Source: an uncultured Candidatus Saccharibacteria bacterium
GTDB lineage: Bacteria; Patescibacteriota; Saccharimonadia; Saccharimonadales; Saccharimonadaceae
NCBI GenBank assembly: GCA_964406525.1
Contig: CAYOSC010000001.1
Location: 1,174 to 65,173, forward strand
Direction: 5' to 3'
DNA: 64,000 nt
Part shown: positions 1 through 64,000 of the stretch, piece after piece
How the letters are laid out: each line of letters starts with the position of its first letter
Position numbering within the stretch: position 1 is the stretch's first letter
Made by a program: the position numbers and the translations under genes
The notes under the pieces: generated by a model
What the model saw: the letters and a program-made list of their open reading frames with translations, nothing else
What the model was told of the DNA's origin: nothing
Database searches by the model: none

Positions 1-2
1 TC

Positions 3-617
3 TTGATTGGCTCGATTTTCGGAGCGATTTACGAAGACATCTTGGTCTATGTGAAGACGTTGTTTGAGACGGGTACAGGGGAATGGATGTTGCACCGCGG
101 GGTGATCTACGGGCCGTTTAACGTGATTTATGGGATTGGCGCGGCACTGATGTGCTGGTTTTTATTGCGGAAGAAATATACGGACTGGCAAATTTTCTTG
201 TATTCGGCGCTGCTGGGCGGGGCGGTGGAGTTCTTGCTGAGTTATTTTCAGGAGCTATTTACGCAGACGACGTCGTGGGACTATACGGGATATTTTTTAA
301 ATATTGATGGACGGACGACGGTGCCGTTCATGGCGGTGTGGGGATTTTTGGGTTTGATTTTGGTGAAGATTGTATATCCATTTTGCTCGAGTTTAGTTGA
401 GAAGATTCCAGTTCGAATTGGCAATTCAGTATATTGGGTTTTGCTGGTTTTTATGATTTTTAATTGTTTAATCTCGTGGTCGGCGGTGATGCGACAAACT
501 TTGCGGCATAATGGCATAGCACCAGTGACGCCGATTGGGCAGTTTTATGATGAATATTACAATGATGATTACTTGAGAAAGTATTATCCGAATATGGTGC
601 GCGAGGGCGGTCAGTAA
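3..617 (+). CDS. Multi-pass membrane protein, PF06541 / 'putative ABC-transporter type IV' (DUF1113)-like; possibly 5'-truncated by the window edge
   Basis: 204-aa hydrophobic ORF. The TTG at nt 3 may not be the true start. It shares GP..IYG.GA..M and W(W)DY...LNI.GR blocks with the paralogous ORF 37850..38581. Its stop overlaps the next ATG (TAATG). Confidence 0.6.
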   Translation: MIGSIFGAIYEDILVYVKTLFETGTGEWMLHRGVIYGPFNVIYGIGAALMCWFLLRKKYTDWQIFLYSALLGGAVEFLLSYFQELFTQTTSWDYTGYFLNIDGRTTVPFMAVWGFLGLILVKIVYPFCSSLVEKIPVRIGNSVYWVLLVFMIFNCLISWSAVMRQTLRHNGIAPVTPIGQFYDEYYNDDYLRKYYPNMVREGGQ

Positions 618-1819
618 TGCTGGCGGTGGGAGCATTATGTATTATTTATGCATTGTTTTTGGCTGTGCGTGCGAATGTAGCGCTCAAGAAAAGCCACTTA
701 CATTTGACTCCGCAAACGCAGATCCCGAAAATGGCGTTTTTAATACCGGCGAGGTATGAGAGTGCGGTAGTTGAGGGCTTGCTGAAGAGTATCACGAAGC
801 AAACCGTGTCGGTGAAGATGGAAGATGTGTACGTGATCGTGGAGAGCTTGGATGATCCGACGGTGGGGATTTGTAAAACGTATGGCTGTAGTGTGATTTT
901 GCGGGAGCATGTAGAGTTACAGCGCAAAGGTTATGCACTGGATGAAGCGGTGAAACAAATTCTGCCGAAGCATCACTATGATTTGTACTTTGTATTTGAC
1001 GCGGATAATCGCCTGGCGCCGACGTACTTGGAAGAAATGTTGAAGACTTACGCGCAAGGTTACGAGATGGCGACTGGATATCGGAATGCGCGCAATAATA
1101 ATCGAAATGTAATTTCGGCGGTGTCGGCGCTGACTTTTACGATGATTAATACGGTCGATAATCGGAATCGGGTGCGATATGGGGCGAATATTATTTTCTC
1201 GGGGACGGGATGTTTTGTAGATGGAAAGTTGGTAGAAAAATGGGGCGGCTGGCCGTTTCATAGTTTGACGGAGGATTATGAGATGTCGCTCTACGCGATT
1301 GCACATAACATATCGACTTTTTATAATGAGCGGGCGGTGTTTTATGATGAACAACCGACGCGCTATTGGCAGACGGTAGATCAGCGAATTCGCTGGATCA
1401 AGGGGTACTTCGAGGCAAGGCATGAGTATATTCCGCAGATGCGCAAGCAAAAGTATCCAGATAATGAGGGTAGCAGAATCCGGGAGCTGATCGGTGTGAA
1501 GCCTATTATTTGGCTGCTAATCGGTTTGGTTTGCATGACGCTTGGAGATGTCATAGATTTCTTGGTGATGGGAAGATGGCAGGTGATGCTGACAGTGCTA
1601 GTCGTAATACTGGGGATTGTGTATGTGGGGCTTTTGGTAGCGACGGTGATCATGATCAAGATGGAGAAGATGCACTTCACGCCCAGTATTAAAGTACGGA
1701 CGGTTTTGTTTAACCCGATTTATCTATGTACTTACGTTCCCTGTGCGTTGAAGGCTTTGTTAATTAAAGACGTGAAGTGGAAACGAATTGAACATGGGCG
1801 TACAAAGAAGCGACGCTAA
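617..1819 (+). CDS. Family-2 glycosyltransferase (processive type) with C-terminal TM helices
   Basis: 400 aa with FVFDADN (DxD), TED and QRIRW (Q/RxxRW) motifs in canonical order, then a hydrophobic C-terminus. Confidence 0.8.
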   Translation: MLAVGALCIIYALFLAVRANVALKKSHLHLTPQTQIPKMAFLIPARYESAVVEGLLKSITKQTVSVKMEDVYVIVESLDDPTVGICKTYGCSVILREHVELQRKGYALDEAVKQILPKHHYDLYFVFDADNRLAPTYLEEMLKTYAQGYEMATGYRNARNNNRNVISAVSALTFTMINTVDNRNRVRYGANIIFSGTGCFVDGKLVEKWGGWPFHSLTEDYEMSLYAIAHNISTFYNERAVFYDEQPTRYWQTVDQRIRWIKGYFEARHEYIPQMRKQKYPDNEGSRIRELIGVKPIIWLLIGLVCMTLGDVIDFLVMGRWQVMLTVLVVILGIVYVGLLVATVIMIKMEKMHFTPSIKVRTVLFNPIYLCTYVPCALKALLIKDVKWKRIEHGRTKKRR

Positions 1820-3324
1820 CGAACTCTCTTAGCGAGTTGACGGAGGCGAGGCTGCAGGACGCAGCGTAAGTACCTGTCTGGTGCGAGTTCGATATGTGGG
1901 AGTTCGTAGTCGGGCGTATGATGTAGGGCAGTGGCGAGATTTTGCGGAAGTTGGAGAGGACGCCAGTCAATAATAGTATTTGATAGACCGTGTAGCCTAG
2001 CGAATTCACGGAAGAGCCAAGCGGAATCATCGTGATAGAGGTTAATGTAATATAACTTTTTGTCATCGCGCGGGAGATACTGGGCGACATTGGCGTAAGA
2101 CTGACGGAGGCGTTCGATATTATCGCTACTATTGCTGCGGATTTCATTGAGGAAGTCTTCGTAAAAGGTGGTTTCGGTACGAGAGTTGATGATAAACTCA
2201 CTAGTAATATATGAATCTTCATAGCAAAGTTGATAGAGTGCGAGGCGGTTAGGAATTTTGACTGTCTTGACAAGGATTCGGAGGAGGCTGGCTGCATCCC
2301 AACGAGCAGATGCATGGTTGGCGAGCAGCCAGATGAAAGCGCGCAAGATAGTGTCTTGATTGAGGCCGCTGGCTTGCGTGAGATTGGCATGGCCGTCGAT
2401 GGTGATTTCCGTAGTAGGTAGTAAGAATGCTGAGCCGGCGCACAGTTCGAGCTGAGTATATAGTTGACAAGACCAGAGCTTGGAAATCTGCGAAACGATA
2501 GAGTCTGCTTCGGTGTGAGGGTTGATGGCGGGGTTATAGCGAGAATTTGCGCGAATTTGAGCGGAAGATTGATGGTATGAGTCGACGATTTGCCCTGCAA
2601 GAGTGCGGAGACCGCGCATGCGAACCGGGCGATAATGATAGGCGAGGCTACCGGCTGCGAGAGCGGCGGAATAAGCAGTGTGGCTGGCACTAATATGTAA
2701 GTTGGTTCCGAGTATGAAATTCTTGTTGAGTTGGGTAGTAAGTTCGGAGAAGCTAGGATCTGGTGTGTCAAAATCGGCGGTACAGACGCCACTATCGAAA
2801 ATGTCGTCAATCTTGGCGATTTGGAGAATAGTTTTGACTTGGTCGCAGGTGAGATGGGTATTACTCAGACAATAAAGTTTAATTTTCGGCGAAAGCTGTT
2901 TAATGGCGGAGAGCTGAGCGACGAGATGACGATTAACCTTGGTGTTATCAACAATGAATCTTAGTTCATCGGTAATGAGTGCGATGAGAAGGTCGAGCTG
3001 CTGTTTGCTGTCTAGCTGCAAATTGTATTTGTGGCAAAGTAGGCTAACCATTGTTTCGATACAGAGATCGAGGCGGATGGGCTGCTCACTGTCCTCGAGG
3101 AGCTGTTTGGCGGAACGATACCAATCGCAGACTTCGTAATCGGTGATGTCGGTAGAGACGTATTGCTGGAGCTTGGGTGCCCAGATTTTGGAAAGTTCAT
3201 AGCGCCGTAGCGAATCTGGCCAATAGTCGAACAGCAGAATTGTGTCAAAAATATCAATAGTGATAGAGGTGAGCTGATTTTGCTCAATAAGTCTAAGAAG
3301 TTTGTGATACAGGGTTGGCTTCAT
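1816..3324 (-). CDS. Hypothetical protein with an N-terminal HAD-like motif (COG5610-like)
   Basis: 502-aa ORF. The N-terminal IDIFDTILL resembles HAD motif I of the FDIFDTLI-type hydrolases. The remainder is unrecognised. It converges on the GT2 gene with a 4-nt overlap. Confidence 0.5.
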   Translation of the reverse strand: MKPTLYHKLLRLIEQNQLTSITIDIFDTILLFDYWPDSLRRYELSKIWAPKLQQYVSTDITDYEVCDWYRSAKQLLEDSEQPIRLDLCIETMVSLLCHKYNLQLDSKQQLDLLIALITDELRFIVDNTKVNRHLVAQLSAIKQLSPKIKLYCLSNTHLTCDQVKTILQIAKIDDIFDSGVCTADFDTPDPSFSELTTQLNKNFILGTNLHISASHTAYSAALAAGSLAYHYRPVRMRGLRTLAGQIVDSYHQSSAQIRANSRYNPAINPHTEADSIVSQISKLWSCQLYTQLELCAGSAFLLPTTEITIDGHANLTQASGLNQDTILRAFIWLLANHASARWDAASLLRILVKTVKIPNRLALYQLCYEDSYITSEFIINSRTETTFYEDFLNEIRSNSSDNIERLRQSYANVAQYLPRDDKKLYYINLYHDDSAWLFREFARLHGLSNTIIDWRPLQLPQNLATALHHTPDYELPHIELAPDRYLRCVLQPRLRQLAKRVR

Positions 3325-3404
3325 AATAATTCATTCTGCCCACCAGTTGTGTATATTATATATCAAAATGTAAGATTTGACAAGGAGCGAAAAATGCGGC
3401 ACTA

Positions 3405-4430
3405 TCAAAAGCCAATCGAAAACCAATCATCCAAAATATAATCTTCACCATGGACGCCGGCGGCGGCGAGGATGGGCTGGTATGGCTGAAACTCAGGATG
3501 GCTGGCAAGGAAAGCAGTAGCGGCAAAACGCATTTGTTTGAGCTTTTGCGAAGTGATTTGATCGAGACTGGAGCCATGAGTTTGCGATTTGCGATATTTG
3601 ACTTCGGTGAAGTAGATTTTGTTATTTCTGGTAGAAACAATGTCGATTTCGTAAAGTTTGGTTTTATAATTATGGGCGATAATTTGATGATCGTGATTGA
3701 TGAGATAATCCATGACGACATACTCCCCGTGTTGACCGCGATAAGTAGTGGTGTCGAGAGGGTTGTTATTTTCCTGCTCATAAGCTTCTTGATGAGCGGG
3801 GTCGACTTGTGCGGGAGTAACCCCAGTAATACTGGTTTCTAGTAACTCACTGATAGGACGGAAACTTTTGCGATGCTCAGAGCAAATGCCGAGCTGTGCG
3901 AGTGCTTGTTTGTGGGCGGCGGTGCCGTAACCGACGTGCTTTTCGAAACCGTAGCCAGGGTATTTCTTGGCGAGATCGATCATGTAGTTATCACGAGCGA
4001 CTTTGGCGATGATGGAGGCGGCGGAGACTTCTTTGACGAGTAGATCGGCTTTCTTGAGTACAGTGACGCGGTTAGCGAGCGGGGTACTAGTGAGAAAATT
4101 GACGGTACCATCGATGATAATTTCGTCGAAAGGGACTTTGGTGGTGAGAATTTGTTTGACGGCGCGGCGGGCGGCAAGTTTAAGCGAATTGCTGAGGCCG
4201 TAACGATCGATTTCGGGAGCGAAAACCCAACCGAGACCAGTGGCGGCGGCTTTCTCTAGGATAATCGGGCTGAGTGAGGTGCGTTGCTTCGGGGTGAGCT
4301 TTTTGGAATCGGTGAGTTCGTCCGTCCAATCGGCCGTAGTCCCGAGGATGACGGCACCTATGACTAACGGCCCCGCCCAGGGGCCGCGTCCTACTTCATC
4401 TATACCTAAGATAGTTTTGGTTTTACTCAG
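3405..4430 (-). CDS. rnhB: Ribonuclease HII fused to a YraN/UPF0102-family endonuclease domain; non-canonical start (start coordinate uncertain, 4403-4445)
   Basis: The frame is open from 4445. Its N-terminal part reads KTILGIDEVGRGPWAGPLVIGAVIL...IIIDG...AASIIAKVARD...GYGT..H, which is RNase HII. The C-terminal part reads GQHGEYVVMDYL...YEIDIV...IYFTEVKYR, which is YraN. No ATG/GTG/TTG occurs in frame before 3983. A CTG at 4430 is preceded by GAGGA 8 nt upstream. Confidence 0.75.
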   Translation of the reverse strand: MSKTKTILGIDEVGRGPWAGPLVIGAVILGTTADWTDELTDSKKLTPKQRTSLSPIILEKAAATGLGWVFAPEIDRYGLSNSLKLAARRAVKQILTTKVPFDEIIIDGTVNFLTSTPLANRVTVLKKADLLVKEVSAASIIAKVARDNYMIDLAKKYPGYGFEKHVGYGTAAHKQALAQLGICSEHRKSFRPISELLETSITGVTPAQVDPAHQEAYEQENNNPLDTTTYRGQHGEYVVMDYLINHDHQIIAHNYKTKLYEIDIVSTRNNKIYFTEVKYRKSQTHGSSLDQITSQKLKQMRFAATAFLASHPEFQPYQPILAAAGVHGEDYILDDWFSIGF

Positions 4431-4866
4431 CTTTGGCTTCCTCAGCTACAGGCTCAGCAGCCTTTGGCTCTTCGGCTGGCTTGACTTCGGGGAGGGCATT
4501 GACGGCAGCGCGGTCAAAAGCTTTGGCGACGAGACGAGCAGATTTGCCAGAACGTTCGCGTAAGAAGGAAAGATTTTTGCGGCGGACTTTGGCGCGGTGA
4601 ACGATTTCGATTTTCTCAACAAGTGGATTGTGAATTAAGAATGACTTCTCAACGCCAACACCAGAGGCAACTTTGCGGACGGTAATGCGAGCAGTGTGGG
4701 AATCCTTGCGATCGGTGCGGATCACAACACCTTCGAATACCTGAGAGCGGAACTTTTCGCCTTCTTTAATCTTTTGGGTCACGCGAACGGTATCACCCGA
4801 GCGCACGTCGACAACAGCCGCTTTCTTCTGTGCGTCGCCGATTTCTTTCAAATCTGTAAAACTCAT
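4423..4866 (-). CDS. rplS: 50S ribosomal protein L19 with an Ala/Glu/Lys/Pro-rich C-terminal tail
   Basis: 147 aa. GDTVRV..KIKEGEK.R.Q.FEGVVI...RITVRK...GVGVEKSF..H.P is typical L19. Confidence 0.95.
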   Translation of the reverse strand: MSFTDLKEIGDAQKKAAVVDVRSGDTVRVTQKIKEGEKFRSQVFEGVVIRTDRKDSHTARITVRKVASGVGVEKSFLIHNPLVEKIEIVHRAKVRRKNLSFLRERSGKSARLVAKAFDRAAVNALPEVKPAEEPKAAEPVAEEAKAE

Positions 4867-4959
4867 AATTAAACCTTTATATTACAACTTTTATTATTTT
4901 ATCACACTTTTTCGATTTTGAGAAGCCCTTAGGGGAGATTTTTGCATTGCTTCATATCA

Positions 4960-5084
4960 TTTTTACTTACAAATACGCTGTTTTCTCGGGTCGCGTCCCT
5001 CGAGCTCGTCGTCACGAGTCTCGGGCGCTCATCCTCGGTCGTAACCTCCGGGAGTCCCGAGAAAAAGATATTTGTAAGTAAAAA
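4960..5084. repeat. Palindromic structured repeat element, copy A (family also at 42737..42852 and 47453..47570)
   Basis: Perfect 16-bp outer inverted repeat (tttttacttacaaata / tatttgtaagtaaaaa). It encloses a ~75-nt core that is near-identical to the other two copies. Confidence 0.8.
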
Positions 5085-5105
5085 CATTTAGCGCATATCA
5101 TCAGA

Positions 5106-5687
5106 TTAGTGCTGCTTAAGAGCTTCGCGAACACGTTCTTCGACGGAAAGGTTCGGGTCGACATCAGCTAGGGCAGCAGTAGCTTCTTTGAGCGGGAAAC
5201 CGAGTGCAATAAGGGCGTCGAGAGCTTCGTCCTCTGGCCCCTTCGGTGCGGAGGCGATAAAGGTTTCGGTGCGGCCGTAGTGTGAGGGTAGGCCAACTTT
5301 GTCGCGGAGATCGACAATAACACGTTCAGCGGATTTCTTACCAACGCCGCTAGCCTTGGCGATAAAGGCAGTATCGTCATTAGCGATGGCATTACGGACT
5401 TCTTCGGGTGTGCTGAGGCTGAGGATTGCCATGGCGGCTTTGGGGCCGATACCGTTGACGGAAATCAACATCTCGAGAAGCTTTTTGGCGGCAAGGCTGA
5501 GGAATCCATATAAATCTTCGCCATTTTCACGGACGGAATGATAGGTATAGAATTTGATCTGATCGTCGAGATGAACAGCTTCGGCGTCAGGAGTGCTGAT
5601 GGTGAGCTCGTAGCCAACTCCGTGGACGTCGACAATGACAGAATTAAGGAATTTTTCTGTAACGATACCGGAAATGTGAGCGATCAT
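5106..5687 (-). CDS. ruvA: Holliday junction branch-migration complex subunit RuvA
   Basis: 193 aa. N-terminal MIAHISG.V......VIVDVHGVGYE OB fold, HhH region (NGIGPK.A..IL) and a C-terminal domain. Confidence 0.9.
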   Translation of the reverse strand: MIAHISGIVTEKFLNSVIVDVHGVGYELTISTPDAEAVHLDDQIKFYTYHSVRENGEDLYGFLSLAAKKLLEMLISVNGIGPKAAMAILSLSTPEEVRNAIANDDTAFIAKASGVGKKSAERVIVDLRDKVGLPSHYGRTETFIASAPKGPEDEALDALIALGFPLKEATAALADVDPNLSVEERVREALKQH

Positions 5688-5690
5688 GGA

Positions 5691-6062
5691 TTACTTTTTC
5701 AGTTTGGGGCTACAAATGCTAAGGATAATGAAAACGAGAACCGCCAAGCCGAGTGAGCCGAGCGAGAGATACATTGGCCAGAGAGCCGGCTCGGTTGCGA
5801 CTTCTTCATCATCTTCTACGACGATTTCTTCGGAGCCATCAGAATCTTCGCCAGCAGAAAGTACGTCATCAGTCTCGCCGCCGGTAACGATAGGTAAGTC
5901 ATCGGCCGGAGTATTGACCGGGATCTCATCATTGGTAGTGACGATGCAGGCTTCGTTGGTGGGATCTATTACGCAGTCGACTTCGTCTGCATAAGTAGCA
6001 GTACTTAAGAACGAACCACAAACTATCGTCAAGACTCCTAAAATTGCTATTTTCTCACCCAT
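5691..6062 (-). CDS. Small acidic secreted/anchored protein (signal peptide plus C-terminal TM and KLKK tail), function unknown
   Basis: 123-aa ORF between ruvC and ruvA. It has a hydrophobic N-terminus, a D/E-rich middle and a hydrophobic C-terminus ending in a basic tail. No LPXTG motif. Confidence 0.55.
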   Translation of the reverse strand: MGEKIAILGVLTIVCGSFLSTATYADEVDCVIDPTNEACIVTTNDEIPVNTPADDLPIVTGGETDDVLSAGEDSDGSEEIVVEDDEEVATEPALWPMYLSLGSLGLAVLVFIILSICSPKLKK

Positions 6063-6126
6063 TGATGTGCCTCCTTATTTTATTTAATTTTAGCATGCTT
6101 AAACTAAAATAACAACTGCTCAACCA

Positions 6127-6600
6127 TCAAACTTTAGCAGCAAAAGAATGGACAATAGCCACCGCGAGAGCGTCAGCCGCATCATCTGGCTTGGGGATAG
6201 TTTTGAGCTTGAGATGGACGCGCACCATTTCTTGCACCTGCGGTTTGTGGGCCATGCCGTAACCACAAATGGCGTTTTTAATTTGGTTCGGACTGTATTC
6301 GTAGATGGGGAGATGATGCTGCTTAGCCACTAGTAGGCAGATTCCGCGCGCCTCAGCGACGGAGATACCCGTGGTAATGTTTTGCTTGAAGAATAGTTTC
6401 TCAATGGCGACGACGTCGGGCTGGTTTTGCTGAATGATCTCATGGAGAGATTCATAAATATCGAGCAAGCGGTCAGGTAGCGGAGTGTGTGGTGGCGTAG
6501 AAATGACACCGTAGTCGAGCGCAGTCGTATTCTCAATGACACCGAAACCGCAAATACCGGTGCCAGGATCGATACCGAGAATTCGTTTATTCATTGACAT
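6127..6600 (-). CDS. ruvC: Crossover junction endodeoxyribonuclease RuvC
   Basis: 157 aa. ILGIDPG...G.GVI N-terminus and an RNase H-like fold pattern. Overlaps the radA stop by 14 nt. Confidence 0.9.
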   Translation of the reverse strand: MSMNKRILGIDPGTGICGFGVIENTTALDYGVISTPPHTPLPDRLLDIYESLHEIIQQNQPDVVAIEKLFFKQNITTGISVAEARGICLLVAKQHHLPIYEYSPNQIKNAICGYGMAHKPQVQEMVRVHLKLKTIPKPDDAADALAVAIVHSFAAKV

Positions 6601-7942
6601 AGTCTATTAAAGTTGAGCGGAGGTCTTTGACGGGGATGACGAAGGGGTCTTTGATAGTGGCGGGAGCAATGGCGTGAGTGAAGCCAAGCTTCTTGGCTTC
6701 GGATATACGTTGGTCGGGGCGGAAGGCGGAGCGAATTTCGCCTCCGAGACCGACTTCACCAAAAACGACGAATTCTTCGGAGAGTTTGCGACCAGCTGCG
6801 GCAGAAGCCATAGCGAGACAGATGGCGAGATCAGCTGCTGCGTCTTGGAGCTTCAATCCGCCGACAACGTTGATATAGATGTCTTTATCACTAAGTTTGA
6901 GCTTGGTGCGACGTTCGAGAACGGCGATGAGAAGCGAGAGGCGATTAATATCGAAGCCGGAACAGGTACGTTTGGGATAGCCGAAAGCAGTGGGACTAAC
7001 TAAGGCCTGGATTTCAACTAGAATTGGGCGAGCACCATCAAGCGTGGCGAGAATGATCGACCCGTCCGTGTTTTGACGTTCAGCGAGAAGGGCGGCGGAG
7101 GGGTTCTTAACTTCAGAGAGGCCGGTCTGACGCATTTCAAAAATGGCGGCTTCGCTGGTGGAACCGAAACGGTTTTTGACAGCACGGACGATTTTGAATC
7201 CACCATAGCGATCGCCTTCGAAATTCAGCACGACGTCGACAAGATGCTCGAGAACTTTCGGCCCGGCCAGAGTACCATCTTTCGTGACGTGGCCGACGAT
7301 AATAACGGCAGTATTGGAAGTCTTGGCGGCGCGGATAATGAGATTGCCACAGTTGGTGACTTGAGAAATGCCACCCGGAGCAGAGGTGAGCTCGGCGAGG
7401 CTGAGGGTCTGAATCGAGTCGACGATCACGAGCTGGAATTCACCTTCGGAGATAGTCTTGGCGATATCATTGGCGGAATTACTGCTAGCAAACTTTAAAC
7501 GGTCGGAGGAGGCGCCGAGCCGGACAGCACGCAGCTTGACTTGACCGGCAGACTCCTCGCCAGAAACGTACAATACATCGTGGCTTTCGGCAACGTGAGC
7601 GCAAATTTGCATGAGGATAGTAGATTTACCGATGCCGGGCTGTCCGGATAGTAACGAGACTGACCCCATGAGAATGCCACCGCCGAGGACTTCGTCGAGA
7701 TCACGGAAGCCAGTCGGTAGGCGACGTTTTTCGTCGGAGATCTCTAGATCTTTGATCTTGGCGTATTTGAGAGTTTGTCCAGTAGTTTGACCGCGAGAGA
7801 CGGCGTTTTTCTGGTTCTCTGGAGTTTCTTCGACTTGCTCAATGAGAGAGTTCCAAGCTCCGCATTTTGTGCAGCGTCCGGTCCATTTAATATAAGTAGC
7901 GCCGCATTGTTGGCAGACGAATTGAGTATGAGATTTGGCCAT
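6587..7942 (-). CDS. radA: DNA repair protein RadA/Sms
   Basis: 451 aa. C4 zinc finger (CQQCG...CTKCGAWNS), Walker A GQPGIGKST, KNRFG motif and a Lon-protease-like C-terminal domain. Confidence 0.95.
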   Translation of the reverse strand: MAKSHTQFVCQQCGATYIKWTGRCTKCGAWNSLIEQVEETPENQKNAVSRGQTTGQTLKYAKIKDLEISDEKRRLPTGFRDLDEVLGGGILMGSVSLLSGQPGIGKSTILMQICAHVAESHDVLYVSGEESAGQVKLRAVRLGASSDRLKFASSNSANDIAKTISEGEFQLVIVDSIQTLSLAELTSAPGGISQVTNCGNLIIRAAKTSNTAVIIVGHVTKDGTLAGPKVLEHLVDVVLNFEGDRYGGFKIVRAVKNRFGSTSEAAIFEMRQTGLSEVKNPSAALLAERQNTDGSIILATLDGARPILVEIQALVSPTAFGYPKRTCSGFDINRLSLLIAVLERRTKLKLSDKDIYINVVGGLKLQDAAADLAICLAMASAAAGRKLSEEFVVFGEVGLGGEIRSAFRPDQRISEAKKLGFTHAIAPATIKDPFVIPVKDLRSTLIDYVNE

Positions 7943-7999
7943 GGTTTTATTGTAGCATAAAATGTCATAGTGCAGCTGATTCTCTTTAGATACTTATGC

Positions 8000-8028
8000 T
8001 TGCCAGAAAAACAAAGGTTTGATATGAT
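8000..8028 (+). promoter_or_regulatory. Sigma-70-type promoter (TTGCCA-N17-TATGAT)
   Basis: -35 at 8000..8005, 17-nt spacer, -10 at 8023..8028. It lies ~80 nt upstream of the small ORF at 8107. Confidence 0.5.
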
Positions 8029-8106
8029 AGATAAGTCGTTGAAGGTTAGGTCGATTAGTAGCTTTTACTGCTAGCCGGATGTGACGCAATTTAAATAGGA
8101 GAATTG

Positions 8107-8202
8107 ATGCGTAATAAACCAAAACGTCCGATGATGCATCGCGAGAAGAATTTCCCGCCTGCACCTTGGCAAGAATTTATCGAGATTGATCCTAAATTCT
8201 AG
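8107..8202 (+). CDS. Candidate 31-aa small protein (MRNKPKRPMMHREKNFPPAPWQEFIEIDPKF)
   Basis: ATG preceded by AGGAG (taggagaattgATG), with its own promoter-like element and a downstream hairpin terminator. No homolog recognised. Confidence 0.35.
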   Translation: MRNKPKRPMMHREKNFPPAPWQEFIEIDPKF

Positions 8203-8213
8203 TTTTATACGCG

Positions 8214-8250
8214 AAAAGCCCCATTTGACTAGTCATTTGGGGCTTTGTTG
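8214..8250. terminator. Bidirectional rho-independent terminator
   Basis: Stem agcccca/tggggct (8217-8223 / 8238-8244) with an inner 3-bp extension. A-run upstream and T-rich run downstream. It sits between convergent genes. Confidence 0.6.
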
Positions 8251-8269
8251 TTGCTCAAAGTGGTAACTT

Positions 8270-9013
8270 TTAGCTGGTTTTCTTTTCGTCGGTCTTAGTA
8301 GAATCTTTTTTGATTCCCTTTGCTTCGAGACGGGCGTCAATCTTTTCACGGAGCTGATCTAAAAACTCGGTGGTACTGATTTCGCGCTGGTCGATCAGCT
8401 CATCCTCAACATAGAAAGAAGGAGTCCACTGAACGTCAGCCTTCTTGGCCATTGCTTCGTCAAAATCGATTTTCTTCAATACATCTTTGCCAGCCATGTC
8501 GGTGCGGAATTGCTCAAGGTCGCCTTTACCCTCAGTAACTTGGTTGAAGTAAGTTTCGAATTGCTCTTGGCGCTTGTCGGCATCGGAATAATACCAATCA
8601 TTTTGGTTAGTGAAGAGAATATCTTTATACTCTTTCCAGTAGCCTTGCTTGGCAGCAGCATTGGCGGCGGCTGCGGCGGCGGTACCGTTTTGGTGATAAC
8701 TCATGATTGTAGTGCGAAAGACAATAGCAATATTATCGCCATATTCTTCTTTAAGCTCATTGATGTAAGGATTCGTTGGGGCGCAAGCGGTGCATTGATA
8801 ATCGCCGTATTCATAAATGATGACTGGAGCATCGGCTTTGCCTTCGATATTCTCTGGCAGGTTGCCACTATCCTCGCTGGCTGCAATAATTGTCTGATGA
8901 TCGTACTGACTATAATCAGTGCGATTCGTTTTAGTCTGCCAGACACTAATGCCAATCAAAGCTCCAACTGCAACTACAAGAATACCAATAATAATTCCGG
9001 TCTTTTTATCCAT
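8270..9013 (-). CDS. Membrane-anchored DsbA/thioredoxin-fold thiol:disulfide oxidoreductase
   Basis: 247 aa. N-terminal TM helix, CxxC active site (YGDYQCTACAP) and a DsbA-like helical insertion. Confidence 0.75.
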   Translation of the reverse strand: MDKKTGIIIGILVVAVGALIGISVWQTKTNRTDYSQYDHQTIIAASEDSGNLPENIEGKADAPVIIYEYGDYQCTACAPTNPYINELKEEYGDNIAIVFRTTIMSYHQNGTAAAAAANAAAKQGYWKEYKDILFTNQNDWYYSDADKRQEQFETYFNQVTEGKGDLEQFRTDMAGKDVLKKIDFDEAMAKKADVQWTPSFYVEDELIDQREISTTEFLDQLREKIDARLEAKGIKKDSTKTDEKKTS

Positions 9014-9068
9014 TTCTCCTCCATTATGAGTGCGTGCTCATTTAGGTAATTTGTAGTATAATTATATC

Positions 9069-9899
9069 ATGGATGTGCTAAAGACAAAACCCTCAAAGCA
9101 GAAATCAGAGGACCCAGATAATTTGATGGAAGACTTCCGGAAGATTTGGGGAAATATAGTTCGGCAGACAAAGAAATTTCTTAGTATCATTGGGAAGGGT
9201 TTGGCGAATGTGCGGCGCGGATTCTTGAGATCGTTTACGCGATGGGCGGATCCGAAGCTTGAGCCATATCGGGAGCACAAGTTGCAGGGTGAAAAACCGA
9301 AACAGCCAGAAAAAGTGATCATCCAGGAAGAAGTTTATACGCCGGCCGAACCGGAACCGCCAGCCACGAGGGGGGATCTCTTCGCACTGATCCGAGAGGC
9401 ACCGATGAACGTACTGAATGGTCAAGAGCGTAAGGCGATGTCGGCGGTGCTAGGGCTTTCTGATGTCTTAGTTTCAGAAGTAATGACAAGTGGGTCAAAA
9501 ATTGTTTTCGTGGACAAAGACAAGGTGCTTGGTCCATTGATGCTGGATAAATTGTACCATTCAGGCTTTATCTTCTTTCCGGTAATTGATGGAAGTCAAC
9601 GAATTATTGGCACGCTACAGACAACGCTGCTGAACAGTCTTGACATTAAAGATACACATAAGGCGGCGGAAGTGATGGATCCGCGAGTGTATTATATTCG
9701 GGCGGACTATACTTTAGAGCAGGCCTTGAAAGCTTTCTTGCGGACGGGAAGCCAGCTGATGATGGTGATCGATCGATACGAGAAGCTGGTCGGGATGCTG
9801 ACTTTTGAGCAGATTATGAAATATTTATTCGACGAGAAGTTTAACGATGATTTTGATCGAGACGATGATCGTTTGGCGGTAGCGAAACGCAAGGGTTAA
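9069..9899 (+). CDS. CBS-pair domain protein
   Basis: 276 aa. Two CBS repeats (VSEVMT...FFPVIDG..RIIGTL and AAEVMDP...LMMVIDRYEKLVGMLTFEQI) follow a basic N-terminal region. Confidence 0.7.
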   Translation: MDVLKTKPSKQKSEDPDNLMEDFRKIWGNIVRQTKKFLSIIGKGLANVRRGFLRSFTRWADPKLEPYREHKLQGEKPKQPEKVIIQEEVYTPAEPEPPATRGDLFALIREAPMNVLNGQERKAMSAVLGLSDVLVSEVMTSGSKIVFVDKDKVLGPLMLDKLYHSGFIFFPVIDGSQRIIGTLQTTLLNSLDIKDTHKAAEVMDPRVYYIRADYTLEQALKAFLRTGSQLMMVIDRYEKLVGMLTFEQIMKYLFDEKFNDDFDRDDDRLAVAKRKG

Positions 9900-9970
9900 A
9901 CTATTTAACTCTATTTACTTCAACGATTAGTATGGCGCAAGAGATTAAGTTGTATAGTTTTGTTGATGAT

Positions 9971-10777
9971 TTAGGCAATGATGAGCATGACGCCGATTAC
10001 GAGGCAGGCGACAATAATGCGATATTTACCGAAGCTCTGAAGTGATTTTGGTTGCTTGAGATAGCTAAGGACGAAGGCTAGAGCGAGCCAGCCGACAATA
10101 AAAGCGACTAAATTGCTTAATAACAACATTCCGAGATTATCAGCTAAGTAAATACGATTGCTCTCGGATAGAAGCATTTTGAGGCAGACTCCACACATGA
10201 TTGGAATGCTGGCTAGGAAAGAGTATTCAGCGGAAGATTCGGAGTCCATGCCAACGATACGGCCAGCAATAATAGTGGTGCCAGAGCGAGAAGTGCCAGG
10301 AATAAGTGCGAGGATCTGAGAGAGGCCGATAATGAGTGCGCGGATCGGGGTGAGCTGATTTTCGTTGTCAAGCTTTGACATGTGCGGAATTTTATCAATG
10401 AAGATCATGATGAGGCCAACGATTCCCATAGCTCCGGCGACGGTGAAAATAGAGTTGAAAAACTCGGTGTTTTCGATAATATCGCCGAGCAAAAGTCCAG
10501 CCAGCCCAGCCGGAATTGTAGTGATGACAAGATTGATCGCCATTTTATAGTTACGCTCTTTGAAGACGTCGAGAATTATCCTCCAAATACGTTTGCGGAA
10601 GTAAAAAATAAGTGCCAATAGAGTACCGAGATTAATAAATTCAAGAAAGAGATGAAAATTCTCAGTGGGAAAATTGAAGATTTGACGGACTATTTCGAGA
10701 TGCCCGGATGAAGAGACTGGAATAAACTCCGTAATACCTTGTACAAACCCTAATACTAACGCCTCAAATAAATCCAT
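9971..10777 (-). CDS. uppP: Undecaprenyl-diphosphate phosphatase (BacA/UppP)
   Basis: MDLFEALVLGFVQGITEFIPVSSSGHL and PGTSRSG motifs. The ORF extends to 10795, but the Met at 10777 matches the family N-terminus. Confidence 0.9.
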   Translation of the reverse strand: MDLFEALVLGFVQGITEFIPVSSSGHLEIVRQIFNFPTENFHLFLEFINLGTLLALIFYFRKRIWRIILDVFKERNYKMAINLVITTIPAGLAGLLLGDIIENTEFFNSIFTVAGAMGIVGLIMIFIDKIPHMSKLDNENQLTPIRALIIGLSQILALIPGTSRSGTTIIAGRIVGMDSESSAEYSFLASIPIMCGVCLKMLLSESNRIYLADNLGMLLLSNLVAFIVGWLALAFVLSYLKQPKSLQSFGKYRIIVACLVIGVMLIIA

Positions 10778-10826
10778 ATACTCATTATAGCACACTTATG
10801 TATGCATTCGTTGCTAATGCGTAATG

Positions 10827-12494
10827 CTAAGGGTTGTTTTTGAAGAGGATTTTTCTAATGCGTTCTACTAGAGGGCGCACTTGGTCAAGATTAAGGAACC
10901 AGCCCGCGATAATATACGTGAGGAGTGAGACAAGGGTGATGAGGCAGAATTTCGGGAAGATAATAAAGAAGGAATCGTCGGTGGCCATGAGCGGGAAGAA
11001 CTTTGTCATGGAGTAGGCGACACAGCCAGTAATGGCGGTAGCAATGGAAATTTTGAAAAAGTTGTGCCAGAATGTTTTATTGAGTAACTGACGGCGACTA
11101 CGTTTCTGCAAGAGACTGAGCAGGATGACGACTTCGAGCACTGAGCCAATGGATTGCGCCCAGCCTAATCCTTCTGGACCACAACCAAGTAGCGTAAGAA
11201 CAATGGAGAGGATAATGATGGTGCCGATTGAGACGATAGAGACGATGAAGGGAGTTTTAGTGTCTTGTTCGGCATAGAATCCTCGCGTAGCGATCTGAAA
11301 GACTGAATTAGCAAAGATGGCAATGACGAGCGTAGCGAGAATGGAGGAGATCAGGGTATCACCGCCATTCTTGATGAAACTCACGACGTAGCCGCGGGCA
11401 AAGAAAGCGATGATAGCAATCGGCATAGCGATCCAGATAATGGTACTAAGTGCAGTGCGAAAAGTCTTGCGATAGGCGCCGTCTTTGCCTTCACTGAGTT
11501 GTTCGGTAAGCTTTGGAAAGAAGGCAGTAGAGATAGCGGTGCCGACTAGGCTAACGGGCATTTGAGCGAGGCTGCTAGCTTGGTTGTAGGAGCGAAGTGC
11601 GCCGGCACCCATGCGCGAGGAGAGATTAGTGGTGACAATAGTATTAACATAGTCAATGCCTTGGTCAAGAGAGCGAGCGGGCAAGAGCTTGAGGATAGAA
11701 CGGAAACCTTGATTGCGCCAGCTAATTTTAAATTCGTAATCGAACCCGAGACCGATCAGACCGATCAGGCTGACGATTAGCTGTAAAACTGCACCGAGGA
11801 CAACACCGAGCGCGACGCCCATGATGCCGCCTTCGAACAACTGCCAACCAAAGATATTAATACCACCAGTAAACCAAACAATACCAATCAGGATGCCGAC
11901 ATTGTAGAGCGCGGGGGCAAGAGCATAGAAGACGAATCTACCGACAGCCTGTTGAATACTAGAGAGAATCGTAGAAATTGAAAAAAGGAAGGGGTTAATG
12001 GCGATCACGCGCATCATATTAATTGCTAAAATCATGCCTGACTCATCGAGACCTGGGCCGACGACATAGCGTACTAGCGGATCGGCAAAGATCATGATAA
12101 GAATAGAAGCTACTAACGTGAGCAAGGCCATGAGGTTAAGAATACTCGAGGAGAGCTCCCAGGCGGATTTCTTATTACCAGTAATCAGGCGTTGGTTAAA
12201 AACTGGGATGAAAGAGACTGCTAATGCCCCAGAAGTGAGAATGAAGAAGAGAAAATCTGGGATCGTAAAGGCGGCAGTATAAGCGTCGATGCCGGTGGGA
12301 TACGTATCGAGATAATATGAGTTGAGTAGACGATCACGAAAGATGCCTAGAAGCGCCGAAATCAGGGTAGAGCCTGCGAGAACAATGGCGGCGAATTGTA
12401 TGGACAGCTTGCGGTTCGCCAAAGCTACGACCGACTTAAATCGGAAGCGCTTTTTAGCCTTGGGAGGCTCCGGGATCTGTCCCACCTCAGCCAT
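10827..12494 (-). CDS. murJ: Lipid II flippase MurJ/MviN
   Basis: 555-aa polytopic membrane protein. The N-terminal ...LLGIFRDRLL... block and overall length are typical of MurJ. Confidence 0.85.
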   Translation of the reverse strand: MAEVGQIPEPPKAKKRFRFKSVVALANRKLSIQFAAIVLAGSTLISALLGIFRDRLLNSYYLDTYPTGIDAYTAAFTIPDFLFFILTSGALAVSFIPVFNQRLITGNKKSAWELSSSILNLMALLTLVASILIMIFADPLVRYVVGPGLDESGMILAINMMRVIAINPFLFSISTILSSIQQAVGRFVFYALAPALYNVGILIGIVWFTGGINIFGWQLFEGGIMGVALGVVLGAVLQLIVSLIGLIGLGFDYEFKISWRNQGFRSILKLLPARSLDQGIDYVNTIVTTNLSSRMGAGALRSYNQASSLAQMPVSLVGTAISTAFFPKLTEQLSEGKDGAYRKTFRTALSTIIWIAMPIAIIAFFARGYVVSFIKNGGDTLISSILATLVIAIFANSVFQIATRGFYAEQDTKTPFIVSIVSIGTIIILSIVLTLLGCGPEGLGWAQSIGSVLEVVILLSLLQKRSRRQLLNKTFWHNFFKISIATAITGCVAYSMTKFFPLMATDDSFFIIFPKFCLITLVSLLTYIIAGWFLNLDQVRPLVERIRKILFKNNP

Positions 12495-13738
12495 TAAAGC
12501 TCGTCAGCTCCATTTAGATATGGTTTGAGCACTGCAGGGACTTTGAGTTTTCCGTCAGGCTGAGCGTAATTTTCGATGACGGCAACCATGGTGCGAGCGA
12601 GGGCGACGGCGGTGCCGTTCAGAGTATGCAAGACTTCGACCGAGCCGTCATTGCGGCGGACGCGGATATTGAGACTGCGAGCTTGGAAATCGGTACAGTT
12701 AGAGCAACTGGTAAGCTCGCGATATTTTTGGTCAAGCGGGGACCAGTATTCGATGTCGTACTTTTTAGCAGCAGGCGCGCCAAGGTCGCCAGCAGCAATA
12801 TTAATGACACGATATGGGATACCAAGTTCTTGCCAGATTTCCTCTTCAATATAGCGGATCTGCTCGTGCATGTCCTTGGATTGCTCTGGTAGACAGAAAA
12901 CATACATTTCTAGCTTGTTGAACTGATGAACACGGAAAAGCCCGCGGGTATGTTTGCCGTACGTGCCAGCTTCTTTGCGGAAACAAGCGCTGTAGCCAGC
13001 GAAGCAGATCGGAAGATCTTTTTCGTCAATAATCTCGTCCATGTAATAGCCGGTGAGGGGCATTTCGGCGGTAGCGATCATGGCGAGATCTTCGCCTTCA
13101 ATATAGTATTCGTCACTTTGCTCGCTACTACGCGGGTTGAAACCGCAGCCTTCGAGAATTTTACTGGAGACCATGTCTGGTACGGTCATGAAGTTAAAAC
13201 CGTGTTCGAGGACTTTCTTGAGGCCAAATTGGAGTAAAGCATTCTCGAGAAGCGCTAGGCCGCCTTTTAGATAATAGAATTTCGCGCCAGCAACTTTCGC
13301 ACCACGCTCGAAATCGACCCAGTCGCGACTGAGGGCGTAGTCGAGATGGTCGACACCAGTAGGCTTACGGTCGCCCCAAGCACCGACTTCGACGCTGCAT
13401 TCTTCCCCGCCAAGCGGGACGTCGTCGAAAATAATATTAGGAACACCTTTGAGCTGGTCGTTAAGATTCTTTTCGATAGCGGTGAGTTCTGGCTCTAGTG
13501 CGGCCAGCTCGGCTTTGATGCGTTTCGCTTCGGCGAGAATATCAGGATCAGGTTTGCCCTTGCCCATCTTGGCGGAGACTTCATTACGCAAGCGACGGAG
13601 CTCGTCGACTTTTTGTAGAAGTTCTCGACGCTGATCGTCAAGTGCTAAGAGATCGACAATACTAATATGGTAGCCTTTTTCACGTGCCGACTTTTCGACT
13701 AGTGCTTGGTTTTTCCGAATGAAATTAATATCTAACAT
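12494..13738 (-). CDS. serS: Seryl-tRNA synthetase
   Basis: 414 aa. N-terminal coiled-coil arm (MLDINFIR.N), class II core and a C-terminal TLNGTAVA motif. Confidence 0.95.
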   Translation of the reverse strand: MLDINFIRKNQALVEKSAREKGYHISIVDLLALDDQRRELLQKVDELRRLRNEVSAKMGKGKPDPDILAEAKRIKAELAALEPELTAIEKNLNDQLKGVPNIIFDDVPLGGEECSVEVGAWGDRKPTGVDHLDYALSRDWVDFERGAKVAGAKFYYLKGGLALLENALLQFGLKKVLEHGFNFMTVPDMVSSKILEGCGFNPRSSEQSDEYYIEGEDLAMIATAEMPLTGYYMDEIIDEKDLPICFAGYSACFRKEAGTYGKHTRGLFRVHQFNKLEMYVFCLPEQSKDMHEQIRYIEEEIWQELGIPYRVINIAAGDLGAPAAKKYDIEYWSPLDQKYRELTSCSNCTDFQARSLNIRVRRNDGSVEVLHTLNGTAVALARTMVAVIENYAQPDGKLKVPAVLKPYLNGADEL

Positions 13739-13822
13739 AGTTTTATTCTACCATAAATTACATATAAAATATTAGGTTTGTTGCAGAATTGTATCTGCAG
13801 GCGATATGCGGTGAGGCGCTTA

Positions 13823-15766
13823 CTACCAACCTCCCCCACCACCGCCGCCTCCGCCCCCGCCGGAGAATCCGCCTCCACCAAAGCCCGATGAGCTAGAACT
13901 GGAATTACTGGTCGTGGAGTGTGTAATACTGGATGTAACGGAGCTGCTGGCGGCCATCATGGCGTTACTAAATTCGCGCGCAGAGAAGGCCCCGACACCG
14001 ACATACCAGGTTGGTGCGGTGACGTCGTCAAATTCATAGTATCTACTCATTTCGTTGAGCCAGCTTTTCTCGAGACCAAAGATGGCAGCATAGGGTAATA
14101 ATTTCTCGTAAATCTTTACGACGCCTTGATGGGTCGTGTCGGCACCCTTGACACTTTGGAGCATTTGAAGACGATCGGCTTCAGCCATTTTCATGTAATG
14201 CTGCAGTCCGTCGAGGTAGCGGGAGTAGTCGAGGCCTTTTTCGGTATGCTGAACGAAAGGAGCGTTCTTGATACCGACGATAAACGTGACTATAGTGGTA
14301 GCAATCGCGAGGATAATGATAATCGGAGGAAGAAAATCTTCGCCGACCAAGGTGCGATATGGCGCGCTATCTTCGAAGACAAACATAAATATGAAGAGCC
14401 AGGCAAAGAACCAGATGCAGGCAGCGATAGTGAGGATGCCTGGCCAGTTGCGTGGCTTTTTGCCGTTTTTATCTTTACGCCGAGGATCAATGATGAGACC
14501 TTTACGCTCGAGACCATCTTGGACGCTTTTGTCGAAGCTGTTCGCGAGGCCAATTAGACTCGTACTAGCCCGGTGTGTTTCGACAGTAATTTCTTGACCT
14601 ACCTGCAGGTCGGCACTGGTGCCGGCGAGAATCTTAAGTACGAAAGTCTGCTGACGATTCAGCATGTCGCTTTTAATACGGACTTTCCAGAGAGTCTTTT
14701 TGTTACCAAAGGCAGTAGTAGCTTCGGTTTTGATCATTTCAATTTTGTGATTAACGGCGAGCTCAAGGAGCGTAGCAACTTTCTGACTACTAGTAGTGTT
14801 TCTGCCGATGTAGTTTTCAGCCATTTCGGCGACGGTGAAATCGGCAGGTGGAGTATATTCGGGTTTGATGAAAAGATTTTTATAGTATTTGCGTTTGGCG
14901 GAAGTCTGCCGCAAGCACAAGATAATCAGAATAAACATACCGAGGCTGCCGATGACGATGCCAATGGTCGCAAAAACAAGTTTGAGATCGAAATGTTTGG
15001 GTGGCATGGCGAAGGTGCCACGATTAAACTGGAGGTCAAAAGTTAGGTTTTCATAAGCGCTCAGTCTATCAGTACTAAACTCTACACCGCCAGCACTTTC
15101 ATGTGCTCCCCAGGTGAGATTATCTTGAAATTCAGAAATTTTGCAACGACTTTGACCACTATCGCCATAACGACCGACATAACAAGAAGCTTCGCCGGTG
15201 TAGCTTTGGGCAATATCGTTGTCAAAATAGACGCGAGCGGTAACGTGATTAAAACGTTGTGGCCAATCGTTGCCATTAGCGTCCCAATATAGCTCTTGCC
15301 ACTGCTCAAAATCGGTAATAACATTGCGAAACTCGTAAGTCAGAGTATAAGTCTGCTCGCCGTGGATGTATTCATTGGCGTCGCCGATGTAGACGTAAAA
15401 ATAACCGTCGCCAACTTCGACATCGCTGACTTTTTCAGTAATACCATTACGTTTGACATCGATTTGGATCGTGTCGTCTGACTCCATTGTAAGGTTGTGG
15501 CCATTTTGGTTGGTGAATGGGATTACGCGAGTGATACCGTGATTTTGATCATAATCTGGAAAGACGGCGACGAGTTCTTCAACGACGCGGAGGCGGCTGG
15601 TGCCGTCCTCGGCGCGGTAGAGATAGTAATTGGCTGTGAAATCATCAAAGTAAAAGTTATTAGCCGAGCTAGAGACGGCATGGGTCGGTAGAGTAGATAG
15701 AAAAGTATTCGCGAAGATGCCGAGGGCGGCGAGGAGACCGGAAATAGTACGGCGGATGTTAGGCAT
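13823..15766 (-). CDS. DUF2207-like membrane protein with a Gly-rich C-terminal tail
   Basis: Signal/TM N-terminus (MPNIRRTISGLLAALGIF), a large extracytoplasmic domain, several TM helices, and a tail ...SSGFGGGGFSGGGGGGGGGGGW. The ORF extends to 15952 but would overlap ldh by ~190 nt. The ATG at 15766 overlaps the ldh stop (ATGCCTAA). Confidence 0.6.
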   Translation of the reverse strand: MPNIRRTISGLLAALGIFANTFLSTLPTHAVSSSANNFYFDDFTANYYLYRAEDGTSRLRVVEELVAVFPDYDQNHGITRVIPFTNQNGHNLTMESDDTIQIDVKRNGITEKVSDVEVGDGYFYVYIGDANEYIHGEQTYTLTYEFRNVITDFEQWQELYWDANGNDWPQRFNHVTARVYFDNDIAQSYTGEASCYVGRYGDSGQSRCKISEFQDNLTWGAHESAGGVEFSTDRLSAYENLTFDLQFNRGTFAMPPKHFDLKLVFATIGIVIGSLGMFILIILCLRQTSAKRKYYKNLFIKPEYTPPADFTVAEMAENYIGRNTTSSQKVATLLELAVNHKIEMIKTEATTAFGNKKTLWKVRIKSDMLNRQQTFVLKILAGTSADLQVGQEITVETHRASTSLIGLANSFDKSVQDGLERKGLIIDPRRKDKNGKKPRNWPGILTIAACIWFFAWLFIFMFVFEDSAPYRTLVGEDFLPPIIIILAIATTIVTFIVGIKNAPFVQHTEKGLDYSRYLDGLQHYMKMAEADRLQMLQSVKGADTTHQGVVKIYEKLLPYAAIFGLEKSWLNEMSRYYEFDDVTAPTWYVGVGAFSAREFSNAMMAASSSVTSSITHSTTSNSSSSSSGFGGGGFSGGGGGGGGGGGW

Positions 15767-16673
15767 GTTCGACCTCGCGGATAGTGGCCTGGATGGCGTT
15801 GACGGACTTTTGAAACTTGATTGCTTCGGACTCGCTGAGATCGAGCTCAATGCGGCGGATGATGCCAGTGCGACCAACGACGGCCGGGAAGCCATTATAG
15901 ACATTAGCATTATCATCGTATGATGAGACGGATAAAACGCGGCGTTCGTCATTTAGAATGCAATTCATAATGCGTACTACACAGGCACCGATACCATAGT
16001 GGGTGGCGCCCTTACGCTTGATGATCTCGTAAGCTTCATTGCGCACGGAAGTTTCGATTTGCGTACACTTGGCGGTAGAGAGCAACTTGGTAACTTTTTC
16101 GCCGCCAACATTGGCGCTAGACCACAAAGCAAATTCACTATCACCATGCTCGCCGACCTGATAGGCATGGACGGATTTCGGGTTGACGCCCAGCTGTTCA
16201 GCAATACGGAAGCGCAATCGTGCAGAGTCTAGTACGGTGCCACTGCCGATCACACGTTCGGCAGGGAGACGCGAGTATTGCTGAGTGAAAAAAGTGAGAG
16301 TGTCAACTGGATTGGCGACTACTAAGAAGATACCTTGGAAGCCAGAGGCCATGACTGGGCCGACGATACTCTGGAGGATTTTGGCATTTTTCTGCACGAG
16401 ATCGGTACGAGTCTCGCCAGGTTTTTGATTCACGCCGGCGGTGATGACACAGATGTCGCAATCTTTCGCATCGTCATAATTGCCGCTACGAATCTTGAGA
16501 TAGCTCGGCGCGACAGCGAGAGCGTCGCAAAGGTCCATCACTTCGCCCTCGGCGTCCGACATGTCGAGATCCGTTAAGATTATTTCTTTGACTGGTGTAC
16601 GTTGGTTCAGCAAAGCGAAAGCAATGCTGGCGCCCACATTACCAGTCCCTACGATCATTATTTTTCCACTCAT
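15759..16673 (-). CDS. ldh: L-lactate dehydrogenase
   Basis: 304 aa. GTGNVGAS Rossmann motif, ITAGVNQKPGETR (Gln at the LDH specificity position) and GEHGDS catalytic His. Confidence 0.85.
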   Translation of the reverse strand: MSGKIMIVGTGNVGASIAFALLNQRTPVKEIILTDLDMSDAEGEVMDLCDALAVAPSYLKIRSGNYDDAKDCDICVITAGVNQKPGETRTDLVQKNAKILQSIVGPVMASGFQGIFLVVANPVDTLTFFTQQYSRLPAERVIGSGTVLDSARLRFRIAEQLGVNPKSVHAYQVGEHGDSEFALWSSANVGGEKVTKLLSTAKCTQIETSVRNEAYEIIKRKGATHYGIGACVVRIMNCILNDERRVLSVSSYDDNANVYNGFPAVVGRTGIIRRIELDLSESEAIKFQKSVNAIQATIREVEHA

Positions 16674-16751
16674 ATTAATTTAATTGTAGCATAAAAATTA
16701 AAACGGTGCGGGTTGTTTGCTGACTAAGAATAGACTTAGCGAGATCTATTG

Positions 16752-17093
16752 TTATTCGAAAATAGTTTGCGCATGGAGATCGGAGAGTTCGTCGTCATTC
16801 AGTGCACGAATGAGGAGACTGCCGTTTTGTTGGTCGAGAATGAAAGGGCGAAGTTCTTTAATCGTGAGTTCATAGTCGGCATCGCCGAGAATTTCGTTTT
16901 GGCTATTCTGAAAAACTATTTTCCATTGGTGGATAATATCGGTATTGAGCTCGAAATCTTCGGCTGGACTAAGCGAGAGAATAGTAGGAGTGTCGCTAGC
17001 GAGCGTAAAAGCACCAACGGTATTCAGATCTTCATCGACGAAGCCCATCGGCTCCGCGACGGTGGCAGCATTCCACTCTTCTGCGAAGTTCAC
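16752..17093 (-). CDS. Acidic hypothetical protein (113 aa), translationally abutting lysS
   Basis: Its ATG at 17093 directly follows the lysS stop (17094). No recognisable motif. Confidence 0.45.
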   Translation of the reverse strand: MNFAEEWNAATVAEPMGFVDEDLNTVGAFTLASDTPTILSLSPAEDFELNTDIIHQWKIVFQNSQNEILGDADYELTIKELRPFILDQQNGSLLIRALNDDELSDLHAQTIFE

Positions 17094-18551
17094 TTATTCG
17101 CTCCGGGCTTTGATAATTGGGAACGGAACCGCTTCGCGACCGCTAACGCCTTCGAGCAACCAGAAGTTGCGCTCGCTATTACCCCAGCCGCAGGCAGGTG
17201 GCATACCATATTCGAGCATCTCGACGAAATCCATATCGAGCATCTGCGCTTCATCATCACCATTATCGCGCATGGCTTGCTGTTCTTGGAAGCGTTCGAG
17301 CTGATCCAGCGGATCATTCAGCTCGCTGTAGCCGTTCCCCATCTCGGTGCCGGCAATAATCGGGTGGAAGCGCTGAGTGACGAGCGGATTCTCTGGTAGA
17401 GTTTTCGCTAGTGGGCTAAGTGCAAGTGGCTCTTCAATCAGCCAGTACGGGCCAGCGGAGGTCTTACGGATGAGCTTCCAGAGATTATCAATAATACGAG
17501 AATCGTTGGCTTGCGGATCAAGAGTGACGTTATGTTCTTTCAGAATCGCCAGAGCGCGTTCACGATCGAGCTGGAAGACATCAATATCGAACTTCTCTTT
17601 CAGAAGGTCAGAATATTTAATACGTGGCCATTCGCAATCCAGATCGACATCGAACCCACCGACGTGGAATTGCAAAGTTCCCCAAGTCTGCATGGCGACA
17701 TATTTAATCATTTCTTCGTAAAGTTTCATGCCGTCTTCGTAATCTTCGTAAGCAGCATAGCTCTCGAAAGCTATATGCTCGGGCAGATGCTCATCGTCGA
17801 CGCCTTCGTTGCGGAAGCGCGGACCGATATCGTAAACTTTTTCAAAACCGCCACCAAGTAGACGCTTGAGTGGGAGCTCCTGGGAAATGCGCAGATAATA
17901 ATCAGTATCTAGTGCATCCATGTGCGTAACGAATGGATTAGCATCGGCACCTCCAGTGGTTAGCTCGAGGACTGGGGTATTGACTTCGATGAAGCCGTGC
18001 TGATTCATGAAATCACGCGTAGCTTGCCAGAATTTCGAGCGACGCACTAGGCGTTCGCGGACTTCGGGATTCACATTCATATCGACATAGCGGCGTCGGT
18101 AGCGCTCTTCCTTATTCGTCAAGCCATCAAAACCTGGGAGTGGGCGTAGAGCCTTCGTGAGCAACCTTACGCTATCAGCAAATACGGAAATCTCTCCGGT
18201 GCTGGACTTACCGACTTTGCCAGTAGCTTCAATGAAGTCGCCCGTATCGAGGAGTTTGAGTTGCTTAATGCCGAATTGACCCGCTGGCACATCATCTGTC
18301 TTTTGCATGAAAATCTGAACCTCGCCGTGATAATCGCGAATCTTTACGAAAGCGATCTTGCCAAATGAGCGAATCGCTATGATACGGCCAGCAATACAGA
18401 CTTCCTGGCCATCCTTCTCATCAAAGTGGTTCAGAATGGTAGAAATCTTGGTATTGCGATGAGATTTGGCCGGATATGGATCGATCCCCTGCGTGCGGAT
18501 CTCGGCCAGCTTCCTTAATCTTTCATCACGATAATCACTCAAAGTAGTCAT
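17094..18551 (-). CDS. lysS: Lysyl-tRNA synthetase, class II
   Basis: 485 aa. N-terminal OB anticodon-binding domain (GR....R..GK..F..IRD) and class II motifs (..FRNEG.., ..GWG.G..R). Confidence 0.95.
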   Translation of the reverse strand: MTTLSDYRDERLRKLAEIRTQGIDPYPAKSHRNTKISTILNHFDEKDGQEVCIAGRIIAIRSFGKIAFVKIRDYHGEVQIFMQKTDDVPAGQFGIKQLKLLDTGDFIEATGKVGKSSTGEISVFADSVRLLTKALRPLPGFDGLTNKEERYRRRYVDMNVNPEVRERLVRRSKFWQATRDFMNQHGFIEVNTPVLELTTGGADANPFVTHMDALDTDYYLRISQELPLKRLLGGGFEKVYDIGPRFRNEGVDDEHLPEHIAFESYAAYEDYEDGMKLYEEMIKYVAMQTWGTLQFHVGGFDVDLDCEWPRIKYSDLLKEKFDIDVFQLDRERALAILKEHNVTLDPQANDSRIIDNLWKLIRKTSAGPYWLIEEPLALSPLAKTLPENPLVTQRFHPIIAGTEMGNGYSELNDPLDQLERFQEQQAMRDNGDDEAQMLDMDFVEMLEYGMPPACGWGNSERNFWLLEGVSGREAVPFPIIKARSE

Positions 18552-18609
18552 AATGTGTATATTATATCATACTTCGGCGAATCTGCGGGGTTGTCTGGGG
18601 CTAATGACC

Positions 18610-19926
18610 CTACTTTGCCGCTGAGGTCACGGTAACCTCCGTAGCATAAGTTCCAGCCGGTAGAGCGGGAGAGATGGAGATACCGACTTGATAAGTATGA
18701 ATCTTTTGGCTATCTACGCCATCAGTAATGGTTTCATCATAAGTTTTAGCTTCTTCGGTAATTGGATCATAAATACCAGTATCACCATTCCAGATCCCCC
18801 AAGCGTTATTGCCGGGTTGTACTGGATTAGTAGATGATACTGGAGAGATTTCTGCAGTAGTGACTTTAGGATCTTTGAGTGATGGTTCTACTGCACTGAG
18901 TAATACTTCATGTTCGCCATTACTAGTAACTTTCGCAATAATGGTGCCTTCAGTAATCCTATTAGTTTCAGCAGTATCACTCATACCAGAAGCGGCATCA
19001 ATAGTTATGACGGTGGGCATGATGACGTTGATATTGCTATCTTTACTCTCCTCCCACATGGGTTTTTCGATTTTCTCTAGCCCACCTAGAGCGATACACC
19101 GTACTGGTAAACCGCCGAGGCGACCGCTACTATACATGTCAACATTGTTACTGTCGAAGCCCAGACGGGAGGCATATTCGGAGTTATGCACCGTGCGCGA
19201 CCAGTATTCACCGTCGGAGCCCACACCGCCATTGCGGCCGTAAGTGACAGAGCCCGCATATGGGAACTTGTACTTATCGCTTCTAATCTTTGTAGAGCCA
19301 TCGGCATTATTGCCAATATTTGCCCTACTTAGCATATTCCTATATTCTGAGTCTGTTGGCAATCTCCAGTCTTTCGGACAAACACTGTTGCCATTGACGC
19401 CACCTACTTCTCCACTCGTGACGCTACTAGCAGCAGCGCCGGCCGTAGCCGCCGTGAAGGAATAGTATACGCCGTTAGTGCTAAATGTATTAGTATCATA
19501 ATATGATTCTGCTTTATAATAATCACTCGACGAGAAGTTTGTGCTACTAAGCGATGTGAGTGTCGTTGGCATAGACCAATCGCTAGAAACATTCGAATCG
19601 TTAGACTTCAAAGTCTTACCACCAGTTAATCTTAGGTTCTCTTGCATCCAACAATTTCCGTCTTCTAGTTTGACGATAGTGTAAGAATTAGGGTCACGAG
19701 AATCCTTAAGCGTCGCCGTATCACCAATGTCCGTGTTCGAGCAGATTTGCTGGGTCATTTCTTGCATATCAGAAATATCGTGAATGGTGCGAGAATCGCC
19801 GGCAGCATAGACTATGGAAGTTTCTGAGGAGGAATTAATAATAATTGTACTTCCCAAAAGTAAGACTCCAATACTAACAAAAGCAAACAAATATTTACTA
19901 TTATAAGGTTGATGTATTTTTAGCAT
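18610..19926 (-). CDS. Secreted FISUMP-domain protein (Fibrobacter succinogenes major paralogous domain, TIGR02145-like) with a C-terminal beta-rich domain
   Basis: MLKIHQ...FAFVSIGVLLLG signal sequence. Then LKDSRDPNSYTIVKLEDGNCWMQENL, YYSFTAATAG, VCPKDWRLPTDSEY, EYWSRT and LPVRCI. The ATG at 19926 follows AAAAGGAGGG. The ORF extension to 20058 runs through the leader structure. Confidence 0.75.
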   Translation of the reverse strand: MLKIHQPYNSKYLFAFVSIGVLLLGSTIIINSSSETSIVYAAGDSRTIHDISDMQEMTQQICSNTDIGDTATLKDSRDPNSYTIVKLEDGNCWMQENLRLTGGKTLKSNDSNVSSDWSMPTTLTSLSSTNFSSSDYYKAESYYDTNTFSTNGVYYSFTAATAGAAASSVTSGEVGGVNGNSVCPKDWRLPTDSEYRNMLSRANIGNNADGSTKIRSDKYKFPYAGSVTYGRNGGVGSDGEYWSRTVHNSEYASRLGFDSNNVDMYSSGRLGGLPVRCIALGGLEKIEKPMWEESKDSNINVIMPTVITIDAASGMSDTAETNRITEGTIIAKVTSNGEHEVLLSAVEPSLKDPKVTTAEISPVSSTNPVQPGNNAWGIWNGDTGIYDPITEEAKTYDETITDGVDSQKIHTYQVGISISPALPAGTYATEVTVTSAAK

Positions 19927-19968
19927 GGAGCCCTCCTTTTGGTCAAATATTTTGCCCTCGGAGGCTGT

Positions 19969-20102
19969 AACAAAAATGGCACCACGAGGGTGTACTAAAC
20001 CTATAAGTCCCTGCAAGATAAAGATGCCTGGACCACTCCTGGTGCCATTTTTTAGCATCTTTGTTTGATCTTGCAGCTTATTTTTGCTATAGATTTAGTA
20101 CA
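19969..20102 (-). promoter_or_regulatory. Structured 5' leader (motif copy 1) with helices A:A' and B:B', the latter followed by a U-run
   Basis: On the minus strand, A tgtactaaatc pairs with A' ggtttagtaca. B aaaaatggcaccaggag pairs with B' ccctcgtggtgccattttt. The architecture is the same as 46939..47090. Confidence 0.6.
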
Positions 20103-20107
20103 TCTTT

Positions 20108-20116
20108 ATTGTAACA
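20108..20116 (-). promoter_or_regulatory. Extended -10 promoter element (TGTTACAAT)
   Basis: Minus-strand tatgTTACAAT, immediately upstream of leader helix strand A. It aligns with TGGTACAAT at the paralogous locus. Confidence 0.45.
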
Positions 20117-20137
20117 TAGAAATAATGTGCTGTGCGC

Positions 20138-20165
20138 AAAAATACCTCCGCGCTGGAGGTATTTT
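20138..20165 (-). terminator. Rho-independent terminator after greA (bidirectional shape)
   Basis: aaaaatacctccgcgctggaggtatttt: stem acctcc/ggaggt flanked by A and T runs. Confidence 0.75.
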
Positions 20166-20185
20166 GTCAGTATTAATTGTGAAAC

Positions 20186-20629
20186 CTATTCGATCGATTT
20201 AATAGTGACTTTTTTGCCGTTAAAGGTGAAAGACTCGTCGACTTTGCGGCCGAGAAGTTCTTTACCGATCGGCGATTCGTGAGAGATCTTGCCTTCGAGC
20301 GGATTTGCTTCGACTGGGCCGACCATCGTGTAGGTGAACTTCTTACCGCCCATACTAATGGTGACGGTAGAACCGATATTAACTTTGTCGCTCTTGCGAG
20401 TGCGGATGAGGACGGCGTTCTTCAGAGTGTCTTGGATCTCGAGAATACGGTTTTCGACTTTGTTTTGCTCGGCGCGGGCGTCCGTATATTCTTGGTTCTC
20501 GGAGAGATCACCAAAAGCACGAGCGGTAGCGATACGCTCGGCGATCGCAGGGCGCTGCGCAATTAGTTCAGCTAATTCTTTTTCCAAATCGGCTTTTCCA
20601 GCCTTCGTGAGATTAATCGTCTTTTTCAT
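20186..20629 (-). CDS. greA: Transcription elongation factor GreA
   Basis: MKKTINLTKAGKADLEKEL.EL...RP coiled coil and a C-terminal FKBP-like domain. The ATG at 20629 follows GGGGAG. The ORF extension to 20791 overlaps proS. Confidence 0.9.
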   Translation of the reverse strand: MKKTINLTKAGKADLEKELAELIAQRPAIAERIATARAFGDLSENQEYTDARAEQNKVENRILEIQDTLKNAVLIRTRKSDKVNIGSTVTISMGGKKFTYTMVGPVEANPLEGKISHESPIGKELLGRKVDESFTFNGKKVTIKSIE

Positions 20630-20657
20630 AACTCCCCATAGTTTATTACGGTTTACA

Positions 20658-21896
20658 CTAAAAGTCAATATGGTTAAACGAAAATTCTTCGGCGCGATAA
20701 GTACGAGTTTCGCCAGTACTGCGCTTAGTGACTTCGATCTGATCTTGCTCGAGGTTACGGTCAGAGACGGTAATACGATACGGGAGGCCAATTAGCTCGC
20801 TATCGGCGAATTTCTCACCCGGGCGAACGTCACGATCATCAAAGAGAGTTTCGTCTTCGTGAGCATGATAGAGAGTATTCGCAAACTGCATTCCTTTATC
20901 GCCAATGCCGACAAGATAATATTTATACGGAGCGACTTGTTCAGGCCAGATGAGGCCCTTATCATCAGAAAACTTCTCGGCGATGACTCCCATCACACGC
21001 GAGATACCGATGCCATAGCAACCCATCAAGACGGGCTGACGACGACCATCTTTGTCGGTGAATTGTAGACCGAGCGGCTCAGAATATTTCGTCTTGAGGG
21101 TAAAGATATTGCCAACCTCAGCAGCTTTGGCAGACTGGAGCTCTTCGCGTTTGATATTAAATTCCGCGAGAACTTCGTCATTGAGGACTTCTTCATTCAA
21201 CACGATACTTTTGTCGGTGTTAAAATAAATTGTATCTTCACCGACGTCCGTCAAAGTCTGGAATTCGTGACTATACTTCGCGAAAACTCCACCACTAGCG
21301 AAGGTCTGGAAAGTATCAGCGCCGATCCCGAGGCGATCGTAAATATTCTTGTAAGCCTGCTCGACTTTGTGATAAAACACCTCGTGATCCGACTCAGTGG
21401 CAGAGAAGCTGTAGAGATCTTTCATGATAAACTCGCGCGTGCGCATGATACCCGATTTCGCGCGCAGTTCATTGCGAAACTTCGTCTGGATCTGGTAAGC
21501 GGCAACCGGAAGATCTTTATAGCTTGAAATATAAGTCTTCATGAGTTCGGTGATCGGCTCTTCGTGGGTCGGAGCGAGGCCGAGCTCGCCGCCGGCGGCA
21601 AGCTCAGTCTTAAACCAAATATCCATCTTTTTAATATCCCAACGGTCGGTCTTTTGCCACGGCTCGGGGTTTTGTAGAGAGGAGAGCAAGATTTCTTCAC
21701 AACCAATCTTGTTTAACTCAGCGCGAACGATATTTTTGATATTATCGAGGACGCGCAGCCCCAAGGGTAGATAGTCATAAATTCCAGCAAGCTCCTTGTG
21801 TACGAAGCCAGCGCGGCTGAGGTTTTGAGCGCCGCGGGCGGTCTCGTCTTTGGGCGCGGTGCGGAGAGTTTTGACAAAAGTTTTACTAAAACGCAT
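20658..21896 (-). CDS. proS: Prolyl-tRNA synthetase, bacterial-type N-terminus but short (no INS editing domain)
   Basis: 412 aa. MRFSKTF.KTLR..P.D......Q.L.RAGF N-terminus, class II core and anticodon-binding domain. It is ~150 aa shorter than INS-containing bacterial ProRS. Confidence 0.9.
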   Translation of the reverse strand: MRFSKTFVKTLRTAPKDETARGAQNLSRAGFVHKELAGIYDYLPLGLRVLDNIKNIVRAELNKIGCEEILLSSLQNPEPWQKTDRWDIKKMDIWFKTELAAGGELGLAPTHEEPITELMKTYISSYKDLPVAAYQIQTKFRNELRAKSGIMRTREFIMKDLYSFSATESDHEVFYHKVEQAYKNIYDRLGIGADTFQTFASGGVFAKYSHEFQTLTDVGEDTIYFNTDKSIVLNEEVLNDEVLAEFNIKREELQSAKAAEVGNIFTLKTKYSEPLGLQFTDKDGRRQPVLMGCYGIGISRVMGVIAEKFSDDKGLIWPEQVAPYKYYLVGIGDKGMQFANTLYHAHEDETLFDDRDVRPGEKFADSELIGLPYRITVSDRNLEQDQIEVTKRSTGETRTYRAEEFSFNHIDF

Positions 21897-21966
21897 AATA
21901 CCCTATATTATAGCACAGATTAAATATTGTGCTGTCGTATCGTGTAATTATCTTGACGAGCCTGGA

Positions 21967-22815
21967 CTAGATAGCGATATATAATAAATAGAAGGCGATG
22001 CCATTGCTCAAGATATGTAGGAGCATACCGCTCCAGATCGTGCCGGTGATCTCGCGGAGACCGCAGAGGATGACACTGAGTGCAAAAGTGCTGACACCGA
22101 CATTCCATTGGCCATGGAGTGTGGCGAATAATAATGACGTGAGAATGATGGAAACTGGAATATTCCATTTATCGCGAACCTTGCCATAGAGCCAGCCGCG
22201 CATGATGATTTCTTCGGCGATCGGCGCGATAAAGACAATGGCGAGCATAGCGATAATGCGGTCGGCATCGGTAATGAAGTAACTGAAACCGACGTCTTGC
22301 GCTTGGTCGACGTTAAACCAAGCAAAACCGCTCATAATCGTAGTCAGTACGGTCGCCAGGACGCTATACAATATATATCCGACTGGAGCGAGGCCGATAT
22401 CGACGAAAGTGGGAGGATGTTGCATACCGATAGAAGTCGGGGTAGTTTGGAGCTCCGATTCGAGCTGCTTGGCGAGTCGGGGGTGCTTCTTGCTGCTGTG
22501 CTTATGGTAGCTATCCACGAGCTTAGGCGGGACCAAGATTACCATAGTCAGAGTCAACGCATAAGTAATAATATAATAGACGAGTGTCCAAATCGGCTTC
22601 TGTAAATCAGTGCCGAGGATCCAGGCCATTGGAATCGCGACGACGTATTGACAAGCAATCGTAGAGAGGAGCGCCCAGGCGAGAACGAAGATCGTGAAGA
22701 GGACTTTCGCCTTGGTGATTTTATGCGGACGAGAGGATGAGGGCTTCGGGGTAGCATCCGAAGTATTGTTCTCTGGCTTTGATGTGTTTTGAGCGGTAGT
22801 TTTTGCCATCTGCAA
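21967..22815 (-). CDS. CPBP-family intramembrane glutamic endopeptidase (CAAX protease/Abi)
   Basis: 282 aa. EEIIMRGWLY, FATLHG and LLHILSNG motifs in TM helices. Confidence 0.8.
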   Translation of the reverse strand: MQMAKTTAQNTSKPENNTSDATPKPSSSRPHKITKAKVLFTIFVLAWALLSTIACQYVVAIPMAWILGTDLQKPIWTLVYYIITYALTLTMVILVPPKLVDSYHKHSSKKHPRLAKQLESELQTTPTSIGMQHPPTFVDIGLAPVGYILYSVLATVLTTIMSGFAWFNVDQAQDVGFSYFITDADRIIAMLAIVFIAPIAEEIIMRGWLYGKVRDKWNIPVSIILTSLLFATLHGQWNVGVSTFALSVILCGLREITGTIWSGMLLHILSNGIAFYLLYIAI

Positions 22816-22818
22816 TAC

Positions 22819-24042
22819 CTAGAACAATTTAACAATATCCAAAGCTGTAATGATAACAATTAGAGCGAGCAAGACCATAAAAGCGCGCGAGACGATCTTT
22901 TCTTCGATTTCTTTGGTGAGTTCTTTGTGGCGAAGCTTGAAGATGGCGTAGAGAAGCCATTTGCCGCCATCGAGAGCCGGAATCGGCAAAACATTCATAC
23001 AGGCGAGGGAGACGGAAATCAGTGCGGCGAGAAAAGTTAGATTAGAAATGCCAGCATTCGCAAAGGCTGGGAAGATGACACCTATAATCCCGACTGGGCC
23101 AGATACAGACTCGCCAGCGGCGCCAATATCAGTACGGCCAGCCTCGCGGACTTCGTCATTGAAGCTAAACTGGCGCGCGACGCCTGAGACGAGATTCCAG
23201 ACGAGCTGACCGAGGCTCTTGAAAGTCTCGCCAGTGAGCTGTACAGTGAGACCAGCGCCAACGATCGGCGCAGACCAGGTCGAGCGGACGAAGACTTGGC
23301 CATAGCCGGCCATTTGGACACCGAGGACGTATTCGGAGCCAGATGGATTGAGCTGGGCGGTAAGTTCTTTCTCCTCCTCGCCGCGTTTGATGAGATACTT
23401 TGCTTCCCTACCGGCGTACGTATTACCATAGGAGGTGACGTCAGCGGCAGTGCGGACTTCGGTATCACCAGCCCTCAGAATAACATCATCTTTTTGGAAG
23501 CCAGCTTTAGCAGCAGGAGAATCTTCCATGACGTTCTCGACGACGATACTAGAGCCGGTGAATTCTTCGTGAGCGTCGCTCTTGATCTGGAATTGATTCT
23601 CGAGGAATTGCGGCATACCGGTCCAGGCTAGAATCGTCAACAGTACGAAGGCGACTAGCCAGTTCATTAAGACGCCGCCGAAGAGAATCTTAGTCTTCGC
23701 CCAGAAACTAGCTGCACCAAAAGTACCTTTGCGCTTGTCAGCGGCTGATTCCCCATCCATGGCGCAGAAACCACCGATCGGTAGCCAGTTGATGCTAAAA
23801 ATTAAGCTATCTTGCTTTTTCTCCCATTCGGACTTTGGGATGCGAACCCACTTGGTCTTTTTCTGCCCGTCGACTTCGACTTCTTTCTTCACCCAGGCGA
23901 TCGCACGGGGCGGAAAACCGATGCCGAACTCATTAACCTTCACGCCGTTGCGACGAGCCATAATAAAATGGCCAAATTCGTGAGCGACCACTAGGAACAT
24001 TAGAATTAGTAAGCCAACAATAATCCCAAACACAATACTCAT
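22819..24042 (-). CDS. rseP: RIP (site-2) zinc metalloprotease RseP/M50
   Basis: HEFGHF (HExxH), a PDZ region and MNVLPIPALDGG. The Met at 24042 fits the family N-terminus. The ORF extends to 24087. Confidence 0.85.
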   Translation of the reverse strand: MSIVFGIIVGLLILMFLVVAHEFGHFIMARRNGVKVNEFGIGFPPRAIAWVKKEVEVDGQKKTKWVRIPKSEWEKKQDSLIFSINWLPIGGFCAMDGESAADKRKGTFGAASFWAKTKILFGGVLMNWLVAFVLLTILAWTGMPQFLENQFQIKSDAHEEFTGSSIVVENVMEDSPAAKAGFQKDDVILRAGDTEVRTAADVTSYGNTYAGREAKYLIKRGEEEKELTAQLNPSGSEYVLGVQMAGYGQVFVRSTWSAPIVGAGLTVQLTGETFKSLGQLVWNLVSGVARQFSFNDEVREAGRTDIGAAGESVSGPVGIIGVIFPAFANAGISNLTFLAALISVSLACMNVLPIPALDGGKWLLYAIFKLRHKELTKEIEEKIVSRAFMVLLALIVIITALDIVKLF

Positions 24043-24089
24043 ATTTATTATTCTATCACAGAATATAATATATATGCTAAACTTCACTT

Positions 24090-24116
24090 AAAATAGCCAC
24101 GCGAAGTGGCCATTTT
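24090..24116 (-). terminator. Hairpin terminator between uppS and rseP
   Basis: Stem gccac/gtggc with flanking A/T runs (aaaatagccacgcgaagtggccatttt). Confidence 0.45.
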
Positions 24117-24128
24117 AAGAATTGTTTA

Positions 24129-24809
24129 TTATTTTCCGAACCGGCGTTGTCGCTTATTAAATTCGTCAAGAATAAATTGAATGTCAGCTGACTCGAGGGC
24201 GGGAAAATATTTATCAAGAAAGAGAAGTTCGGCATAGCTAGCACGCCAGAGTTGAAAACCAGAGAGACGCTCTTCACCGCTTGTCCGGACGATGAGGTCG
24301 CAATCAGGAACTTCTGGATGATAAAGATATTTGCGAAAGGTCTCAGGAGTGAACTCAGCCTCGCCAGCAGCAAGCATCTTCGCAGCAGCGTCAGCAATTT
24401 CCCAGTGACCACCGTAATTAAAACAGAAACAGACTGTGAGCTGATCGCCAGCTTGAGTCTGAGCCTCGACATCCATGAGCTTTCGCCAGAGTTCCGGATT
24501 AACTGGCTCGGGGCGGCCCAGGATGACGATACGAATACCAGATTTGATGGCTTTCTTGGCCAGCTGAGTGATCTTAGAGCTAACTAGCTGCATGAGATAA
24601 GTTACTTCCTCGGGCGAGCGGTCCCAATTCTCAGTACTGAAAAGATAGAAGGAAACAAACTTAACATCCGTATGCAAGAGCGCGTCGACAATCATGTCGA
24701 ATTTGTCAGCACCCTTTTGATGGCCTGCCAAAGTGGGGAGGCCACGTTCCCTGGCCCAGCGACGGTTGCCGTCGGGGATGAAACCAATATGTGTAAGCTG
24801 GCTAGACAT
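24129..24809 (-). CDS. uppS: Isoprenyl transferase (undecaprenyl diphosphate synthase)
   Basis: 226 aa. HIGFIPDGNRRWA and IVRTSGEERLSGFQLW motifs. Confidence 0.95.
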   Translation of the reverse strand: MSSQLTHIGFIPDGNRRWARERGLPTLAGHQKGADKFDMIVDALLHTDVKFVSFYLFSTENWDRSPEEVTYLMQLVSSKITQLAKKAIKSGIRIVILGRPEPVNPELWRKLMDVEAQTQAGDQLTVCFCFNYGGHWEIADAAAKMLAAGEAEFTPETFRKYLYHPEVPDCDLIVRTSGEERLSGFQLWRASYAELLFLDKYFPALESADIQFILDEFNKRQRRFGK

Positions 24810-25351
24810 TAGATAGTCATGATCTCCGCAGATTTGGCCTTGAAAGCGGCGTCGATCTTGTCGGTGAACTCTTTGGTAAGTTCGTCAATATCTTTCTCGG
24901 CGCGTTTCTTGATATCTTCGGGCAACTCAGCGGCTTTGAGCTCTTTGCGAGCATCTTCGCGAATATTGCGAATCGCGACCTTAGCATCTTCGACTTTGCT
25001 AGAGGCATTCTTGACGATTTCTTTGCGACGCTCCTCAGTGAGTGGCGGAACTGGCACGCGTACGACTCGGCCATCATCGGACGGATTCAGTCCAAGAGTA
25101 GCATCGTTGCGAATCGCAGCCGCGATCGCTTGGATAGTACTAGGATCAAACGGCGTAACTTGTAGCAAAGTAGCGTCAACGGCGGTTATATTAGCGACTT
25201 GATTGAGCGGAGAAAACTGCCCGTAGACTTCAGCTTTGACACTCGCTAGCATATCGGGATGAGCACGACCAGTGCGGACTTTTTTCATTTGCTCATCGAA
25301 ATGCGTGACCGCGGCTTCCATGGCAGTGCGATATTCAGTACTATCAAACAT
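24809..25351 (-). CDS. frr: Ribosome recycling factor
   Basis: 180 aa. ...KVRTGRAHP.ML..V.V..YG... and ..PPLTEERRKE..K. are typical. Confidence 0.95.
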   Translation of the reverse strand: MFDSTEYRTAMEAAVTHFDEQMKKVRTGRAHPDMLASVKAEVYGQFSPLNQVANITAVDATLLQVTPFDPSTIQAIAAAIRNDATLGLNPSDDGRVVRVPVPPLTEERRKEIVKNASSKVEDAKVAIRNIREDARKELKAAELPEDIKKRAEKDIDELTKEFTDKIDAAFKAKSAEIMTI

Positions 25352-25403
25352 ATATAATATATTCTCCTAAATAAATTTCTGTTGCAGCATGGGCTGCTTA
25401 AGC

Positions 25404-25439
25404 AAAATTCGCCTCACCAAGAGCGAGGCGAATCGTTTT
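25404..25439 (-). terminator. Rho-independent terminator after tsf
   Basis: Stem attcgcctc/gaggcgaat, followed on the minus strand by TTTT. Confidence 0.7.
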
Positions 25440-25441
25440 AG

Positions 25442-26065
25442 CTATTCGGTAACGCCAAGCTCGAGACGTTTGAACTGGCGGACGGTGATATTTTCACCGG
25501 TCTTAGCGATCGCTTCTTTGATAAACTGAGCAACGGTCATGCTATCATCCAAGATGTATGGCTGTTCCATCAAGACTTTATCAGAGAAAGCTTTCTTAAT
25601 CTGACCGTCGATGATCTGGTCTTTCATATTCTCTGGACCTTTGAAGTTCGCTTCGAGCTCTTTTTTCTTGGCATCCATGACGTCAGTAGGGATGTCCTCG
25701 AGGCTGACGTAGAGCGGGCTCATCGAGGCGACTTGCATCGCGAGCTTGTGAGCGAGATCTTTGAACTCATCAGTCTTCGCGACGAACTCGGTCTCACAGT
25801 TAACTTCGATAATCGCTCCGAGGCGACCGTCGTGGACGTAGGCATCAATAGTCCCCTCACGAGTCTCACGATCACCACGTTTTTCGGCCTTGGTCATACC
25901 TTTTTTGCGCATAGCATCGAGAGCTTTGTCGAAATCACCCTTTGCTTCGACGAGGGCCTGCTTCGCATCGGTCAAACCGACACCAGAGAGCTCTTTTAGT
26001 TTTTTGATTAAGTCAATGGTGATTGCCTTGGCTTCGCCGGCTTTCTCCTTGAATTCTTGACTCAT
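25442..26065 (-). CDS. tsf: Elongation factor Ts (short form)
   Basis: 207 aa. UBA-like N-terminus (LIKKLKELSGVGLTDAKQALVEAKGDFDKALDAMRKKG) and an EF-Ts core. Confidence 0.9.
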   Translation of the reverse strand: MSQEFKEKAGEAKAITIDLIKKLKELSGVGLTDAKQALVEAKGDFDKALDAMRKKGMTKAEKRGDRETREGTIDAYVHDGRLGAIIEVNCETEFVAKTDEFKDLAHKLAMQVASMSPLYVSLEDIPTDVMDAKKKELEANFKGPENMKDQIIDGQIKKAFSDKVLMEQPYILDDSMTVAQFIKEAIAKTGENITVRQFKRLELGVTE

Positions 26066-26136
26066 GATTCCTCCTTTGTTTTAAGAAACTTGTTCGATAG
26101 AGGCAGCTCGAGTCTGCCTAGTAGTATCGCTCGGGA

Positions 26137-26841
26137 TTATTCCTGCTTGCCTTCGCCGGCTTTGATCGCGGCTACGAAGTAGTCGAGCAACAGCTGGACG
26201 GACTTGATAGCGTCGTCATTAGCTGGGATGACGTAACTAATGTCGGTAGGATCGACGTTGGTATCGGTGATAGCGAAGACTGGAATATTGAGAGCCTTGG
26301 CTTCTTTGATTGCGTTCTTGTCTTGGCAAGCGTCGACCACGATGATAGCGGCTGGCTGCTCGGTCATTTCCTTAACGCCGCCGTAGCGTTCGTTAAGAGT
26401 GTCAATCTCTTCTTGATAGCGCTGGACTTCGAGCTTCGAGTAGCGAGCTTCGAGCTCACCAGAAGCCATGCGACGCTCGAGATCTTTGAGCTTCTTGATC
26501 TGCTTATTGACAGTCTCGACGTTGGTCAAGATGCCACCAACCCAGCGGACGGTCACATATGGCATATTGACGGATTCGGCAGCTTCCTTAGTAATATCTT
26601 TGAGCTGCTTCTTGGTGCCGACGAAGAGGATTTTCTTGCCGCTGGCGGCAATCTTAGTAAGTTCTGGCAAAGCCTTCTCGAGAGCCTCGACAGTCTTCTC
26701 AAGGTTGATAATGTGGCCACCCTGGCGCTTGCTGTGAATGAATGGCGCCATCTTTGGATGCCAGCGGCTGGTCTTGTGGCCAAAGTGCGCGCCAGCTTCG
26801 AGCAAAGCTTTCATATCGATATTTTTAGGATCGACAGTCAT
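26137..26841 (-). CDS. rpsB: 30S ribosomal protein S2
   Basis: 234 aa. LLEAGAHFGH...RW.PKM..FI and ILFVGTKKQ motifs. Confidence 0.95.
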   Translation of the reverse strand: MTVDPKNIDMKALLEAGAHFGHKTSRWHPKMAPFIHSKRQGGHIINLEKTVEALEKALPELTKIAASGKKILFVGTKKQLKDITKEAAESVNMPYVTVRWVGGILTNVETVNKQIKKLKDLERRMASGELEARYSKLEVQRYQEEIDTLNERYGGVKEMTEQPAAIIVVDACQDKNAIKEAKALNIPVFAITDTNVDPTDISYVIPANDDAIKSVQLLLDYFVAAIKAGEGKQE

Positions 26842-26991
26842 TTGGTATTCCTTTCTCTTAGACTATGGGGTCGATATAAAATTATATCAGGAAACCTCCC
26901 ATAGCTGTTTCATTTGATATATTATGAGTTAATTATAATCTACTGGGCGGAAAAAGTCAAGCTAGAGAGTGTGCAATCTGAGAAAACAGGG

Positions 26992-27020
26992 TTTACAGTT
27001 CTAGAAAACTTTGATATAAT
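26992..27020 (+). promoter_or_regulatory. Sigma-70-type promoter (TTTACA-N17-TATAAT) for rpmE2
   Basis: The -10 ends 11 nt before the ATG at 27032 and no SD lies in between. This implies a very short or absent leader. Confidence 0.6.
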
Positions 27021-27031
27021 TAGCCCTAGTT

Positions 27032-27373
27032 ATGAGTAAAAAAGTTACACAACCGCAAGATTATCGCTATGTTGTCTTTGTGGATGAGGCGGCGAACTAC
27101 AAGTTCTTGACTCGTTCAATGGCTCAGAGCGAGGAAACCATCAAGTGGGAAGATGGCAATGAATATCCGATGATTAAGGTTCAGATTTCTTCCGCTTCGC
27201 ATCCTTTCTTTACTGGTGAAGAGAAGATTATCGATACCGAAGGTCGCGTTGACCGCTTCAAGGCTCGTGCAGAGCGCGCCGCTAAGCTTCGTGCTACGCT
27301 TGGTAATAAGACCAAGAAGGCTGAAAAAGAGGCTGAGAAGAAAGCAGCCAAGGCTGAAGCTGCTACGAAATAA
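27032..27373 (+). CDS. rpmE2: 50S ribosomal protein L31, type B (no CxxC zinc site), with a Lys/Ala/Glu-rich C-terminal extension
   Basis: 113 aa. ...YRYVVF.D......FLTRS and [10 protein letters not shown]....[10 protein letters not shown] motifs. No cysteines. Confidence 0.85.
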
Positions 27374-27385
27374 TCTAGGCAGGAG

Positions 27386-27415
27386 AAATCCCGATCAAAA
27401 TGGTCGGGATTTTTG
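27386..27415 (+). terminator. Rho-independent terminator after rpmE2
   Basis: aaatcccgatcaaaatggtcgggattttt: stem atcccga/tcgggat plus a T-run. Confidence 0.75.
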
Positions 27416-27485
27416 ATGTGATGATGCAGAGTTTAACTGCTGATTTTCTAATCTTAGTCTGGGATTTGAATCTAATAAAAGGAAT

Positions 27486-27508
27486 GGCGGCCCGAAGGCC
27501 GCCGTTTT
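27486..27508. terminator. GC-rich hairpin terminator (bidirectional shape)
   Basis: ggcggcc-cgaa-ggccgcc, followed by gtttt on + and ttcctttt on -. It probably ends the 27849..27664 transcription unit. Confidence 0.6.
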
Positions 27509-27663
27509 GAGATTGAGAGGAAATGAAATAAAAATGAGTGTTGTTGGTACGCTTGTGGTAGAAAACTTATAGTCCTAAAGGAATGTTAGTCTTTCATGGC
27601 AAATTCGTACTCGTTCTCGGCCGTGATGTTACTGACTGTCGACCTGGTGGCCGAAGGCGCTCG

Positions 27664-27849
27664 TTACCAACCCCGATGTTCGCGATCCCAGCGGGCTTCC
27701 GCCATCTCGCGAGCGGACGTATACACGTGTCCGGTGTCCTGGTCGGTATACTGGCCGTGCGCAGAGCTGTAGTTGGCCAAATAGGCCTCTTTCTCAGTTT
27801 CGTGCGGACGACCTGCATCGTCATTCCAGGTGGTTCCCCAAGGATTCAA
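27664..27849 (-). CDS. Candidate 61-aa Trp/His/acidic-rich protein, TTG start, G+C-rich
   Basis: The TTG follows AAGAGGTGA by 5 nt. ~58% G+C by hand count. It has its own near-consensus promoter and a downstream terminator. No homolog recognised. Confidence 0.45.
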   Translation of the reverse strand: MNPWGTTWNDDAGRPHETEKEAYLANYSSAHGQYTDQDTGHVYTSAREMAEARWDREHRGW

Positions 27850-27934
27850 TCATGTCACCTCTTTTCTACATAAAATCCCGTGCAAAATTGCATACACTAG
27901 CTCGGCAAATGAAACCGGTTTGTGTACATTCGTG

Positions 27935-27963
27935 ATTATACTACACCCTAGGACTTATTGCAA
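27935..27963 (-). promoter_or_regulatory. Near-consensus sigma-70 promoter (TTGCAA-N17-TATAAT) overlapping the helicase stop codon
   Basis: Minus strand cTTGCAAtaagtcctagggtgtagTATAAT. It is ~80 nt upstream of the TTG at 27849. Confidence 0.6.
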
Positions 27964-30900
27964 GACTGCTCTGCGTGTCAATGAGTTTTACGATAAATTC
28001 TTTGACCTTTTTCATATTGCGAGTTTTATCGGCCTCAATGAATAATTCGTCATTATCGACAAAATCAAGCGTCGTGAGTTCGTGATAGACGGCTTGCATG
28101 ATCGACTTGAGTTCAGCTTCGTCCGCATCATTATACTCGTAAACCTTGTCGTAGACGCGGCCGTCATCATCAGGAGTGACGAAGAGAATATGCCCACGTG
28201 TGACTTTGTAATTGCGATAATTGAGCGATAAGTTGAGCAGAATCTTGTAAAAGCCGAGTTGTAAACGATATTTATATAAGCTGGGCTGACTGTCCCACTT
28301 TTCTTTGTGGTAATTGCCGGTCTTGTAATCGTAAATCTCGATGGTCTTGGCCTGAGGGTCGACTTCGATATGGTCGACCTTGCCGGTGAGCGGGATGCCA
28401 TCGAAATTCAGACGCTCGGCGGCGAGATTGACTTCGGCTTTGGCGCCTGGATGGCGGAGGATCTCACGAAACTCGGCGAGCGCAATTTGGAGGCTGTGCT
28501 CACCTTTATCGAGTAACTCGCGCTTTTCATCATCATTTAGAATGGCTTTTTTCGATTCGGTTCTAAAAAGTTCGATCGCAGTGCCGTCGTCAATACCCTG
28601 CGAGGTAACTTGCTCAAAGACGGTATGTAGGATATTACCGTAACAAATCGAGAAGTTCGCTGGCTCGCTCGGCGCACGCAAGACTCGTGAGCGATAGACT
28701 TCTTGTGGACCACTATAAATAATATCAATGAATTTCGTGAGATCGGTAGCGGAGAGACGATAATCTTTCATGCGCTCACGCAATAGTTCCATGGCTTGCG
28801 GTTCTAATTTATGATAGGCAGAAATCCAATTCAGCCGCATGGTTTCGATCTTTTGCGCAGTGCTGAGATCGGATTCATGATTGATAATTTCTTGCGCTGA
28901 CTCGAGGAGGAACGGCGAAAGTTGATTAGTATCATCACGACTACTTTCCGATAAGTAGCGGAGTCGCTTAATTTCGCCACCATCTTCATTATGAATGGCG
29001 CTGGTCATGATGAGGTGTTCCTTCGCGCGAGTGATAGCGACGAAGAAGAGGCGCAGCTGCTCGTCGTCCGTAATACCAGTATGGCGTATGTAAGTCAAGT
29101 TCTTCGGTAGGGTCAGTTTATTATTGTTGCCGGTGCTTTTACCCCAGGCAGCATCATCGACGGAAGTAAGGAATACATGTTTAAACTCGAGACCTTTGCT
29201 CTTATGGCTGGTCATGACTTGGACAGCTTGATTACTATCACGGTAAATACTGATGCGCATGATGGGCGTTTGCGAGAGCTCGAAATCAGCAAGCGTCGCG
29301 ATAAAATCGGAGAGATGGGGGAGATAATCGGACTGTTCAGGATGGAGACTGCGGGCATGAGCGAGGACTTTTTGCCGCAGAGTAGCGAGATTCTCGTAGA
29401 ACTCCAAGAGCTCAACATCACTACTATGGGCCTGATAATACGCTAGGAGCGGCGAAGTCATAGTGTCGAGCGGAGCATTACCAATCAGATAATCTAGCCA
29501 GAGCTCGAGTGGCGCGGTAGTGGAAATTGTGGCGAGATGAGATAGAAGTTGTGCAATCTCCTCCAGCTGCGGATCACCAGCGAGATAGTCTAGGGCGGTC
29601 TTATCAGTGCCCCATTTGCGCTCGACAGCACTAAGGGCGACACTGGGTGAGACTTGCCAAAAATCATAGGAAAGGATTTCCAGTAAGTTCTCGACTGGCT
29701 GTTCACGGTTGGCGAGACGATGGATAAATTTCGCGAGATTAATAATCTGGGAAATCTTCGGGTCGAGCAAAATATTATCGCGTTTCTCATAAGTGACGTC
29801 GAGATTCTGAGCTTTGAGATAAGGTAGAATCGGCGCGATATTTTTATGCTTCGGAGCAATAATAGCGATATCTTTTGGATCTTCGCCATTGTCGACCAGC
29901 CGGCGAATTTCTTGGGCAATCCAATAATACTCGGCGACGCTACCTGGGAACTCGTGACGGGTGACTTGCGGGAGAGAATTGGTAGCAGAATGCGCGAGAT
30001 CTTTCATAGAGCGCAGAGTTTTATCGACTTGATAATTCTTCGCGAAGCTATCTTGAATCTGCTCGGCAAGTTTACGAGAAAGACTGAGCACTTCGCTAGT
30101 GCTGCGGTAATTATCGAGCAAGGTAATAACTTTGGCACCGTAATGTTCTTGATAATCACGAAGATTCGAAGCATTGGCGCCCTGAAACTCGAAGATCGCT
30201 TGATCATCATCACCTACCGCCATGACGACAGGCTTCTCGTAATCGGTCAATAATTTAATGAGCTCAAATTGCGAGGCGTTGGTATCCTGGAACTCGTCTA
30301 GAAGAATATATTGGAAAAGCTCAGACAGCTGCATACGAAAACCATCATCAGTTTTGAGATAATTAATCGCGCACTCGATCATGTCGTTGAAGTCATAAAG
30401 GCCTTCATCATGTAGCTTTTGCTCATATTTTTCCATGATGTTGGCGAGCGAGGCGAGCTTTTTATTGGCAATATGATCTTTCAGACGATAGGATTTATCT
30501 TCGAGATGCTTGGGATCACGCACCCAGACTTCGAAGTTTTTATTCTTCCAATCGGAAAGCTTTTTAATCTTGGGCTTTTCTTCGGCAGAACTTTCTTTGA
30601 TGGCTTGGTCGAGATCGCGAGCGAGGATATTTGCGATCGGCTCAACATTGGCAACGATCGGCGTAGACGAACTATGTTGGAGGAGAATCTCCAGAATCGG
30701 TTGATAAGTATTTTCGACGGCAGTTTGGAATTTCTCACGGGGCTTGAGCTCGAGCAGGATAGGTGAAATGTCGTAGCTGAGATCGAGGCTGTCTTGGATA
30801 TTGCGCTCGGCGATCTTCTTCAGGTCTGCTGCGGTGAGGCGAGCAGCTTTGGCATTACTAATGGTAGAGAGAAGATCTTTCACATCGGCGTCTTTGAGAA

Positions 30901-31288
30901 TGTCGAGCGCGGGTAGAGATTTTTGAATGTCATAAATGATTTTGTACTGAGCAGTTTCGTCGATTGCAGAGTCGAGCTTGCGGTCGAGGTGCTCAGCGTA
31001 ATTTTTATAACGGTCGAGAATATTCGAGCCGAAAGCATGATAGGTGTGAATATTGACATCGAGGGCAGCCTTGCCGATCATAGTCTGCAAACGTGCGCGC
31101 ATATTCTCGGCGCCAGCGTCAGTAAAAGTGAGGCACAAGATATTTTCCGGATTAACATCAATGTTTTGGAGAATGTAAGCGACCTTGGCGGAAAGCAGCT
31201 GAGTTTTGCCGGTGCCAGGTCCAGCCAGAACGAGGAGCGGGCCATCGAGATATTCGACGGCAGCTTTTTGCTCGGCATTGAGTGGCAT
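27941..31288 (-). CDS. UvrD/PcrA/AddA-type SF1 helicase with a C-terminal PD-(D/E)XK (RecB/Cas4-like) nuclease domain
   Basis: 1115 aa. Motif I AGPGTGKT, LLDEFQDTN, and MTSHKSKGLEF...VAITRAK. C-terminal GKVDHIEVD...IEIYDYKTG...LQLGFY nuclease signature. Confidence 0.8.
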   Translation of the reverse strand: MPLNAEQKAAVEYLDGPLLVLAGPGTGKTQLLSAKVAYILQNIDVNPENILCLTFTDAGAENMRARLQTMIGKAALDVNIHTYHAFGSNILDRYKNYAEHLDRKLDSAIDETAQYKIIYDIQKSLPALDILKDADVKDLLSTISNAKAARLTAADLKKIAERNIQDSLDLSYDISPILLELKPREKFQTAVENTYQPILEILLQHSSSTPIVANVEPIANILARDLDQAIKESSAEEKPKIKKLSDWKNKNFEVWVRDPKHLEDKSYRLKDHIANKKLASLANIMEKYEQKLHDEGLYDFNDMIECAINYLKTDDGFRMQLSELFQYILLDEFQDTNASQFELIKLLTDYEKPVVMAVGDDDQAIFEFQGANASNLRDYQEHYGAKVITLLDNYRSTSEVLSLSRKLAEQIQDSFAKNYQVDKTLRSMKDLAHSATNSLPQVTRHEFPGSVAEYYWIAQEIRRLVDNGEDPKDIAIIAPKHKNIAPILPYLKAQNLDVTYEKRDNILLDPKISQIINLAKFIHRLANREQPVENLLEILSYDFWQVSPSVALSAVERKWGTDKTALDYLAGDPQLEEIAQLLSHLATISTTAPLELWLDYLIGNAPLDTMTSPLLAYYQAHSSDVELLEFYENLATLRQKVLAHARSLHPEQSDYLPHLSDFIATLADFELSQTPIMRISIYRDSNQAVQVMTSHKSKGLEFKHVFLTSVDDAAWGKSTGNNNKLTLPKNLTYIRHTGITDDEQLRLFFVAITRAKEHLIMTSAIHNEDGGEIKRLRYLSESSRDDTNQLSPFLLESAQEIINHESDLSTAQKIETMRLNWISAYHKLEPQAMELLRERMKDYRLSATDLTKFIDIIYSGPQEVYRSRVLRAPSEPANFSICYGNILHTVFEQVTSQGIDDGTAIELFRTESKKAILNDDEKRELLDKGEHSLQIALAEFREILRHPGAKAEVNLAAERLNFDGIPLTGKVDHIEVDPQAKTIEIYDYKTGNYHKEKWDSQPSLYKYRLQLGFYKILLNLSLNYRNYKVTRGHILFVTPDDDGRVYDKVYEYNDADEAELKSIMQAVYHELTTLDFVDNDELFIEADKTRNMKKVKEFIVKLIDTQSSLAISPRV

Positions 31289-32454
31289 TATTTACGCTCC
31301 AAGATAATCAAGTTCTCGAGATGTGGTGTGCGGGGGAAGAAGTTGTAAGGAATAACGGTTTTGATATTATATTTCTTTAACAACATTTGTACGTCGCGCG
31401 CCTGAGTAATCGGATTACAAGAAAGATAAACCACGGCGACGGGCACTTGTTCGAGAATCCTAGCAATTACGCTCGGCATGCAGCCGGCACGCGGCGGATC
31501 GACGATGACAGTCTGGTCGGGCTGAATGTATTCCAAAGCATCCTCGGACTTCGCCAAGACTGGGGTTGCTATAGCTCCCTCGCAGTTGTGCTCTAATTCG
31601 CGATAGGCGGATTTATCACATTCGACAAGCGTGAGATTACGGTCACGAGCTACCGAGAGACCGATCGTGCCAACGCCAGCATACAAATCTAGGACATTGG
31701 TCGTAGTAATATGCTGCTGAATCTCGCGCAGTACCATTTCGTAAACTGAGAGATTAATTTGGAAGAAGCCATTGGGTGAATAAGTATAGCGCTGACCGAG
31801 AATCTCGTCGGTTAATTTCGGGAAGACGGGATGTGGCTTGTGATTTTCAAAAAGTCCACCGCTAACCTTGCCAGTTTGGTCGCAGCGCAGCAAAAGTGAT
31901 TGGTATTTGCGAGCTTCTTCGTGACGAGCGTTAAGCTGGTCAATAATTTCGCTAGCAGCACGCCAGATTTCTGGCCGCTCGAGGCTCGATTGCGTGATTG
32001 GGACTTTGTGATGCGTACCGCGCTCGCGGATGGCAGGATAAATCTTCTGTTCGTCGATGCAATAATATAATGAATATTCCATTTTATTACGATAGAAGAA
32101 ATCTTGACCATCAGTCTGGACGTCCGCAACGTCAATATCATCAAGGCGAATCTTTTGCTGGCGGAAAATTTCTAGTAGAATCTCACGCTTCTGCTCTAGT
32201 TCATATGCGTAGTCGAAAATCTGCCATGGTGAATTAGCGAGATAATATTCATCGCGGGGAGTAATGCGATGAGGCGAAGGCTGCGAGATCTCTTCAGCGA
32301 TACCTTCGGCATAGCTACTTTTGCCCTTCGTGATGCGCCACTTGGTGACAAGCTCGCCTGGTAGGGCACCCCAGAGCATGATCTTTTTACCGCTCTCGAG
32401 CGTACCGATGCCTTGACCGCCAGGAATGAGCTTATCGATGTGGACTGGGGACAT
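31288..32454 (-). CDS. RNA (uracil-5)-methyltransferase, TrmA/RumA family
   Basis: 388 aa. SAM-binding VLDLYAGVGTIG, VDPPRAG, and YLSCNP with the catalytic Cys. No Fe-S cysteine cluster in the N-terminal part. Confidence 0.8.
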   Translation of the reverse strand: MSPVHIDKLIPGGQGIGTLESGKKIMLWGALPGELVTKWRITKGKSSYAEGIAEEISQPSPHRITPRDEYYLANSPWQIFDYAYELEQKREILLEIFRQQKIRLDDIDVADVQTDGQDFFYRNKMEYSLYYCIDEQKIYPAIRERGTHHKVPITQSSLERPEIWRAASEIIDQLNARHEEARKYQSLLLRCDQTGKVSGGLFENHKPHPVFPKLTDEILGQRYTYSPNGFFQINLSVYEMVLREIQQHITTTNVLDLYAGVGTIGLSVARDRNLTLVECDKSAYRELEHNCEGAIATPVLAKSEDALEYIQPDQTVIVDPPRAGCMPSVIARILEQVPVAVVYLSCNPITQARDVQMLLKKYNIKTVIPYNFFPRTPHLENLIILERK

Positions 32455-33746
32455 TATTCGTACCTCAGGGCGTCAATCGGATTCTTATGAGCGGCTTTCC
32501 AAGCCGGGATCGTACCAGCAATGAAAGCGATCAGCATAATAACTAGCACAATTGGCAGAATAGTCATAATCGAAAAATTGAAAAGGTGGAATGTCGGAAA
32601 GACTTCGAGGAAACCGCCGGGTTGATGGACGACGAAATTCACGATATTGCCGGCAACCATAGCGATAGCAACTCCGAAGAATGACCCCCAAAAACCGAGT
32701 GAAATCGCTTCAAAGGAGAAGTTGAGGAAGATTTTGCCAGAGGACATGCCGAGGGCTTTGTCTAGACCGATTTCACGAGTGCGCTCTTCGACCGACATCA
32801 GGAGAGTATTAACGATACCAATCGCCGCGGCAAGCAAGGCAATGCCACCGAAGATGGTGAAGACAATCATAATTACGTCAAAGAACGAGCGGATCGCACC
32901 CATCATATCGGAAACTGTCATGCCATAGAAACCGTTGTCTTTGAGAGTTTGCTTGATTTCGTCTTCGGTATATTTGGAAGTGTCGAAACGTGTCTGGACA
33001 GCATAGGCAGTCTCGGCCATATCAGGAGGGTAGTTCTTAGTCAGTTCTTTATGAATCGCATCCTCTAGTGCTCGGCTGATAATCGAGCCGTTGACAGCGA
33101 CGATACCTTTAGCTTGGACGCCAACGATTTTTGCTTTGAACTCTTTAGCTTCTTTGGTTACTGGGTCAATCGTGGTAAGGGTAATAGTTTGACCAAGCGC
33201 ATCTTCATCTGAAGTGAAGCCAAGAGCTTCAGGATATCCAGCTTGTAGCGTAATCTCGTACTGGTCAGTATCCTGCTCAGGCAAATGCCCCGCGGTAGTA
33301 GCGATGGTGAAGTCTCCCGGTGGCATTGCGCCAACCGTGATATTATACTTCTTGTCGGTATGGCTACTGGAGACATATTCGATGGCGAGCTGCTTCGCGA
33401 TATAGATATTGTCAGCATCAATGCCTTCAATAGTTTTAAGTTTCGCTAGTTCGTCGTCGGTCAGGGCTGACAGAGTTTGATTAGGATTGTACTCGACCGG
33501 ATCATCACTACCACCCATCATGGCACCCATCGCATTGACTGATCCTTCCGCCATAATCATAATGTAATCTTCCCCACCCAAGCTAGCAGTTTGATCGTCG
33601 ATAAAAGCATTGACGCCAGAGTTAATCGCAGCATTAAGTATAATCGTAAAGCTACCAATAAAGATTGCTATAACAGTAAGAATCGTGCGCACTTTGTTGC
33701 GTAGTAGATTATGATTGGCGGTGCGAATTGTTTCAAAAATACCCAT
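32454..33746 (-). CDS. ABC transporter permease, MacB/FtsX type
   Basis: 430 aa. N-terminal TM helix, large extracytoplasmic domain and a C-terminal FtsX 3-TM bundle. Confidence 0.8.
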   Translation of the reverse strand: MGIFETIRTANHNLLRNKVRTILTVIAIFIGSFTIILNAAINSGVNAFIDDQTASLGGEDYIMIMAEGSVNAMGAMMGGSDDPVEYNPNQTLSALTDDELAKLKTIEGIDADNIYIAKQLAIEYVSSSHTDKKYNITVGAMPPGDFTIATTAGHLPEQDTDQYEITLQAGYPEALGFTSDEDALGQTITLTTIDPVTKEAKEFKAKIVGVQAKGIVAVNGSIISRALEDAIHKELTKNYPPDMAETAYAVQTRFDTSKYTEDEIKQTLKDNGFYGMTVSDMMGAIRSFFDVIMIVFTIFGGIALLAAAIGIVNTLLMSVEERTREIGLDKALGMSSGKIFLNFSFEAISLGFWGSFFGVAIAMVAGNIVNFVVHQPGGFLEVFPTFHLFNFSIMTILPIVLVIMLIAFIAGTIPAWKAAHKNPIDALRYE

Positions 33747-33747
33747 A

Positions 33748-34590
33748 TTAAATCTCGATACTCACTTTCATTTTCCAATTATCATCATCTTCCGTGGACT
33801 TAGTGGTGATTTCGGGCGCTTTTGCTTTTTCATTAGCCTCGATTTTAGTGATAACTTCTGGGGTTTTCATCTTCCATTTACCATCTATCCATTCGCCCTT
33901 CGGTTCGTTTGGTAGGCTATTTACGATGTTGCCGTCCATGATACGAATCTGGCGATCACAAAGTCTGGCGAGGTCTTCGTCGTGAGTGACGATAATGAGC
34001 GTAACGTGTTTCTCCTTGTTTAAGTTAAAAAGCAATTCGATCACTTTGTCGCCAGTGGCTGAATCAAGATTGCCAGTCGGTTCATCAGCAAAAATAATTT
34101 TCGGGTTATTAACGATCGCGCGAGCGATACAAACGCGTTGCTTTTGCCCGCCAGATAGGTCGGTAGCTTTGAACTTCAGACGTTCGCTGAGTTCGACAGT
34201 CTCCAAGGCACGCTCGGCGAGATTGCGGCGTTCACGACGGCCGACGCCAGCGATCTTGAGCGGCAAGACGACATTCTCTAGCACGGTATCATTTGGATTC
34301 ATGAAAAACTGTTGGAAGACGAAGCCAAAAGTGCGATTGCGCAGGCGGTTTAATTCGCGACCACTGAGTTTCGTAGAGTCGACGCCATCAATGCGGACGG
34401 TGCCAGAGGTTGGCTTGTCTAGCAAAGCTAGTAGATGCATGAGCGTAGATTTACCCGAGCCGGATTTACCGACGATCGCGACGGATTCGCCTTCGTAGAT
34501 ATCGAGGTCGATCCCCTTTAGCGCTTCAAAAGCGGTCGAGCGTTTGCCGTAGACTTTGACAAGATCTCGCACTTCAATGACTTTGTTCAT
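33748..34590 (-). CDS. ABC transporter ATP-binding protein (MacB/LolD-like) with a ~55-aa C-terminal extension
   Basis: Walker A GKSGSGKST, signature LSGGQKQR and Walker B IIFADEPT. Confidence 0.9.
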   Translation of the reverse strand: MNKVIEVRDLVKVYGKRSTAFEALKGIDLDIYEGESVAIVGKSGSGKSTLMHLLALLDKPTSGTVRIDGVDSTKLSGRELNRLRNRTFGFVFQQFFMNPNDTVLENVVLPLKIAGVGRRERRNLAERALETVELSERLKFKATDLSGGQKQRVCIARAIVNNPKIIFADEPTGNLDSATGDKVIELLFNLNKEKHVTLIIVTHDEDLARLCDRQIRIMDGNIVNSLPNEPKGEWIDGKWKMKTPEVITKIEANEKAKAPEITTKSTEDDDNWKMKVSIEI

Positions 34591-34628
34591 TCTATTATTC
34601 TACCATATCTTTCTTAATCAAAACTAAA

Positions 34629-35972
34629 CTATTTCGCATATTGCCAGATCTGACCGCTCGGAGTGTCTTTGACAGTAACACCCCGCTGGAGAAGTTCATC
34701 GCGAATATGATCGGCAGTAGCGAAATCACGTTTCAGCTTCGCGTCGTTTCGGGCTTCTAGGAGTTCGTGCAATTCAGCACTGCGATCAGGCGAATCAGCG
34801 CAGAGCTGCAGCCCGAGCAGAGCATCGACACGCTCCCAGAAAGCCAGGCTCACATTCTTCACTTCATCAATCAAAGCGCAGACTTGCGGAGAATTGAGAT
34901 TATCGCTGATTGCATCGAGGAGCGGACGGAAATCAATATCTACACCGCCAGTTTGATAAGCTTCGGCGATGCGATTACGCCAATTCAATCTACGGATGCG
35001 TGCAGCTTCGAGATTATCAAAGTTAAAGTCACGCTCAGACTGATAATGACCTTGCAAGACCCACATCTTGAAGTCCATCGGTGAATAACCTTTGGCCGAG
35101 AGATCTTCGAGCGTCCAAATATTGCCGAGGGATTTGGAAATCTTTTGTTTATCAATGGTGAGAAAATTACAATGCAACCAATATTTGGAAAGTTTTTTAT
35201 CGAAAGCGGCTTCGCTCTGGGCGATTTCATTCGTATGATGTACTGGAATGTGATCAATTCCGCCGCAGTGAATATCAATAGTCTCGCCGAGCTCGGTATG
35301 AATGATCGTCGAGCACTCGAGATGCCAACCGGGATAGCCCGGCCGACCGAGGTAGTCCCAGCGCATCGCGTGTTGCTCACCCGGCTGGATGAATTTCCAG
35401 ACGGCGAAGTCAGATGGATACTTCTTCGCATCGGAGAATTCTACACGAGCACCGGCGCGCAGATGTTCGAGGTCGAGATTGGCGAAGTCAGCATAGTGTG
35501 GGAACTTGCTCGTATCATAATAAATCCCGTCTGGAGTTTCGTAAGTATAGCCCTTACTAGTCAAGATATTTACCAAGTCTTCGTCTTGAGCAATATAATC
35601 GGTCGCGCGAGCCCAGATTGCGGGCGGGACACAATTTAGCGCACGGAAATCTTTTTGGAAAGCCTCGATATATTTCTCGGCGACCATCCAGACCGTCTCG
35701 CCGGATTGACGAGCGCCTTTCTCAAGCTTATCTTCGCCATCATCAGCATCAGAAGTAAGATGACCGACGTCGGTAAGGTTAATCACGCGCTTGACGCCAT
35801 AGCCATTGGCGAGCAAAGTACGCACTAATAAGTCCCAATAAATATATGCGGCGAAATTCCCAATGTGCGGCTGGCTATAAACAGTGGGGCCGCAAGTATA
35901 GATTTTAACTTCGTCGGGATTAAACGGTTTGAAAGTTTCGACTTTGCGCGAGAGGGTATTAAATAATTTCAT
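34629..35972 (-). CDS. cysS: Cysteinyl-tRNA synthetase
   Basis: 447 aa. HIGN (HIGH-type) and KISKS (KMSKS-type) motifs. Confidence 0.95.
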   Translation of the reverse strand: MKLFNTLSRKVETFKPFNPDEVKIYTCGPTVYSQPHIGNFAAYIYWDLLVRTLLANGYGVKRVINLTDVGHLTSDADDGEDKLEKGARQSGETVWMVAEKYIEAFQKDFRALNCVPPAIWARATDYIAQDEDLVNILTSKGYTYETPDGIYYDTSKFPHYADFANLDLEHLRAGARVEFSDAKKYPSDFAVWKFIQPGEQHAMRWDYLGRPGYPGWHLECSTIIHTELGETIDIHCGGIDHIPVHHTNEIAQSEAAFDKKLSKYWLHCNFLTIDKQKISKSLGNIWTLEDLSAKGYSPMDFKMWVLQGHYQSERDFNFDNLEAARIRRLNWRNRIAEAYQTGGVDIDFRPLLDAISDNLNSPQVCALIDEVKNVSLAFWERVDALLGLQLCADSPDRSAELHELLEARNDAKLKRDFATADHIRDELLQRGVTVKDTPSGQIWQYAK

Positions 35973-36835
35973 GATGCATCTTCTTTCAGTAATTGTTTGA
36001 TTCTTAATATTATTTTAGCACGTTTTCCGACGGAGATATCATGCTGACCGATGACGCTGATATATTTTAGATAACGAGGGTTACGGTTGGCGGCGCGTTT
36101 GAGATTTGAACTCATGACGAGTGGATCAAAATGTCCGTGAATAATTAAAGTGGGTCGATGCAACTTCACGAAGGTTTGATAGTTCGTGCGATTCAGGATA
36201 ATATTTTCCATTGAGCGCTCGAACGCTTTAGTCTTAATATAATCACTGCGGAAACTACTAAACTTCTGAATGATTTTAGCGATGACTTCGGCGGCCGCAA
36301 CGTCTTTGGCAAAGCTATGAATTGAGCGGTAAGATTTCGTGTAAATCTGGTCGGGCAATTTTGCGAGATCGCCAGCCATCAAGAGCGGTGGTGAGACTAA
36401 GATCAAGGCAGCTGGTTCGCGAGCTTTTTCGTAATTAGCGACGTAGTCGGCGGCAATCAATGCGCCCATGGAGTGTCCGACTAAGACGATTGGGCGATGG
36501 GCATGTAGTTTCTTAATGGAACGATGCAGTGCACAGTCGTAATCATGATAAGTATATTTCAGCCAGTCGGCTTGCAAGGATTTACCAAAACCGAGAAGGT
36601 CAAAAGCAATTAGCTCAACCGCCGCGAGGTCAGGATCTTTTTCACATTGGCGAAAAGTCGATTGCCAGGTGCTAGAAGTAGCGCTAATGCCGTGAAGAAA
36701 AATTACAGTGAGCTTGGGTTTGCGGACTTTGCGACGGTAAGCGACTTTCAGCCGAATCGGTATACGGAAGACACGGTGCCAAACCCAGGTAGCGGAATTA
36801 TAAAGTTTGCTCGCCATCTTGAGCTTCGTATTCAC
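35969..36835 (-). CDS. Alpha/beta-fold hydrolase
   Basis: 288 aa. GHSMG nucleophile elbow and HGxxD near the C-terminus. The start is uncertain (alternative Met at 36817). Confidence 0.7.
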   Translation of the reverse strand: MNTKLKMASKLYNSATWVWHRVFRIPIRLKVAYRRKVRKPKLTVIFLHGISATSSTWQSTFRQCEKDPDLAAVELIAFDLLGFGKSLQADWLKYTYHDYDCALHRSIKKLHAHRPIVLVGHSMGALIAADYVANYEKAREPAALILVSPPLLMAGDLAKLPDQIYTKSYRSIHSFAKDVAAAEVIAKIIQKFSSFRSDYIKTKAFERSMENIILNRTNYQTFVKLHRPTLIIHGHFDPLVMSSNLKRAANRNPRYLKYISVIGQHDISVGKRAKIILRIKQLLKEDAS

Positions 36836-37799
36836 TTAAAATGCTGGGCAAGATGCGGACGAGATCAGCCACGACGTCCTCGTAATGAGTGCCATAGGTA
36901 CGAAAACCCGCTGCATAAGGATGGCCGCCGCCGCCAAAGTAACCTGCGATCTGCTCAGCGATCGGGAGTGAGCTGCGGATTTTGCCAGTCACCTTACCGT
37001 CCGGATAAGTTTTAACCGCGATACTTACAACCACACCTTCGGTAAGGCGGAGCTCTTCGAGAATTAGAACATTAGGATTATACTCATCGGAATATTGTTG
37101 AATATCTTCGAACGGAATGTGTACCGTAGCAAGCTTGCCGTCTAACGAATAATCGATGCGCTTAATCAAGTCGGCTTTGTAGTCGAGAATGCGCGGAGAT
37201 TTTTTCATAAACTCGCGACGCTCTTCATCGAGTTTCGCCGGATCGGCGCCGAGGTCGATCAAATCCGCCATGGTGCGCATAGTATCGGCACTGACCGAAG
37301 CACTGACTAAGCCGAGCGTGTCGGACGAAATCGCGGAATAAATCGCGCAAGCAGCTTCCTTGTTAATCTCATAGTGATTAGCCTTCGCGACACGATAGAT
37401 TACATTCGCACAAGCCGGCAACGGCTCAATGATGGCTTCGTGCGGGAAGTCGAGATCGTCTTCGGCTTCGTGGTGATCGATTACGAAAACCGGCTTCGTG
37501 TAGAGACAATTCTTAATTGCGGTATCTTCTAGAAGTTTTGATAGCAAAACACTGGATGCGGTGTCGACGATAATGTAACCATCGGCTTTGTAGTCGAACT
37601 CGATCTCAACGCGTGACCAATCTGGAAAATAATGCAAGTAGCGCGGAATGTCGACGGGGCAATATAAATAATTCTCCGTATCTTTCAAAATATAATCCAG
37701 TGCGATCGCCGAGCCAAGTGAATCGCCATCGGGATTCTCGGCCTGGATAATACAAAGGCGCTGCTTACCGTCTAAAAACTTCGCGAACTTTTCATACAT
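36798..37799 (-). CDS. nrnA: DHH/DHHA1 phosphoesterase (NrnA-like oligoribonuclease/pAp phosphatase)
   Basis: 333 aa. DGDSLGS, VIDHH and GGGHPYAAG motifs. Confidence 0.8.
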   Translation of the reverse strand: MYEKFAKFLDGKQRLCIIQAENPDGDSLGSAIALDYILKDTENYLYCPVDIPRYLHYFPDWSRVEIEFDYKADGYIIVDTASSVLLSKLLEDTAIKNCLYTKPVFVIDHHEAEDDLDFPHEAIIEPLPACANVIYRVAKANHYEINKEAACAIYSAISSDTLGLVSASVSADTMRTMADLIDLGADPAKLDEERREFMKKSPRILDYKADLIKRIDYSLDGKLATVHIPFEDIQQYSDEYNPNVLILEELRLTEGVVVSIAVKTYPDGKVTGKIRSSLPIAEQIAGYFGGGGHPYAAGFRTYGTHYEDVVADLVRILPSILSEYEAQDGEQTL

Positions 37800-37849
37800 A
37801 ATATATATTATATGCTATCTAAGGGGATTTAGCAAATAATCAGACTGAG

Positions 37850-38581
37850 CTAAGCTTCTTTAGCATGAGCTTTGCTGGCAGAAGGCTTCTTGGCAGCTGG
37901 CTTTTTCGTTGATTTTTTCTTTGGGCGGGGCGTTTTCTTTTTGGCTGTCATTTCCGGAAAAGCTTTGACGAGACGGCGATTGAGCTTGCCACGGTTCATT
38001 AAGATTTCACGGACGTGGGCGGTGATTTCTTCAGTGGCATCCGACTGCACTGTGCCAACCGTGACGCGACAGACGATGACGAGCCAGAGCGACAAAGCAA
38101 TATCGGCGAGGAGGGTAAGAAATAATACTCCGGCAATAATAAGACGAACCACAGGGTTGATGCTGCCGAAAAGTCCGAATAGTAAGGGGTTTATAACTTT
38201 GATCACGAGCACGCCGAGTACGCCGAAGCCGAGCAGATTTTCGGCACAAATCCGACCGCGAATATTGAGCGGTTTCTCGCTATAGTCCCACCAGCGAACA
38301 TGAAAGAGCTTTTCCATAATATAGCTAGTAGCGTATTCGAGTACAGCACTAGCACCGACGGCTACGAGGAAGATTTCAATGATATTGTCGACATGCGCTA
38401 GGAGGAACGTCATGGCGAGTGCGCCGAAACCATAAATCGGACAAACTGGGCCAACCAAGAATCCGCGGTTGGTGGCCTTGCGGTTTTCGATACCAGTGAC
38501 AATCACTTCCATGATCCAGCCTAGCACAGCGTAAGTTAAAAAGACGAGGAACCAAGTAGCGATCGTGCTAAAGACTTTCAT
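37850..38581 (-). CDS. PF06541 / DUF1113-like membrane protein with a Lys-rich C-terminal tail (paralog of 3..617)
   Basis: 243 aa. GPVCPIYGFGALAM and WWDYSEKPLNIRGR blocks. The tail is KKKTPRPKKKSTKKPAAKKPS. Confidence 0.6.
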   Translation of the reverse strand: MKVFSTIATWFLVFLTYAVLGWIMEVIVTGIENRKATNRGFLVGPVCPIYGFGALAMTFLLAHVDNIIEIFLVAVGASAVLEYATSYIMEKLFHVRWWDYSEKPLNIRGRICAENLLGFGVLGVLVIKVINPLLFGLFGSINPVVRLIIAGVLFLTLLADIALSLWLVIVCRVTVGTVQSDATEEITAHVREILMNRGKLNRRLVKAFPEMTAKKKTPRPKKKSTKKPAAKKPSASKAHAKEA

Positions 38582-39387
38582 GAGATATCCGATTCAGCTT
38601 TTGCTGATTGAGACTTCGTCGCGCCAACAATAACCAATGATAAAATCGTCAGGGCGAGAAAACCGACGATAAGAAGCCAGTTGATTTTTATCACGAAGAA
38701 GGACATTAAGACATTAGTTAGTCCGTGCAGTAGCATGCAGTAGAACACGGATTTTGTTTTATAATAAACGCAGCCGAGCCAGAAGCTGAGTACGAGTGCG
38801 CTCAGAGCAAACCAGCCGAACGGCATGCCTTGCTGGGTACTACCGCTAACGAACCAGAGTGGCAAATGCCAAAGTGCCCACACAGCCCCGACACAGAGCG
38901 TAGCCAGCGCGAAACGCAAAGTCGGATTCTTAATTTTCTTCGCGAAGACGCGCTCCATGAGTGGTTGTAAGGTACCGCGCCAACCCAGCTCTTCATTACC
39001 GCCGCCGAGGAGAGTACAGAAGATTAAGACGAGTGGTAGAATGTACCATGGCATCTCGGAATTAATTTGCATAGAGGAGAGCGCGATGATGGCGGTTTCT
39101 AAAACAGCAAATAGAATTAAATACCAAAAAGTCTTCGCATTATGCCCGAAGATAAAATTACGAACTTTGCGAAGGCTCAATTTACCATCGATACACATAA
39201 GGGCAGAAATCGTAGGACCGAACCCGCCAATACCGAACAGAATAATGCCAAGCGGACTCGCAAACTTAATGATATTGAGCGCAGTGAGGACAATTAGTAT
39301 GCCCCAGCTAAACCAACTAATAAAGAATGCGATTAATAAATATTCTTGGATTCGCCATTGATCCAGATAACCTTTGATGGTACGCAT
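38578..39387 (-). CDS. CPBP-family intramembrane protease
   Basis: 269 aa. EELGWRG, WHLPLW and LLHGLTN motifs. 4-nt overlap with the downstream gene. Confidence 0.75.
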   Translation of the reverse strand: MRTIKGYLDQWRIQEYLLIAFFISWFSWGILIVLTALNIIKFASPLGIILFGIGGFGPTISALMCIDGKLSLRKVRNFIFGHNAKTFWYLILFAVLETAIIALSSMQINSEMPWYILPLVLIFCTLLGGGNEELGWRGTLQPLMERVFAKKIKNPTLRFALATLCVGAVWALWHLPLWFVSGSTQQGMPFGWFALSALVLSFWLGCVYYKTKSVFYCMLLHGLTNVLMSFFVIKINWLLIVGFLALTILSLVIVGATKSQSAKAESDIS

Positions 39388-39389
39388 TT

Positions 39390-40586
39390 TTAAACTTCGA
39401 TTTCTCCAATCATTTTAATACTATCACTTTCAGGTAAGCTTTCGACGGATTTAAGTTTGCGTTCGATCTGACGAGAAGTAACCTCAGCGCTGCCAATCTT
39501 ATTAGCAGTTTCTTCGAGCTTCTTCTTAGTGGCCGCTAGCAAATCACCAAACTTACTAAACTGAGTCTTCACAGCGCCGAGGGTCTGCCAGACTTCGGCT
39601 GAGCGTTTCTCGATGGCGACGCTGCGGAAACCCATAGTAAGACCATTAAGGATGACTGGCAAGGTTGACGGCGAGGAGATGACAACGTTGTGCTTTTGGC
39701 GGATTTCGTCGCTAAGGCCAGCGATGCGCAAGACTTCGGCGTACAAGCTCTCAGTCGGTACAAACATCACACCAAAGTCCGTAGTCATCGGCGGGTCGAG
39801 ATATTTGGTGGAGATTTTCTTCGCCTGCTCTTTCACATCGTTGGCGAGAGCTTTGCGATAGAGCTCAATGTCGGTTTTATTGCCTTTTTCGTAGGCATCA
39901 AGCAGGCGTTCGTAATTTTCGATCGGGAACTTGCTATCGATCGGCAGGAAGACGGTCGCATTATCGGCGTCGTCTTTGCCAGGCATCTTGATGGCGAACT
40001 CGACACGATCGTTGCTGCCCTTCTTCGTAATAATATTTTCTTCATATTGACCCTTCGCCATGCAATCGGAAATGATGTTGCCAAGCTGAACTTCACCATA
40101 GATCCCACGGGTCTTGACACCCTCCATGACTTTCTTCAAATCGCCAACACCATTGGCGAGCGTCTTCATTTCACCGAGACCTTGATAGACCTGAGTGAGC
40201 TGACCGGAAATTTGTTTGAAACTTTCATTAAAACGGTGTTCGACGGATTTTTGCAGCTTCTCATCAACGGTCTCACGCATTTGGTCGAGCTTGCGTGAGT
40301 TCTCATCCTGCAGGCTCTTCACTCGGCTATCGACAGTCTTCTGGATGTTCTGCAAATTATCGGAAATTTCTTTACGACTACCCTGGAGGTTCTCGGTGAT
40401 TTCTTTGCGGTTCTCACGAAACTCTTCGGCAATCTTCGGCGAAAGTTTATCAAGTTCGCTCTCGACCCGAATTAGACGTTCTTCAAGCTTCGAGGTATCG
40501 ACATTCGGCGCAGCAGGCTTACGCAACACGCTAAAAACTAGCAGCCCGAGGTTAGTCAACAGTAAAACGATAACCGTTAGTTCCAT
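39390..40586 (-). CDS. rmuC: DNA recombination protein RmuC
   Basis: 398 aa. N-terminal TM helix, long coiled coil and a C-terminal RmuC nuclease-like domain (GEVQLGNII...FVPTESLY). Confidence 0.85.
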   Translation of the reverse strand: MELTVIVLLLTNLGLLVFSVLRKPAAPNVDTSKLEERLIRVESELDKLSPKIAEEFRENRKEITENLQGSRKEISDNLQNIQKTVDSRVKSLQDENSRKLDQMRETVDEKLQKSVEHRFNESFKQISGQLTQVYQGLGEMKTLANGVGDLKKVMEGVKTRGIYGEVQLGNIISDCMAKGQYEENIITKKGSNDRVEFAIKMPGKDDADNATVFLPIDSKFPIENYERLLDAYEKGNKTDIELYRKALANDVKEQAKKISTKYLDPPMTTDFGVMFVPTESLYAEVLRIAGLSDEIRQKHNVVISSPSTLPVILNGLTMGFRSVAIEKRSAEVWQTLGAVKTQFSKFGDLLAATKKKLEETANKIGSAEVTSRQIERKLKSVESLPESDSIKMIGEIEV

Positions 40587-40643
40587 GAACTTAATTATAG
40601 CACGAATTTGAAATTGCTCCAGAGTTTTATCTGGAGCAACTAT

Positions 40644-42716
40644 TTACTTACGGCGTTCGCGGATAATATTCTTACTACATAGGTAGGTGATAATAAAGTA
40701 TCCACCATAAATTATCGCGAGCAGGAGTGCGACGCCGGGGAGCGCCTGCATGATATTGACGCCGCCGAGTGTGCCGAGGATGAGATTACAGAATTTAAAG
40801 CCGAATACAGCGTGCAAGACAGCGAGTAGTAGCGGGAAGAGGAAGAAGATAAAGATCTGCCAGAATAATGCACGATGCAGCATGGATTCGCTGGCGCCGA
40901 TTTTGCGTAAGATGCTATATTTGTTGCGATTATCGTTGCTTTCAGAAAGCTCTTTGAGAGCAAGGATGGCGGCGCTGGAGATTAGGAAAATAATCCCAAG
41001 ATATAGACCAATGAAAGTCACCATCGCCGATGTGCCGACGCTATTGTCGATGATTGACTGCTTAGTATCGACGTCGTAATAGTAGATCTCTTGATCAGGG
41101 CTCTCATCGTAATCGCCATTCTCACTATAGAACCGGTTACTAATCGAGTCAAGCTTGCGCTCGATTTCTTCCGCACGGTCAGCATCGGCATAATTCGCTA
41201 ATATATACTCCCGCACATAGGCCGAGCTAGCGTCTTTCAAAATGGCGTCCGGTACGATGATGAGGCCTTGATTCACGTTGCCAGTGCCGAGCTTAATCGT
41301 ACCTTCAATACACTTATCACTTTGTGGAGAAAGGGTATGCCCGAGAACATTGATCGTCGTTCCCTGCGCGAGTGCGCGATTACGCAACCCGATAATTTGT
41401 TGATAATCTGCGATGATCGCATACTCGTTGTCGGCTAAATTGACAGTCGGTAAGTCGAAAAGTTCTGCTGCTCGATTATAATCACTCTGGCTGATAAATT
41501 CCTCGGTAAAGCTAAATGACCCATCAACATCCATACCGTAGACTGCGCCATTCTCGCCGACTTCGGCAAAAGCACTACCGAGAGTATCGCCGACGGAGAT
41601 ATCATCAATTAAATAATTACGGTAGGTCACGCGATCTTTGATCAGGTCGTTGAGATTAACATTTTCGCGGCGATAAATTTCTTCAATGTCGAGCGCATTA
41701 CGGCCAATACTGGTGATCTGTACGTCAGCTGGTAAACGTTTTTCGATCGACTCGTGGAGTGAGGAACTAATCGACAGGGCGGAGCCGAGAATACAAATTG
41801 TAAAGAAGAGCATCAGACAAATTACAGTCATCGAAGCGACAGTGGTATTAATTTTACTACTGAATTGACGGAGGACAAAGGAATTCAATTTATTATAATA
41901 AACTTTTTTCATGCTCATGAAGATACGCAGCAATAGTCCTGAGAGTGACCAGAATAACAGGAAGGTCGACACGACGCCCATACCGATCGGGATCAAAAGT
42001 CCAGAAGCATCATTAAATTCGCTGATGAAACTAATGCCATCGGTGACGAGATAATAAGCCCAGCCCAGGATAATCGCAGCGACAATGAAGACAATGGTAC
42101 AGACCCAAGGGTTTTTGAGTTTGATCTTTTCGTTGCGGCGATTAGATGATAATAAATTAATTAATTTCTGGCGACTAATCACGATGGTATTAAAAATCAT
42201 TACGACAATATAAATAATGCCGAAATAAATTAATGTTTGGACGAGTGCGGACGATGAGAAAACGAAATGGAAATTCGTCATATTAGCATCAAACATATTC
42301 GCAACTAACATGCTGGTAAATTGCGAGGCAACGATGCCGAGCAATAATCCGACGGCAAGCGAGAGGATACCGATCAGGACGGTTTCGAGGAGCAAAATCA
42401 GGGAAATCTTGCGCTTGCTCATACCGAGGGTGAGATAAATTCCAAATTCTTTACTACGCCGCTTGATTAAGAAACGCGAGGCGTAGATAATCAGAGCGCC
42501 GAGAATAAAAGCTACGAAAACGCTGACGATGCGCATGATGACGTTGACTAGATTCATCATTTCGCGCACACGATCGCTAACGTCGAGCATAATCGCCTGG
42601 CTATCGAGTGCATTAAAAACGTAGAAAATTGCCACGCCCAAAACTAAGGTGAAAAAATAAATGGCGTAATCTTTGATACTGCGTTTAATATTTTTTAATG
42701 CTAATTTAGCGAACAT
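40644..42716 (-). CDS. BceB-like ABC permease (10 TM, two FtsX domains, large extracellular loop)
   Basis: 690 aa. Strong AGGAGG RBS. The architecture is typical of bacitracin/lantibiotic-type BceAB transporters. Confidence 0.75.
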   Translation of the reverse strand: MFAKLALKNIKRSIKDYAIYFFTLVLGVAIFYVFNALDSQAIMLDVSDRVREMMNLVNVIMRIVSVFVAFILGALIIYASRFLIKRRSKEFGIYLTLGMSKRKISLILLLETVLIGILSLAVGLLLGIVASQFTSMLVANMFDANMTNFHFVFSSSALVQTLIYFGIIYIVVMIFNTIVISRQKLINLLSSNRRNEKIKLKNPWVCTIVFIVAAIILGWAYYLVTDGISFISEFNDASGLLIPIGMGVVSTFLLFWSLSGLLLRIFMSMKKVYYNKLNSFVLRQFSSKINTTVASMTVICLMLFFTICILGSALSISSSLHESIEKRLPADVQITSIGRNALDIEEIYRRENVNLNDLIKDRVTYRNYLIDDISVGDTLGSAFAEVGENGAVYGMDVDGSFSFTEEFISQSDYNRAAELFDLPTVNLADNEYAIIADYQQIIGLRNRALAQGTTINVLGHTLSPQSDKCIEGTIKLGTGNVNQGLIIVPDAILKDASSAYVREYILANYADADRAEEIERKLDSISNRFYSENGDYDESPDQEIYYYDVDTKQSIIDNSVGTSAMVTFIGLYLGIIFLISSAAILALKELSESNDNRNKYSILRKIGASESMLHRALFWQIFIFFLFPLLLAVLHAVFGFKFCNLILGTLGGVNIMQALPGVALLLAIIYGGYFIITYLCSKNIIRERRK

Positions 42717-42736
42717 GATTAAATCCTCCTAGCCTA

Positions 42737-42852
42737 CTCTGCAAATATGCTTTTTCTCGGGCCGCGTCCCTCGAGCCCGTCGTTACGGGTCTCGGGCGCT
42801 CATCCTCGGTCGTGACCTCCGGGAGTCCCGAGAAAAAGATATTTGCAAAGAG
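42737..42852. repeat. Palindromic structured repeat element, copy B
   Basis: Outer arms ctct-gcaaatat / atatttgcaaagag. The core is near-identical to copy A. It lies in the 326-bp gap between the bceA-like and bceB-like genes. Confidence 0.8.
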
Positions 42853-43042
42853 CAGTGCTAAACGATTGAATTTATTCAAGTTAATAACAGAAAAATATTT
42901 TTCATTTCGCGTAAGACCAGAAAATGGGCAGAAATTAAGGGATTTTACTTGTATAAAAATTTGTTTATTTTTTAATATGCGGTTTGGGCAGGTTTTGAGG
43001 GCGTTACCGTTGGTGAAAAATTTTTGTGAATTAAGATTTTTT

Positions 43043-43810
43043 CTATAACGCATCGCTTAAATCTCCGCCGAGCAATGTAATCACATCGATAATTGCATCA
43101 AAGAACTTTTTGCGCGAGTCGTTACCTTTGCGCAGTTCATTAAAAATCTTACCGTCTTTAATAAAAATCACGCGCGTGGCATATGAAGCGGCGAACGCAT
43201 CGTGCGTGACCATGAGAATGGTGGCATTGAGATTTTGATTGAGCGCATCAAACTGCTCCAGAAGCATGCGCGAAGATTTGGAATCTAGCGCACCAGTTGG
43301 CTCATCAGCGAGTACGAGTTTCGGCTTCGTGACGATAGCGCGAGCGGAGGCGACACGTTGTTTCTGACCGCCGCTCATTTGGTATGGGAATTTCTTCAGG
43401 ACATTTTGAATATTTAGTTCTTTGGCGATTTGATCAACGCGATCTTCGATCTCGTGGACGTTGACATTTTGGATCGACAAAGCCAGGGCGATGTTCTCGT
43501 AAGCCGTCAAGGAATCAAGCAAGTTAAAATCTTGAAAAATAAAACCGAGCTCCTCACGGCGAAAGCGATTCAGTTCGTCCCCACGCAAGCTAGTAATGTC
43601 CTCACCGTCGACGTAAATGTGTCCGGAAGTGACGCGGTCAATCGTGGAAATCACGTTGAGCAAGGTAGTCTTGCCAGAGCCGCTTGAGCCCATGATGGCG
43701 ACGAATTCGCCTTCGTCGACTTTGAAAGAAATATTATCAATCGCCTTCGTGAGCGAAGAGCGGCTGCCGTAATATTTTTCGACTTTCTCTAATTCTAGAA
43801 TTGTTTTCAT
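43043..43810 (-). CDS. BceA-like ABC transporter ATP-binding protein
   Basis: 255 aa. Walker A GSSGSGKTT, signature MSGGQKQR and Walker B LVLADEPT. Confidence 0.85.
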   Translation of the reverse strand: MKTILELEKVEKYYGSRSSLTKAIDNISFKVDEGEFVAIMGSSGSGKTTLLNVISTIDRVTSGHIYVDGEDITSLRGDELNRFRREELGFIFQDFNLLDSLTAYENIALALSIQNVNVHEIEDRVDQIAKELNIQNVLKKFPYQMSGGQKQRVASARAIVTKPKLVLADEPTGALDSKSSRMLLEQFDALNQNLNATILMVTHDAFAASYATRVIFIKDGKIFNELRKGNDSRKKFFDAIIDVITLLGGDLSDAL

Positions 43811-43913
43811 AGTTTCTCCTTGGTGTATATTTTAGCGGTTAAGTAATATTTTGTCGTGAGTTTAAAATTACAGTTGAATTACTTTTTTGTAAGGTTGCAG
43901 AAGCGCGGATGAG

Positions 43914-44918
43914 CTAGCTTTCGTCGATTTGGTAATAATCGTTGAGCGAAAAAGTAATGTTAACCTGCGTATATTTGCCAGCTTCGGACTGGGCGGAGAT
44001 TTGATGGCCGAACCGCTCGCAGAGGGTCTTCGCGATATAGAGACCCATACCGGTAGATTGCGCGCCGCGGCGGCCGTTGCCACCAGTGAAGGATTTTTCA
44101 AAAATTCGCGGGAGGTCTTTCTCGGTGATGCCAATACCGTTGTCGCGGATACTGAGAGTAACTTTCCGATCGTGCTCGCGGGCAGAAATTTCGATGCGGC
44201 TACTTTGATATTTAATACTATTATTAATAATCTGATTGAGGACAAACTCGAGCCACTTCGCATCGGAGCGCACAGTATAGTCGAGATCCTTCGCGATCAG
44301 GTCGATGTGCTTAGCCTGGAGCAACTCACGGTTGCGGCTGGCGACTTTGCCGATGAGATCAGAAAGCTGAACCGGCGCGATGAGATAATCTTTCTCGGCG
44401 TTTTCGGCGCGCGCAAAATACAAGATCTGTTCAACGTAATCATCGATGCGTTTGACTTGCTCGGAAATTTGCGGATTGTCAGAAATGACGGCGAGGGTAG
44501 CCAGCGGAGTCTTAACTTCGTGAATCCACATTTCGACATATTCTTGGAACTCCTGAGAACGGATTTTATATTTCTTCACGTTTTCGTTCATGGAGTGATT
44601 AATATCGCAGAGAATTTCGAACAGAATTTTACCGTCATAGAAATTCGGACATTCAAGCGTCTCCAGTACGAGGTAAGCTTGATCGAGCTGGGTGATATTA
44701 TTATACAAATTGCGGTAAAAGTTGCGCTTGCGGTAATATTCAATCAGCAAAACTGCGACTACGAAGACCACCCAGATAATGCCGAGTGCAATGATGGCTT
44801 CGACATTGACTTTATACGCGACTAGAAACGGAAACATTGCGAGACCGAGCACGGTCACAGCGATTAGGAAATAACTTTTGTCACGCAGGAAGGCACGGAA
44901 GCTGAGCAGGGGTTTCAT
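43914..44918 (-). CDS. Intramembrane-sensing histidine kinase (BceS-like)
   Basis: 334 aa. Two N-terminal TM helices with a minimal external loop, H-box HEVKTPL, and N/G boxes in the HATPase domain. Confidence 0.8.
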   Translation of the reverse strand: MKPLLSFRAFLRDKSYFLIAVTVLGLAMFPFLVAYKVNVEAIIALGIIWVVFVVAVLLIEYYRKRNFYRNLYNNITQLDQAYLVLETLECPNFYDGKILFEILCDINHSMNENVKKYKIRSQEFQEYVEMWIHEVKTPLATLAVISDNPQISEQVKRIDDYVEQILYFARAENAEKDYLIAPVQLSDLIGKVASRNRELLQAKHIDLIAKDLDYTVRSDAKWLEFVLNQIINNSIKYQSSRIEISAREHDRKVTLSIRDNGIGITEKDLPRIFEKSFTGGNGRRGAQSTGMGLYIAKTLCERFGHQISAQSEAGKYTQVNITFSLNDYYQIDES

Positions 44919-45604
44919 TGGAGGATGTACCCCAAGCCTTTGCGCGTCTCGATCGCGTCGGCGGCGCCGAGAGCCTTGAGTTTCGCGCGGACACGGCTGA
45001 TATTGACCGTCAAAGCATTATCATTAATATATTCATGATTATTCCAGAGGTCGGTCATCAGAGCATCACGCGTGACAATCTGACCTTGATGATTCAGCAG
45101 GTGGCCAAGGATGATCATTTCGTTCTTGGTCAGGAGGACGCGCTTCTGACTGTTTTCGATCACGCCGCGAGCGAGGTCAATGCGCAAGTCGCGAAATTTT
45201 AGCAGTTCAGTGTTTCCTTCCATGCGCTTGAGGACGGCAGCGATACGCAGGAGCAAAACTTGTGGGCTATAAGGCTTCGTCACGAAATCGTCCGCGCCGT
45301 AGCTCATCGACAGCACTTCGTCCATCTCGGAACTACTGCTAGTCAACATGATGACGGGCGTAGTGGACTGGGTACGGAGAGTTTTTAATAGTAATTCCCC
45401 GTTGACGCCGGGTAAATTAATGTCGAGCAGGATTAGCTGCGGCTGCAAATCCACAATCTCGTCGATTAAGTGCGCGAGGTTCTCACTACCGGATTGCAAA
45501 AGTTCGTCCGGCAAGCTAATCGCTTCATAGCCATTGCTACGCAAGAGGTCGGTCAGACCCTGGCGCATAACCGCTTCGTCTTCGATGATGAGTATTCGCT
45601 GCAT
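44915..45604 (-). CDS. OmpR-family response regulator (BceR-like)
   Basis: 229 aa. Receiver domain (ILIIEDE...LILLDINLPG) plus a winged-helix domain (...LT..E..IL..L......V.R..L). Confidence 0.9.
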   Translation of the reverse strand: MQRILIIEDEAVMRQGLTDLLRSNGYEAISLPDELLQSGSENLAHLIDEIVDLQPQLILLDINLPGVNGELLLKTLRTQSTTPVIMLTSSSSEMDEVLSMSYGADDFVTKPYSPQVLLLRIAAVLKRMEGNTELLKFRDLRIDLARGVIENSQKRVLLTKNEMIILGHLLNHQGQIVTRDALMTDLWNNHEYINDNALTVNISRVRAKLKALGAADAIETRKGLGYILQ

Positions 45605-45633
45605 TTGGTGATATTATAACATAATTAGATGTA

Positions 45634-46866
45634 TTAGTAAGCCTCAGATCGCAAAAGTAGCCGATTTAACCGGAAGCCGAGCACGATCGTCGGTACAATG
45701 ACAACAGCTAGCATGATAATAGTATACTGAATCGGTAAGATAGCGAGCATCGCGGTCGCCGCTAAGCTAAAGAAGAATCTTCCTGCTTGCTGGATTACCA
45801 CGACGTAGGCTAGTGCGTTGTTTCGCTCGCTTTTATCGATTTTTCTGAGAATAATCGTCTGGCAGAAGATATGGAAAGGATCTCTTAGGGATGAGAACGC
45901 CACAAACCCGGTGCTAATCAAAATCGCGCGCGAGCGGAAGCTGATCGGTAAGAAGAATCCGAGTAAGACAAGACCAATTGCTGAGGCTACACCAAAGCTC
46001 AGTATGACTCCGATACGATATTGAAGTTTTTGATAGATTTTTGGATACAGCGAGTCAACAGCAATGCGAACAACTCGGGAAATCAGCCAAACCCAGCCCA
46101 GATAATCTACGACTTGGTCAACACTAAACTGAGTTTCTAGTTGGTATTGTAAGAGTAATTTCGTATTGTTCTGGCCGAGGTCGATACTGCCATATAGTAA
46201 TCCACAAAAGACAAAAAGTATGGTCGATAACTTCACAGGGTGCGGTATAGTAAGTTTTTTATTATCGTCTAATGACGTTAATCCTCGTCTGGTGCCCGTA
46301 TAATCATCTACGTCAATTACGAAAAAGGACAAAACTACACAGAAACCACAAACTAGCACGTCTAAAATCATCGGCAAGCTGGGCGAAACGGCAAACAGTG
46401 TACCCGTGATCAAGGCCGTAATCAGCGTAGCGATAGCATAGACCCGATGAGCACGACTAGAAATCTTGATATATTCTGAGCCACGATGCAAATAGTTAAG
46501 GTCGTTCTGAATCAGAACATCCCGCATCGCCGTCAAGACGATCGACATCGCCTGAAAAATCATCGCGACGATGAACACCCAATAACTCTGGCCAAAGGTG
46601 AGCAGAATACTCGTGATAAAAAGTGTGATTGCACCTAGACGTATAGACCAAGTATTTCCTAAACGGTGTGCGAGCCTAATCACTGGCTCCATAAAAATAC
46701 GCGCGCCTAGGCCGACGCAAGCTCCTAAGAAGACGACTTGCATAGAATCAAAACCCTTAATATTAGTCAGCCAAACTGTGTTAATAATTATATAGAAGAT
46801 TAAACCCTGCGTTAGACCGGCTAGCCATGGGTAGACTTTAATTGTAGTGAGAAGCTTTTGCTGCAT
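45634..46866 (-). CDS. Polytopic membrane protein, possible MFS-type transporter
   Basis: 410 aa with ~10-12 hydrophobic segments. No specific signature recognised. Confidence 0.4.
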   Translation of the reverse strand: MQQKLLTTIKVYPWLAGLTQGLIFYIIINTVWLTNIKGFDSMQVVFLGACVGLGARIFMEPVIRLAHRLGNTWSIRLGAITLFITSILLTFGQSYWVFIVAMIFQAMSIVLTAMRDVLIQNDLNYLHRGSEYIKISSRAHRVYAIATLITALITGTLFAVSPSLPMILDVLVCGFCVVLSFFVIDVDDYTGTRRGLTSLDDNKKLTIPHPVKLSTILFVFCGLLYGSIDLGQNNTKLLLQYQLETQFSVDQVVDYLGWVWLISRVVRIAVDSLYPKIYQKLQYRIGVILSFGVASAIGLVLLGFFLPISFRSRAILISTGFVAFSSLRDPFHIFCQTIILRKIDKSERNNALAYVVVIQQAGRFFFSLAATAMLAILPIQYTIIMLAVVIVPTIVLGFRLNRLLLRSEAY

Positions 46867-46904
46867 TAGTTTAATTATAACTTAAATCTGAGTTCGGATA
46901 AACC

Positions 46905-46934
46905 TTTACACGGAATATTTTTGTGTGGTACAAT
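46905..46934 (+). promoter_or_regulatory. Promoter TTTACA-N18-(TGg)TACAAT
   Basis: -35 at 46905..46910 and extended -10 TGGTACAAT at 46926..46934. It aligns with the promoter of the paralogous locus. Confidence 0.55.
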
Positions 46935-46938
46935 GAGA

Positions 46939-47090
46939 GTGTTACAATAATTCATTGCGATAAGAAGGCTGATTTTATTAATGCCGTTTTGCCGATAAAA
47001 ATGACACCGCGAGGATAGTCATGTCGGTAAACTGGTAACCAGCTTTGTCCGATGGATTATTGTAACACCCTCGTGGTGTCATTTTTGTTT
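46939..47090 (+). promoter_or_regulatory. Structured 5' leader (motif copy 2) with helices A:A' and B:B', the latter followed by a U-run
   Basis: A 46939..46953 gtgttacaataattc pairs with A' 47054..47068 ggattattgtaacac (15 bp, 1 G-U). B 46997..47014 pairs with B' 47069..47086 (18 bp, 1 G-U), followed by tttttgttt. Confidence 0.6.
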
Positions 47091-47132
47091 AGTTGCGTTG
47101 CCAAAAGTGGCACTCCTGGAGGTTATATAAAT

Positions 47133-47359
47133 CTAGCACGGCTTTTGCTAGGAAAAACATTGTAGCTTTACATCTCTATAATTCTACTAACGGGGTTCGG
47201 TGGACCTCTCAAAATCGAATCCCTGCCCAAACAATATTTCAAGCAGAGTCCTTTATATAAAAATTGGGCAGGGCCGTGATTTTGGCCCGGTCCAGCCGGA
47301 AAATAACCCCTTTTAGCAGAATTACTAGAGATGTAAAGCAAGAAGCACTAGCAAAAGCC
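47133..47359. mobile_element. ~227-bp near-perfect foldback (MITE-like) element flanked by a 9-bp near-direct repeat
   Basis: Arms pair in perfect blocks of 12, 14, 7, 4, 6, 6, 7 and 10 bp around a ~33-nt AT-rich apex. TATATAAAT (47124..47132) and TATATGAAT (47360..47368) flank it. Confidence 0.55.
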
Positions 47360-47387
47360 TATATGAATCCACAAAAGGAGGGCGATC

Positions 47388-49202
47388 ATGCACTACAAGA
47401 AATGTAAACTTCATAAGCTACATAGTATTCCGATAGGCTTATGTAAGAAAGCATGTTCCTTAATCCGCTTTTCCTCAGGACGCGTTCCTCGAACCCGTCG
47501 TCACGGGTCTCGGCCGCTCATTCTCGGTCGTGACCTCCGAAAGCCTTCGGAAAAGGTATTAAAGGAACATAGCAACTTTTCTACAAAAAGATTGTATTTA
47601 GTTTCTTATAGTATTCCTCTAAGTTGTATGGTCGTTCTCCTTTTGGGACTTGGTGTGATGGTTAATCCAGAATTATTCTTAGTAGATAAGAGTAGTGCCA
47701 TCACGATACAGGATGAATGGGTGGTTAAGAAAAATAGTTCTAGCTCTGGTTATTCTGCTGGTGTTGAAGATGAGAATGATAGTGGCTCTAATGCAGTCGA
47801 AAATGCCGATTCGATCGATGATAGCTTCGGTGGCTTCGGAGGAGATAAAGTAGAACTCTCACAAGAAGATACTGATGCAGGAATAAGCTTACAATCAATA
47901 GTGCCTGCTCCTACCTTAGCCATTACGGTTAGTAATAGTAATCAAACTATTGATGCCGTACAAGGTGGTAATACAGTATATGGCAGTTACAATGTAGGTA
48001 TTACTGGTAGTAATGTAAAAGATTATACCTTAAGTATTAAAGCTGATGCAGTGAATCTAGTATCACCTAGTCAGGCTAGTACTCCTACTACGGTAACTGG
48101 AGCAGGTGGTAAAACTGGCGATAGTATGACTGCTAATACTTGGGGGTATAAGCTTACAGAAACTAGTACAGCAGAATCTAGTTATGGCACACTTAACTAT
48201 GCTAGCCTACCTACTACACTTACACAAATAGCTAATGGTACAGTAGCTTCTCCGTATAACTTATCTGCTAATAAGAAGTTAGTCTTTGCTGCGAAGTTTT
48301 CTGATACAGCTGCTCCTGGTACTTATAAAGGGCATATTACATTAAGTGCCGTAGCTAATCAGGCAGTAGTAGGAGCCATATGGTCTAGTGGGGTTGATTC
48401 TGGCATTACGGATATGCAGGATGTAAGCTCAGGGTTTTGCAGGAACAATAGTAAGATAGCAACGGGCGACACAATTGAGTTGAAGGATAACCGTGATGAT
48501 ACCACTTACACAATAGTAAAGCTGGGGGATAAATGTTGGATGGGACAGAACTTAAGCTTAACTGGGCCAAAGACTCTAGCCTCAGGAGATAGTGATTTTC
48601 CCTCAGGTATGACTTGGGATTTACCAGCAAGTGTTGGCTCAGGTGGAACTAATACTAATAATGTCAATACGAGTAATACCTGGGATACAAGTAACTATAA
48701 CGTAATCCAAATCCGTACTGGTAGTACCAATTTATCTACCAGCTGGAAGAGTGGCTATGGTAATTACTATTCTTGGCCAGCAGCCACGGCAGGAACTGGA
48801 ACTACATCAGTTACTAGTGCTGACGCTTCTGCGAGTATTTGTCCAAAAGGATGGAAACTACCGCCAAACTCTGGTGCAGATTCTTATACAACTTTGACTG
48901 GTACGAAGAGTAGTTGGACAACAGCAACTTTTAATGGTAATTCCGGTGTATATGGTTATTACCTTGGATCGACAGCTACCAATATTTACAAAGGTGCTAA
49001 CTTCTGGCCTGCCGCCGGCGGCGTCTACCAGACTAGTGGCGCACTCGGCGATGCAGGCTCCTACGGCTACTATTGGTCCCGTACTGCCTACTCCAATAGT
49101 AGCTACGCCTACCGCCTGCTCTTCAGTAGCTCCGGTGTGTACCCCACGAGCGACGCCAGTCGCTTCTACGGTTACTCCGTGCGGTGCGTCGCCACGTATT
49201 AA
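47388..49202 (+). CDS. Secreted FISUMP-domain protein (paralog of 18610..19926, domain order permuted); the N-terminal region contains an in-frame repeat-element insertion
   Basis: The ATG follows AAAAGGAGGG, the same RBS as the paralog. Signal-like LSCMVVLLLGLGVMV. C-terminal ELKDNRDDTTYTIVKLGDKCWMGQNL, YYSWPAATAG, ICPKGWKLPPNSG, YYWSRT and YSVRCV. Confidence 0.7.
   Translation: MHYKKCKLHKLHSIPIGLCKKACSLIRFSSGRVPRTRRHGSRPLILGRDLRKPSEKVLKEHSNFSTKRLYLVSYSIPLSCMVVLLLGLGVMVNPELFLVDKSSAITIQDEWVVKKNSSSSGYSAGVEDENDSGSNAVENADSIDDSFGGFGGDKVELSQEDTDAGISLQSIVPAPTLAITVSNSNQTIDAVQGGNTVYGSYNVGITGSNVKDYTLSIKADAVNLVSPSQASTPTTVTGAGGKTGDSMTANTWGYKLTETSTAESSYGTLNYASLPTTLTQIANGTVASPYNLSANKKLVFAAKFSDTAAPGTYKGHITLSAVANQAVVGAIWSSGVDSGITDMQDVSSGFCRNNSKIATGDTIELKDNRDDTTYTIVKLGDKCWMGQNLSLTGPKTLASGDSDFPSGMTWDLPASVGSGGTNTNNVNTSNTWDTSNYNVIQIRTGSTNLSTSWKSGYGNYYSWPAATAGTGTTSVTSADASASICPKGWKLPPNSGADSYTTLTGTKSSWTTATFNGNSGVYGYYLGSTATNIYKGANFWPAAGGVYQTSGALGDAGSYGYYWSRTAYSNSSYAYRLLFSSSGVYPTSDASRFYGYSVRCVATY
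47453..47570. repeat. Palindromic structured repeat element, copy C (inside the CDS, in frame)
   Basis: Outer arms atgttcctt-aat / attaaaggaacat. The core is homologous to copies A and B, with compensatory changes in the closing stem. Confidence 0.75.
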
Positions 49203-49380
49203 TAATAGTGGAATCCTTTTACAAAAGGTGTCCAACATTCAAAATGTAGTTTTATTTTTCCTAAAAAGTGCGGTTTTTAGGAGAGAACTGCTTACTACAG
49301 TTATTAAATGTAAGTCCGAATAAAAATCAGCAAAATTGTCTGGTTTTTGCATTCCTCCTCATTTTCCTAGATTGTCTACA

Positions 49381-49408
49381 AAAAAGAGCCCCAGATGAGG
49401 CTCTTTTT
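49381..49408 (+). terminator. Rho-independent terminator (bidirectional shape)
   Basis: aaaaagagcc-ccagatga-ggctcttttt. Confidence 0.65.
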
Positions 49409-49475
49409 GCCAGAACAAGTTTTGTCTATTCCTTCGTGTTTCTTTTTCTCTACAAGAAGAACATCGTACCTGGGT

Positions 49476-49499
49476 AAAAGAAAGGCCCCTAGTGGGGCT
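49476..49499 (-). terminator. Rho-independent terminator after fusA
   Basis: Stem ggcccc/ggggct with loop tagt. Minus-strand T-rich run tttctttt. Confidence 0.65.
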
Positions 49500-49505
49500 C
49501 TTCTT

Positions 49506-51608
49506 TTATTCCTTCGTGTTCCTCTTCTCGATAATTTCGGCAGCGACGTTTGGTGGTACTTCCTCGTAACCGTTGAGCTCCATCGAGCTAACGGCACGAC
49601 CTTGCGACATCGAGCGCAAGTCGGAAGTGTAGCCGAAGAGATTCGCGAGCGGAGCGAAAGCTTTGATCAGCTTAGCACCGCCGGTGAGATCTTCCATGCT
49701 ATCGATACGGCCGCGGCGAGCATTGACATCGCCGATTACATCGCCCATGAACTCTTCTGGAGTGGTGATCTCCATCTTCATGATCGGCTCGAGCAAGACC
49801 GGCTGAGCTTTCTTGATACCTTCGCGAGTAGCGAGGCTACCGGCAAGCTTAAAGGCGAGCTCGGAGGAGTCGACGTCGTGGTAGCTACCATCGTAGAGTG
49901 TAGCCTTGACATCGACGACTGGGTAGCCGGCGATGACACCGCCGTTCAAAGTTTCTTCGATACCCTGCTGGACCGGCTTGCGATACTCCTGAGGAACCAC
50001 ACCACCCTTAATCTGGTCGATAAATTCGAAGCCTTTGCCAGTTTCATTCGGCTCAAACTTCACCCAGACGTCACCATACTGACCACGACCACCGGACTGT
50101 TTGATATGCTTACCCTGAGCCTCAGCCGTGCCGCGAATCGTCTCGCGGTAGGCAACCTGAGGAGCGCCAGTGTTCGCTTCGACACCGTGCTCCTTATTGA
50201 GACGGTCGATGGCGATCTCGAGATGGAGCTCGCCCATGCCAGAGATAATGGTCTGGCCGGTCTCTTCATCGGTGTGGACGCGGAGAGTTGGGTCTTCCTC
50301 GACGAGCTTTTGCAGGCCGAGACCCATTTTCTCTTGGTCGGACTTAGTCTTCGGCTCGACGGCGATCGAGACAGGTGGATCTGGGAACTTAATATCCTCG
50401 AGATGAATCGGATGAGCTGGATCGCAAATCGTAGTACCGGTAGTAACGTCTTTCATGCCGACCACGGCGGCGATATCGCCAGCAGTAATCTCGGAGATCT
50501 CTTCGCGCTTATCCGCGAACATGCGGACGAGACGACCGACGCGCTCCTTATCGCCAGTAGTAGCGTTCAAGACAGTGCTACCAGAGGTCATTTTACCAGC
50601 ATAGACACGGACGAAGATTAATTTGCCTACGAATGGATCGGTTGCGATCTTGAAAGCGAGTGCAGTGAGTGGCTCACTGTCGCTAGCCTTGCGGACGACT
50701 TCATTACCAGTCTTCGGGTCGATACCGACGGTCTGACCTTGGTCGCGATCGAGCGGAGATGGCAGATAATCAGCGACGAGATCGAGCACCTTCTCGACGA
50801 TCACACCACGGCCATCACCACCGGTGACGAGGAAGAAATCACCGTCAAGAACACGCTTACGCAGAGCGGCCTTTAGCTCTACCTCGGTAATTGAGTCTTC
50901 ACCTTGGTTGAAGAACTTGTCCATGAGAGCTTCATCAGCCTGGACGGCTTCCTCGACGAGAAGCGAGCGAGCGTTCTTGGCCTTCTCGAGCATATCGGCT
51001 GGGATCTCGCCGACGGTCAGCTCGTGATCGGCGTAGTCTTTGTAAGTGTAAGCCTTCATATCGATGAGGTCGACGACACCGCAGATGTCTTTCTCGAAGC
51101 CAATCGGCAGATGAATCGCCACGGCGTTTTTCGACAAACGCTTATGGATACTATCGAGGGACTTATAGAAGTCGCCACCGATCTGATTAATCTTGTTCAC
51201 GAAACAGATGCGAGGCACACCATATTTGGTAGCCTGACGCCAAACGGTCTCAGACTGAGCTTCTACGCCCATTTTACCATCGAAGACAACCACCGCGCCA
51301 TCGAGCACGCGGAGCGAGCGCTCCACCTCGGCGGTAAAGTCGATGTGGCCCGGGGTGTCGATAATATTAATCTTGTGCCCCTTCCAGTAAGCCGTGACCG
51401 CTGCGGAAGTAATCGTAATACCGCGTTCGCGCTCCTGTTCCATCCAGTCGGTAGTAGCACCACCGGTACCACCCTTCACCAGGTCGATCTTGTGCTTGAG
51501 GCCGGTACGATAGAGAATCGCTTCGGTCGTAGTAGTTTTACCCGCGTCAATATGGGCAATAATACCGATATTGCGGAGCTTTGATAGGTCTTTGACTTCG
51601 TTTGCCAT
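49506..51608 (-). CDS. fusA: Elongation factor G
   Basis: 700 aa. [17 protein letters not shown] and NKID-type (VNKIN) GTPase motifs. Domains II-V are conserved. Confidence 0.97.
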
Positions 51609-51810
51609 TCTAGTTCCTTTTGATGATTATATTGTGCTAACTTTCTGGGGAAAATGCGCATATATATTATATGAACGCGCAAAACTCCTCCGAGAAGATA
51701 GACTTTTCTTTATTTTAGCATAAAATCGCGGAAAATGGTAGGATTTTGTTACTGTATCTTTATGATTATGACAATTTATGGTAGATATGGCAAGTTTATG
51801 CCGTAAATGC

Positions 51811-51839
51811 TTGACATTTTTGATAAAGTGTGCTACAAT
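51811..51839 (+). promoter_or_regulatory. Consensus-like sigma-70 promoter (TTGACA-N17-TACAAT)
   Basis: -35 at 51811..51816 and -10 at 51834..51839. It is ~75 nt upstream of the ATG at 51915, which follows GAGGAGG. Confidence 0.65.
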
Positions 51840-51914
51840 GAAAGTGTAGGCATGTAGCCTAGTCCTTGTCAGTTTGTCAAAGTTCGTAAAATATATTATG
51901 AGGAGGATTTCTCA

Positions 51915-52712
51915 ATGGCAGAAACATCCAAGATAGCTGAAATGACCTGTACGACAAAAACGACTGCAGCGGCCCAAACAGCCGCCGATACGGTCGAAAT
52001 GGCTCAAACGGACGAAGCAACCGAGACGGTTCAGACAACCGAAATAGCCGAGAAGGCGAAGAAGCCGGATTGGACGGCGATAATCGTGTTCGCGGCGATC
52101 GCAGTGTTGTTCATGATGCTGCTGATTGCGTTGGCGCATCAAGCATCAACGATCAGCTCGACGACGGACCCCGATCCTGATACCGAGGCACGGATTGCCG
52201 AAGCACGCGCGACGGGCGATCGCTATACGCTGATGCTGTACGCGGATGGCACCGAGAATTTCCCGATGGATGTCGAGAAAGAAATCGGCGACGAATACAT
52301 CCGACGGATCGAATTCCAGTATAGTGAGCCCCTGGATGATGGAAAGCACTATGTGCGGACGGTTTTCTACCTCGGAGAAGAGGAAGAGACATACGGTGGA
52401 TATGGCGAGCTCTGGGTCAATTCTGAGTACGATGGCGAGCAAAATCCTTTGCTACGGCCGGAGGTCGCGGATTACGACCCGTTGGAAGATCTGGGACTTT
52501 CCCTGTCGGACCTCTTCGCACAGGCGAGAACAGACGTTTCAGGATTGCCGAACGGCATCTTCTACGGCGCCGACTATCCGGATTCGATTGGCGTGAAAAC
52601 GTCCTACGACCAGAATACCATCATCTACTTCTACACGGAGCAGAAAGGCAAAGCCGCTGCGGTCATGTTTGACTGGAGTACGAATCTCACCCATGCCGCA
52701 TTTTACGACTGA
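51915..52712 (+). CDS. Single-pass membrane protein with a Thr/Ala/Glu-rich N-terminus, function unknown; more G+C-rich than its neighbours
   Basis: 265-aa ORF with a strong RBS, promoter and terminator. TM helix WTAIIVFAAIAVLFMMLLIALA. No motif recognised. Confidence 0.5.
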   Translation: MAETSKIAEMTCTTKTTAAAQTAADTVEMAQTDEATETVQTTEIAEKAKKPDWTAIIVFAAIAVLFMMLLIALAHQASTISSTTDPDPDTEARIAEARATGDRYTLMLYADGTENFPMDVEKEIGDEYIRRIEFQYSEPLDDGKHYVRTVFYLGEEEETYGGYGELWVNSEYDGEQNPLLRPEVADYDPLEDLGLSLSDLFAQARTDVSGLPNGIFYGADYPDSIGVKTSYDQNTIIYFYTEQKGKAAAVMFDWSTNLTHAAFYD

Positions 52713-52731
52713 TCCGACAAGCACGACGAAT

Positions 52732-52756
52732 GGCCGCTCGAGAGGGCGGTCTTTTT
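52732..52756 (+). terminator. Rho-independent terminator
   Basis: Stem ggccgctc/gggcggtc with loop gaga, then ttttt. Confidence 0.6.
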
Positions 52757-52805
52757 CGTGGAGAGGGCTGATGGGGCTGGGTGAAGCAACTGTTTAGTGA
52801 TGATT

Positions 52806-54515
52806 TTAGGCTAGAGGTTTCTTATCGCTACTGATAATATAGAGGCGGTTTTTCGCACGGGTGAGGGCGACGTAAAGCAAGCGGTGCTGATCGGCTTTCT
52901 CGGCGGCGAGAGTATCGCCGAAGAGCTCGAAAATCGTTGCGTGGGGATGAGTAGAGAGGACTTGCTCGCGGTTGAGCTCGAGCAGGATGACGATTTCCGA
53001 CTCGAGGCCCTTCGACTTGTGCATGGTCATGGCGCGGATACGCGAGTCAAATTCTGCCTCAGTCAGAATCCGTTGCGCAAGCAAGGTATTACGCAGAGCA
53101 GCGACGAAATTCTCCAGCGTGACGTTCGGAAAAGAAGTGAAATTATGGCGATGCAATAGTAGGATCTGGGCGCGACGGTGTTTCTTGATGATTTTGAAAA
53201 GGGTTTTGAGATACTGAGCGGCCGCAGCGTACTGCGCGGGCGCACCACCACAGACGCTGGCAAGAGCCTGGAGAAACTGAGCGTCGCCGAGGGCGTCTTC
53301 GTAGAGGTCGCTGGTGTCGAACTTGGTTTTGTCGGGATTGATGCGGTAGATTTTGCCAGATTTCTTACTGAAAGGGATGGCTTTCTTGGCTTTGGGATTA
53401 TAATTTTTCAGCATGTAGCGGTTTGCGTTCTCGACGATGCGCTTGTCGCTGCGATAGTTCGTCATGAGTGGAATATTTGTAGTGTCCTCGGGGAAGAAGT
53501 TGGTGAAATCGATAAAATAGTTCACATCCGAGCCGGCGAAACGGTTGATCGCCTGCCAATCGTCGCCGACCGCGAAGAGATGTGCGGCGGGGCAGTTTTG
53601 ACGGATGGCCTGGATGATATTGAAGAAAAGGTAGGAGAAATCTTGATATTCGTCGACCATGATGTATTTGAGACGGGCGAGACGAGCGAACTGCTGGCCG
53701 CCGTCTGTCAGGATCCGGGTGGCGCGAGCCATTAGGATATTAAAGTCGATTTGGGGGAAATTGAGCGACAGTAAATATTCTTGATAGGCGGCGAGACAAA
53801 CCTGGTGGAGATGGATACGCTGCAAATATTGATCATCAGCTCGGTGTTGCGTAATATAATCATGAACGTCCTGGCAGAGATCGGTGAGGCCGCGCTCACC
53901 GACATATTTCTGGCCGGCACGGGCGATAAAACTATTGGCGAGGCGGAGGGTCTCGGTATATTCTTGCGGAGAAACCTTGCGCCCAGATTCGGCGAGGACT
54001 TTGCGGACGGAACGTTTGACAATCGCGTCATGGTCAGCTTCGGAAATCAGCTGCGGCTGCTCGCCAGCTTGTTTCACAATGTCCAGAGCGAACTTATGAA
54101 AAGTCGAGGCGACCTGGATCCGCTCGCGGTGGCAGAAGTCTTTCAGTGGCAAGCCATCGATCTCGACCGCGCCGATCCGCTCATTAACTTCGGCAGCGGC
54201 AGTACGGTTGAACATGAAGACCTTGATCTCGTCAATCTGGAGCTGGCGGCTAGCGATGAGATAGGCGACCTTAGCGACGATGACGCGGGTCTTGCCGGAG
54301 CCAGCGCGAGCGGTGACGAGAGTATTCTTATGATGATCAAAGACGGCGCGAGCTTGGTCGAGGTCGAGAGTGTAGGGCTTACCGCCGAGGCTAATGTGAG
54401 ACTCGAACCAAGTCTTGAAAGCCGTGAGATCAGGAAAAGTGAGCAGTGACGAAGATTTATCCGAATTGGCTCGATGGGTGCTGATAGTTCCTTGGTGGCG
54501 ATGCGGAGAGGTCAT
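52806..54515 (-). CDS. UvrD/Rep/helicase IV-like SF1 DNA helicase
   Basis: 569 aa. ARAGSGKTR (motif I), MVDEYQDFS, and MTMHKSKGLESEIVILL...YVALTRAKNRLYI. Confidence 0.8.
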   Translation of the reverse strand: MTSPHRHQGTISTHRANSDKSSSLLTFPDLTAFKTWFESHISLGGKPYTLDLDQARAVFDHHKNTLVTARAGSGKTRVIVAKVAYLIASRQLQIDEIKVFMFNRTAAAEVNERIGAVEIDGLPLKDFCHRERIQVASTFHKFALDIVKQAGEQPQLISEADHDAIVKRSVRKVLAESGRKVSPQEYTETLRLANSFIARAGQKYVGERGLTDLCQDVHDYITQHRADDQYLQRIHLHQVCLAAYQEYLLSLNFPQIDFNILMARATRILTDGGQQFARLARLKYIMVDEYQDFSYLFFNIIQAIRQNCPAAHLFAVGDDWQAINRFAGSDVNYFIDFTNFFPEDTTNIPLMTNYRSDKRIVENANRYMLKNYNPKAKKAIPFSKKSGKIYRINPDKTKFDTSDLYEDALGDAQFLQALASVCGGAPAQYAAAAQYLKTLFKIIKKHRRAQILLLHRHNFTSFPNVTLENFVAALRNTLLAQRILTEAEFDSRIRAMTMHKSKGLESEIVILLELNREQVLSTHPHATIFELFGDTLAAEKADQHRLLYVALTRAKNRLYIISSDKKPLA

Positions 54516-54525
54516 TCGGCGCGAG

Positions 54526-55953
54526 CTATTTTAGCTTAGCTCGGAGAATCTCTTGGGCGGCAGACGGGTTGGCTTTGCCCTTGGACTCTTTCATGACTTG
54601 GCCGACGAGGAAGCCGATGACTTTTTCTTGACCGGCTTTGAAATCAGCTTGAGCTTGCTGAGTCTCGGGCTTCGCTAGGACGGCATCGACGATCGCTTCG
54701 AGCGCGCCGAGATCATTTTCCTGGACGACACCGAGTTCCTTCGCGATAATACGAGTATCCTTGTGATGCATCTCGGGGTCGAAGAACTTAATGAAGACTT
54801 CTTTCATGCCAGTACTAGAGAGTTCATTCGCATCATTCATGGCGACCAGCTCGAGTAGCTGCGCTTGGCTCGGGAGCTCATCATTGAGCATGCTAGAATT
54901 TTCCTCAGCCAGCAAGACGGACGAGAAGAGATTGGCGATTTTCTTCACAGCGGCAGGATTTTCGAGCTCGGCTAACTTCCCCATCAGCTGCGGGTAATCT
55001 AGCAAAGTCTCGAGTGTATCATTATTTAGAACATCGCGAAATGCTTGACGATACCAAGATGGAAGTTTCGGGAGAGCTGCGCGCTCTTCGTCAACGACAG
55101 CAGCAGAGAGTTTGATTGGCGGAATATCCGGCTCGGGCATATAGCGGTAATCTTGAGCGGCTTCCTTGCTGCGCTGGGAGGTAGTCTCACCAGTGGCGTC
55201 ACTCCAGCCGCGCGTCTCTTGAACGACTTTTTCGCCCTTGTCGAGGAGCTTAGCTTGACGCTTAATCTCGTACTCGACGGCGCGCTCGACACTACGGAAA
55301 GAATTGAGGTTCTTGACTTCGGCGCGGGTGCCGAGCTCAGTGCTGCCTTCCGGCGCGATACTAATATTGACATCGAAACGCATATTACCATTGTAGAGAT
55401 CGCCAAAAGTAACTTCGGCATAAGTCATCAGGCGCCAGAGCTCCTTCACATATTCGCGAGCTTCGACGGCAGAGTGAATATCGGGCATGGAAACGATTTC
55501 GACCAACGGAGTGCCAGCGCGGTTCAGATCAACTAACGAATCACCATTTTCATGGCTGAGCTTACCGGCGTCTTCTTCGAGATGCGCATGTTCGATGCGG
55601 ACTTTACTGCCGCTCGGTAGCTCGACGTAGCCTGCGCCAATGATCGGGTGGAATAATTGGGTGATTTGATAGCCCTTCGGGAGATCAGGATAGAAATAGT
55701 GCTTGCGGTCGAAACGACTCTCGAGATTGATCGTGGAATTAAGCGCTAGGCCAGCGCGCACAGCGTATCTAACTGCAGCTTGATTTAATCTTGGGAGCAT
55801 ACCGGGTAAGCCGTAGTCGACTGGCGAGACGCAAGAGTTCGGCTCTTTGCCGCGGGCATCATTATCAACTTCTGAGAAAAGTTTGGTCTTCGTGCAGAGC
55901 TGCACATGGCACTCGATGCCGATAGTTGGAATATATTTCACTGAATTAGCCAT
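54526..55953 (-). CDS. gatB: Asp/Glu-tRNA(Asn/Gln) amidotransferase subunit B
   Basis: 475 aa. IGIECHVQL, DLNRAG.PL.EIV and a C-terminal YqeY-like tail. Confidence 0.95.
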   Translation of the reverse strand: MANSVKYIPTIGIECHVQLCTKTKLFSEVDNDARGKEPNSCVSPVDYGLPGMLPRLNQAAVRYAVRAGLALNSTINLESRFDRKHYFYPDLPKGYQITQLFHPIIGAGYVELPSGSKVRIEHAHLEEDAGKLSHENGDSLVDLNRAGTPLVEIVSMPDIHSAVEAREYVKELWRLMTYAEVTFGDLYNGNMRFDVNISIAPEGSTELGTRAEVKNLNSFRSVERAVEYEIKRQAKLLDKGEKVVQETRGWSDATGETTSQRSKEAAQDYRYMPEPDIPPIKLSAAVVDEERAALPKLPSWYRQAFRDVLNNDTLETLLDYPQLMGKLAELENPAAVKKIANLFSSVLLAEENSSMLNDELPSQAQLLELVAMNDANELSSTGMKEVFIKFFDPEMHHKDTRIIAKELGVVQENDLGALEAIVDAVLAKPETQQAQADFKAGQEKVIGFLVGQVMKESKGKANPSAAQEILRAKLK

Positions 55954-56373
55954 TTAGATTGCTCCTAAGTTTTTTAATGCCTGCCGGAAAGTGCGCAAAG
56001 CTTGGCGAGCCTGCTCATATTCGACGTTGAAGTCGGTCTCGTGGACGATCTGATTGCGCAGGCGGTGTGCGTGCCAGACGTGATTCAGCTCGGGCATGCG
56101 ATCGCCGAGTTTTTTGAGCTTGTCGCCCATAGTCTTGCCGGGTACGCCCATCTCGGTCAGGGCTTTATCCAGCAACTTATCCGCCTCGAGCACGGCGAAG
56201 TTATAACTGCGCCGGTCGCCCTGCTCCATACTGTTCTCGATCTTGAGCCAACGGGTCTGATATTCGTGTTTATTAAACTCATGACGACGCTTACCGCTCA
56301 GGATCATCGCGACGAGCGCGAGTAGAGCTACAGCAATAATTGCAATCGCTAAGAAAACTACTTGTGGCCACAT
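55954..56373 (-). CDS. TM-anchored small protein with an RNxxxH (HEPN/DUF4145-like) motif
   Basis: 139 aa. N-terminal TM helix, then ...AVLEADKLLDKAL...HAHRLRNQIVHE.... It abuts the gatA stop and the gatB start with zero spacing. Confidence 0.5.
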   Translation of the reverse strand: MWPQVVFLAIAIIAVALLALVAMILSGKRRHEFNKHEYQTRWLKIENSMEQGDRRSYNFAVLEADKLLDKALTEMGVPGKTMGDKLKKLGDRMPELNHVWHAHRLRNQIVHETDFNVEYEQARQALRTFRQALKNLGAI

Positions 56374-57807
56374 TTAATCATTTCCTCCCATCAGATCAGC
56401 ATGCGTATCAATATCATCGGTAGCGTCGCTGCGAAGCTGTGCAGCGAATTGGATCAAGGCACGATCACTACGGCGCGGACCGACCAGCTGAAGCCCGAGC
56501 GACAGACCCTCCGGAGTCTCACCGACCGGAATCGCGAGGCCAGGTACGCCAGCAAGATTAAGTGAAACGGACATCATGTCTTCGAGATACATGGCGACTG
56601 GATCATCGACTTTCTCACCCAGCTTGAAAGCAGGATTTGGACTAACCGGTGTGAGGATAAAATCACACTGCTCGAAAGCTCGGTTGTATTCTTCGATAAT
56701 CAGAGTACGGGCTTTGGCGGCCTTCAGATAATAGGCATCGTAAAAGCCGGATGACAAAACGAAATTGCCGATCATGATACGACGCTTATTCTCGGGCATG
56801 AAGCCTTCGTTGCGAGTGTTCTCGTAGAGCTCGCCGAGAGTCTGCGACTGGGCACTACGGAAGCCGTAGCGAATACCATCGTGGCGGGAGAGGTTGCTGG
56901 CAACTTCGGCTGGGACGATGATATAATAAGCAGCCAGAGCGTACTTCAGTGCTGGCATATTGAGCTCGACGATTTCGTGACCGGCGGCTTTGAACTGCTC
57001 AACTTCGCGCCGCAAGGCATTGCGAATCTCGGGGCTAACTGCGTCATTATCAAAATCTTTGATGACGCCGATTTTTTTAATGGGATCATTATAATATTTA
57101 TCCTGACCATAATAATCTGGCAAAGTCGTGAGATCATAAGCATCCTGCCCAGCCGTAATCTGCATGAGCAGGTCTAAATCATTCGGATCCTGCGCGAAGA
57201 AACCGACACAATCCGTACTCGAGGCCATCGCCACGACACCATAGCGTGAAATTGTACCGTAGGTCGGCTTCAGGCCATAGACACCGTTAAAGCTAGCTGG
57301 CTGGCGAATCGAACCGCCGGTATCGGTACCGGTAGCAAACGGCACAATATCCAGTGCGACGGCTACGGCTGAGCCACCAGAGCTACCACCAGCGACGCGG
57401 GTGAGATCTTTGGAATTTTTCGTAGGGCCATAATAGGAGTTCTCAGTCGAGGAGCCGTGCGCGAAAGCATCAAGGTTCGTGCGCCCGATCATGATCGCGC
57501 CTTCGGCCTCGAGCTTCTTGACTGTCGTAGCAGTAACCGGGCTAGTAAACTCTTCGAGGATGTGGGCCGAGGCGGTAGTGCCACCCTCGGGACTGAGGAA
57601 ATTATCTTTCAGAGCATAGGGCACGCCAGCGAGACGGCCAACCTCTTCGCCATTCTGAATCCGAGCGTCGATCTCGGCGGCCTTTTTAATAGCTTCGACG
57701 TCGTTGATGAAATTAAAAATATGATATTCTTCTTGATATTTGTGCGCTTTGTCGAGAGCCTCCTGGACCAGCGACATCGCGGTAAGATCTTTGCTCGCAG
57801 TTTTCAT
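56374..57807 (-). CDS. gatA: Glutamyl-tRNA(Gln) amidotransferase subunit A
   Basis: 477 aa. Amidase signature GGSSGGSAVAVA and conserved Ser-cisSer-Lys region. Confidence 0.95.
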   Translation of the reverse strand: MKTASKDLTAMSLVQEALDKAHKYQEEYHIFNFINDVEAIKKAAEIDARIQNGEEVGRLAGVPYALKDNFLSPEGGTTASAHILEEFTSPVTATTVKKLEAEGAIMIGRTNLDAFAHGSSTENSYYGPTKNSKDLTRVAGGSSGGSAVAVALDIVPFATGTDTGGSIRQPASFNGVYGLKPTYGTISRYGVVAMASSTDCVGFFAQDPNDLDLLMQITAGQDAYDLTTLPDYYGQDKYYNDPIKKIGVIKDFDNDAVSPEIRNALRREVEQFKAAGHEIVELNMPALKYALAAYYIIVPAEVASNLSRHDGIRYGFRSAQSQTLGELYENTRNEGFMPENKRRIMIGNFVLSSGFYDAYYLKAAKARTLIIEEYNRAFEQCDFILTPVSPNPAFKLGEKVDDPVAMYLEDMMSVSLNLAGVPGLAIPVGETPEGLSLGLQLVGPRRSDRALIQFAAQLRSDATDDIDTHADLMGGND

Positions 57808-57818
57808 ATTGACTTCCC

Positions 57819-58106
57819 CTATAAAACTTTCGGTACTTTGATTTGATTATCTTTGACTTCTTTGGTCAGGCTGAGCAGAGCTGCGCGATCGGCTTCTTGC
57901 GGGAGGATTTCGTCGGCACGCCAGACATTTTCCATCTCGAAAACTTGATAAGTCGGCTCGACGCCCTCGGTATCAAGCTCATCGAGCTGCGAGATATACT
58001 GCACGATCCCTTTAATATCGGTAACCAAACGCGTACTTTCGTCATCGGTGAGAGCGAAGTTCGACAGTTTCGCGAGGTGAGAAATAGTGTCCTGATTAAC
58101 TTCCAT
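57819..58106 (-). CDS. gatC: Glutamyl-tRNA(Gln) amidotransferase subunit C
   Basis: 95 aa. ...HLAKL..F.L.D.E............LDE.DT.GV.P pattern. Confidence 0.9.
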   Translation of the reverse strand: MEVNQDTISHLAKLSNFALTDDESTRLVTDIKGIVQYISQLDELDTEGVEPTYQVFEMENVWRADEILPQEADRAALLSLTKEVKDNQIKVPKVL

Positions 58107-58176
58107 GTATTTTATTATACTACACTTTTATAAGTTGGCCTTGATTTCGGGAAATAAATCGTAAAAATTATACCTC

Positions 58177-58204
58177 AAAACTCCCCACGCAGCTGGGGAG
58201 TTTT
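58177..58204 (-). terminator. Rho-independent terminator after rpoC
   Basis: aaaactcccca-cgcagc-tggggagtttt. Confidence 0.75.
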
Positions 58205-58227
58205 AGTGTGCTAGGCTAGAGCGGTCG

Positions 58228-61200
58228 CTAGAGCTCGGCTACTTCTTCGGCAGAAGGAGCGCTAGCCATATCGATCGTCTCGTCGAGAGCTTCAGTTTCC
58301 TCAGCATCGGTGACATCGAGCGGCTTGACACCGGTACCGACTGGGATCTTGCGTCCGATGATGACGTTCTCTTTCAGGCCGTTGAGGTGGTCGACACGAC
58401 CATTGATAGCGGCGTTGATAAGCACGCGCGTAGTATCCTGGAAGGAGGCGGCGGACAAGAACGAATCGGACCAGATCGAGACTTTGGTAATACCGAGGAG
58501 CAAGCTCTGGTAGGTAGCGGCTTGTTTGCCTTTCTCTTCGAGTTCCTTGTTCTCAGCAATGATAGCAGCCTTTGAAACGATATCGCCGGAGACGAAGCTA
58601 GAATCGCCAGCATCGTCGATCATAACGCGGCTAAACATCTGGCGGACGATGATCTCCAAGTGCTTGGCCGAGATCTCGTGACCCTGAGCAGCATAGACAG
58701 AGATAACGTCGTTCATGATGTAACGAGCGGTCTCTTCGGCGCCCTTGTACTTGAGCAAATCTTGTAAGTTCAAGGAACCAGTGGTGATGCGGTCACCAGC
58801 TCCGAGACGGTCGCCATCTTGGACGAGCAGCTCGGCATCGTTCGGGATTTCCATCTTGACAGCAGCGCCAGCTTCGGCGACGATAATGATCGCATCCTTG
58901 GTCAGCTGAGCATTACCATCGACTGGTGAGATAAGTGGCTCTTGACCATCGCCTTTGTCAGCAATGACATCACCAGTCTTGACGCCAGCACCGTCTTTGA
59001 TCCGAGCCTTGCGACCTTCGAGGAGGAGGCGAATTGTATCACCGGTGTCTGGAGTGATGGTGACAATATATTTATTAGCTTCCTCGATAATCGTAACTGT
59101 ACCGTCGACTGGAGAAACGTAAGCTTGGCCCTTCGGGATACGAGCTTCGAGGAGCTCTTCCACACGCGGAAGACCGCGAGCGATTGCACCAGAACCGGCC
59201 ACACCAGAGCCGTGCTTAGTGTCGAGGGTCAGCTGAGTACCTGGCTCACCGAGTGACTGCGCGGCGATCACGCCGACTGGCTGATTTGGCTCGACGAGGG
59301 CACGAGTAGACATATCGACGCCGTAGGCTTTCTGTGGGACGCCGTTGACTGCAGTCGTAGTGAGGACGGACTGAATCTTGACGGATTCGATCTTCTCATC
59401 ATTCTCGATCTGCTCGGCCATTTCCTTCGTAATCAGCTCGTCAGCACCGACGTAACCTGGGACTGGCTCGGCAGTGTAGCGGCCAGCGATCCGAGCAGCG
59501 AAGCCGATACCGGTGTAATCTGATTCGCTACGATAGACAGCGAAACCAGGATCCGGAGCTTCCTCAGTAGTGGTGAAGACATCCTGCGCCACATCGACGA
59601 GACGGCGGGTGAGGTAACCAGAGTCCGCGGTACGAAGCGCGGTCGACACCTGACCCTGACGAGCACCACGAGTAGCGATGAAGGACTCGAGGGTATTGAG
59701 ACCTTTCTTGTAGCTAGACTTGACTGGGAGCTCGATTTCGTTGTTGTTAATATCCACCATGATACCGATCTCGGCAGAAGCAAGCTTAATGTTAGAAACG
59801 CTACCACGAGCACCGGAGTTCACCATCACGGCGATGTCAGTATCCATCTCGGCCAGCTTGCTCTTCAGGAAGTCAGAAATCTTCTTGTCGATATCACGCC
59901 AGTTGGCCACGGTGAGGTTGTAACGCTCTTCGTCGGTGACGAGACCCTGTTCGAATTGCTCCTGAATGAGCGCGGTCTTGGCATCACCTTCGGCGATGAA
60001 ATCGTCAATCTCTGGATAAGTCGGGTAATCATCTTTCGCCGTGGAGACGGAAGCAATCGTCTCGTACTCGAAGGCGAGGTTCTTGACAGCGTCGGCAGTC
60101 TTCACGGTCATTTCGGCGCCATACATATCGAAGATGTCGGCCATGACCTTCTTGAGCTGCTTGCTAGTCTGGACGGAATCATCATACGGATAATCTTTTG
60201 GCAAGACTTCGTTGAAGATCACGCGACCGAGAGTAGTATTGCGGATTTCGCCCTTCGCGAAGACGCGAATCGGCGTCTGCAAAGCGATAATGCCCTGGTC
60301 GAGCGCCATCTCAGCTTCGTAGACGGAGCTAAATGGCTTAACTTTATCAGTCTCAGTGCCAGGCTTGTCATAAGTGAGGTAGTAGATACCGAGCACAACG
60401 TCCTGATAGATTGCCAGCACCGGTGCACCGTCAGCAGGCTTCAAGAGGTTCTTGCCGGCAGACATGAGCTCGCGAGCTTCGGCCTGAGCAGCGTCGGAAA
60501 GTGGCAGATGGACAGCCATTTGGTCACCATCGTAGTCGGCGTTAAAGCCGGAGGCGACGAGCGGGTGGAGCTGGATAGCCTTACCCTCGATCAAACGTGG
60601 CTGGAAAGCCTGAACCGACAAGCGGTGTAGCGACGGGGCGCGGTTCAAGAGGACATATTTACCCTTGATACATTCATCGAGACCATCCCAGACGATCGCC
60701 TCGCCAGCGTCGATCATACGCGTAGCGGAGCGAATGTTGGCGGCGTGTTCATTAGCGATCAGCCAAGAAATCACAAATGGTTTGAAGAGCTCGAGTGCCA
60801 TCTGCTTCGGCAGACCGCATTCATTAAGTTTTAGCGTAGGACCGACCACGATCACAGAACGACCGGAGTAATCTACGCGCTTACCGAGCAAGTTCTGGCG
60901 GAAGCGGCCCTGCTTACCTTTGAGCAGGTCAGAGATACTCTTGAGCTTGCGGCGACCATTCTGCGCATTGGCGCTGCGGCTGCCATGCACGGCAGAGTTA
61001 TCAATCAAAGCATCGACAGCTTCCTGGAGCATGCGCATTTCGTTGTGACGGATCACGGCCGGAGCGTTGAGCTCGATCAGCTTCTTGAGACGGTTGTTAC
61101 GGTTAATGACGCGGCGATAGAGATCATTTAGATCGGAGGTCGCGAAACGGCCGCCAGGGAGAGCGATCATCGGGCGCAGGTCTGGTGGAATCACCGGGAC

Positions 61201-62091
61201 AACAGTTAAGACGAGATCGATCGGTTTAATTCCGGCAGACTCCATGCCTTCGAGCACCTTGAGGCGCTTCATGATGCGCTTCTGCTTCTGACCCTTGGTT
61301 GCTTCAGCTTCTTCACGAAGCTCAGAAATCATGGTCTTGAGGTCAATTTCCTCGAGAAGCTTCATGATAGCGGGTGCGCCCATTTCTACTTCGACGAGGT
61401 CGACGTATTCCTCAGGAAGATTACGATAAGCTTGCTCGGTGATGACGGCACCTTTCTGGAGACCTTCGAGGGCATTCTTGCGCGCGAGATAATCGGTCTC
61501 GAGAGCTTCCATTTCTTTGGCTTGCTCATCAGCGAGAGCGGTGGCATTGGCATTCTGATCCTCAGCAAGCTTCTCGTAGCGCAAGCGAATGGCTTCGCGA
61601 GCAGCGACGGTAGCCGACTCTAGATCGGTGAGTTTCTGCTCGATTTCTTCATCTTTTGCGCTAATGATGAGGTAAGCAGCGAAGTAAACTACTTTCTCAA
61701 TATTCTTCACAGTTAGATTCAACAAGACACTGAGCGCGCTCGGCGTACCGCGCATGAACCAGATATGGGCAACTGGCGCCGCCAAGGTGATGTGCCCCAT
61801 ACGCTCACGACGGGCGATAGATTTGGTAACTAAGTTCCCTTCTTTATCGACAGCAGCTTCGCGAGAACGCACACCTTTGAGCTTCGAATCGTGCGGGTTA
61901 ATATCTTTTACTGGACCGAAGATCCTTTCGCAGAACAGACCGTCACGTTCTGGCTTCTGTGTGCGATAATTGATCGTTTCTGGCTTCGAGACTTCGCCGT
62001 AGCTCCAGCCGAGAATATCTTCTTTGCTGGCGACGCTAAGCCGAATCGAGTCAAAATCATTGGCGCTAATGTAATTATCCATCCAAGCCAT
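58228..62091 (-). CDS. rpoC: DNA-directed RNA polymerase subunit beta-prime
   Basis: The ATG at 62091 follows the rpoB stop (TAATATG). ETINYRT.KPERDGLFCERIFGP, NADYDGDQM catalytic loop, and trigger loop/bridge helix regions. The ORF extension to 62163 overlaps rpoB. Confidence 0.97.
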   Translation of the reverse strand: MAWMDNYISANDFDSIRLSVASKEDILGWSYGEVSKPETINYRTQKPERDGLFCERIFGPVKDINPHDSKLKGVRSREAAVDKEGNLVTKSIARRERMGHITLAAPVAHIWFMRGTPSALSVLLNLTVKNIEKVVYFAAYLIISAKDEEIEQKLTDLESATVAAREAIRLRYEKLAEDQNANATALADEQAKEMEALETDYLARKNALEGLQKGAVITEQAYRNLPEEYVDLVEVEMGAPAIMKLLEEIDLKTMISELREEAEATKGQKQKRIMKRLKVLEGMESAGIKPIDLVLTVVPVIPPDLRPMIALPGGRFATSDLNDLYRRVINRNNRLKKLIELNAPAVIRHNEMRMLQEAVDALIDNSAVHGSRSANAQNGRRKLKSISDLLKGKQGRFRQNLLGKRVDYSGRSVIVVGPTLKLNECGLPKQMALELFKPFVISWLIANEHAANIRSATRMIDAGEAIVWDGLDECIKGKYVLLNRAPSLHRLSVQAFQPRLIEGKAIQLHPLVASGFNADYDGDQMAVHLPLSDAAQAEARELMSAGKNLLKPADGAPVLAIYQDVVLGIYYLTYDKPGTETDKVKPFSSVYEAEMALDQGIIALQTPIRVFAKGEIRNTTLGRVIFNEVLPKDYPYDDSVQTSKQLKKVMADIFDMYGAEMTVKTADAVKNLAFEYETIASVSTAKDDYPTYPEIDDFIAEGDAKTALIQEQFEQGLVTDEERYNLTVANWRDIDKKISDFLKSKLAEMDTDIAVMVNSGARGSVSNIKLASAEIGIMVDINNNEIELPVKSSYKKGLNTLESFIATRGARQGQVSTALRTADSGYLTRRLVDVAQDVFTTTEEAPDPGFAVYRSESDYTGIGFAARIAGRYTAEPVPGYVGADELITKEMAEQIENDEKIESVKIQSVLTTTAVNGVPQKAYGVDMSTRALVEPNQPVGVIAAQSLGEPGTQLTLDTKHGSGVAGSGAIARGLPRVEELLEARIPKGQAYVSPVDGTVTIIEEANKYIVTITPDTGDTIRLLLEGRKARIKDGAGVKTGDVIADKGDGQEPLISPVDGNAQLTKDAIIIVAEAGAAVKMEIPNDAELLVQDGDRLGAGDRITTGSLNLQDLLKYKGAEETARYIMNDVISVYAAQGHEISAKHLEIIVRQMFSRVMIDDAGDSSFVSGDIVSKAAIIAENKELEEKGKQAATYQSLLLGITKVSIWSDSFLSAASFQDTTRVLINAAINGRVDHLNGLKENVIIGRKIPVGTGVKPLDVTDAEETEALDETIDMASAPSAEEVAEL

Positions 62092-62092
62092 A

Positions 62093-64000
62093 TTACAACT
62101 CCTCTCCGAGGTCGAGCGATCCGTCATCTTCGGCGTCCAAATCGTCCACCGGGAGATCATCAAAATCTTCCGCCTCTGTTATTTCTACCCCTTCATCATC
62201 CAAAAGTTCTTTGGATTCTTCATCGTCGAGATCTACCATCGTCTCGACAGCTTCTTGTTGCATACCATGCTGAGCATAGATCAAGCGATCATCGCGTTCT
62301 TTCTCGATCTGGCGAGAAGTCTTTTCAATCACTTCACCAGCGTCAGTCGAATTACCATGGTCGAGCAAGTCAACTTTCAGGCCAAGACCCTGGAATTCCT
62401 TGACTAAGACATTAAAGCCTTCTGGAAGCTTCGGTCCCTCGATCGGCTCGCGCTTGATGATTGATTCGTAAGCTTTGGCACGGCCATAGACATCATCAGA
62501 CTTAATAGTGAGCATTTCCTGCAAGGCAGTAGCAGCACCGTAAGCTTCGAGTGCCCACACCTCCATTTCTCCGAAACGCTGACCACCATTCTGAGCTTTA
62601 CCGCCGAGTGGCTGCTGGGTAACGGCAGTGTATGGACCGGTAGAACGAGCGTGAATCTTGTCCTCGACCATGTGGTGGAGCTTCAGCATGTGCATGACAC
62701 CGACCGAAGTGCGCTCATTGAACGGCTCACCGGTCAGACCATCGTAGAGCTGGACACGACCATCGCGGGCGAAGCCAGCTTTCTCGAGCTGATCAGAAAT
62801 GACTTCATCTGGCACACCGTTGAAGGACGGTGTGGCGACTTCATAACCAAGCGCGCGGGCAGCCATACCGAGGTGAATCTCAAAGAGCTGACCGAGGTTC
62901 ATACGACTCGGCACACCCATCGGGCTGAGGAGGACGTCGATTGGAGTACCATCTTCCATGAATGGCATGTCTTCGACCGGGAGGATGCGAGAGACGACAC
63001 CCTTGTTACCGTGGCGGCCAGCGATCTTATCACCGACGCTAATCTTGCGCATCTCGGCGACGTAGATCTTGATCTGCATAATCACACCGGCTTTCAGCTC
63101 GTGACCCTGTTCGTGAGTGTAGATGCGGACACCGACGACTTTACCAGTCGAGGAGCCGTTCATACGGACAGAAGTATCGCGGACGTCTTTCGCCTTCTCG
63201 CCGAAGATGGCGCGAAGGAGACGCTCCTCGGAGCTGAGCTCTTGCTCACCCTTTGGCGTAATTTTACCGACGAGAATATCGCCCGGCTGGACTTCCGAAC
63301 CGACCACGACAATACCATCTTCACCGAGATGACGGAGGCTACGCTCGGGGACATTCGGGATGTCGCGAGTAACCTGCTCTGGGCCGAGCTTAGTCTCGCG
63401 AACTTCGACATCGAAATCTTTAATATTAATAGAAGTGAGCGAATCATCGCCGACGAGACGCTGAGAAATCACGATCGCATCATCCATGTTGTAGCCACGC
63501 CACGGCATGAAAGCGACGAGGAGGTCTTTACCAAGAGCGAGCTCGCCATTAGAGACGCTGGCACCTTCGATCAGGATGTCGCCTTTCTTCACCTTCTGGC
63601 CACGAGCAACTTTCACACGCTGATTGTAACAGCGGTCATCATTAGTTTTCTCGAAATGTTCGAGCTTGTATTCCTTAGTACCGTCTTTATACTTAACTTC
63701 GACAGCGACACCATCGGCGCGGGTAACCTCACCAGCAGCCTCGGCGACGACGACCTGAGAAGTGTTCATGGCGACGGCGTGCTCGATACCAGTACCGACG
63801 ACCGGAGCGTCATTCTTCAGTAGAGGGACAGCTTGCTTCTGCATGGCGCAGGCCATGAGCGAGCGGTCGACACGGTTCTTCTCGACGAACGGGATCAAGC
63901 TAGCCGAGGTACCGAGAATTTCCTTGTGTGCAGCATCAATGTGAGTGACCTGACTACTGGCAACCTGGCTTGGGCGGCCGTGAACACGAGCGGAGACCCA
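62093..64000 (-). CDS. rpoB: DNA-directed RNA polymerase subunit beta (3' part; continues beyond the window)
   Basis: The frame stays open to nt 64000 (...SLIPFVEKNRVDRSLMACAMQKQAVP...). GRHGNKGV, and MEVWALEAYGAA near the C-terminus. The acidic C-terminal tail is unusual. Confidence 0.97.
   Translation of the reverse strand, partial: WVSARVHGRPSQVASSQVTHIDAAHKEILGTSASLIPFVEKNRVDRSLMACAMQKQAVPLLKNDAPVVGTGIEHAVAMNTSQVVVAEAAGEVTRADGVAVEVKYKDGTKEYKLEHFEKTNDDRCYNQRVKVARGQKVKKGDILIEGASVSNGELALGKDLLVAFMPWRGYNMDDAIVISQRLVGDDSLTSINIKDFDVEVRETKLGPEQVTRDIPNVPERSLRHLGEDGIVVVGSEVQPGDILVGKITPKGEQELSSEERLLRAIFGEKAKDVRDTSVRMNGSSTGKVVGVRIYTHEQGHELKAGVIMQIKIYVAEMRKISVGDKIAGRHGNKGVVSRILPVEDMPFMEDGTPIDVLLSPMGVPSRMNLGQLFEIHLGMAARALGYEVATPSFNGVPDEVISDQLEKAGFARDGRVQLYDGLTGEPFNERTSVGVMHMLKLHHMVEDKIHARSTGPYTAVTQQPLGGKAQNGGQRFGEMEVWALEAYGAATALQEMLTIKSDDVYGRAKAYESIIKREPIEGPKLPEGFNVLVKEFQGLGLKVDLLDHGNSTDAGEVIEKTSRQIEKERDDRLIYAQHGMQQEAVETMVDLDDEESKELLDDEGVEITEAEDFDDLPVDDLDAEDDGSLDLGEEL

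What the first reader, a model, noticed from the sequence alone, without database searches (positions are those of the whole stretch)
4960..5084. Three-copy family of ~115-125-nt palindromic repeat elements that preserve pairing by compensatory change (RPE-like)
Copies lie at 4960..5084, 42737..42852 and 47453..47570, all in the same orientation on the + strand.
- They share a ~75-nt core: ttttctcggg-NcgcgtccctcgagcYcgtcgtYacgRgtctcgggcgctcatcctcggtcgtRacctccgggagt-cccgagaaaa.
- Inner hairpin: cccgt/acggg in copies B and C versus ctcgt/acgag in copy A, a C-G to U-A double change.
- Closing stem: ttttct/agaaaa in A and B versus ttttcc/ggaaaa in C.
- The outermost stem differs in sequence in every copy yet stays complementary. 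A is tttttacttacaaata / tatttgtaagtaaaaa (16/16). B is ctct-gcaaatat / atatttgcaaagag. C is atgttcctt-aat / attaaaggaacat.

This pattern is what selection on a folded RNA or DNA hairpin would produce, rather than simple recent copying. I recognise no known RNA family, ribozyme core or IS terminal repeat in it. The behaviour (intergenic copies plus one in-frame copy in a CDS) parallels Rickettsia palindromic elements.
Basis: partly seen in the sequence, partly recalled or inferred. Interest (0 to 1): 0.65.

Follow-up and report, generated by a model that had tools for sequence, protein, structure and literature searches.

The report
Hairpin repeat invading Saccharibacteria genes
The three repeats belong to a large, apparently undescribed family of ~115-135-nt Y-shaped hairpin elements in gut Saccharibacteria (TM7) that come and go between related genomes, keep their fold through paired base changes, and often sit in-frame inside essential genes, much as the unrelated palindromic elements of Rickettsia do.

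Summary
The copies at 4960-5084, 42737-42852 and 47453-47570 are real. Each is a long stem capped by a conserved three-way junction carrying two small hairpins.

- **Distribution:** pattern scans and a covariance model found about 50 more copies. Every genome-collection hit that is a real copy lies in a Saccharibacteria or Nanosyncoccus MAG from an animal gut; the metagenome contigs were not assigned a taxon. Nothing matched in Rfam, phages, plasmids or viral contigs, and I found no paper describing the family.
- **Structure:** 30 of 33 core base pairs covary. The loops and junctions are nearly invariant.
- **Arms:** each copy has its own outer arms. They are complementary within a copy but share no terminal sequence between copies.
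- **Mobility:** nine related ruvA-rplS loci lack copy A. The window has exactly the 125-nt hairpin inserted there, with no target duplication. Copies B and C also have empty counterparts.
- **Coding genes:** about half of the copies read through in-frame, in either orientation, inside housekeeping genes. At least 20 protein families are affected, including GatB, PolA, UvrD, Der, MnmA, RluB, TsaD and several tRNA synthetases.

The best reading is a non-autonomous selfish element that acts as folded DNA, like the Rickettsia palindromic elements (RPEs) but unrelated to them. The enzyme that moves it is unknown.

The parts
4960..5084 (+). Copy A, the whole 125-nt hairpin element, lying between ruvA (5106-5687, - strand) and rplS (4423-4866, - strand)
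   Evidence: Sequence. Fold of -55.1 kcal/mol, z -7.4. Covariance-model score 95.3 bits. Nine related ruvA-rplS loci lack it, and alignment A10 shows exactly this stretch as the insertion.
4960..4980 (+). Copy A left outer arm, TTTTTACTTACAAATACGCTG; pairs with 5066-5084
   Evidence: The arm is absent from the empty sites, so it arrived with the element.
4981..4990 (+). Copy A closing helix P1, 5' strand TTTTCTCGGG; pairs with 5056-5065 CCCGAGAAAA
   Evidence: All 10 P1 pairs covary across the family.
4993..5028 (+). Copy A branch P2 (4993-5003 with 5019-5028), carrying the apical hairpin P2a at 5005-5018, CTCGTCGTCACGAG
   Evidence: Twelve of the 15 P2 pairs change on both sides across the family.
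5030..5054 (+). Copy A branch P3 (CATCC 5030-5034 with GGGAG 5050-5054), carrying the apical hairpin P3b at 5037-5046, GGTCGTAACC
   Evidence: The P3b stem covaries between subtypes: GGU/ACC, GCCU/AGGC and GCGC/GCGC.
5056..5084 (+). Copy A P1 3' strand (5056-5065) and right outer arm (5066-5084, AGATATTTGTAAGTAAAAA)
42737..42852 (+). Copy B, a 116-nt element in the spacer between the ABC ATPase gene (43043-43810, - strand) and the FtsX permease gene (40644-42716, - strand). Arms are 42737-42751 and 42837-42852; P1 is 42752-42761 with 42827-42836; P2a is 42776-42789; P3b is 42808-42817.
   Evidence: (98.4 bits). Related contigs in runs X6 and X7 lack the element here. They replace 42732-42892 with 14 nt, or 42732-42942 with 64 nt.
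47453..47570 (+). Copy C, a 118-nt more diverged element. It is read in-frame in the N-terminal tail of a Fib_succ_major protein (ORF 47388-49202, + strand). Arms are 47453-47469 and 47555-47570; P1 is 47470-47479 with 47545-47554 and has two mismatches; P2a is 47494-47507; P3b is 47526-47535.
   Evidence: (91.9 bits). Paralog contigs lacking it differ in length by multiples of three.

Best explanation
This is a family of small, non-autonomous selfish DNA elements of Saccharibacteria.

**Anatomy.** The unit is one long hairpin of 115-135 nt, or up to about 165-190 nt in variants with nested hairpins. A stem of 25-45 bp is made of copy-specific outer arms plus the semi-conserved helix P1. It is capped by a conserved Y-shaped head of about 65 nt with two branches, P2/P2a and P3/P3b. 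The two apical loops resemble each other.

**What is shown:**
- The whole hairpin, arms included, is present or absent between close relatives. It inserts precisely and without target duplication.
- The head is held by a structural constraint: stems covary while loops and junctions stay fixed.
- Copies land in intergenic DNA and, in both orientations, inside essential genes. There, only copies that keep the reading frame open are seen, so the host protein gains a 27-45-residue low-complexity loop.

**What is inferred:**
- The fold matters as folded DNA during mobilisation, as a single-stranded hairpin or a cruciform, not as a functional RNA in place.
- The twin loops and the junction are the recognition site of a trans-acting enzyme encoded elsewhere. 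An HUH-type or recombinase-type enzyme is the natural candidate; none was identified.
- Arm complementarity is renewed by hairpin-templated repair or template switching, and by conversion between copies.
- Having three to five of the six frames free of stop codons is a selected property that lets insertions in compact, gene-dense genomes survive.
For: **Family and distribution.**
- Thirteen of 20 exact-pattern hits in the GTDB species genomes are in Saccharibacteria or Nanosyncoccus MAGs from sheep, goat, roe deer and other guts. The other seven are chance matches in unrelated phyla.
- A second pattern gave 22 metagenome loci.
- Covariance model R1 finds 19 + 23 hits, including divergent copies that neither pattern could see.
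- The window's genome occurs in mouse and rat gut runs.

**Structure.**
- On the ungapped MAFFT alignment A3, 88% of cells pair. The shuffled mean is 75.5% (0 of 500 shuffles reach the observed value) and slid controls give 33-57%. Sixteen pairs change on both sides.
- On 36 copies, 30 of 33 pairs change on both sides (223 cells), against 7-14 pairs in slid controls.
- RNAalifold independently recovers P1, P2 and P2a.

**Arms.** Each copy's own left and right arms form a duplex of -20.7 kcal/mol on average. Arms taken from different copies give -7.7 +/- 3.9. The own arm is the best partner in 24 of 35 copies.

**Mobility.**
- Nine related loci (RuvA 86-98% identical) lack copy A. The insertion is exactly the 125-nt hairpin, with no direct repeat at its ends (also the 3179-nt contig).
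- Copies B and C have empty counterparts.
- Contig depth over the core is several-fold to about 60-fold that of the flanks, and contigs break there.

**In-frame copies.**
- PDB and Pfam comparisons show extra segments in UvrD/PcrA, GatB, Der, MnmA, PolA, RluB, TsaD, a class-V aminotransferase, ArgRS, ValRS and LeuRS.
- Orthologues without the insert exist for GatB (window 54526-55953), Der, ArgRS, the aminotransferase and RluB.
- TruB, UvrC, TrmD, FolD, TatD and others come from peptide searches.

**DNA rather than RNA.**
- Orientation relative to the host gene is mixed: 9 sense against 6-8 antisense.
- The same site is occupied in opposite orientations in MnmA, RluB and PolA.
- G-U pairs outnumber A-C mismatches only 37 to 22.
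Against: - No mobilising enzyme was found. No copy sits next to a transposase-like gene. Whole genomes could not be scanned.
- The near-invariant loops are strand-specific. The reverse strand scores only 9-12 bits. That is also what a functional RNA transcribed from one strand would show.
- No usable RNA data were found, so transcription, processing and read-through are untested.
- Conserved ends, which classical transposons have, are absent.
- The origin of the copy-specific arms is unexplained.
- In old copies inside genes, the net insert is shorter than the hairpin and the outer arms align with host codons. A simple 'whole hairpin moves' model does not predict this.
- Only one insertion site (copy A) is resolved to the base.
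- Alignment A4 was fitted to the model, which inflates its pair counts somewhat.
Confidence: 0.6

Rival explanations
1. It is a functional structured RNA. The three-way junction would be a cis-regulatory element, a small RNA or a protein-binding RNA used by the cell, and the repeats would be gene copies or regulatory sites rather than parasites.
For: The pattern is typical of functional RNAs: invariant loops and junctions with covarying stems. The model is strongly strand-specific (98 bits against 12). The P3b region carries ACCUCC, which resembles the anti-Shine-Dalgarno sequence. One short contig from a run flagged as possibly RNA covers a copy.
Against: - Copies lie in both orientations relative to the genes that transcribe them, including opposite orientations at the same site of MnmA, RluB and PolA.
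- About half lie inside coding sequence.
- Presence varies between close relatives.
- No consistent neighbouring gene appears.
- The G-U excess is weak, 37 to 22.
- Nothing matches in Rfam even at E <= 10.
Confidence: 0.12
2. It is a classical MITE, an internally deleted derivative of an ordinary cut-and-paste insertion sequence whose transposase recognises terminal inverted repeats.
For: It is small, multi-copy, palindromic and carries no transposase gene. Presence varies between strains. In the window lineage the inner arm, CAAATAYGCT, is shared between copies.
Against: - The ends are the least conserved part, and no terminal sequence is shared across copies.
- There is no target-site duplication at the base-resolved site.
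- Conservation peaks in the centre, the opposite of a MITE.
- No longer relative carrying an ORF turned up in about 450 kb of fetched loci.
Confidence: 0.1
3. It is an intervening sequence removed after transcription. The long stem would bring the ends together for cleavage and ligation, for example by RNase III or an endonuclease plus RtcB, so that host proteins are made without the insert.
For: A stem of 25-45 bp brings the two host junctions together. The elements sit in essential genes, where a -55 to -110 kcal/mol structure should hinder translation. The structure is maintained in orthologous copies inside genes.
Against: - Every copy inside a gene keeps the host frame and has no stop codon in it, although one to three of the six frames carry stops. 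An excised intron needs neither property.
- Length differences from empty alleles are always whole codons.
- Copies in either orientation would need two different RNAs to be processed.
- No RNA data were available.
Confidence: 0.04
4. The conserved unit is really a peptide module, a flexible linker that is spread or kept because it benefits the host proteins. The nucleotide fold would be a by-product.
For: Three independent sense insertions (UvrD, GatB, Der) use the same frame, giving ..GHAS.RPVVTG..RS.SVVTS... The two variable loop positions fall on third codon positions in both the sense and the antisense frame.
Against: - At least five different frames are used: sense A, B and C, and antisense alpha and gamma.
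- Intergenic copies are equally conserved.
- Compensated pair changes alter amino acids on both sides, for example P<->A in GatB between L011 and L016.
- The inserts sit in linkers and loops of unrelated enzymes.
Confidence: 0.05

Closest known systems
Rickettsia palindromic elements (RPE-1 to RPE-10)
   Same: Both are palindromic repeats of about 100-150 bp found in a reduced, host-associated genome. Both insert frequently in-frame into unrelated housekeeping genes, adding a conserved peptide, with other copies intergenic. Neither has an associated transposase (RPE features from PMC10969869; here).
   Different: The phylum differs (Saccharibacteria, in the candidate phyla radiation, against Alphaproteobacteria). 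I know of no sequence relation, and none was testable here. The head is a covarying three-way junction with twin loops, the arms are copy-specific, and both orientations and several frames are used.
REP sequences and REPINs mobilised by RAYT (Y1/HUH) transposases, and IS200/IS605-derived palindrome-associated elements
   Same: They are hairpin-forming, non-autonomous and recognised as folded single-stranded DNA. They insert without target duplication, and compensatory change keeps the hairpins (my own knowledge). The base-resolved insertion here also lacks a duplication.
   Different: REPs and REPINs are extragenic, shorter, and carry a conserved 5' tetranucleotide. No RAYT or TnpA gene was seen near any copy, and none could be searched for genome-wide. 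No conserved target motif is visible at the three window sites.
ERIC, Correia, BOX, RUP and Coxiella QMITE-type bacterial MITEs
   Same: They are small, multi-copy elements that fold when transcribed, and some fuse in-frame with ORFs (PMC10969869).
   Different: Those have conserved terminal inverted repeats and usually target duplications. Here the termini are the variable part and the centre is conserved.
T-shaped hairpin termini of parvoviruses (AAV ITR); forked single-stranded-DNA hairpins such as integron attC sites and CTX phage attP
   Same: The shape is the same: a long stem capped by two small hairpins, read by an HUH nuclease or a tyrosine recombinase as folded DNA (my own knowledge). 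This is the model for how the head could be recognised.
   Different: The resemblance is in shape only. No such enzyme is linked to the element, and there is no replication or cassette context.
GC clusters and double-hairpin elements of fungal mitochondria; coding palindromes in Nematomorpha mitochondrial genes (PMC6649704, seen)
   Same: They are G+C-rich or perfect palindromes that spread within compact genomes and can lie inside protein-coding genes while the frame is kept.
   Different: They occur in organelles. There is no conserved three-way-junction head and no evidence of a shared mechanism.

Membership tests
Rickettsia palindromic elements (RPE) | Palindromic repeat of about 100-150 bp, multi-copy | tested here: met
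   Hairpins of 116-125 nt in the window. About 50 copies across loci.
Rickettsia palindromic elements (RPE) | Frequent in-frame insertion into unrelated housekeeping ORFs, adding a conserved peptide | tested here: met
   At least 20 host protein families. Recurrent peptides are ..SRAAS.RPV[AV]TG..RSSS.. in the sense frame and ..GEDERA.PV[AT]TG.. in the antisense frame.
Rickettsia palindromic elements (RPE) | Sequence homology to an RPE family, or occurrence in Rickettsia | not testable with these tools
   No RPE sequences or Rickettsia genomes were at hand. Every genome-collection hit that is a real copy is in a Saccharibacteria or Nanosyncoccus MAG. I treat this as a behavioural analogue, not a member.
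Classical MITE | Conserved terminal inverted repeats shared by all copies | tested here: not met
   The arms are copy-specific. Arms from different copies give a duplex of -7.7 kcal/mol against -20.7 for a copy's own arms.
Classical MITE | Target-site duplication flanking the insertion | tested here: not met
   Copy A compared with the empty locus L043 shows a precise insertion with no direct repeat. Only this one site is resolved to the base.
Classical MITE | A related autonomous IS with the same ends | not testable with these tools
   No IS database and no whole genomes were available. None was seen in the fetched loci.
REP/REPIN-RAYT and IS200/IS605 PATE | Hairpin element that inserts without target duplication | tested here: met
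REP/REPIN-RAYT and IS200/IS605 PATE | Strictly extragenic location (REP/REPIN) | tested here: not met
   About half of the copies lie inside coding sequences.
REP/REPIN-RAYT and IS200/IS605 PATE | A cognate Y1/HUH transposase gene in the same genomes, and a conserved target or guide tetranucleotide | not tested
   Genome-wide gene content could not be scanned. No shared flank motif appears at the three window sites.
Any Rfam RNA family (riboswitch, ribozyme, sRNA) | Covariance-model match at or near the gathering score | tested here: not met
   No hit at gathering threshold over the whole window. Only chance hits at E = 2-9 on three copies.

The most novel reading that the evidence does not exclude
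The element may be a new kind of DNA-hairpin parasite of ultra-small bacteria. An as yet unknown enzyme would read a Y-shaped single-stranded-DNA head through its twin loops.

Once inserted, the element would reshape the host gene around it. Its stem would be renewed, and would spread outward into neighbouring codons, by hairpin-templated copying. Its head could be swapped or flipped in place.

On this reading, essential proteins of Saccharibacteria are being rewritten continuously by a structure-driven process rather than by a sequence-driven one.

The hints for this are:
- Outer arms lie on host-aligned codons in GatB, Der and MnmA.
- L022 and L023 have the same arms but different heads.
- The same site is occupied in both orientations in three genes.
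Probability: 0.2. Interest if true: 0.8.

Novelty: new variant of a known kind. Interest (0 to 1): 0.66.

Why it matters
**For genome biology.** Saccharibacteria and other members of the candidate phyla radiation have tiny, gene-dense genomes and are thought to carry few mobile elements. An abundant element that survives by being translatable in most frames, and that sits in replication, repair, tRNA-modification and aminoacylation enzymes, would be a second, independent case of the 'selfish DNA inside protein genes' phenomenon known mainly from Rickettsia. It suggests that this strategy is a general consequence of genome reduction.

**For annotation and assembly.**
- The element breaks assemblies.
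- It creates spurious ORFs, for example 42706-43053.
- It adds 27-45 residues to conserved proteins, which affects alignments and phylogenies built from MAGs.

**For mechanism.** The conserved Y-shaped head with covarying stems is a well-defined ligand with which to look for the unknown mobilising protein.

Tried and rejected
- **Known RNA families:** Rfam gave nothing at gathering threshold on the whole window, nor at E <= 10 on three diverse copies. By eye, neither strand shows a hammerhead, twister, HDV-like or ZTP-type core.
- **Kissing interaction between the loops:** pairing of GUYAC with GURAC is rejected, because the Y and R positions do not covary.
- **Leader peptide on the minus strand:** an AUGAGCGCC... 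ORF ending in the URA loop is treated as coincidence. It is out of frame with the open antisense frame.
- **Phage, plasmid or virus origin:** no match.
- **RNA evidence:** a host-labelled RNA-seq run gave no reads. Two runs flagged as possibly RNA gave only scattered 151-nt contigs. This is inconclusive.
- **Census of host proteins by peptide search:** the motif is too short for databases of billions of sequences. Only 8 and 22 hits were significant, though they added several host families.
- **Exact-protein look-up:** the window's RplS and RuvA are not on record. The look-up worked through RuvA homologues instead.
- **In-place flipping:** I tested whether a flip would keep a fixed pair of frames. 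The arithmetic on the stem register shows no consistent phase, so same-site opposite orientations remain unexplained.
- **Arms as inverted copies of the target flank:** rejected for copy A, since both arms are absent from the empty sites. Not excluded for old copies inside genes.
- **Window ORF 17094-18551 as GatB:** it is not. GatB is 54526-55953.
Full report
**1.

The three stretches are as described, all on the + strand.
- The repeat finder reports one 97-nt family, with copies B and C 94% and 73% identical to A.
- A 32-nt core pattern hits only these three places, against none in 100 shuffles.
- A filter-free covariance-model scan finds no fourth copy in the window.
- Each copy folds into a long hairpin at -55.1, -56.1 and -43.7 kcal/mol, with z-scores of -7.4, -5.5 and -4.0.
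- The arms of A and B share their inner part, CAAATAYGCT/AGATATTTG, so they are not entirely different.

**2. Setting.**

The window is from a member of the Saccharibacteria (TM7). Element-bearing relatives are MAGs named Candidatus Saccharibacteria or Nanosyncoccus. The window sequence itself is found in mouse and rat gut metagenome runs.

| Copy | Location |
|---|---|
| A | Between ruvA (5106-5687) and rplS (4423-4866), both on the - strand |
| B | In the spacer between the ATPase (43043-43810) and FtsX permease (40644-42716) genes of a BceAB-like transporter, next to its two-component system |
| C | Near the start of ORF 47388-49202, a Fib_succ_major protein |

**3. The family is large, and every hit that could be assigned is in Saccharibacteria.**

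- An exact 20-base pattern from the core found 20 places in 185,579 species genomes. Thirteen are full elements in Saccharibacteria or Nanosyncoccus MAGs from sheep, goat, roe deer and other guts. Five of these are in a single MAG, CAYODP01. The other seven are chance matches inside unrelated genes of other phyla.
- A second pattern, placed on the other half of the core, found 22 metagenome contigs.
- Covariance model R1, built from 13 copies, scores all of these and also finds copies that neither pattern could see.
- Nothing matched in Rfam, viral contigs, phage genomes or plasmids.
- Full-text searches for palindromic, MITE or RPE-type elements in Saccharibacteria, Patescibacteria or the candidate phyla radiation returned nothing relevant.

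**4. Anatomy.**

The conserved part is a three-way junction.
- **P1:** the closing helix, TTTTCTCGGG/CCCGAGAAAA in the window.
- **P2:** a branch with a bulged U, ending in the hairpin P2a (CCCG-UCGUYA-CGGG).
- **P3:** a branch (CAUNC/GNNAG) with an internal loop (UC/UCC), ending in the hairpin P3b.

There are two subtypes, and both apical loops change together between them.
- One has P2a loop CGUY and P3b GGU-CGUR-ACC.
- The other has P2a loop CGCC and P3b GCCU-UGCC-AGGC or GCGC-UGCC-GCGC.

Long variants carry an extra two-hairpin module, ending in CGCGTCCCAAGGGGCG, nested in one or both apical loops.

Outside P1 each copy continues into 15-35 bp of further stem.

**5. The fold is under constraint.**

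- On the ungapped MAFFT alignment of 13 copies, 88% of cells pair. The shuffled mean is 75.5% (0 of 500 shuffles reach the observed value), and controls with the partner slid by 1-3 columns give 33-57%. Sixteen pairs change on both sides.
- On 36 copies aligned to the model, 30 of 33 pairs change on both sides (223 cells), against 7-14 pairs in slid controls. That alignment leans towards the model.
- RNAalifold on the MAFFT alignment independently recovers P1, P2 and P2a.
- P3b is supported by the subtype swap.
- The junction and loops (ACGCGUC, GUCGUNAC, GCGCUCAUNCUC, CUCCG) are almost invariant between genomes whose GatB proteins are only 64-70% identical.

**6. The arms are copy-specific.**

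The 26 nt on either side of the modelled region pair with each other at -20.7 kcal/mol on average. Arms taken from different copies give -7.7 +/- 3.9. A copy's own right arm is the best partner of its left arm in 24 of 35 cases. The exceptions are near-identical sister copies and three decayed copies. No terminal sequence is shared across the family. Conservation falls from the centre outwards, the reverse of a transposon with terminal inverted repeats.

**7. The element comes and goes.**

- **Copy A.** RuvA homologues 86-98% identical to the window's led to nine related ruvA-rplS loci. None contains the element. In the alignment with the closest one (L043), the window has exactly the 125-nt hairpin between ...GCGCTAAATG and TGATATGAAGC... 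(read on the - strand). There is no direct repeat at the junctions. The same contig was seen independently when assembled contigs were laid on the window. Both arms are therefore part of what was inserted.
- **Copy B.** Related contigs carry 14 or 64 unrelated bases in place of about 160-210 nt that include it.
- **Copy C.** Contigs of paralogous family members join 47446/47451 to 47586/47592 with 5-16 other bases between.
- **Depth.** Contig depth over the core is several-fold to about 60-fold that of unique flanks, and many contigs end there with different neighbours. This fits several to tens of copies per genome. The figure is rough, because related strains are mixed in these samples.

**8. 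The element lives inside genes.**

About half of the 36 well-scoring copies are spanned by a long open frame.

- **Host genes.** Pfam and PDB comparisons identify the hosts and show the element as an extra segment in a linker or loop:
  - UvrD/PcrA: about 36 residues between PcrA residues 83 and 88.
  - GatB.
  - Der: between the two GTPase domains.
  - MnmA.
  - DNA polymerase I: between the 5'-3' exonuclease and the polymerase domain.
  - An RluB-type pseudouridine synthase.
  - TsaD.
  - A class-V aminotransferase.
  - ArgRS, ValRS and LeuRS.
- **Empty orthologues.** Orthologues without the insert are in hand:
  - GatB: the window's own gene, 54526-55953. L011 has 33 extra residues and L016 has 27.
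  - Der: L022 and L023. L018 has 33 extra residues.
  - Also ArgRS, the aminotransferase and RluB.
- **More hosts.** Peptide-based searches added TruB, UvrC, TrmD, FolD, a MurB-like protein, TatD, a methyltransferase and a Wzy_C protein.
- **Orientation.** It is mixed: 9 independent sense events against 6 verified antisense events, plus two in unverified ORFs.
- **Reading frames.** Several are used. The commonest give ..SRAAS.RPV[AV]TG..RSSS.. in the sense direction and ..GEDERA.PV[AT]TG.GDA.R.. in the antisense direction. The first subtype has three of six frames free of stops and the second has five of six.
- **Loop positions.** The two variable positions in the loops are third codon positions in both of the common frames.
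- **Copy C.** It is of this in-frame kind. The ORF has a strong Shine-Dalgarno sequence before ATG 47388, and the five paralog joints differ from the window by 126, 123, 135, 126 and 126 nt.

**9. RNA or DNA?**

A role as a specific RNA in place is hard to reconcile with three findings.
- Orientation relative to the host gene is mixed.
- The same site is occupied in opposite orientations in MnmA, RluB and PolA, in genomes whose host proteins are 62-75% identical.
- G-U pairs outnumber A-C mismatches only modestly (37 to 22 in 1,175 cells).

Removal from the mRNA is unlikely as well. Every copy inside a gene keeps the frame and avoids stops, and an excised sequence would need neither. No usable RNA data could be found, so this rests on inference.

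The picture that fits best is recognition of the folded head as DNA by a factor encoded elsewhere. The strict strand-specificity of the head (98 bits against 12) is then the specificity of that recognition. The co-variation of the two apical loops suggests that one reader, perhaps a dimer, contacts both.

**10. What keeps the stems paired?**

Selection on the master copies explains the covariation among lineages. It is probably not the whole story.
- L022 and L023 share flanks and arms almost base for base. Yet P2 and P3b differ by several compensated pairs. That looks like replacement of the head by another copy, not stepwise mutation.
- The orthologous GatB copies (L011 and L016) and RluB copies (L028 and L038) differ by 5 and 8 compensated pairs, mostly in the arms.
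- In GatB, Der and MnmA the net insert is shorter than the hairpin, and the outer arm codons align with host residues. One possibility is that the palindrome has spread into host sequence. The known mutational process that would do this is template switching at quasi-palindromes (my own knowledge). An alignment accident in variable linkers is the alternative.
- The RluB allele without the element has a 12-bp hairpin centred on the insertion point. It could be a preferred target or a footprint.

These points are recorded as unexplained (notebook).

**11. Comparison with known systems.**

| Known system | Relation to this element |
|---|---|
| Rickettsia palindromic elements (RPEs) | Closest in behaviour: palindromic, multi-copy, often in-frame in housekeeping genes, no transposase (PMC10969869). 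Not a member: different phylum and no known sequence relation. RPEs are not described as a covarying three-way junction with copy-specific arms. |
| Classical MITEs | Fails both defining tests, conserved termini and target duplication. |
| REP/REPIN and IS200/IS605-derived elements | Shares hairpin recognition and insertion without duplication. Those elements are extragenic, and no cognate transposase is known here. |
| T-shaped parvovirus termini and forked single-stranded-DNA recombination sites | The shape resembles these, which gives a model for recognition. It is an analogy from memory, not a test. |

**12. Verdict.**

- **Status:** a real feature, correctly spotted and broadly correctly interpreted.
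- **What it is:** an apparently undescribed family of structure-constrained hairpin elements in gut Saccharibacteria that invade essential genes in-frame.
- **Confidence:** high that it is a mobile, fold-constrained repeat of the RPE kind; moderate that the fold acts as DNA; low on the enzyme and on the origin of the arms.
- **Scores:** novelty 'new variant of a known kind'; interest about 0.66.

Noticed in passing
window 47064-47145, 47351-47432, 47597-47678: These three short stretches around copy C have contig depths 10-100 times those of their surroundings in four rodent-gut runs. They look like the shared upstream leader and N-terminal signal-anchor of a large paralogous Fib_succ_major (PF09603) gene family.
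   Followed up: partly
window 4406-4603 (3' end of rplS, - strand): Related contigs skip 81-196 nt here. Ribosomal protein L19 has a low-complexity Pro/Glu/Ala/Lys C-terminal tail whose length varies between relatives.
   Followed up: no
L002:5983-6115, L018:2468-2597, L026:7669-7829: Long variants of the element carry a nested two-hairpin module ending in CGCGTCCCAAGGGGCG inside the P2a loop, the P3b loop or both. Among the fetched loci the motif occurs nowhere else.
   Followed up: partly
L022:8302-8401 versus L023:8181-8280: The two loci have the same locus, flanks and arms almost base for base. Their element heads differ by several compensated pairs in P2 and P3b, as if the head had been exchanged.
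   Followed up: partly
L002:5328-5984 (RluB without the element): The empty allele has a 12-bp DNA hairpin (TTTACTATCATC / GATGGTAAA) centred exactly where other genomes carry the element, in either orientation.
   Followed up: no
window 42706-43053 (- strand): A 115-codon ORF runs through copy B in the open antisense frame and overlaps both neighbouring genes. It is most likely a spurious ORF created by the stop-free element.
   Followed up: partly
window 40644-45604: This is a BceAB-type module: an ABC ATPase, an FtsX-family permease, a histidine kinase and a response regulator. Copy B sits between the ATPase and permease genes.
   Followed up: no
window 1-64000: GC skew is positive on the + strand almost throughout, although nearly all genes lie on the - strand. 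All three element copies are on the + strand.
   Followed up: no

Follow-up and report, generated by a model that had tools for sequence, protein, structure and literature searches.

What is the leader that the two FISUMP genes of this Candidatus Saccharibacteria DNA have in common, and what might it do? The window, by which we mean the whole stretch of 64,000 nucleotides that was analysed, contains only these two FISUMP genes. Gene 1 encodes 438 amino acids on the minus strand (18610..19926; Pfam Fib_succ_major, E = 1.7e-9), its ATG at 19926 being confirmed by the conserved N-terminus MLKIH, and gene 2 encodes 604 amino acids on the plus strand (47388..49202, ATG at 47388; Fib_succ_major, E = 5.4e-14). 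The two are 36% identical over the lectin-like domain. Upstream of them, the window contains exactly two occurrences of the 25-mer ACACCCTCGTGGTGYCATTTTTGTT, where none would be expected, and both leader regions fold far better than their shuffles (z = -5.3 each). The original prediction gave both genes one leader plan, with an extended -10 followed by paired strands in the order A < B < A' < B', and these elements were indeed found where it had placed them.

The leader of locus 1 lies on the minus strand. Its extended -10, TGTTACAAT, is read from the sequence at 20108..20116, and is followed by strand A (UGUACUAAAUCUAUAG, 20087..20102), the 5'-terminal strand of a long hairpin, which pairs in the MFE fold with strand A' (CUUAUAGGUUUAGUACA, 19991..20007), the latter being supported by family covariation as well. 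Strand C, the two inner helix segments of the 5' arm (20054..20077), and strand C', the inner helix of the 3' arm (20011..20028), are also taken from the MFE fold, and between them the apical loop contains strand B (AAAAAAUGGCACCAGGAGUGG, 20033..20053), whose duplex with B' is worth -28 kcal/mol. Strand B' (CTCGTGGTGCCATTTTT, or CUCGUGGUGCCAUUUUU with its U-run), assigned from sequence and family covariation, occupies 19972..19988, and a CC junction directly precedes it (19989-19990). Downstream, a third strand, D (GCCUCCGAGGGC, 19954..19965, read from the sequence), is weak in this copy: its CGAGGG is complementary to CCCUCG of B', and its CCUCC is an anti-Shine-Dalgarno (anti-SD) sequence, whose pairing with the SD is present in the MFE fold. 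The Shine-Dalgarno region itself, AAAAGGAGGG, is at 19931..19940.

Locus 2, on the plus strand, has the same parts. The extended -10, TGGTACAAT (46926..46934), comes from a promoter scan and the sequence, with TTTACA 18 nt upstream of it. The MFE fold gives strands A (GUGUUACAAUAAUUCAUUG, 46939..46957; duplex -24.3 kcal/mol), C, the inner helix of the 5' arm (46982..46996), C' (47023..47037), and A' (47050..47069). Strand B (AAAAAUGACACCGCGAGG, 46997..47014) forms an 18-bp duplex of -30 kcal/mol with B', which, together with its U-run, reads CUCGUGGUGUCAUUUUU (47070..47086). The 18 to 19 bp originally predicted for B:B' are thus found here, but locus 1 has 13+3+2 bp with a G.G mismatch. Strand D of locus 2 (AAAAGUGGCACUCCUGGAGG, 47103..47122, read from the sequence) is B-like and complementary to B'. 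An identical ribosome binding site was expected directly after the U-run. This holds for locus 1, but locus 2 has a 220-nt hairpin inserted in between (47140..47359; fold z = -11), and the site (Shine-Dalgarno region AAAAGGAGGG, 47373..47382) comes only after it, 286 nt from the U-run. This hairpin is an optional module outside the core leader; a search for further copies found only the leader L124, which has a related core of it at the same place. Long palindromic inserts are also present in leaders L094, L105, and L108.

How widespread is this arrangement? Collecting and aligning the family by nhmmer and anchored alignments gave about 58 copies of one leader in gut and rumen Candidatus Saccharibacteria (from the window, GTDB genomes, and metagenomes), and every one of them has a FISUMP-type gene downstream in sense orientation. 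About 21 GTDB Saccharibacteria loci carry a sense B', with at most 3 substitutions, 6-130 nt upstream of a FISUMP ORF; the full architecture is present in about 32 of the 43 metagenome pattern matches; and nhmmer found 8 further, more diverged copies. At least 6-7 copies per genome occur in the MAGs CAYMCF01 and CAPHDI01. All eight translated downstream proteins have the signature ICP..W.LP...VRC at their C-terminal end, and Pfam, run on four of these, gave Fib_succ_major in two (both below cut-off) and no match in the other two. A mouse-gut orthologue (L001; loci reached via the homologue P0024) has a short, unstructured leader that is not of this type, and FISUMP expression therefore does not require the element. 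No encoding contigs were found for three other homologues known from NCBI only (P0002, P0005, P0008). Since a scan of viral contigs with the B' pattern gave 0 matches, there is no link to phages. With Rfam 15, no family reached its gathering score anywhere in the window, and with permissive thresholds the best E-value in either leader was 0.19, for Phe_leader on the wrong strand and in the wrong region. Our literature search found no description of the element. The FISUMP leader is an undescribed RNA, proposed to be a variant of the attenuator-type leaders.

The family makes it possible to ask whether pairing is preserved in relatives, and both helices do covary. In about 50 related leaders the motif TGnTAnAAT stands 4-5 nt before strand A, as it does in the window, which agrees with the proposal that A is at the predicted 5' end of the transcript. 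Helix A:A' comprises 16-19 bp whose sequence is different at every locus, yet complementarity is kept, as had been anticipated from the two window loci: at positions 3 to 16, about 95% of the pairs are Watson-Crick, and each column contains all four types of pair. Helix B:B', of 17-18 bp, is conserved in sequence, ends in U5, and covaries along its whole length; the predicted compensatory change from G-C to A-U between the two window loci is present (GGCACC/GGUGCC against GACACC/GGUGUC). The metagenome copies were picked by the B' pattern, so the apparent conservation of B' is inflated, while that of B, A, and A' is not affected. Among 48 sequences, 92.3% of the cells are paired, compared with 72.4% after shuffling (0 of 500 shuffles reach the observed value) and 39-49% when the strands are slid, although these leaders are phylogenetically related, and counting cells makes independent events look more numerous than they are. 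Changes on both sides are seen at 14 of 16 pairs in helix A and 9 of 18 in helix B. RNAalifold predicted B:B' independently, and the diverged leaders add the pairs CGCAG/CUGCG, CGCUGGG/CCUAGCG, and CGUAGC/GCUACG. It was also claimed that the wobble pairs are G.U on the coding-sense strand. This is supported: G.U pairs outnumber A.C mismatches by 52:6 in helix A (p = 4e-8) and by 78:17 in helix B (p = 9e-6), a bias that points to a sense-strand RNA. We are highly confident that these helices belong to a structured leader RNA under selection.

Could the repeats nevertheless act as DNA? B and B' are conserved inverted repeats common to many surface-protein loci, an arrangement seen in the Bacteroides invertons, and surface lectins are typical targets of phase variation; the repeats might then be sites for a recombinase or a transcription factor, bounding, for example, an invertible segment. 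The G.U bias just described speaks against this in both helices, the promoter lies outside both repeat pairs, and the copies have one internal orientation (about 58 of 58). The spacers, 39-61 bp between B and B' and 5-30 bp between B' and D, are too short for recombinase synapsis, and, because A and A' are different at every locus, no common protein could read them. We regard this reading as largely refuted and its chances as very slim. Nor do the leaders look like a MITE-like palindrome that carried a promoter in front of FISUMP genes without any regulatory role as RNA. Such an element would be multi-copy and palindromic, as the leaders are, and the long palindromic inserts mentioned above would be in keeping with it, but arms A and C are unrelated between copies while their pairing is kept by compensatory changes, position and orientation relative to the FISUMP start codon are the same in every copy, and the window has no copies elsewhere. 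We reject this explanation as extremely unlikely.

The next question is how the helices are arranged with respect to each other. A:A' forms the base of a hairpin of 115-140 nt that is completed by C:C' and has B in its apical loop. The interior had been described as not conserved, which is correct in that there is no conserved aptamer-like sequence, but it is not unstructured: the inner helices, though locus-specific in sequence, are present in 52 of 52 leaders. The z-scores of the long hairpin range from -5.5 to -11.6 (median -7.8), all 52 being below -5, and the only conserved single-stranded feature of the 5' arm is a U-rich run, found in 43 of the 52. A' is followed by B' after 0-4 nt, in agreement with the predicted lack of a linker. 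The spacing between B and B' is constrained (39-61 nt, median 51), and A, C, C', and A' share only 1-3 nt with B or B', at the CACC junction. Given these relationships, the long hairpin and B:B' would appear to exclude each other by geometry and not by competition for a strand. The original prediction that A:A' and B:B' cannot readily coexist is thus borne out as regards two exclusive folds, but the competitor of B:B' is the whole hairpin. A pseudoknot containing all helices at once was considered and rejected on geometric grounds: since the linkers between B and C/C' are about 3-5 nt and B' comes directly after A', an intact hairpin of about 40 bp should leave no room for a 17-bp B:B'. The median of the predicted ddG, taken as T-state minus hairpin state, is +7.9 kcal/mol, and the values for locus 1 and locus 2 are +4.7 and -0.4.

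Several familiar kinds of leader were tried and set aside. A metabolite riboswitch does not fit: the only conserved columns are those of the promoter, B, and B', the interior differs between leaders in both length and sequence, and no Rfam riboswitch was found. A leader-peptide attenuator is rejected because an ORF of at least 6 codons with an SD before it is present in only 9 of 52 leaders, and the encoded peptides bear no relation to each other. An RNA thermometer is rejected because the median ddG of the two states, an equilibrium prediction only, barely shifts, from 8.2 to 7.9 and 7.8 kcal/mol at 25, 37, and 42 C.

Downstream of the U-run there is a further component, missed by the original prediction. 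Strand D shows complementarity to B' and, at many loci, to the end of A' as well, into which it extends in about half of the loci. The duplex of D with its own A' end and B' has an energy of -19.0, compared with -12.8 for shuffled downstream sequence (p = 5e-10) and -16.9 for D with the B' of other loci (p = 5e-7); B:B' is stronger (-24.5). A B':D hairpin appears in most MFE folds of the full-length leaders. Its effect on the SD/anti-SD pairing is seen in a subset only: the presence of B' leaves the SD more open in L014, L030, L031, L038, L067, and L101, and the effect is reversed in L027 and L028. Pairing of B' with the translation start region, GGGCACCAUG, is clear in L027 and L034 only, and is therefore not a general feature.

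What, then, would such an RNA do? In nearly all copies, the B:B' stem, which contains GGCACC/GGUGCC, is followed by the U-tract AUUUUUGU, and in this it agrees with a canonical intrinsic (Rho-independent) terminator, whose G+C-rich stem directly adjoins a U-tract. With two exclusive shapes, one of which ends like a transcription stop signal, the leader is probably a new on/off switch. We propose that transcription would start at the first nucleotides of A and that the long hairpin would fold before B' leaves the polymerase. With linkers of only 3-5 nt, B would then be out of pairing reach of B', and hence the polymerase would read through the U-run, giving the ON state. D would subsequently pair with B' and lock it, and in the subset of leaders mentioned above, B':D would keep the anti-SD inside D off the Shine-Dalgarno. 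If, on the other hand, the 5' arm (A and C) were bound, cleaved, or degraded, B would be free to form the more stable B:B' helix directly before AUUUUUGU, leading to termination, the OFF state; in finished mRNAs, the freed B would displace D from B'.

Two conserved, exclusive structures, as expected of an attenuator, are present, with comparable stabilities and an exclusion deduced from geometry. However, a canonical intrinsic terminator would have a short loop of about 3-8 nt, and here the B-B' loop is 39-61 nt; nor does the antiterminator share a strand with the terminator. A scan with a consensus terminator called none in locus 1 and only a 5-bp mini-hairpin in locus 2, the putative B:B'-U5 terminator being passed over because of its long loop. 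Since the long hairpin folds earlier and is usually more stable, termination needs a further factor, and a search of the leaders for a conserved factor-binding site found none besides the U-rich run. The termination switch in the precise form given above is therefore offered as a tentative model, somewhat short of an even chance, and we would say much the same, with only a little more assurance, of the broader description of the element as a 5' leader RNA that acts in cis, has two states, and is specific to genes for FISUMP surface proteins in Candidatus Saccharibacteria of the gut and rumen.

An alternative explanation is that the leader is a constitutive stabiliser or processing element. A:A' would stack on B':D to give a quasi-continuous duplex of about 35 bp that hides the 5' triphosphate, protecting the mRNA from 5'-end-dependent decay or serving as a substrate of RNase III, and B:B' would form only after the 5' arm is cut off, where it would cap the processed 5' end or stop translation of an mRNA bound for decay. 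A begins at the predicted +1 with a near-constant 16-19 bp, and the predicted ground state of full-length leaders is the long hairpin plus B':D. The extension of D to the end of A' in about half of the loci is expected if D pairs after removal of A; the stability order, B:B' above D:B', fits a hierarchical refolding; and the U-rich single-stranded run would suit an endonuclease. What this leaves unexplained is the U5 after B', conserved beyond the needs of pairing with B (columns 113-115 are paired in only 65-80%), and the location of B in the loop of the same hairpin; a short 5' stem-loop would, moreover, suffice. We consider this explanation unlikely, though the strongest of the alternatives. 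It is also conceivable that paralogues communicate in trans, the B loop of a finished leader pairing with B' of other nascent or finished FISUMP leaders, so that termination or release of D would bring about family-wide feedback or mutually exclusive lectin expression. Within a genome, all paralogues have B, B', and D of conserved sequence, whereas A and C are unique to each locus; the 3-5-nt linkers should keep B from its own B' while the hairpin stands; and leaders are multi-copy in CAYMCF01 and CAPHDI01. But a closed loop of about 25 nt could not form the full 17-18 bp supported by covariation without melting C:C', and the three-way constraint on B, B', and D can by itself explain the sequence conservation. 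Such cross-talk seems improbable to us. The same low standing applies to a related idea, for which we would claim only an outside chance: that the leader is a topologically gated device for RNA-RNA communication, with a shared B displayed on a locus-specific stalk and a shared target B'. If that were true, abundant leaders would terminate or silence other paralogues in trans, and an ultrasmall, regulator-poor epibiont would have mutually exclusive surface lectins, akin to antigenic variation, without a protein regulator.

To our knowledge, almost nothing is known of gene regulation in the Patescibacteria (CPR), whose genomes are tiny. A 2024 perspective mentions riboswitches only as possible tools to be introduced (PMC11665869). 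The FISUMP leader is a multi-copy RNA with very strong comparative support that controls, or at least precedes, a large gene family, whose lectin-like surface proteins could plausibly attach the cells to host bacteria or to glycans of the gut. The RNA has an unusual design: two long covarying helices, one starting at the predicted 5' end of the transcript, would exclude each other by geometry, and the pivot strand B' can be captured by a third strand. If the proposed switch is real, it would represent a new type of expression platform and a testable handle on gene regulation in Saccharibacteria, and B'-U5 would be a sequence tag for FISUMP transcription units in metagenomes.

How does the FISUMP leader compare with known systems? 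As in the trp, pyr, T-box, and riboswitch attenuators, two exclusive folds lie in the 5' leader between promoter and ribosome binding site, one being a G+C-rich helix directly before a U-tract and the other one that would permit read-through. Unlike in those attenuators, the two folds have almost no nucleotides in common: the 115-140-nt hairpin, its base directly next to B', keeps B in its loop. The loop of the putative terminator measures 39-61 nt, and neither an aptamer nor a leader peptide, a specifier, or a protein-binding motif is conserved. In pyrG of Bacillus subtilis, reiterative G addition lengthens the 5' end of the transcript, which pairs with the 5' strand of the terminator itself. 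Under the switch model, the extreme 5' end would in both cases be part of the structure that prevents the terminator, but the FISUMP leader uses a fixed A of 16-19 nt, and its partner A' is outside the terminator. The hok-type mRNAs of type I toxin-antitoxin systems fold back from 5' to 3' and refold sequentially, the partner of the 5' end being at the 3' end of the mRNA. Here, too, the 5'-terminal nucleotides are in a long-range helix, conserved complementary boxes can pair alternately, and refolding after processing would change the accessibility of the SD; the FISUMP leader differs in having neither a toxin ORF nor an antisense RNA gene, in having the partner of its 5' end within the leader, and in having a U-tract after one of the alternative helices. 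Finally, the 5' stabilisers of ompA, ermC, and aprE are short single hairpins without conserved alternative pairings. The FISUMP leader resembles them in that its helix begins a few nucleotides from the 5' end of the transcript, and is set apart from them by the conserved alternative pairings B:B' and B':D.

The window holds only two FISUMP genes, which code for lectin-like surface proteins with a Pfam Fib_succ_major match and share 36% identity across the lectin-like domain: FISUMP-1 (438 aa; 18610..19926, minus strand) and FISUMP-2 (604 aa; 47388..49202, plus strand), each with a copy of the leader upstream (locus 1 and locus 2). The 25-mer ACACCCTCGTGGTGYCATTTTTGTT common to both leaders occurs exactly twice in the window, against an expectation of zero, and each leader region folds with a z of −5.3. 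Reading through the two leaders, we find at both loci every element listed in the original prediction: TGnTACAAT, strand A a few bases on, strand B (AAAAAUGRCACC...), strand A′ adjoining B′ (...GGUGYCAUUUUU), and then the identical AAAAGGAGGG. The placement of the ribosome-binding site right after the U-run that follows B′ was correct only in part, since at locus 2 the site lies 286 nt past the run, with a 220-nt hairpin inserted between them.

FISUMP-1 homologues align from a conserved start, MLKIH(K/Q)PY; therefore, the 482-aa gene call P0001 (18610..20058, minus), whose first codon is an ATG within strand B and which runs through the leader, is an artefact, and the true start is at 19926. 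The first codons, ATG CTA AAA ATA CAT AAA (MLKIHK; 19926..19909, minus), are conserved as nucleotides between species with just 40–50% protein identity, and may form part of the regulatory region. By eye, greA (20186..20659, minus) is followed by a hairpin and T-run, ACCTCCagcgcGGAGGTATTTTTG, at about 20140..20168 (minus), just upstream of the leader promoter; the terminator scan makes no call there. Given this hairpin and T-run, the locus 1 leader appears to begin its own transcription unit.

Across the family, strand A lies 4–5 nt past an extended −10 (TRTGnTAnAAT) and mostly starts with (G)UG, while A′ ends in CAC(C). The claim that A:A′ stays complementary despite its locus-specific sequence extends well beyond the window, as 50 of 52 leaders have a near-perfect A:A′ helix of 16–19 bp whose sequence is different in each. 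The interior, originally described as non-conserved, proves to be itself paired in the folds: A:A′ is the base of one hairpin of about 130 nt, which continues into inner helices C:C′ and carries strand B (consensus AAAUGGCACCAUGAGG) in its apical loop. The z of this long hairpin ranges from −5.5 to −11.6 (median −7.8). B′, CUCGUGGUGCCAUUUUU, begins 0–4 nt after A′, and the B-to-B′ distance is confined to 39–61 nt. The 5′ arm (A and C) exceeds the 3′ arm by about 11 nt, and 43 of 52 leaders have a run of at least four U residues in it, between A and B (for example, at 46972..46979, plus), versus 7 of 52 for the 3′ arm; this run may be a single-stranded binding or cleavage site. A conserved mini-hairpin, CACC-loop-GGUG, spans the A′/B′ junction just before the U-run (47065..47079, plus; 19993..19979, minus) and is called by the terminator scan in locus 2. 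It is too weak for termination alone and could seed the switch.

A protein-guided scan of GTDB genomes gave 80 loci, all but one from MAGs labelled Candidatus Saccharibacteria or Nanosyncoccus, from animal guts, and these genomes have many paralogues each. Of the 80 loci, about 21 have B′ (at most three substitutions) on the sense strand, 6–130 nt ahead of a FISUMP ORF, and B′ was found essentially nowhere else; the architecture is recognisable by eye in all of these. A pattern scan of metagenomes with CACCCTYGYGGTGYCATTTTT returned 43 contigs, of which about 32 have the full architecture (a B:B′ duplex of −22 kcal/mol or lower and an upstream hairpin of −43 or lower), the remainder being chance matches. 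An nhmmer profile built from the leader alignment added eight more diverged copies (L009, L016, L022, L026, L041, L042, L058, and L080), and the total for window, GTDB genomes, and metagenomes is about 58. All eight downstream proteins translated end in the FISUMP signature ICP..W.LP...VRC; Pfam, run on four, matched Fib_succ_major in two, both below cut-off. The leader was not found in the viral contigs scanned. Since a short, plain leader is all that precedes the mouse-gut orthologue L001, the element is common among FISUMP genes but not universal. Metagenome contigs (L104, L119, L087, L102, L110, and L118) frequently stop at or just past B′, consistent with assembly breaks at a multi-copy conserved 20–25-mer. 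L032 has a copy of the A′-end and B′, ACACCCTCGTGGTGCCATTTTTGTA (1679–1713), on the downstream side of a FISUMP gene; the sequence before this copy is rich in G+C and lacks the long hairpin. Truncation of a leader or a chimeric assembly may explain it.

Counted in ungapped register and anchored by Watson–Crick seeds only, helix A is about 95% Watson–Crick at positions 3–16, and each column contains all four pair types. B:B′, for which the B′ of metagenome leaders was selected by pattern, is 85–100% paired across 17–18 positions, with clear swaps at three (A-U/G-C, G-C/A-U, and G-C/A-U) and a conserved U·G, and it is independently predicted by RNAalifold. In a MAFFT alignment of 48 leaders (A3), which are related sequences whose cells are not independent events, 92.3% of cells are paired versus 72.4% when columns are shuffled (none of 500 shuffles attains the observed figure), and sliding the partner by 1–3 columns lowers pairing to 39–49%. 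Both partners have changed in 14 of the 16 helix A pairs and in 9 of the 18 helix B pairs, so that homologous leaders do preserve both helices by covariation. Diverged copies add further compensations (CGCAG/CUGCG, CGCUGGG/CCUAGCG, CGUAGC/GCUACG, and CGCAU/AUGCG). With base composition allowed for, non-Watson–Crick positions favour G·U over A·C: helix A has 52 against 6 (p = 4e-8), and helix B has 78 against 17 (p = 9e-6). A bias of this kind is not expected of a DNA-level repeat; it points to helices that act in the sense-strand RNA, and the mismatch argument made for the two loci holds family-wide. We regard it as very probable that the leader is a structured RNA acting in cis, with these helices, and under selection.

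With the strands in the order A<C<B<C′<A′<B′, the pairings cross. In the formed hairpin, only a few nucleotides link B to C and to C′, and B′ directly leaves the hairpin base, a geometry that would make a 17-bp B:B′ helix impossible beside it. In constrained folding the energies of the two states are comparable, the hairpin being favoured by a median of 7.9 kcal/mol (range −10 to +14; −0.4, or equal, at locus 2 and +4.7 at locus 1). When the 5′ arm is removed, the minimum free energy fold has B:B′ in all four leaders inspected (both window loci, L021, and L088), and the helix grows to 20–24 bp in L021 and locus 2. The predicted balance does not shift with temperature from 25 to 60 °C, and no conserved ORF was found in the leaders. 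As originally argued, the interior does not look like a metabolite aptamer, there being no conserved aptamer-like core in the alignment and no Rfam match.

Absent from the original list is a B-like strand, D, which has the sequence (A/G)UGGCACC(A/G)C..GGG, is complementary to B′, and lies 5–30 nt past the U-run, or over 90 nt past it at some loci. In loci such as L030, L039, L061, L085, L101, and L116, D continues into an A-like stretch, matching the contiguous A′B′ strand. In the window, D is GCCUCCGAGGGC at locus 1, where it is short (19965..19954, minus), and AAAAGUGGCACUCCUGGAGG at locus 2 (47103..47122, plus). The duplex of D with its own A′-end and B′ averages −19.0 kcal/mol versus −12.8 for shuffled downstream sequence (p = 5e-10) and −16.9 with the B′ of other loci (p = 5e-7); B:B′, at −24.5, is stronger. 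The usual ground state of full-length folds is the long hairpin plus a B′:D hairpin. In a subset (L014, L030, L031, L038, L067, and L101), the folds leave the Shine–Dalgarno clearly more open with B′ than without, because the anti-SD CUCC lies within D; L027 and L028 show the opposite effect. The U·G wobbles of A:A′ are directional family-wide (U in A and G in A′ 48 times, the reverse 4), which might favour takeover of A′ by D. Between D and the Shine–Dalgarno of FISUMP-2 lies the near-perfect 220-nt hairpin (47140..47359, plus; z = −11), whose core, CGGTGGAnCTCTCAAAATCGA, recurs at the same leader position in L124 (1242–1262) and has no other copy in the window. At that position, other long palindromes are inserted in leaders L094, L105, L108, and L089/L107/L122.

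It is tempting to propose that B′ is the pivot of a termination switch, a model that we hold tentatively. With A′ emerging ahead of B′, the long hairpin is expected to be the first to form and to keep B out of reach, so that polymerase would pass AUUUUUGU; D would then capture B′, and the mRNA would be made and, where D has an anti-SD, be translatable. Were the 5′ arm unavailable, B would be free to pair with the emerging B′, giving a G+C-rich stem directly before the U-tract that would be expected to stop transcription; once the RNA is complete, B would take the place of D, whose pairing with B′ is weaker. For whatever acts on the 5′ arm, the U-rich run is the one candidate site that is conserved. 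The switch originally proposed would survive in outline, but the competitor would be, by geometry, the whole hairpin, with no strand sharing, and D is added as a third strand.

A constitutive structure that protects the 5′ end or is processed by RNase III, with B:B′ as post-cleavage refolding, would account for the 5′-terminal helix, the reach of D into A′, and the energy hierarchy, but it explains the conserved U5 after B′ less well, and we consider it rather unlikely. Pairing in trans, between the shared B loop and the B′ of other paralogues, would account for the conservation of B, B′, and D while A and C are locus-private; full-length B:B′ covariation is at odds with it unless C:C′ melts, which makes it improbable. 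Very improbable is a DNA-level inverton, given the strand bias in mismatches, the uniform orientation of the copies, and their gene-specific placement. This placement, together with the compensatory changes in the arms, likewise leaves scarcely any likelihood for a mobile palindrome.

A full-text search of the literature on Saccharibacteria with riboswitch or FISUMP found no description of the leader, and a 2024 perspective treats riboswitches for these bacteria only as prospective tools (PMC11665869). The FISUMP leader is an RNA family that is new and well supported; its expression platform is of unusual design, and it belongs to a phylum that is poorly understood. If the termination switch is correct, its working would resemble that of terminator/antiterminator attenuators. 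In contrast to the canonical ones, however, its terminator loop is long and its two folds share no strand, and it has no aptamer, leader peptide, or T-box-like element. In the pyrG leader, the 5′ end of the transcript takes part, and the FISUMP leader would likewise use it. In hok-type mRNAs, the 5′ end is locked and refolding occurs among several complementary boxes; by analogy, the FISUMP leader would lock its 5′ end and refold among several such boxes.
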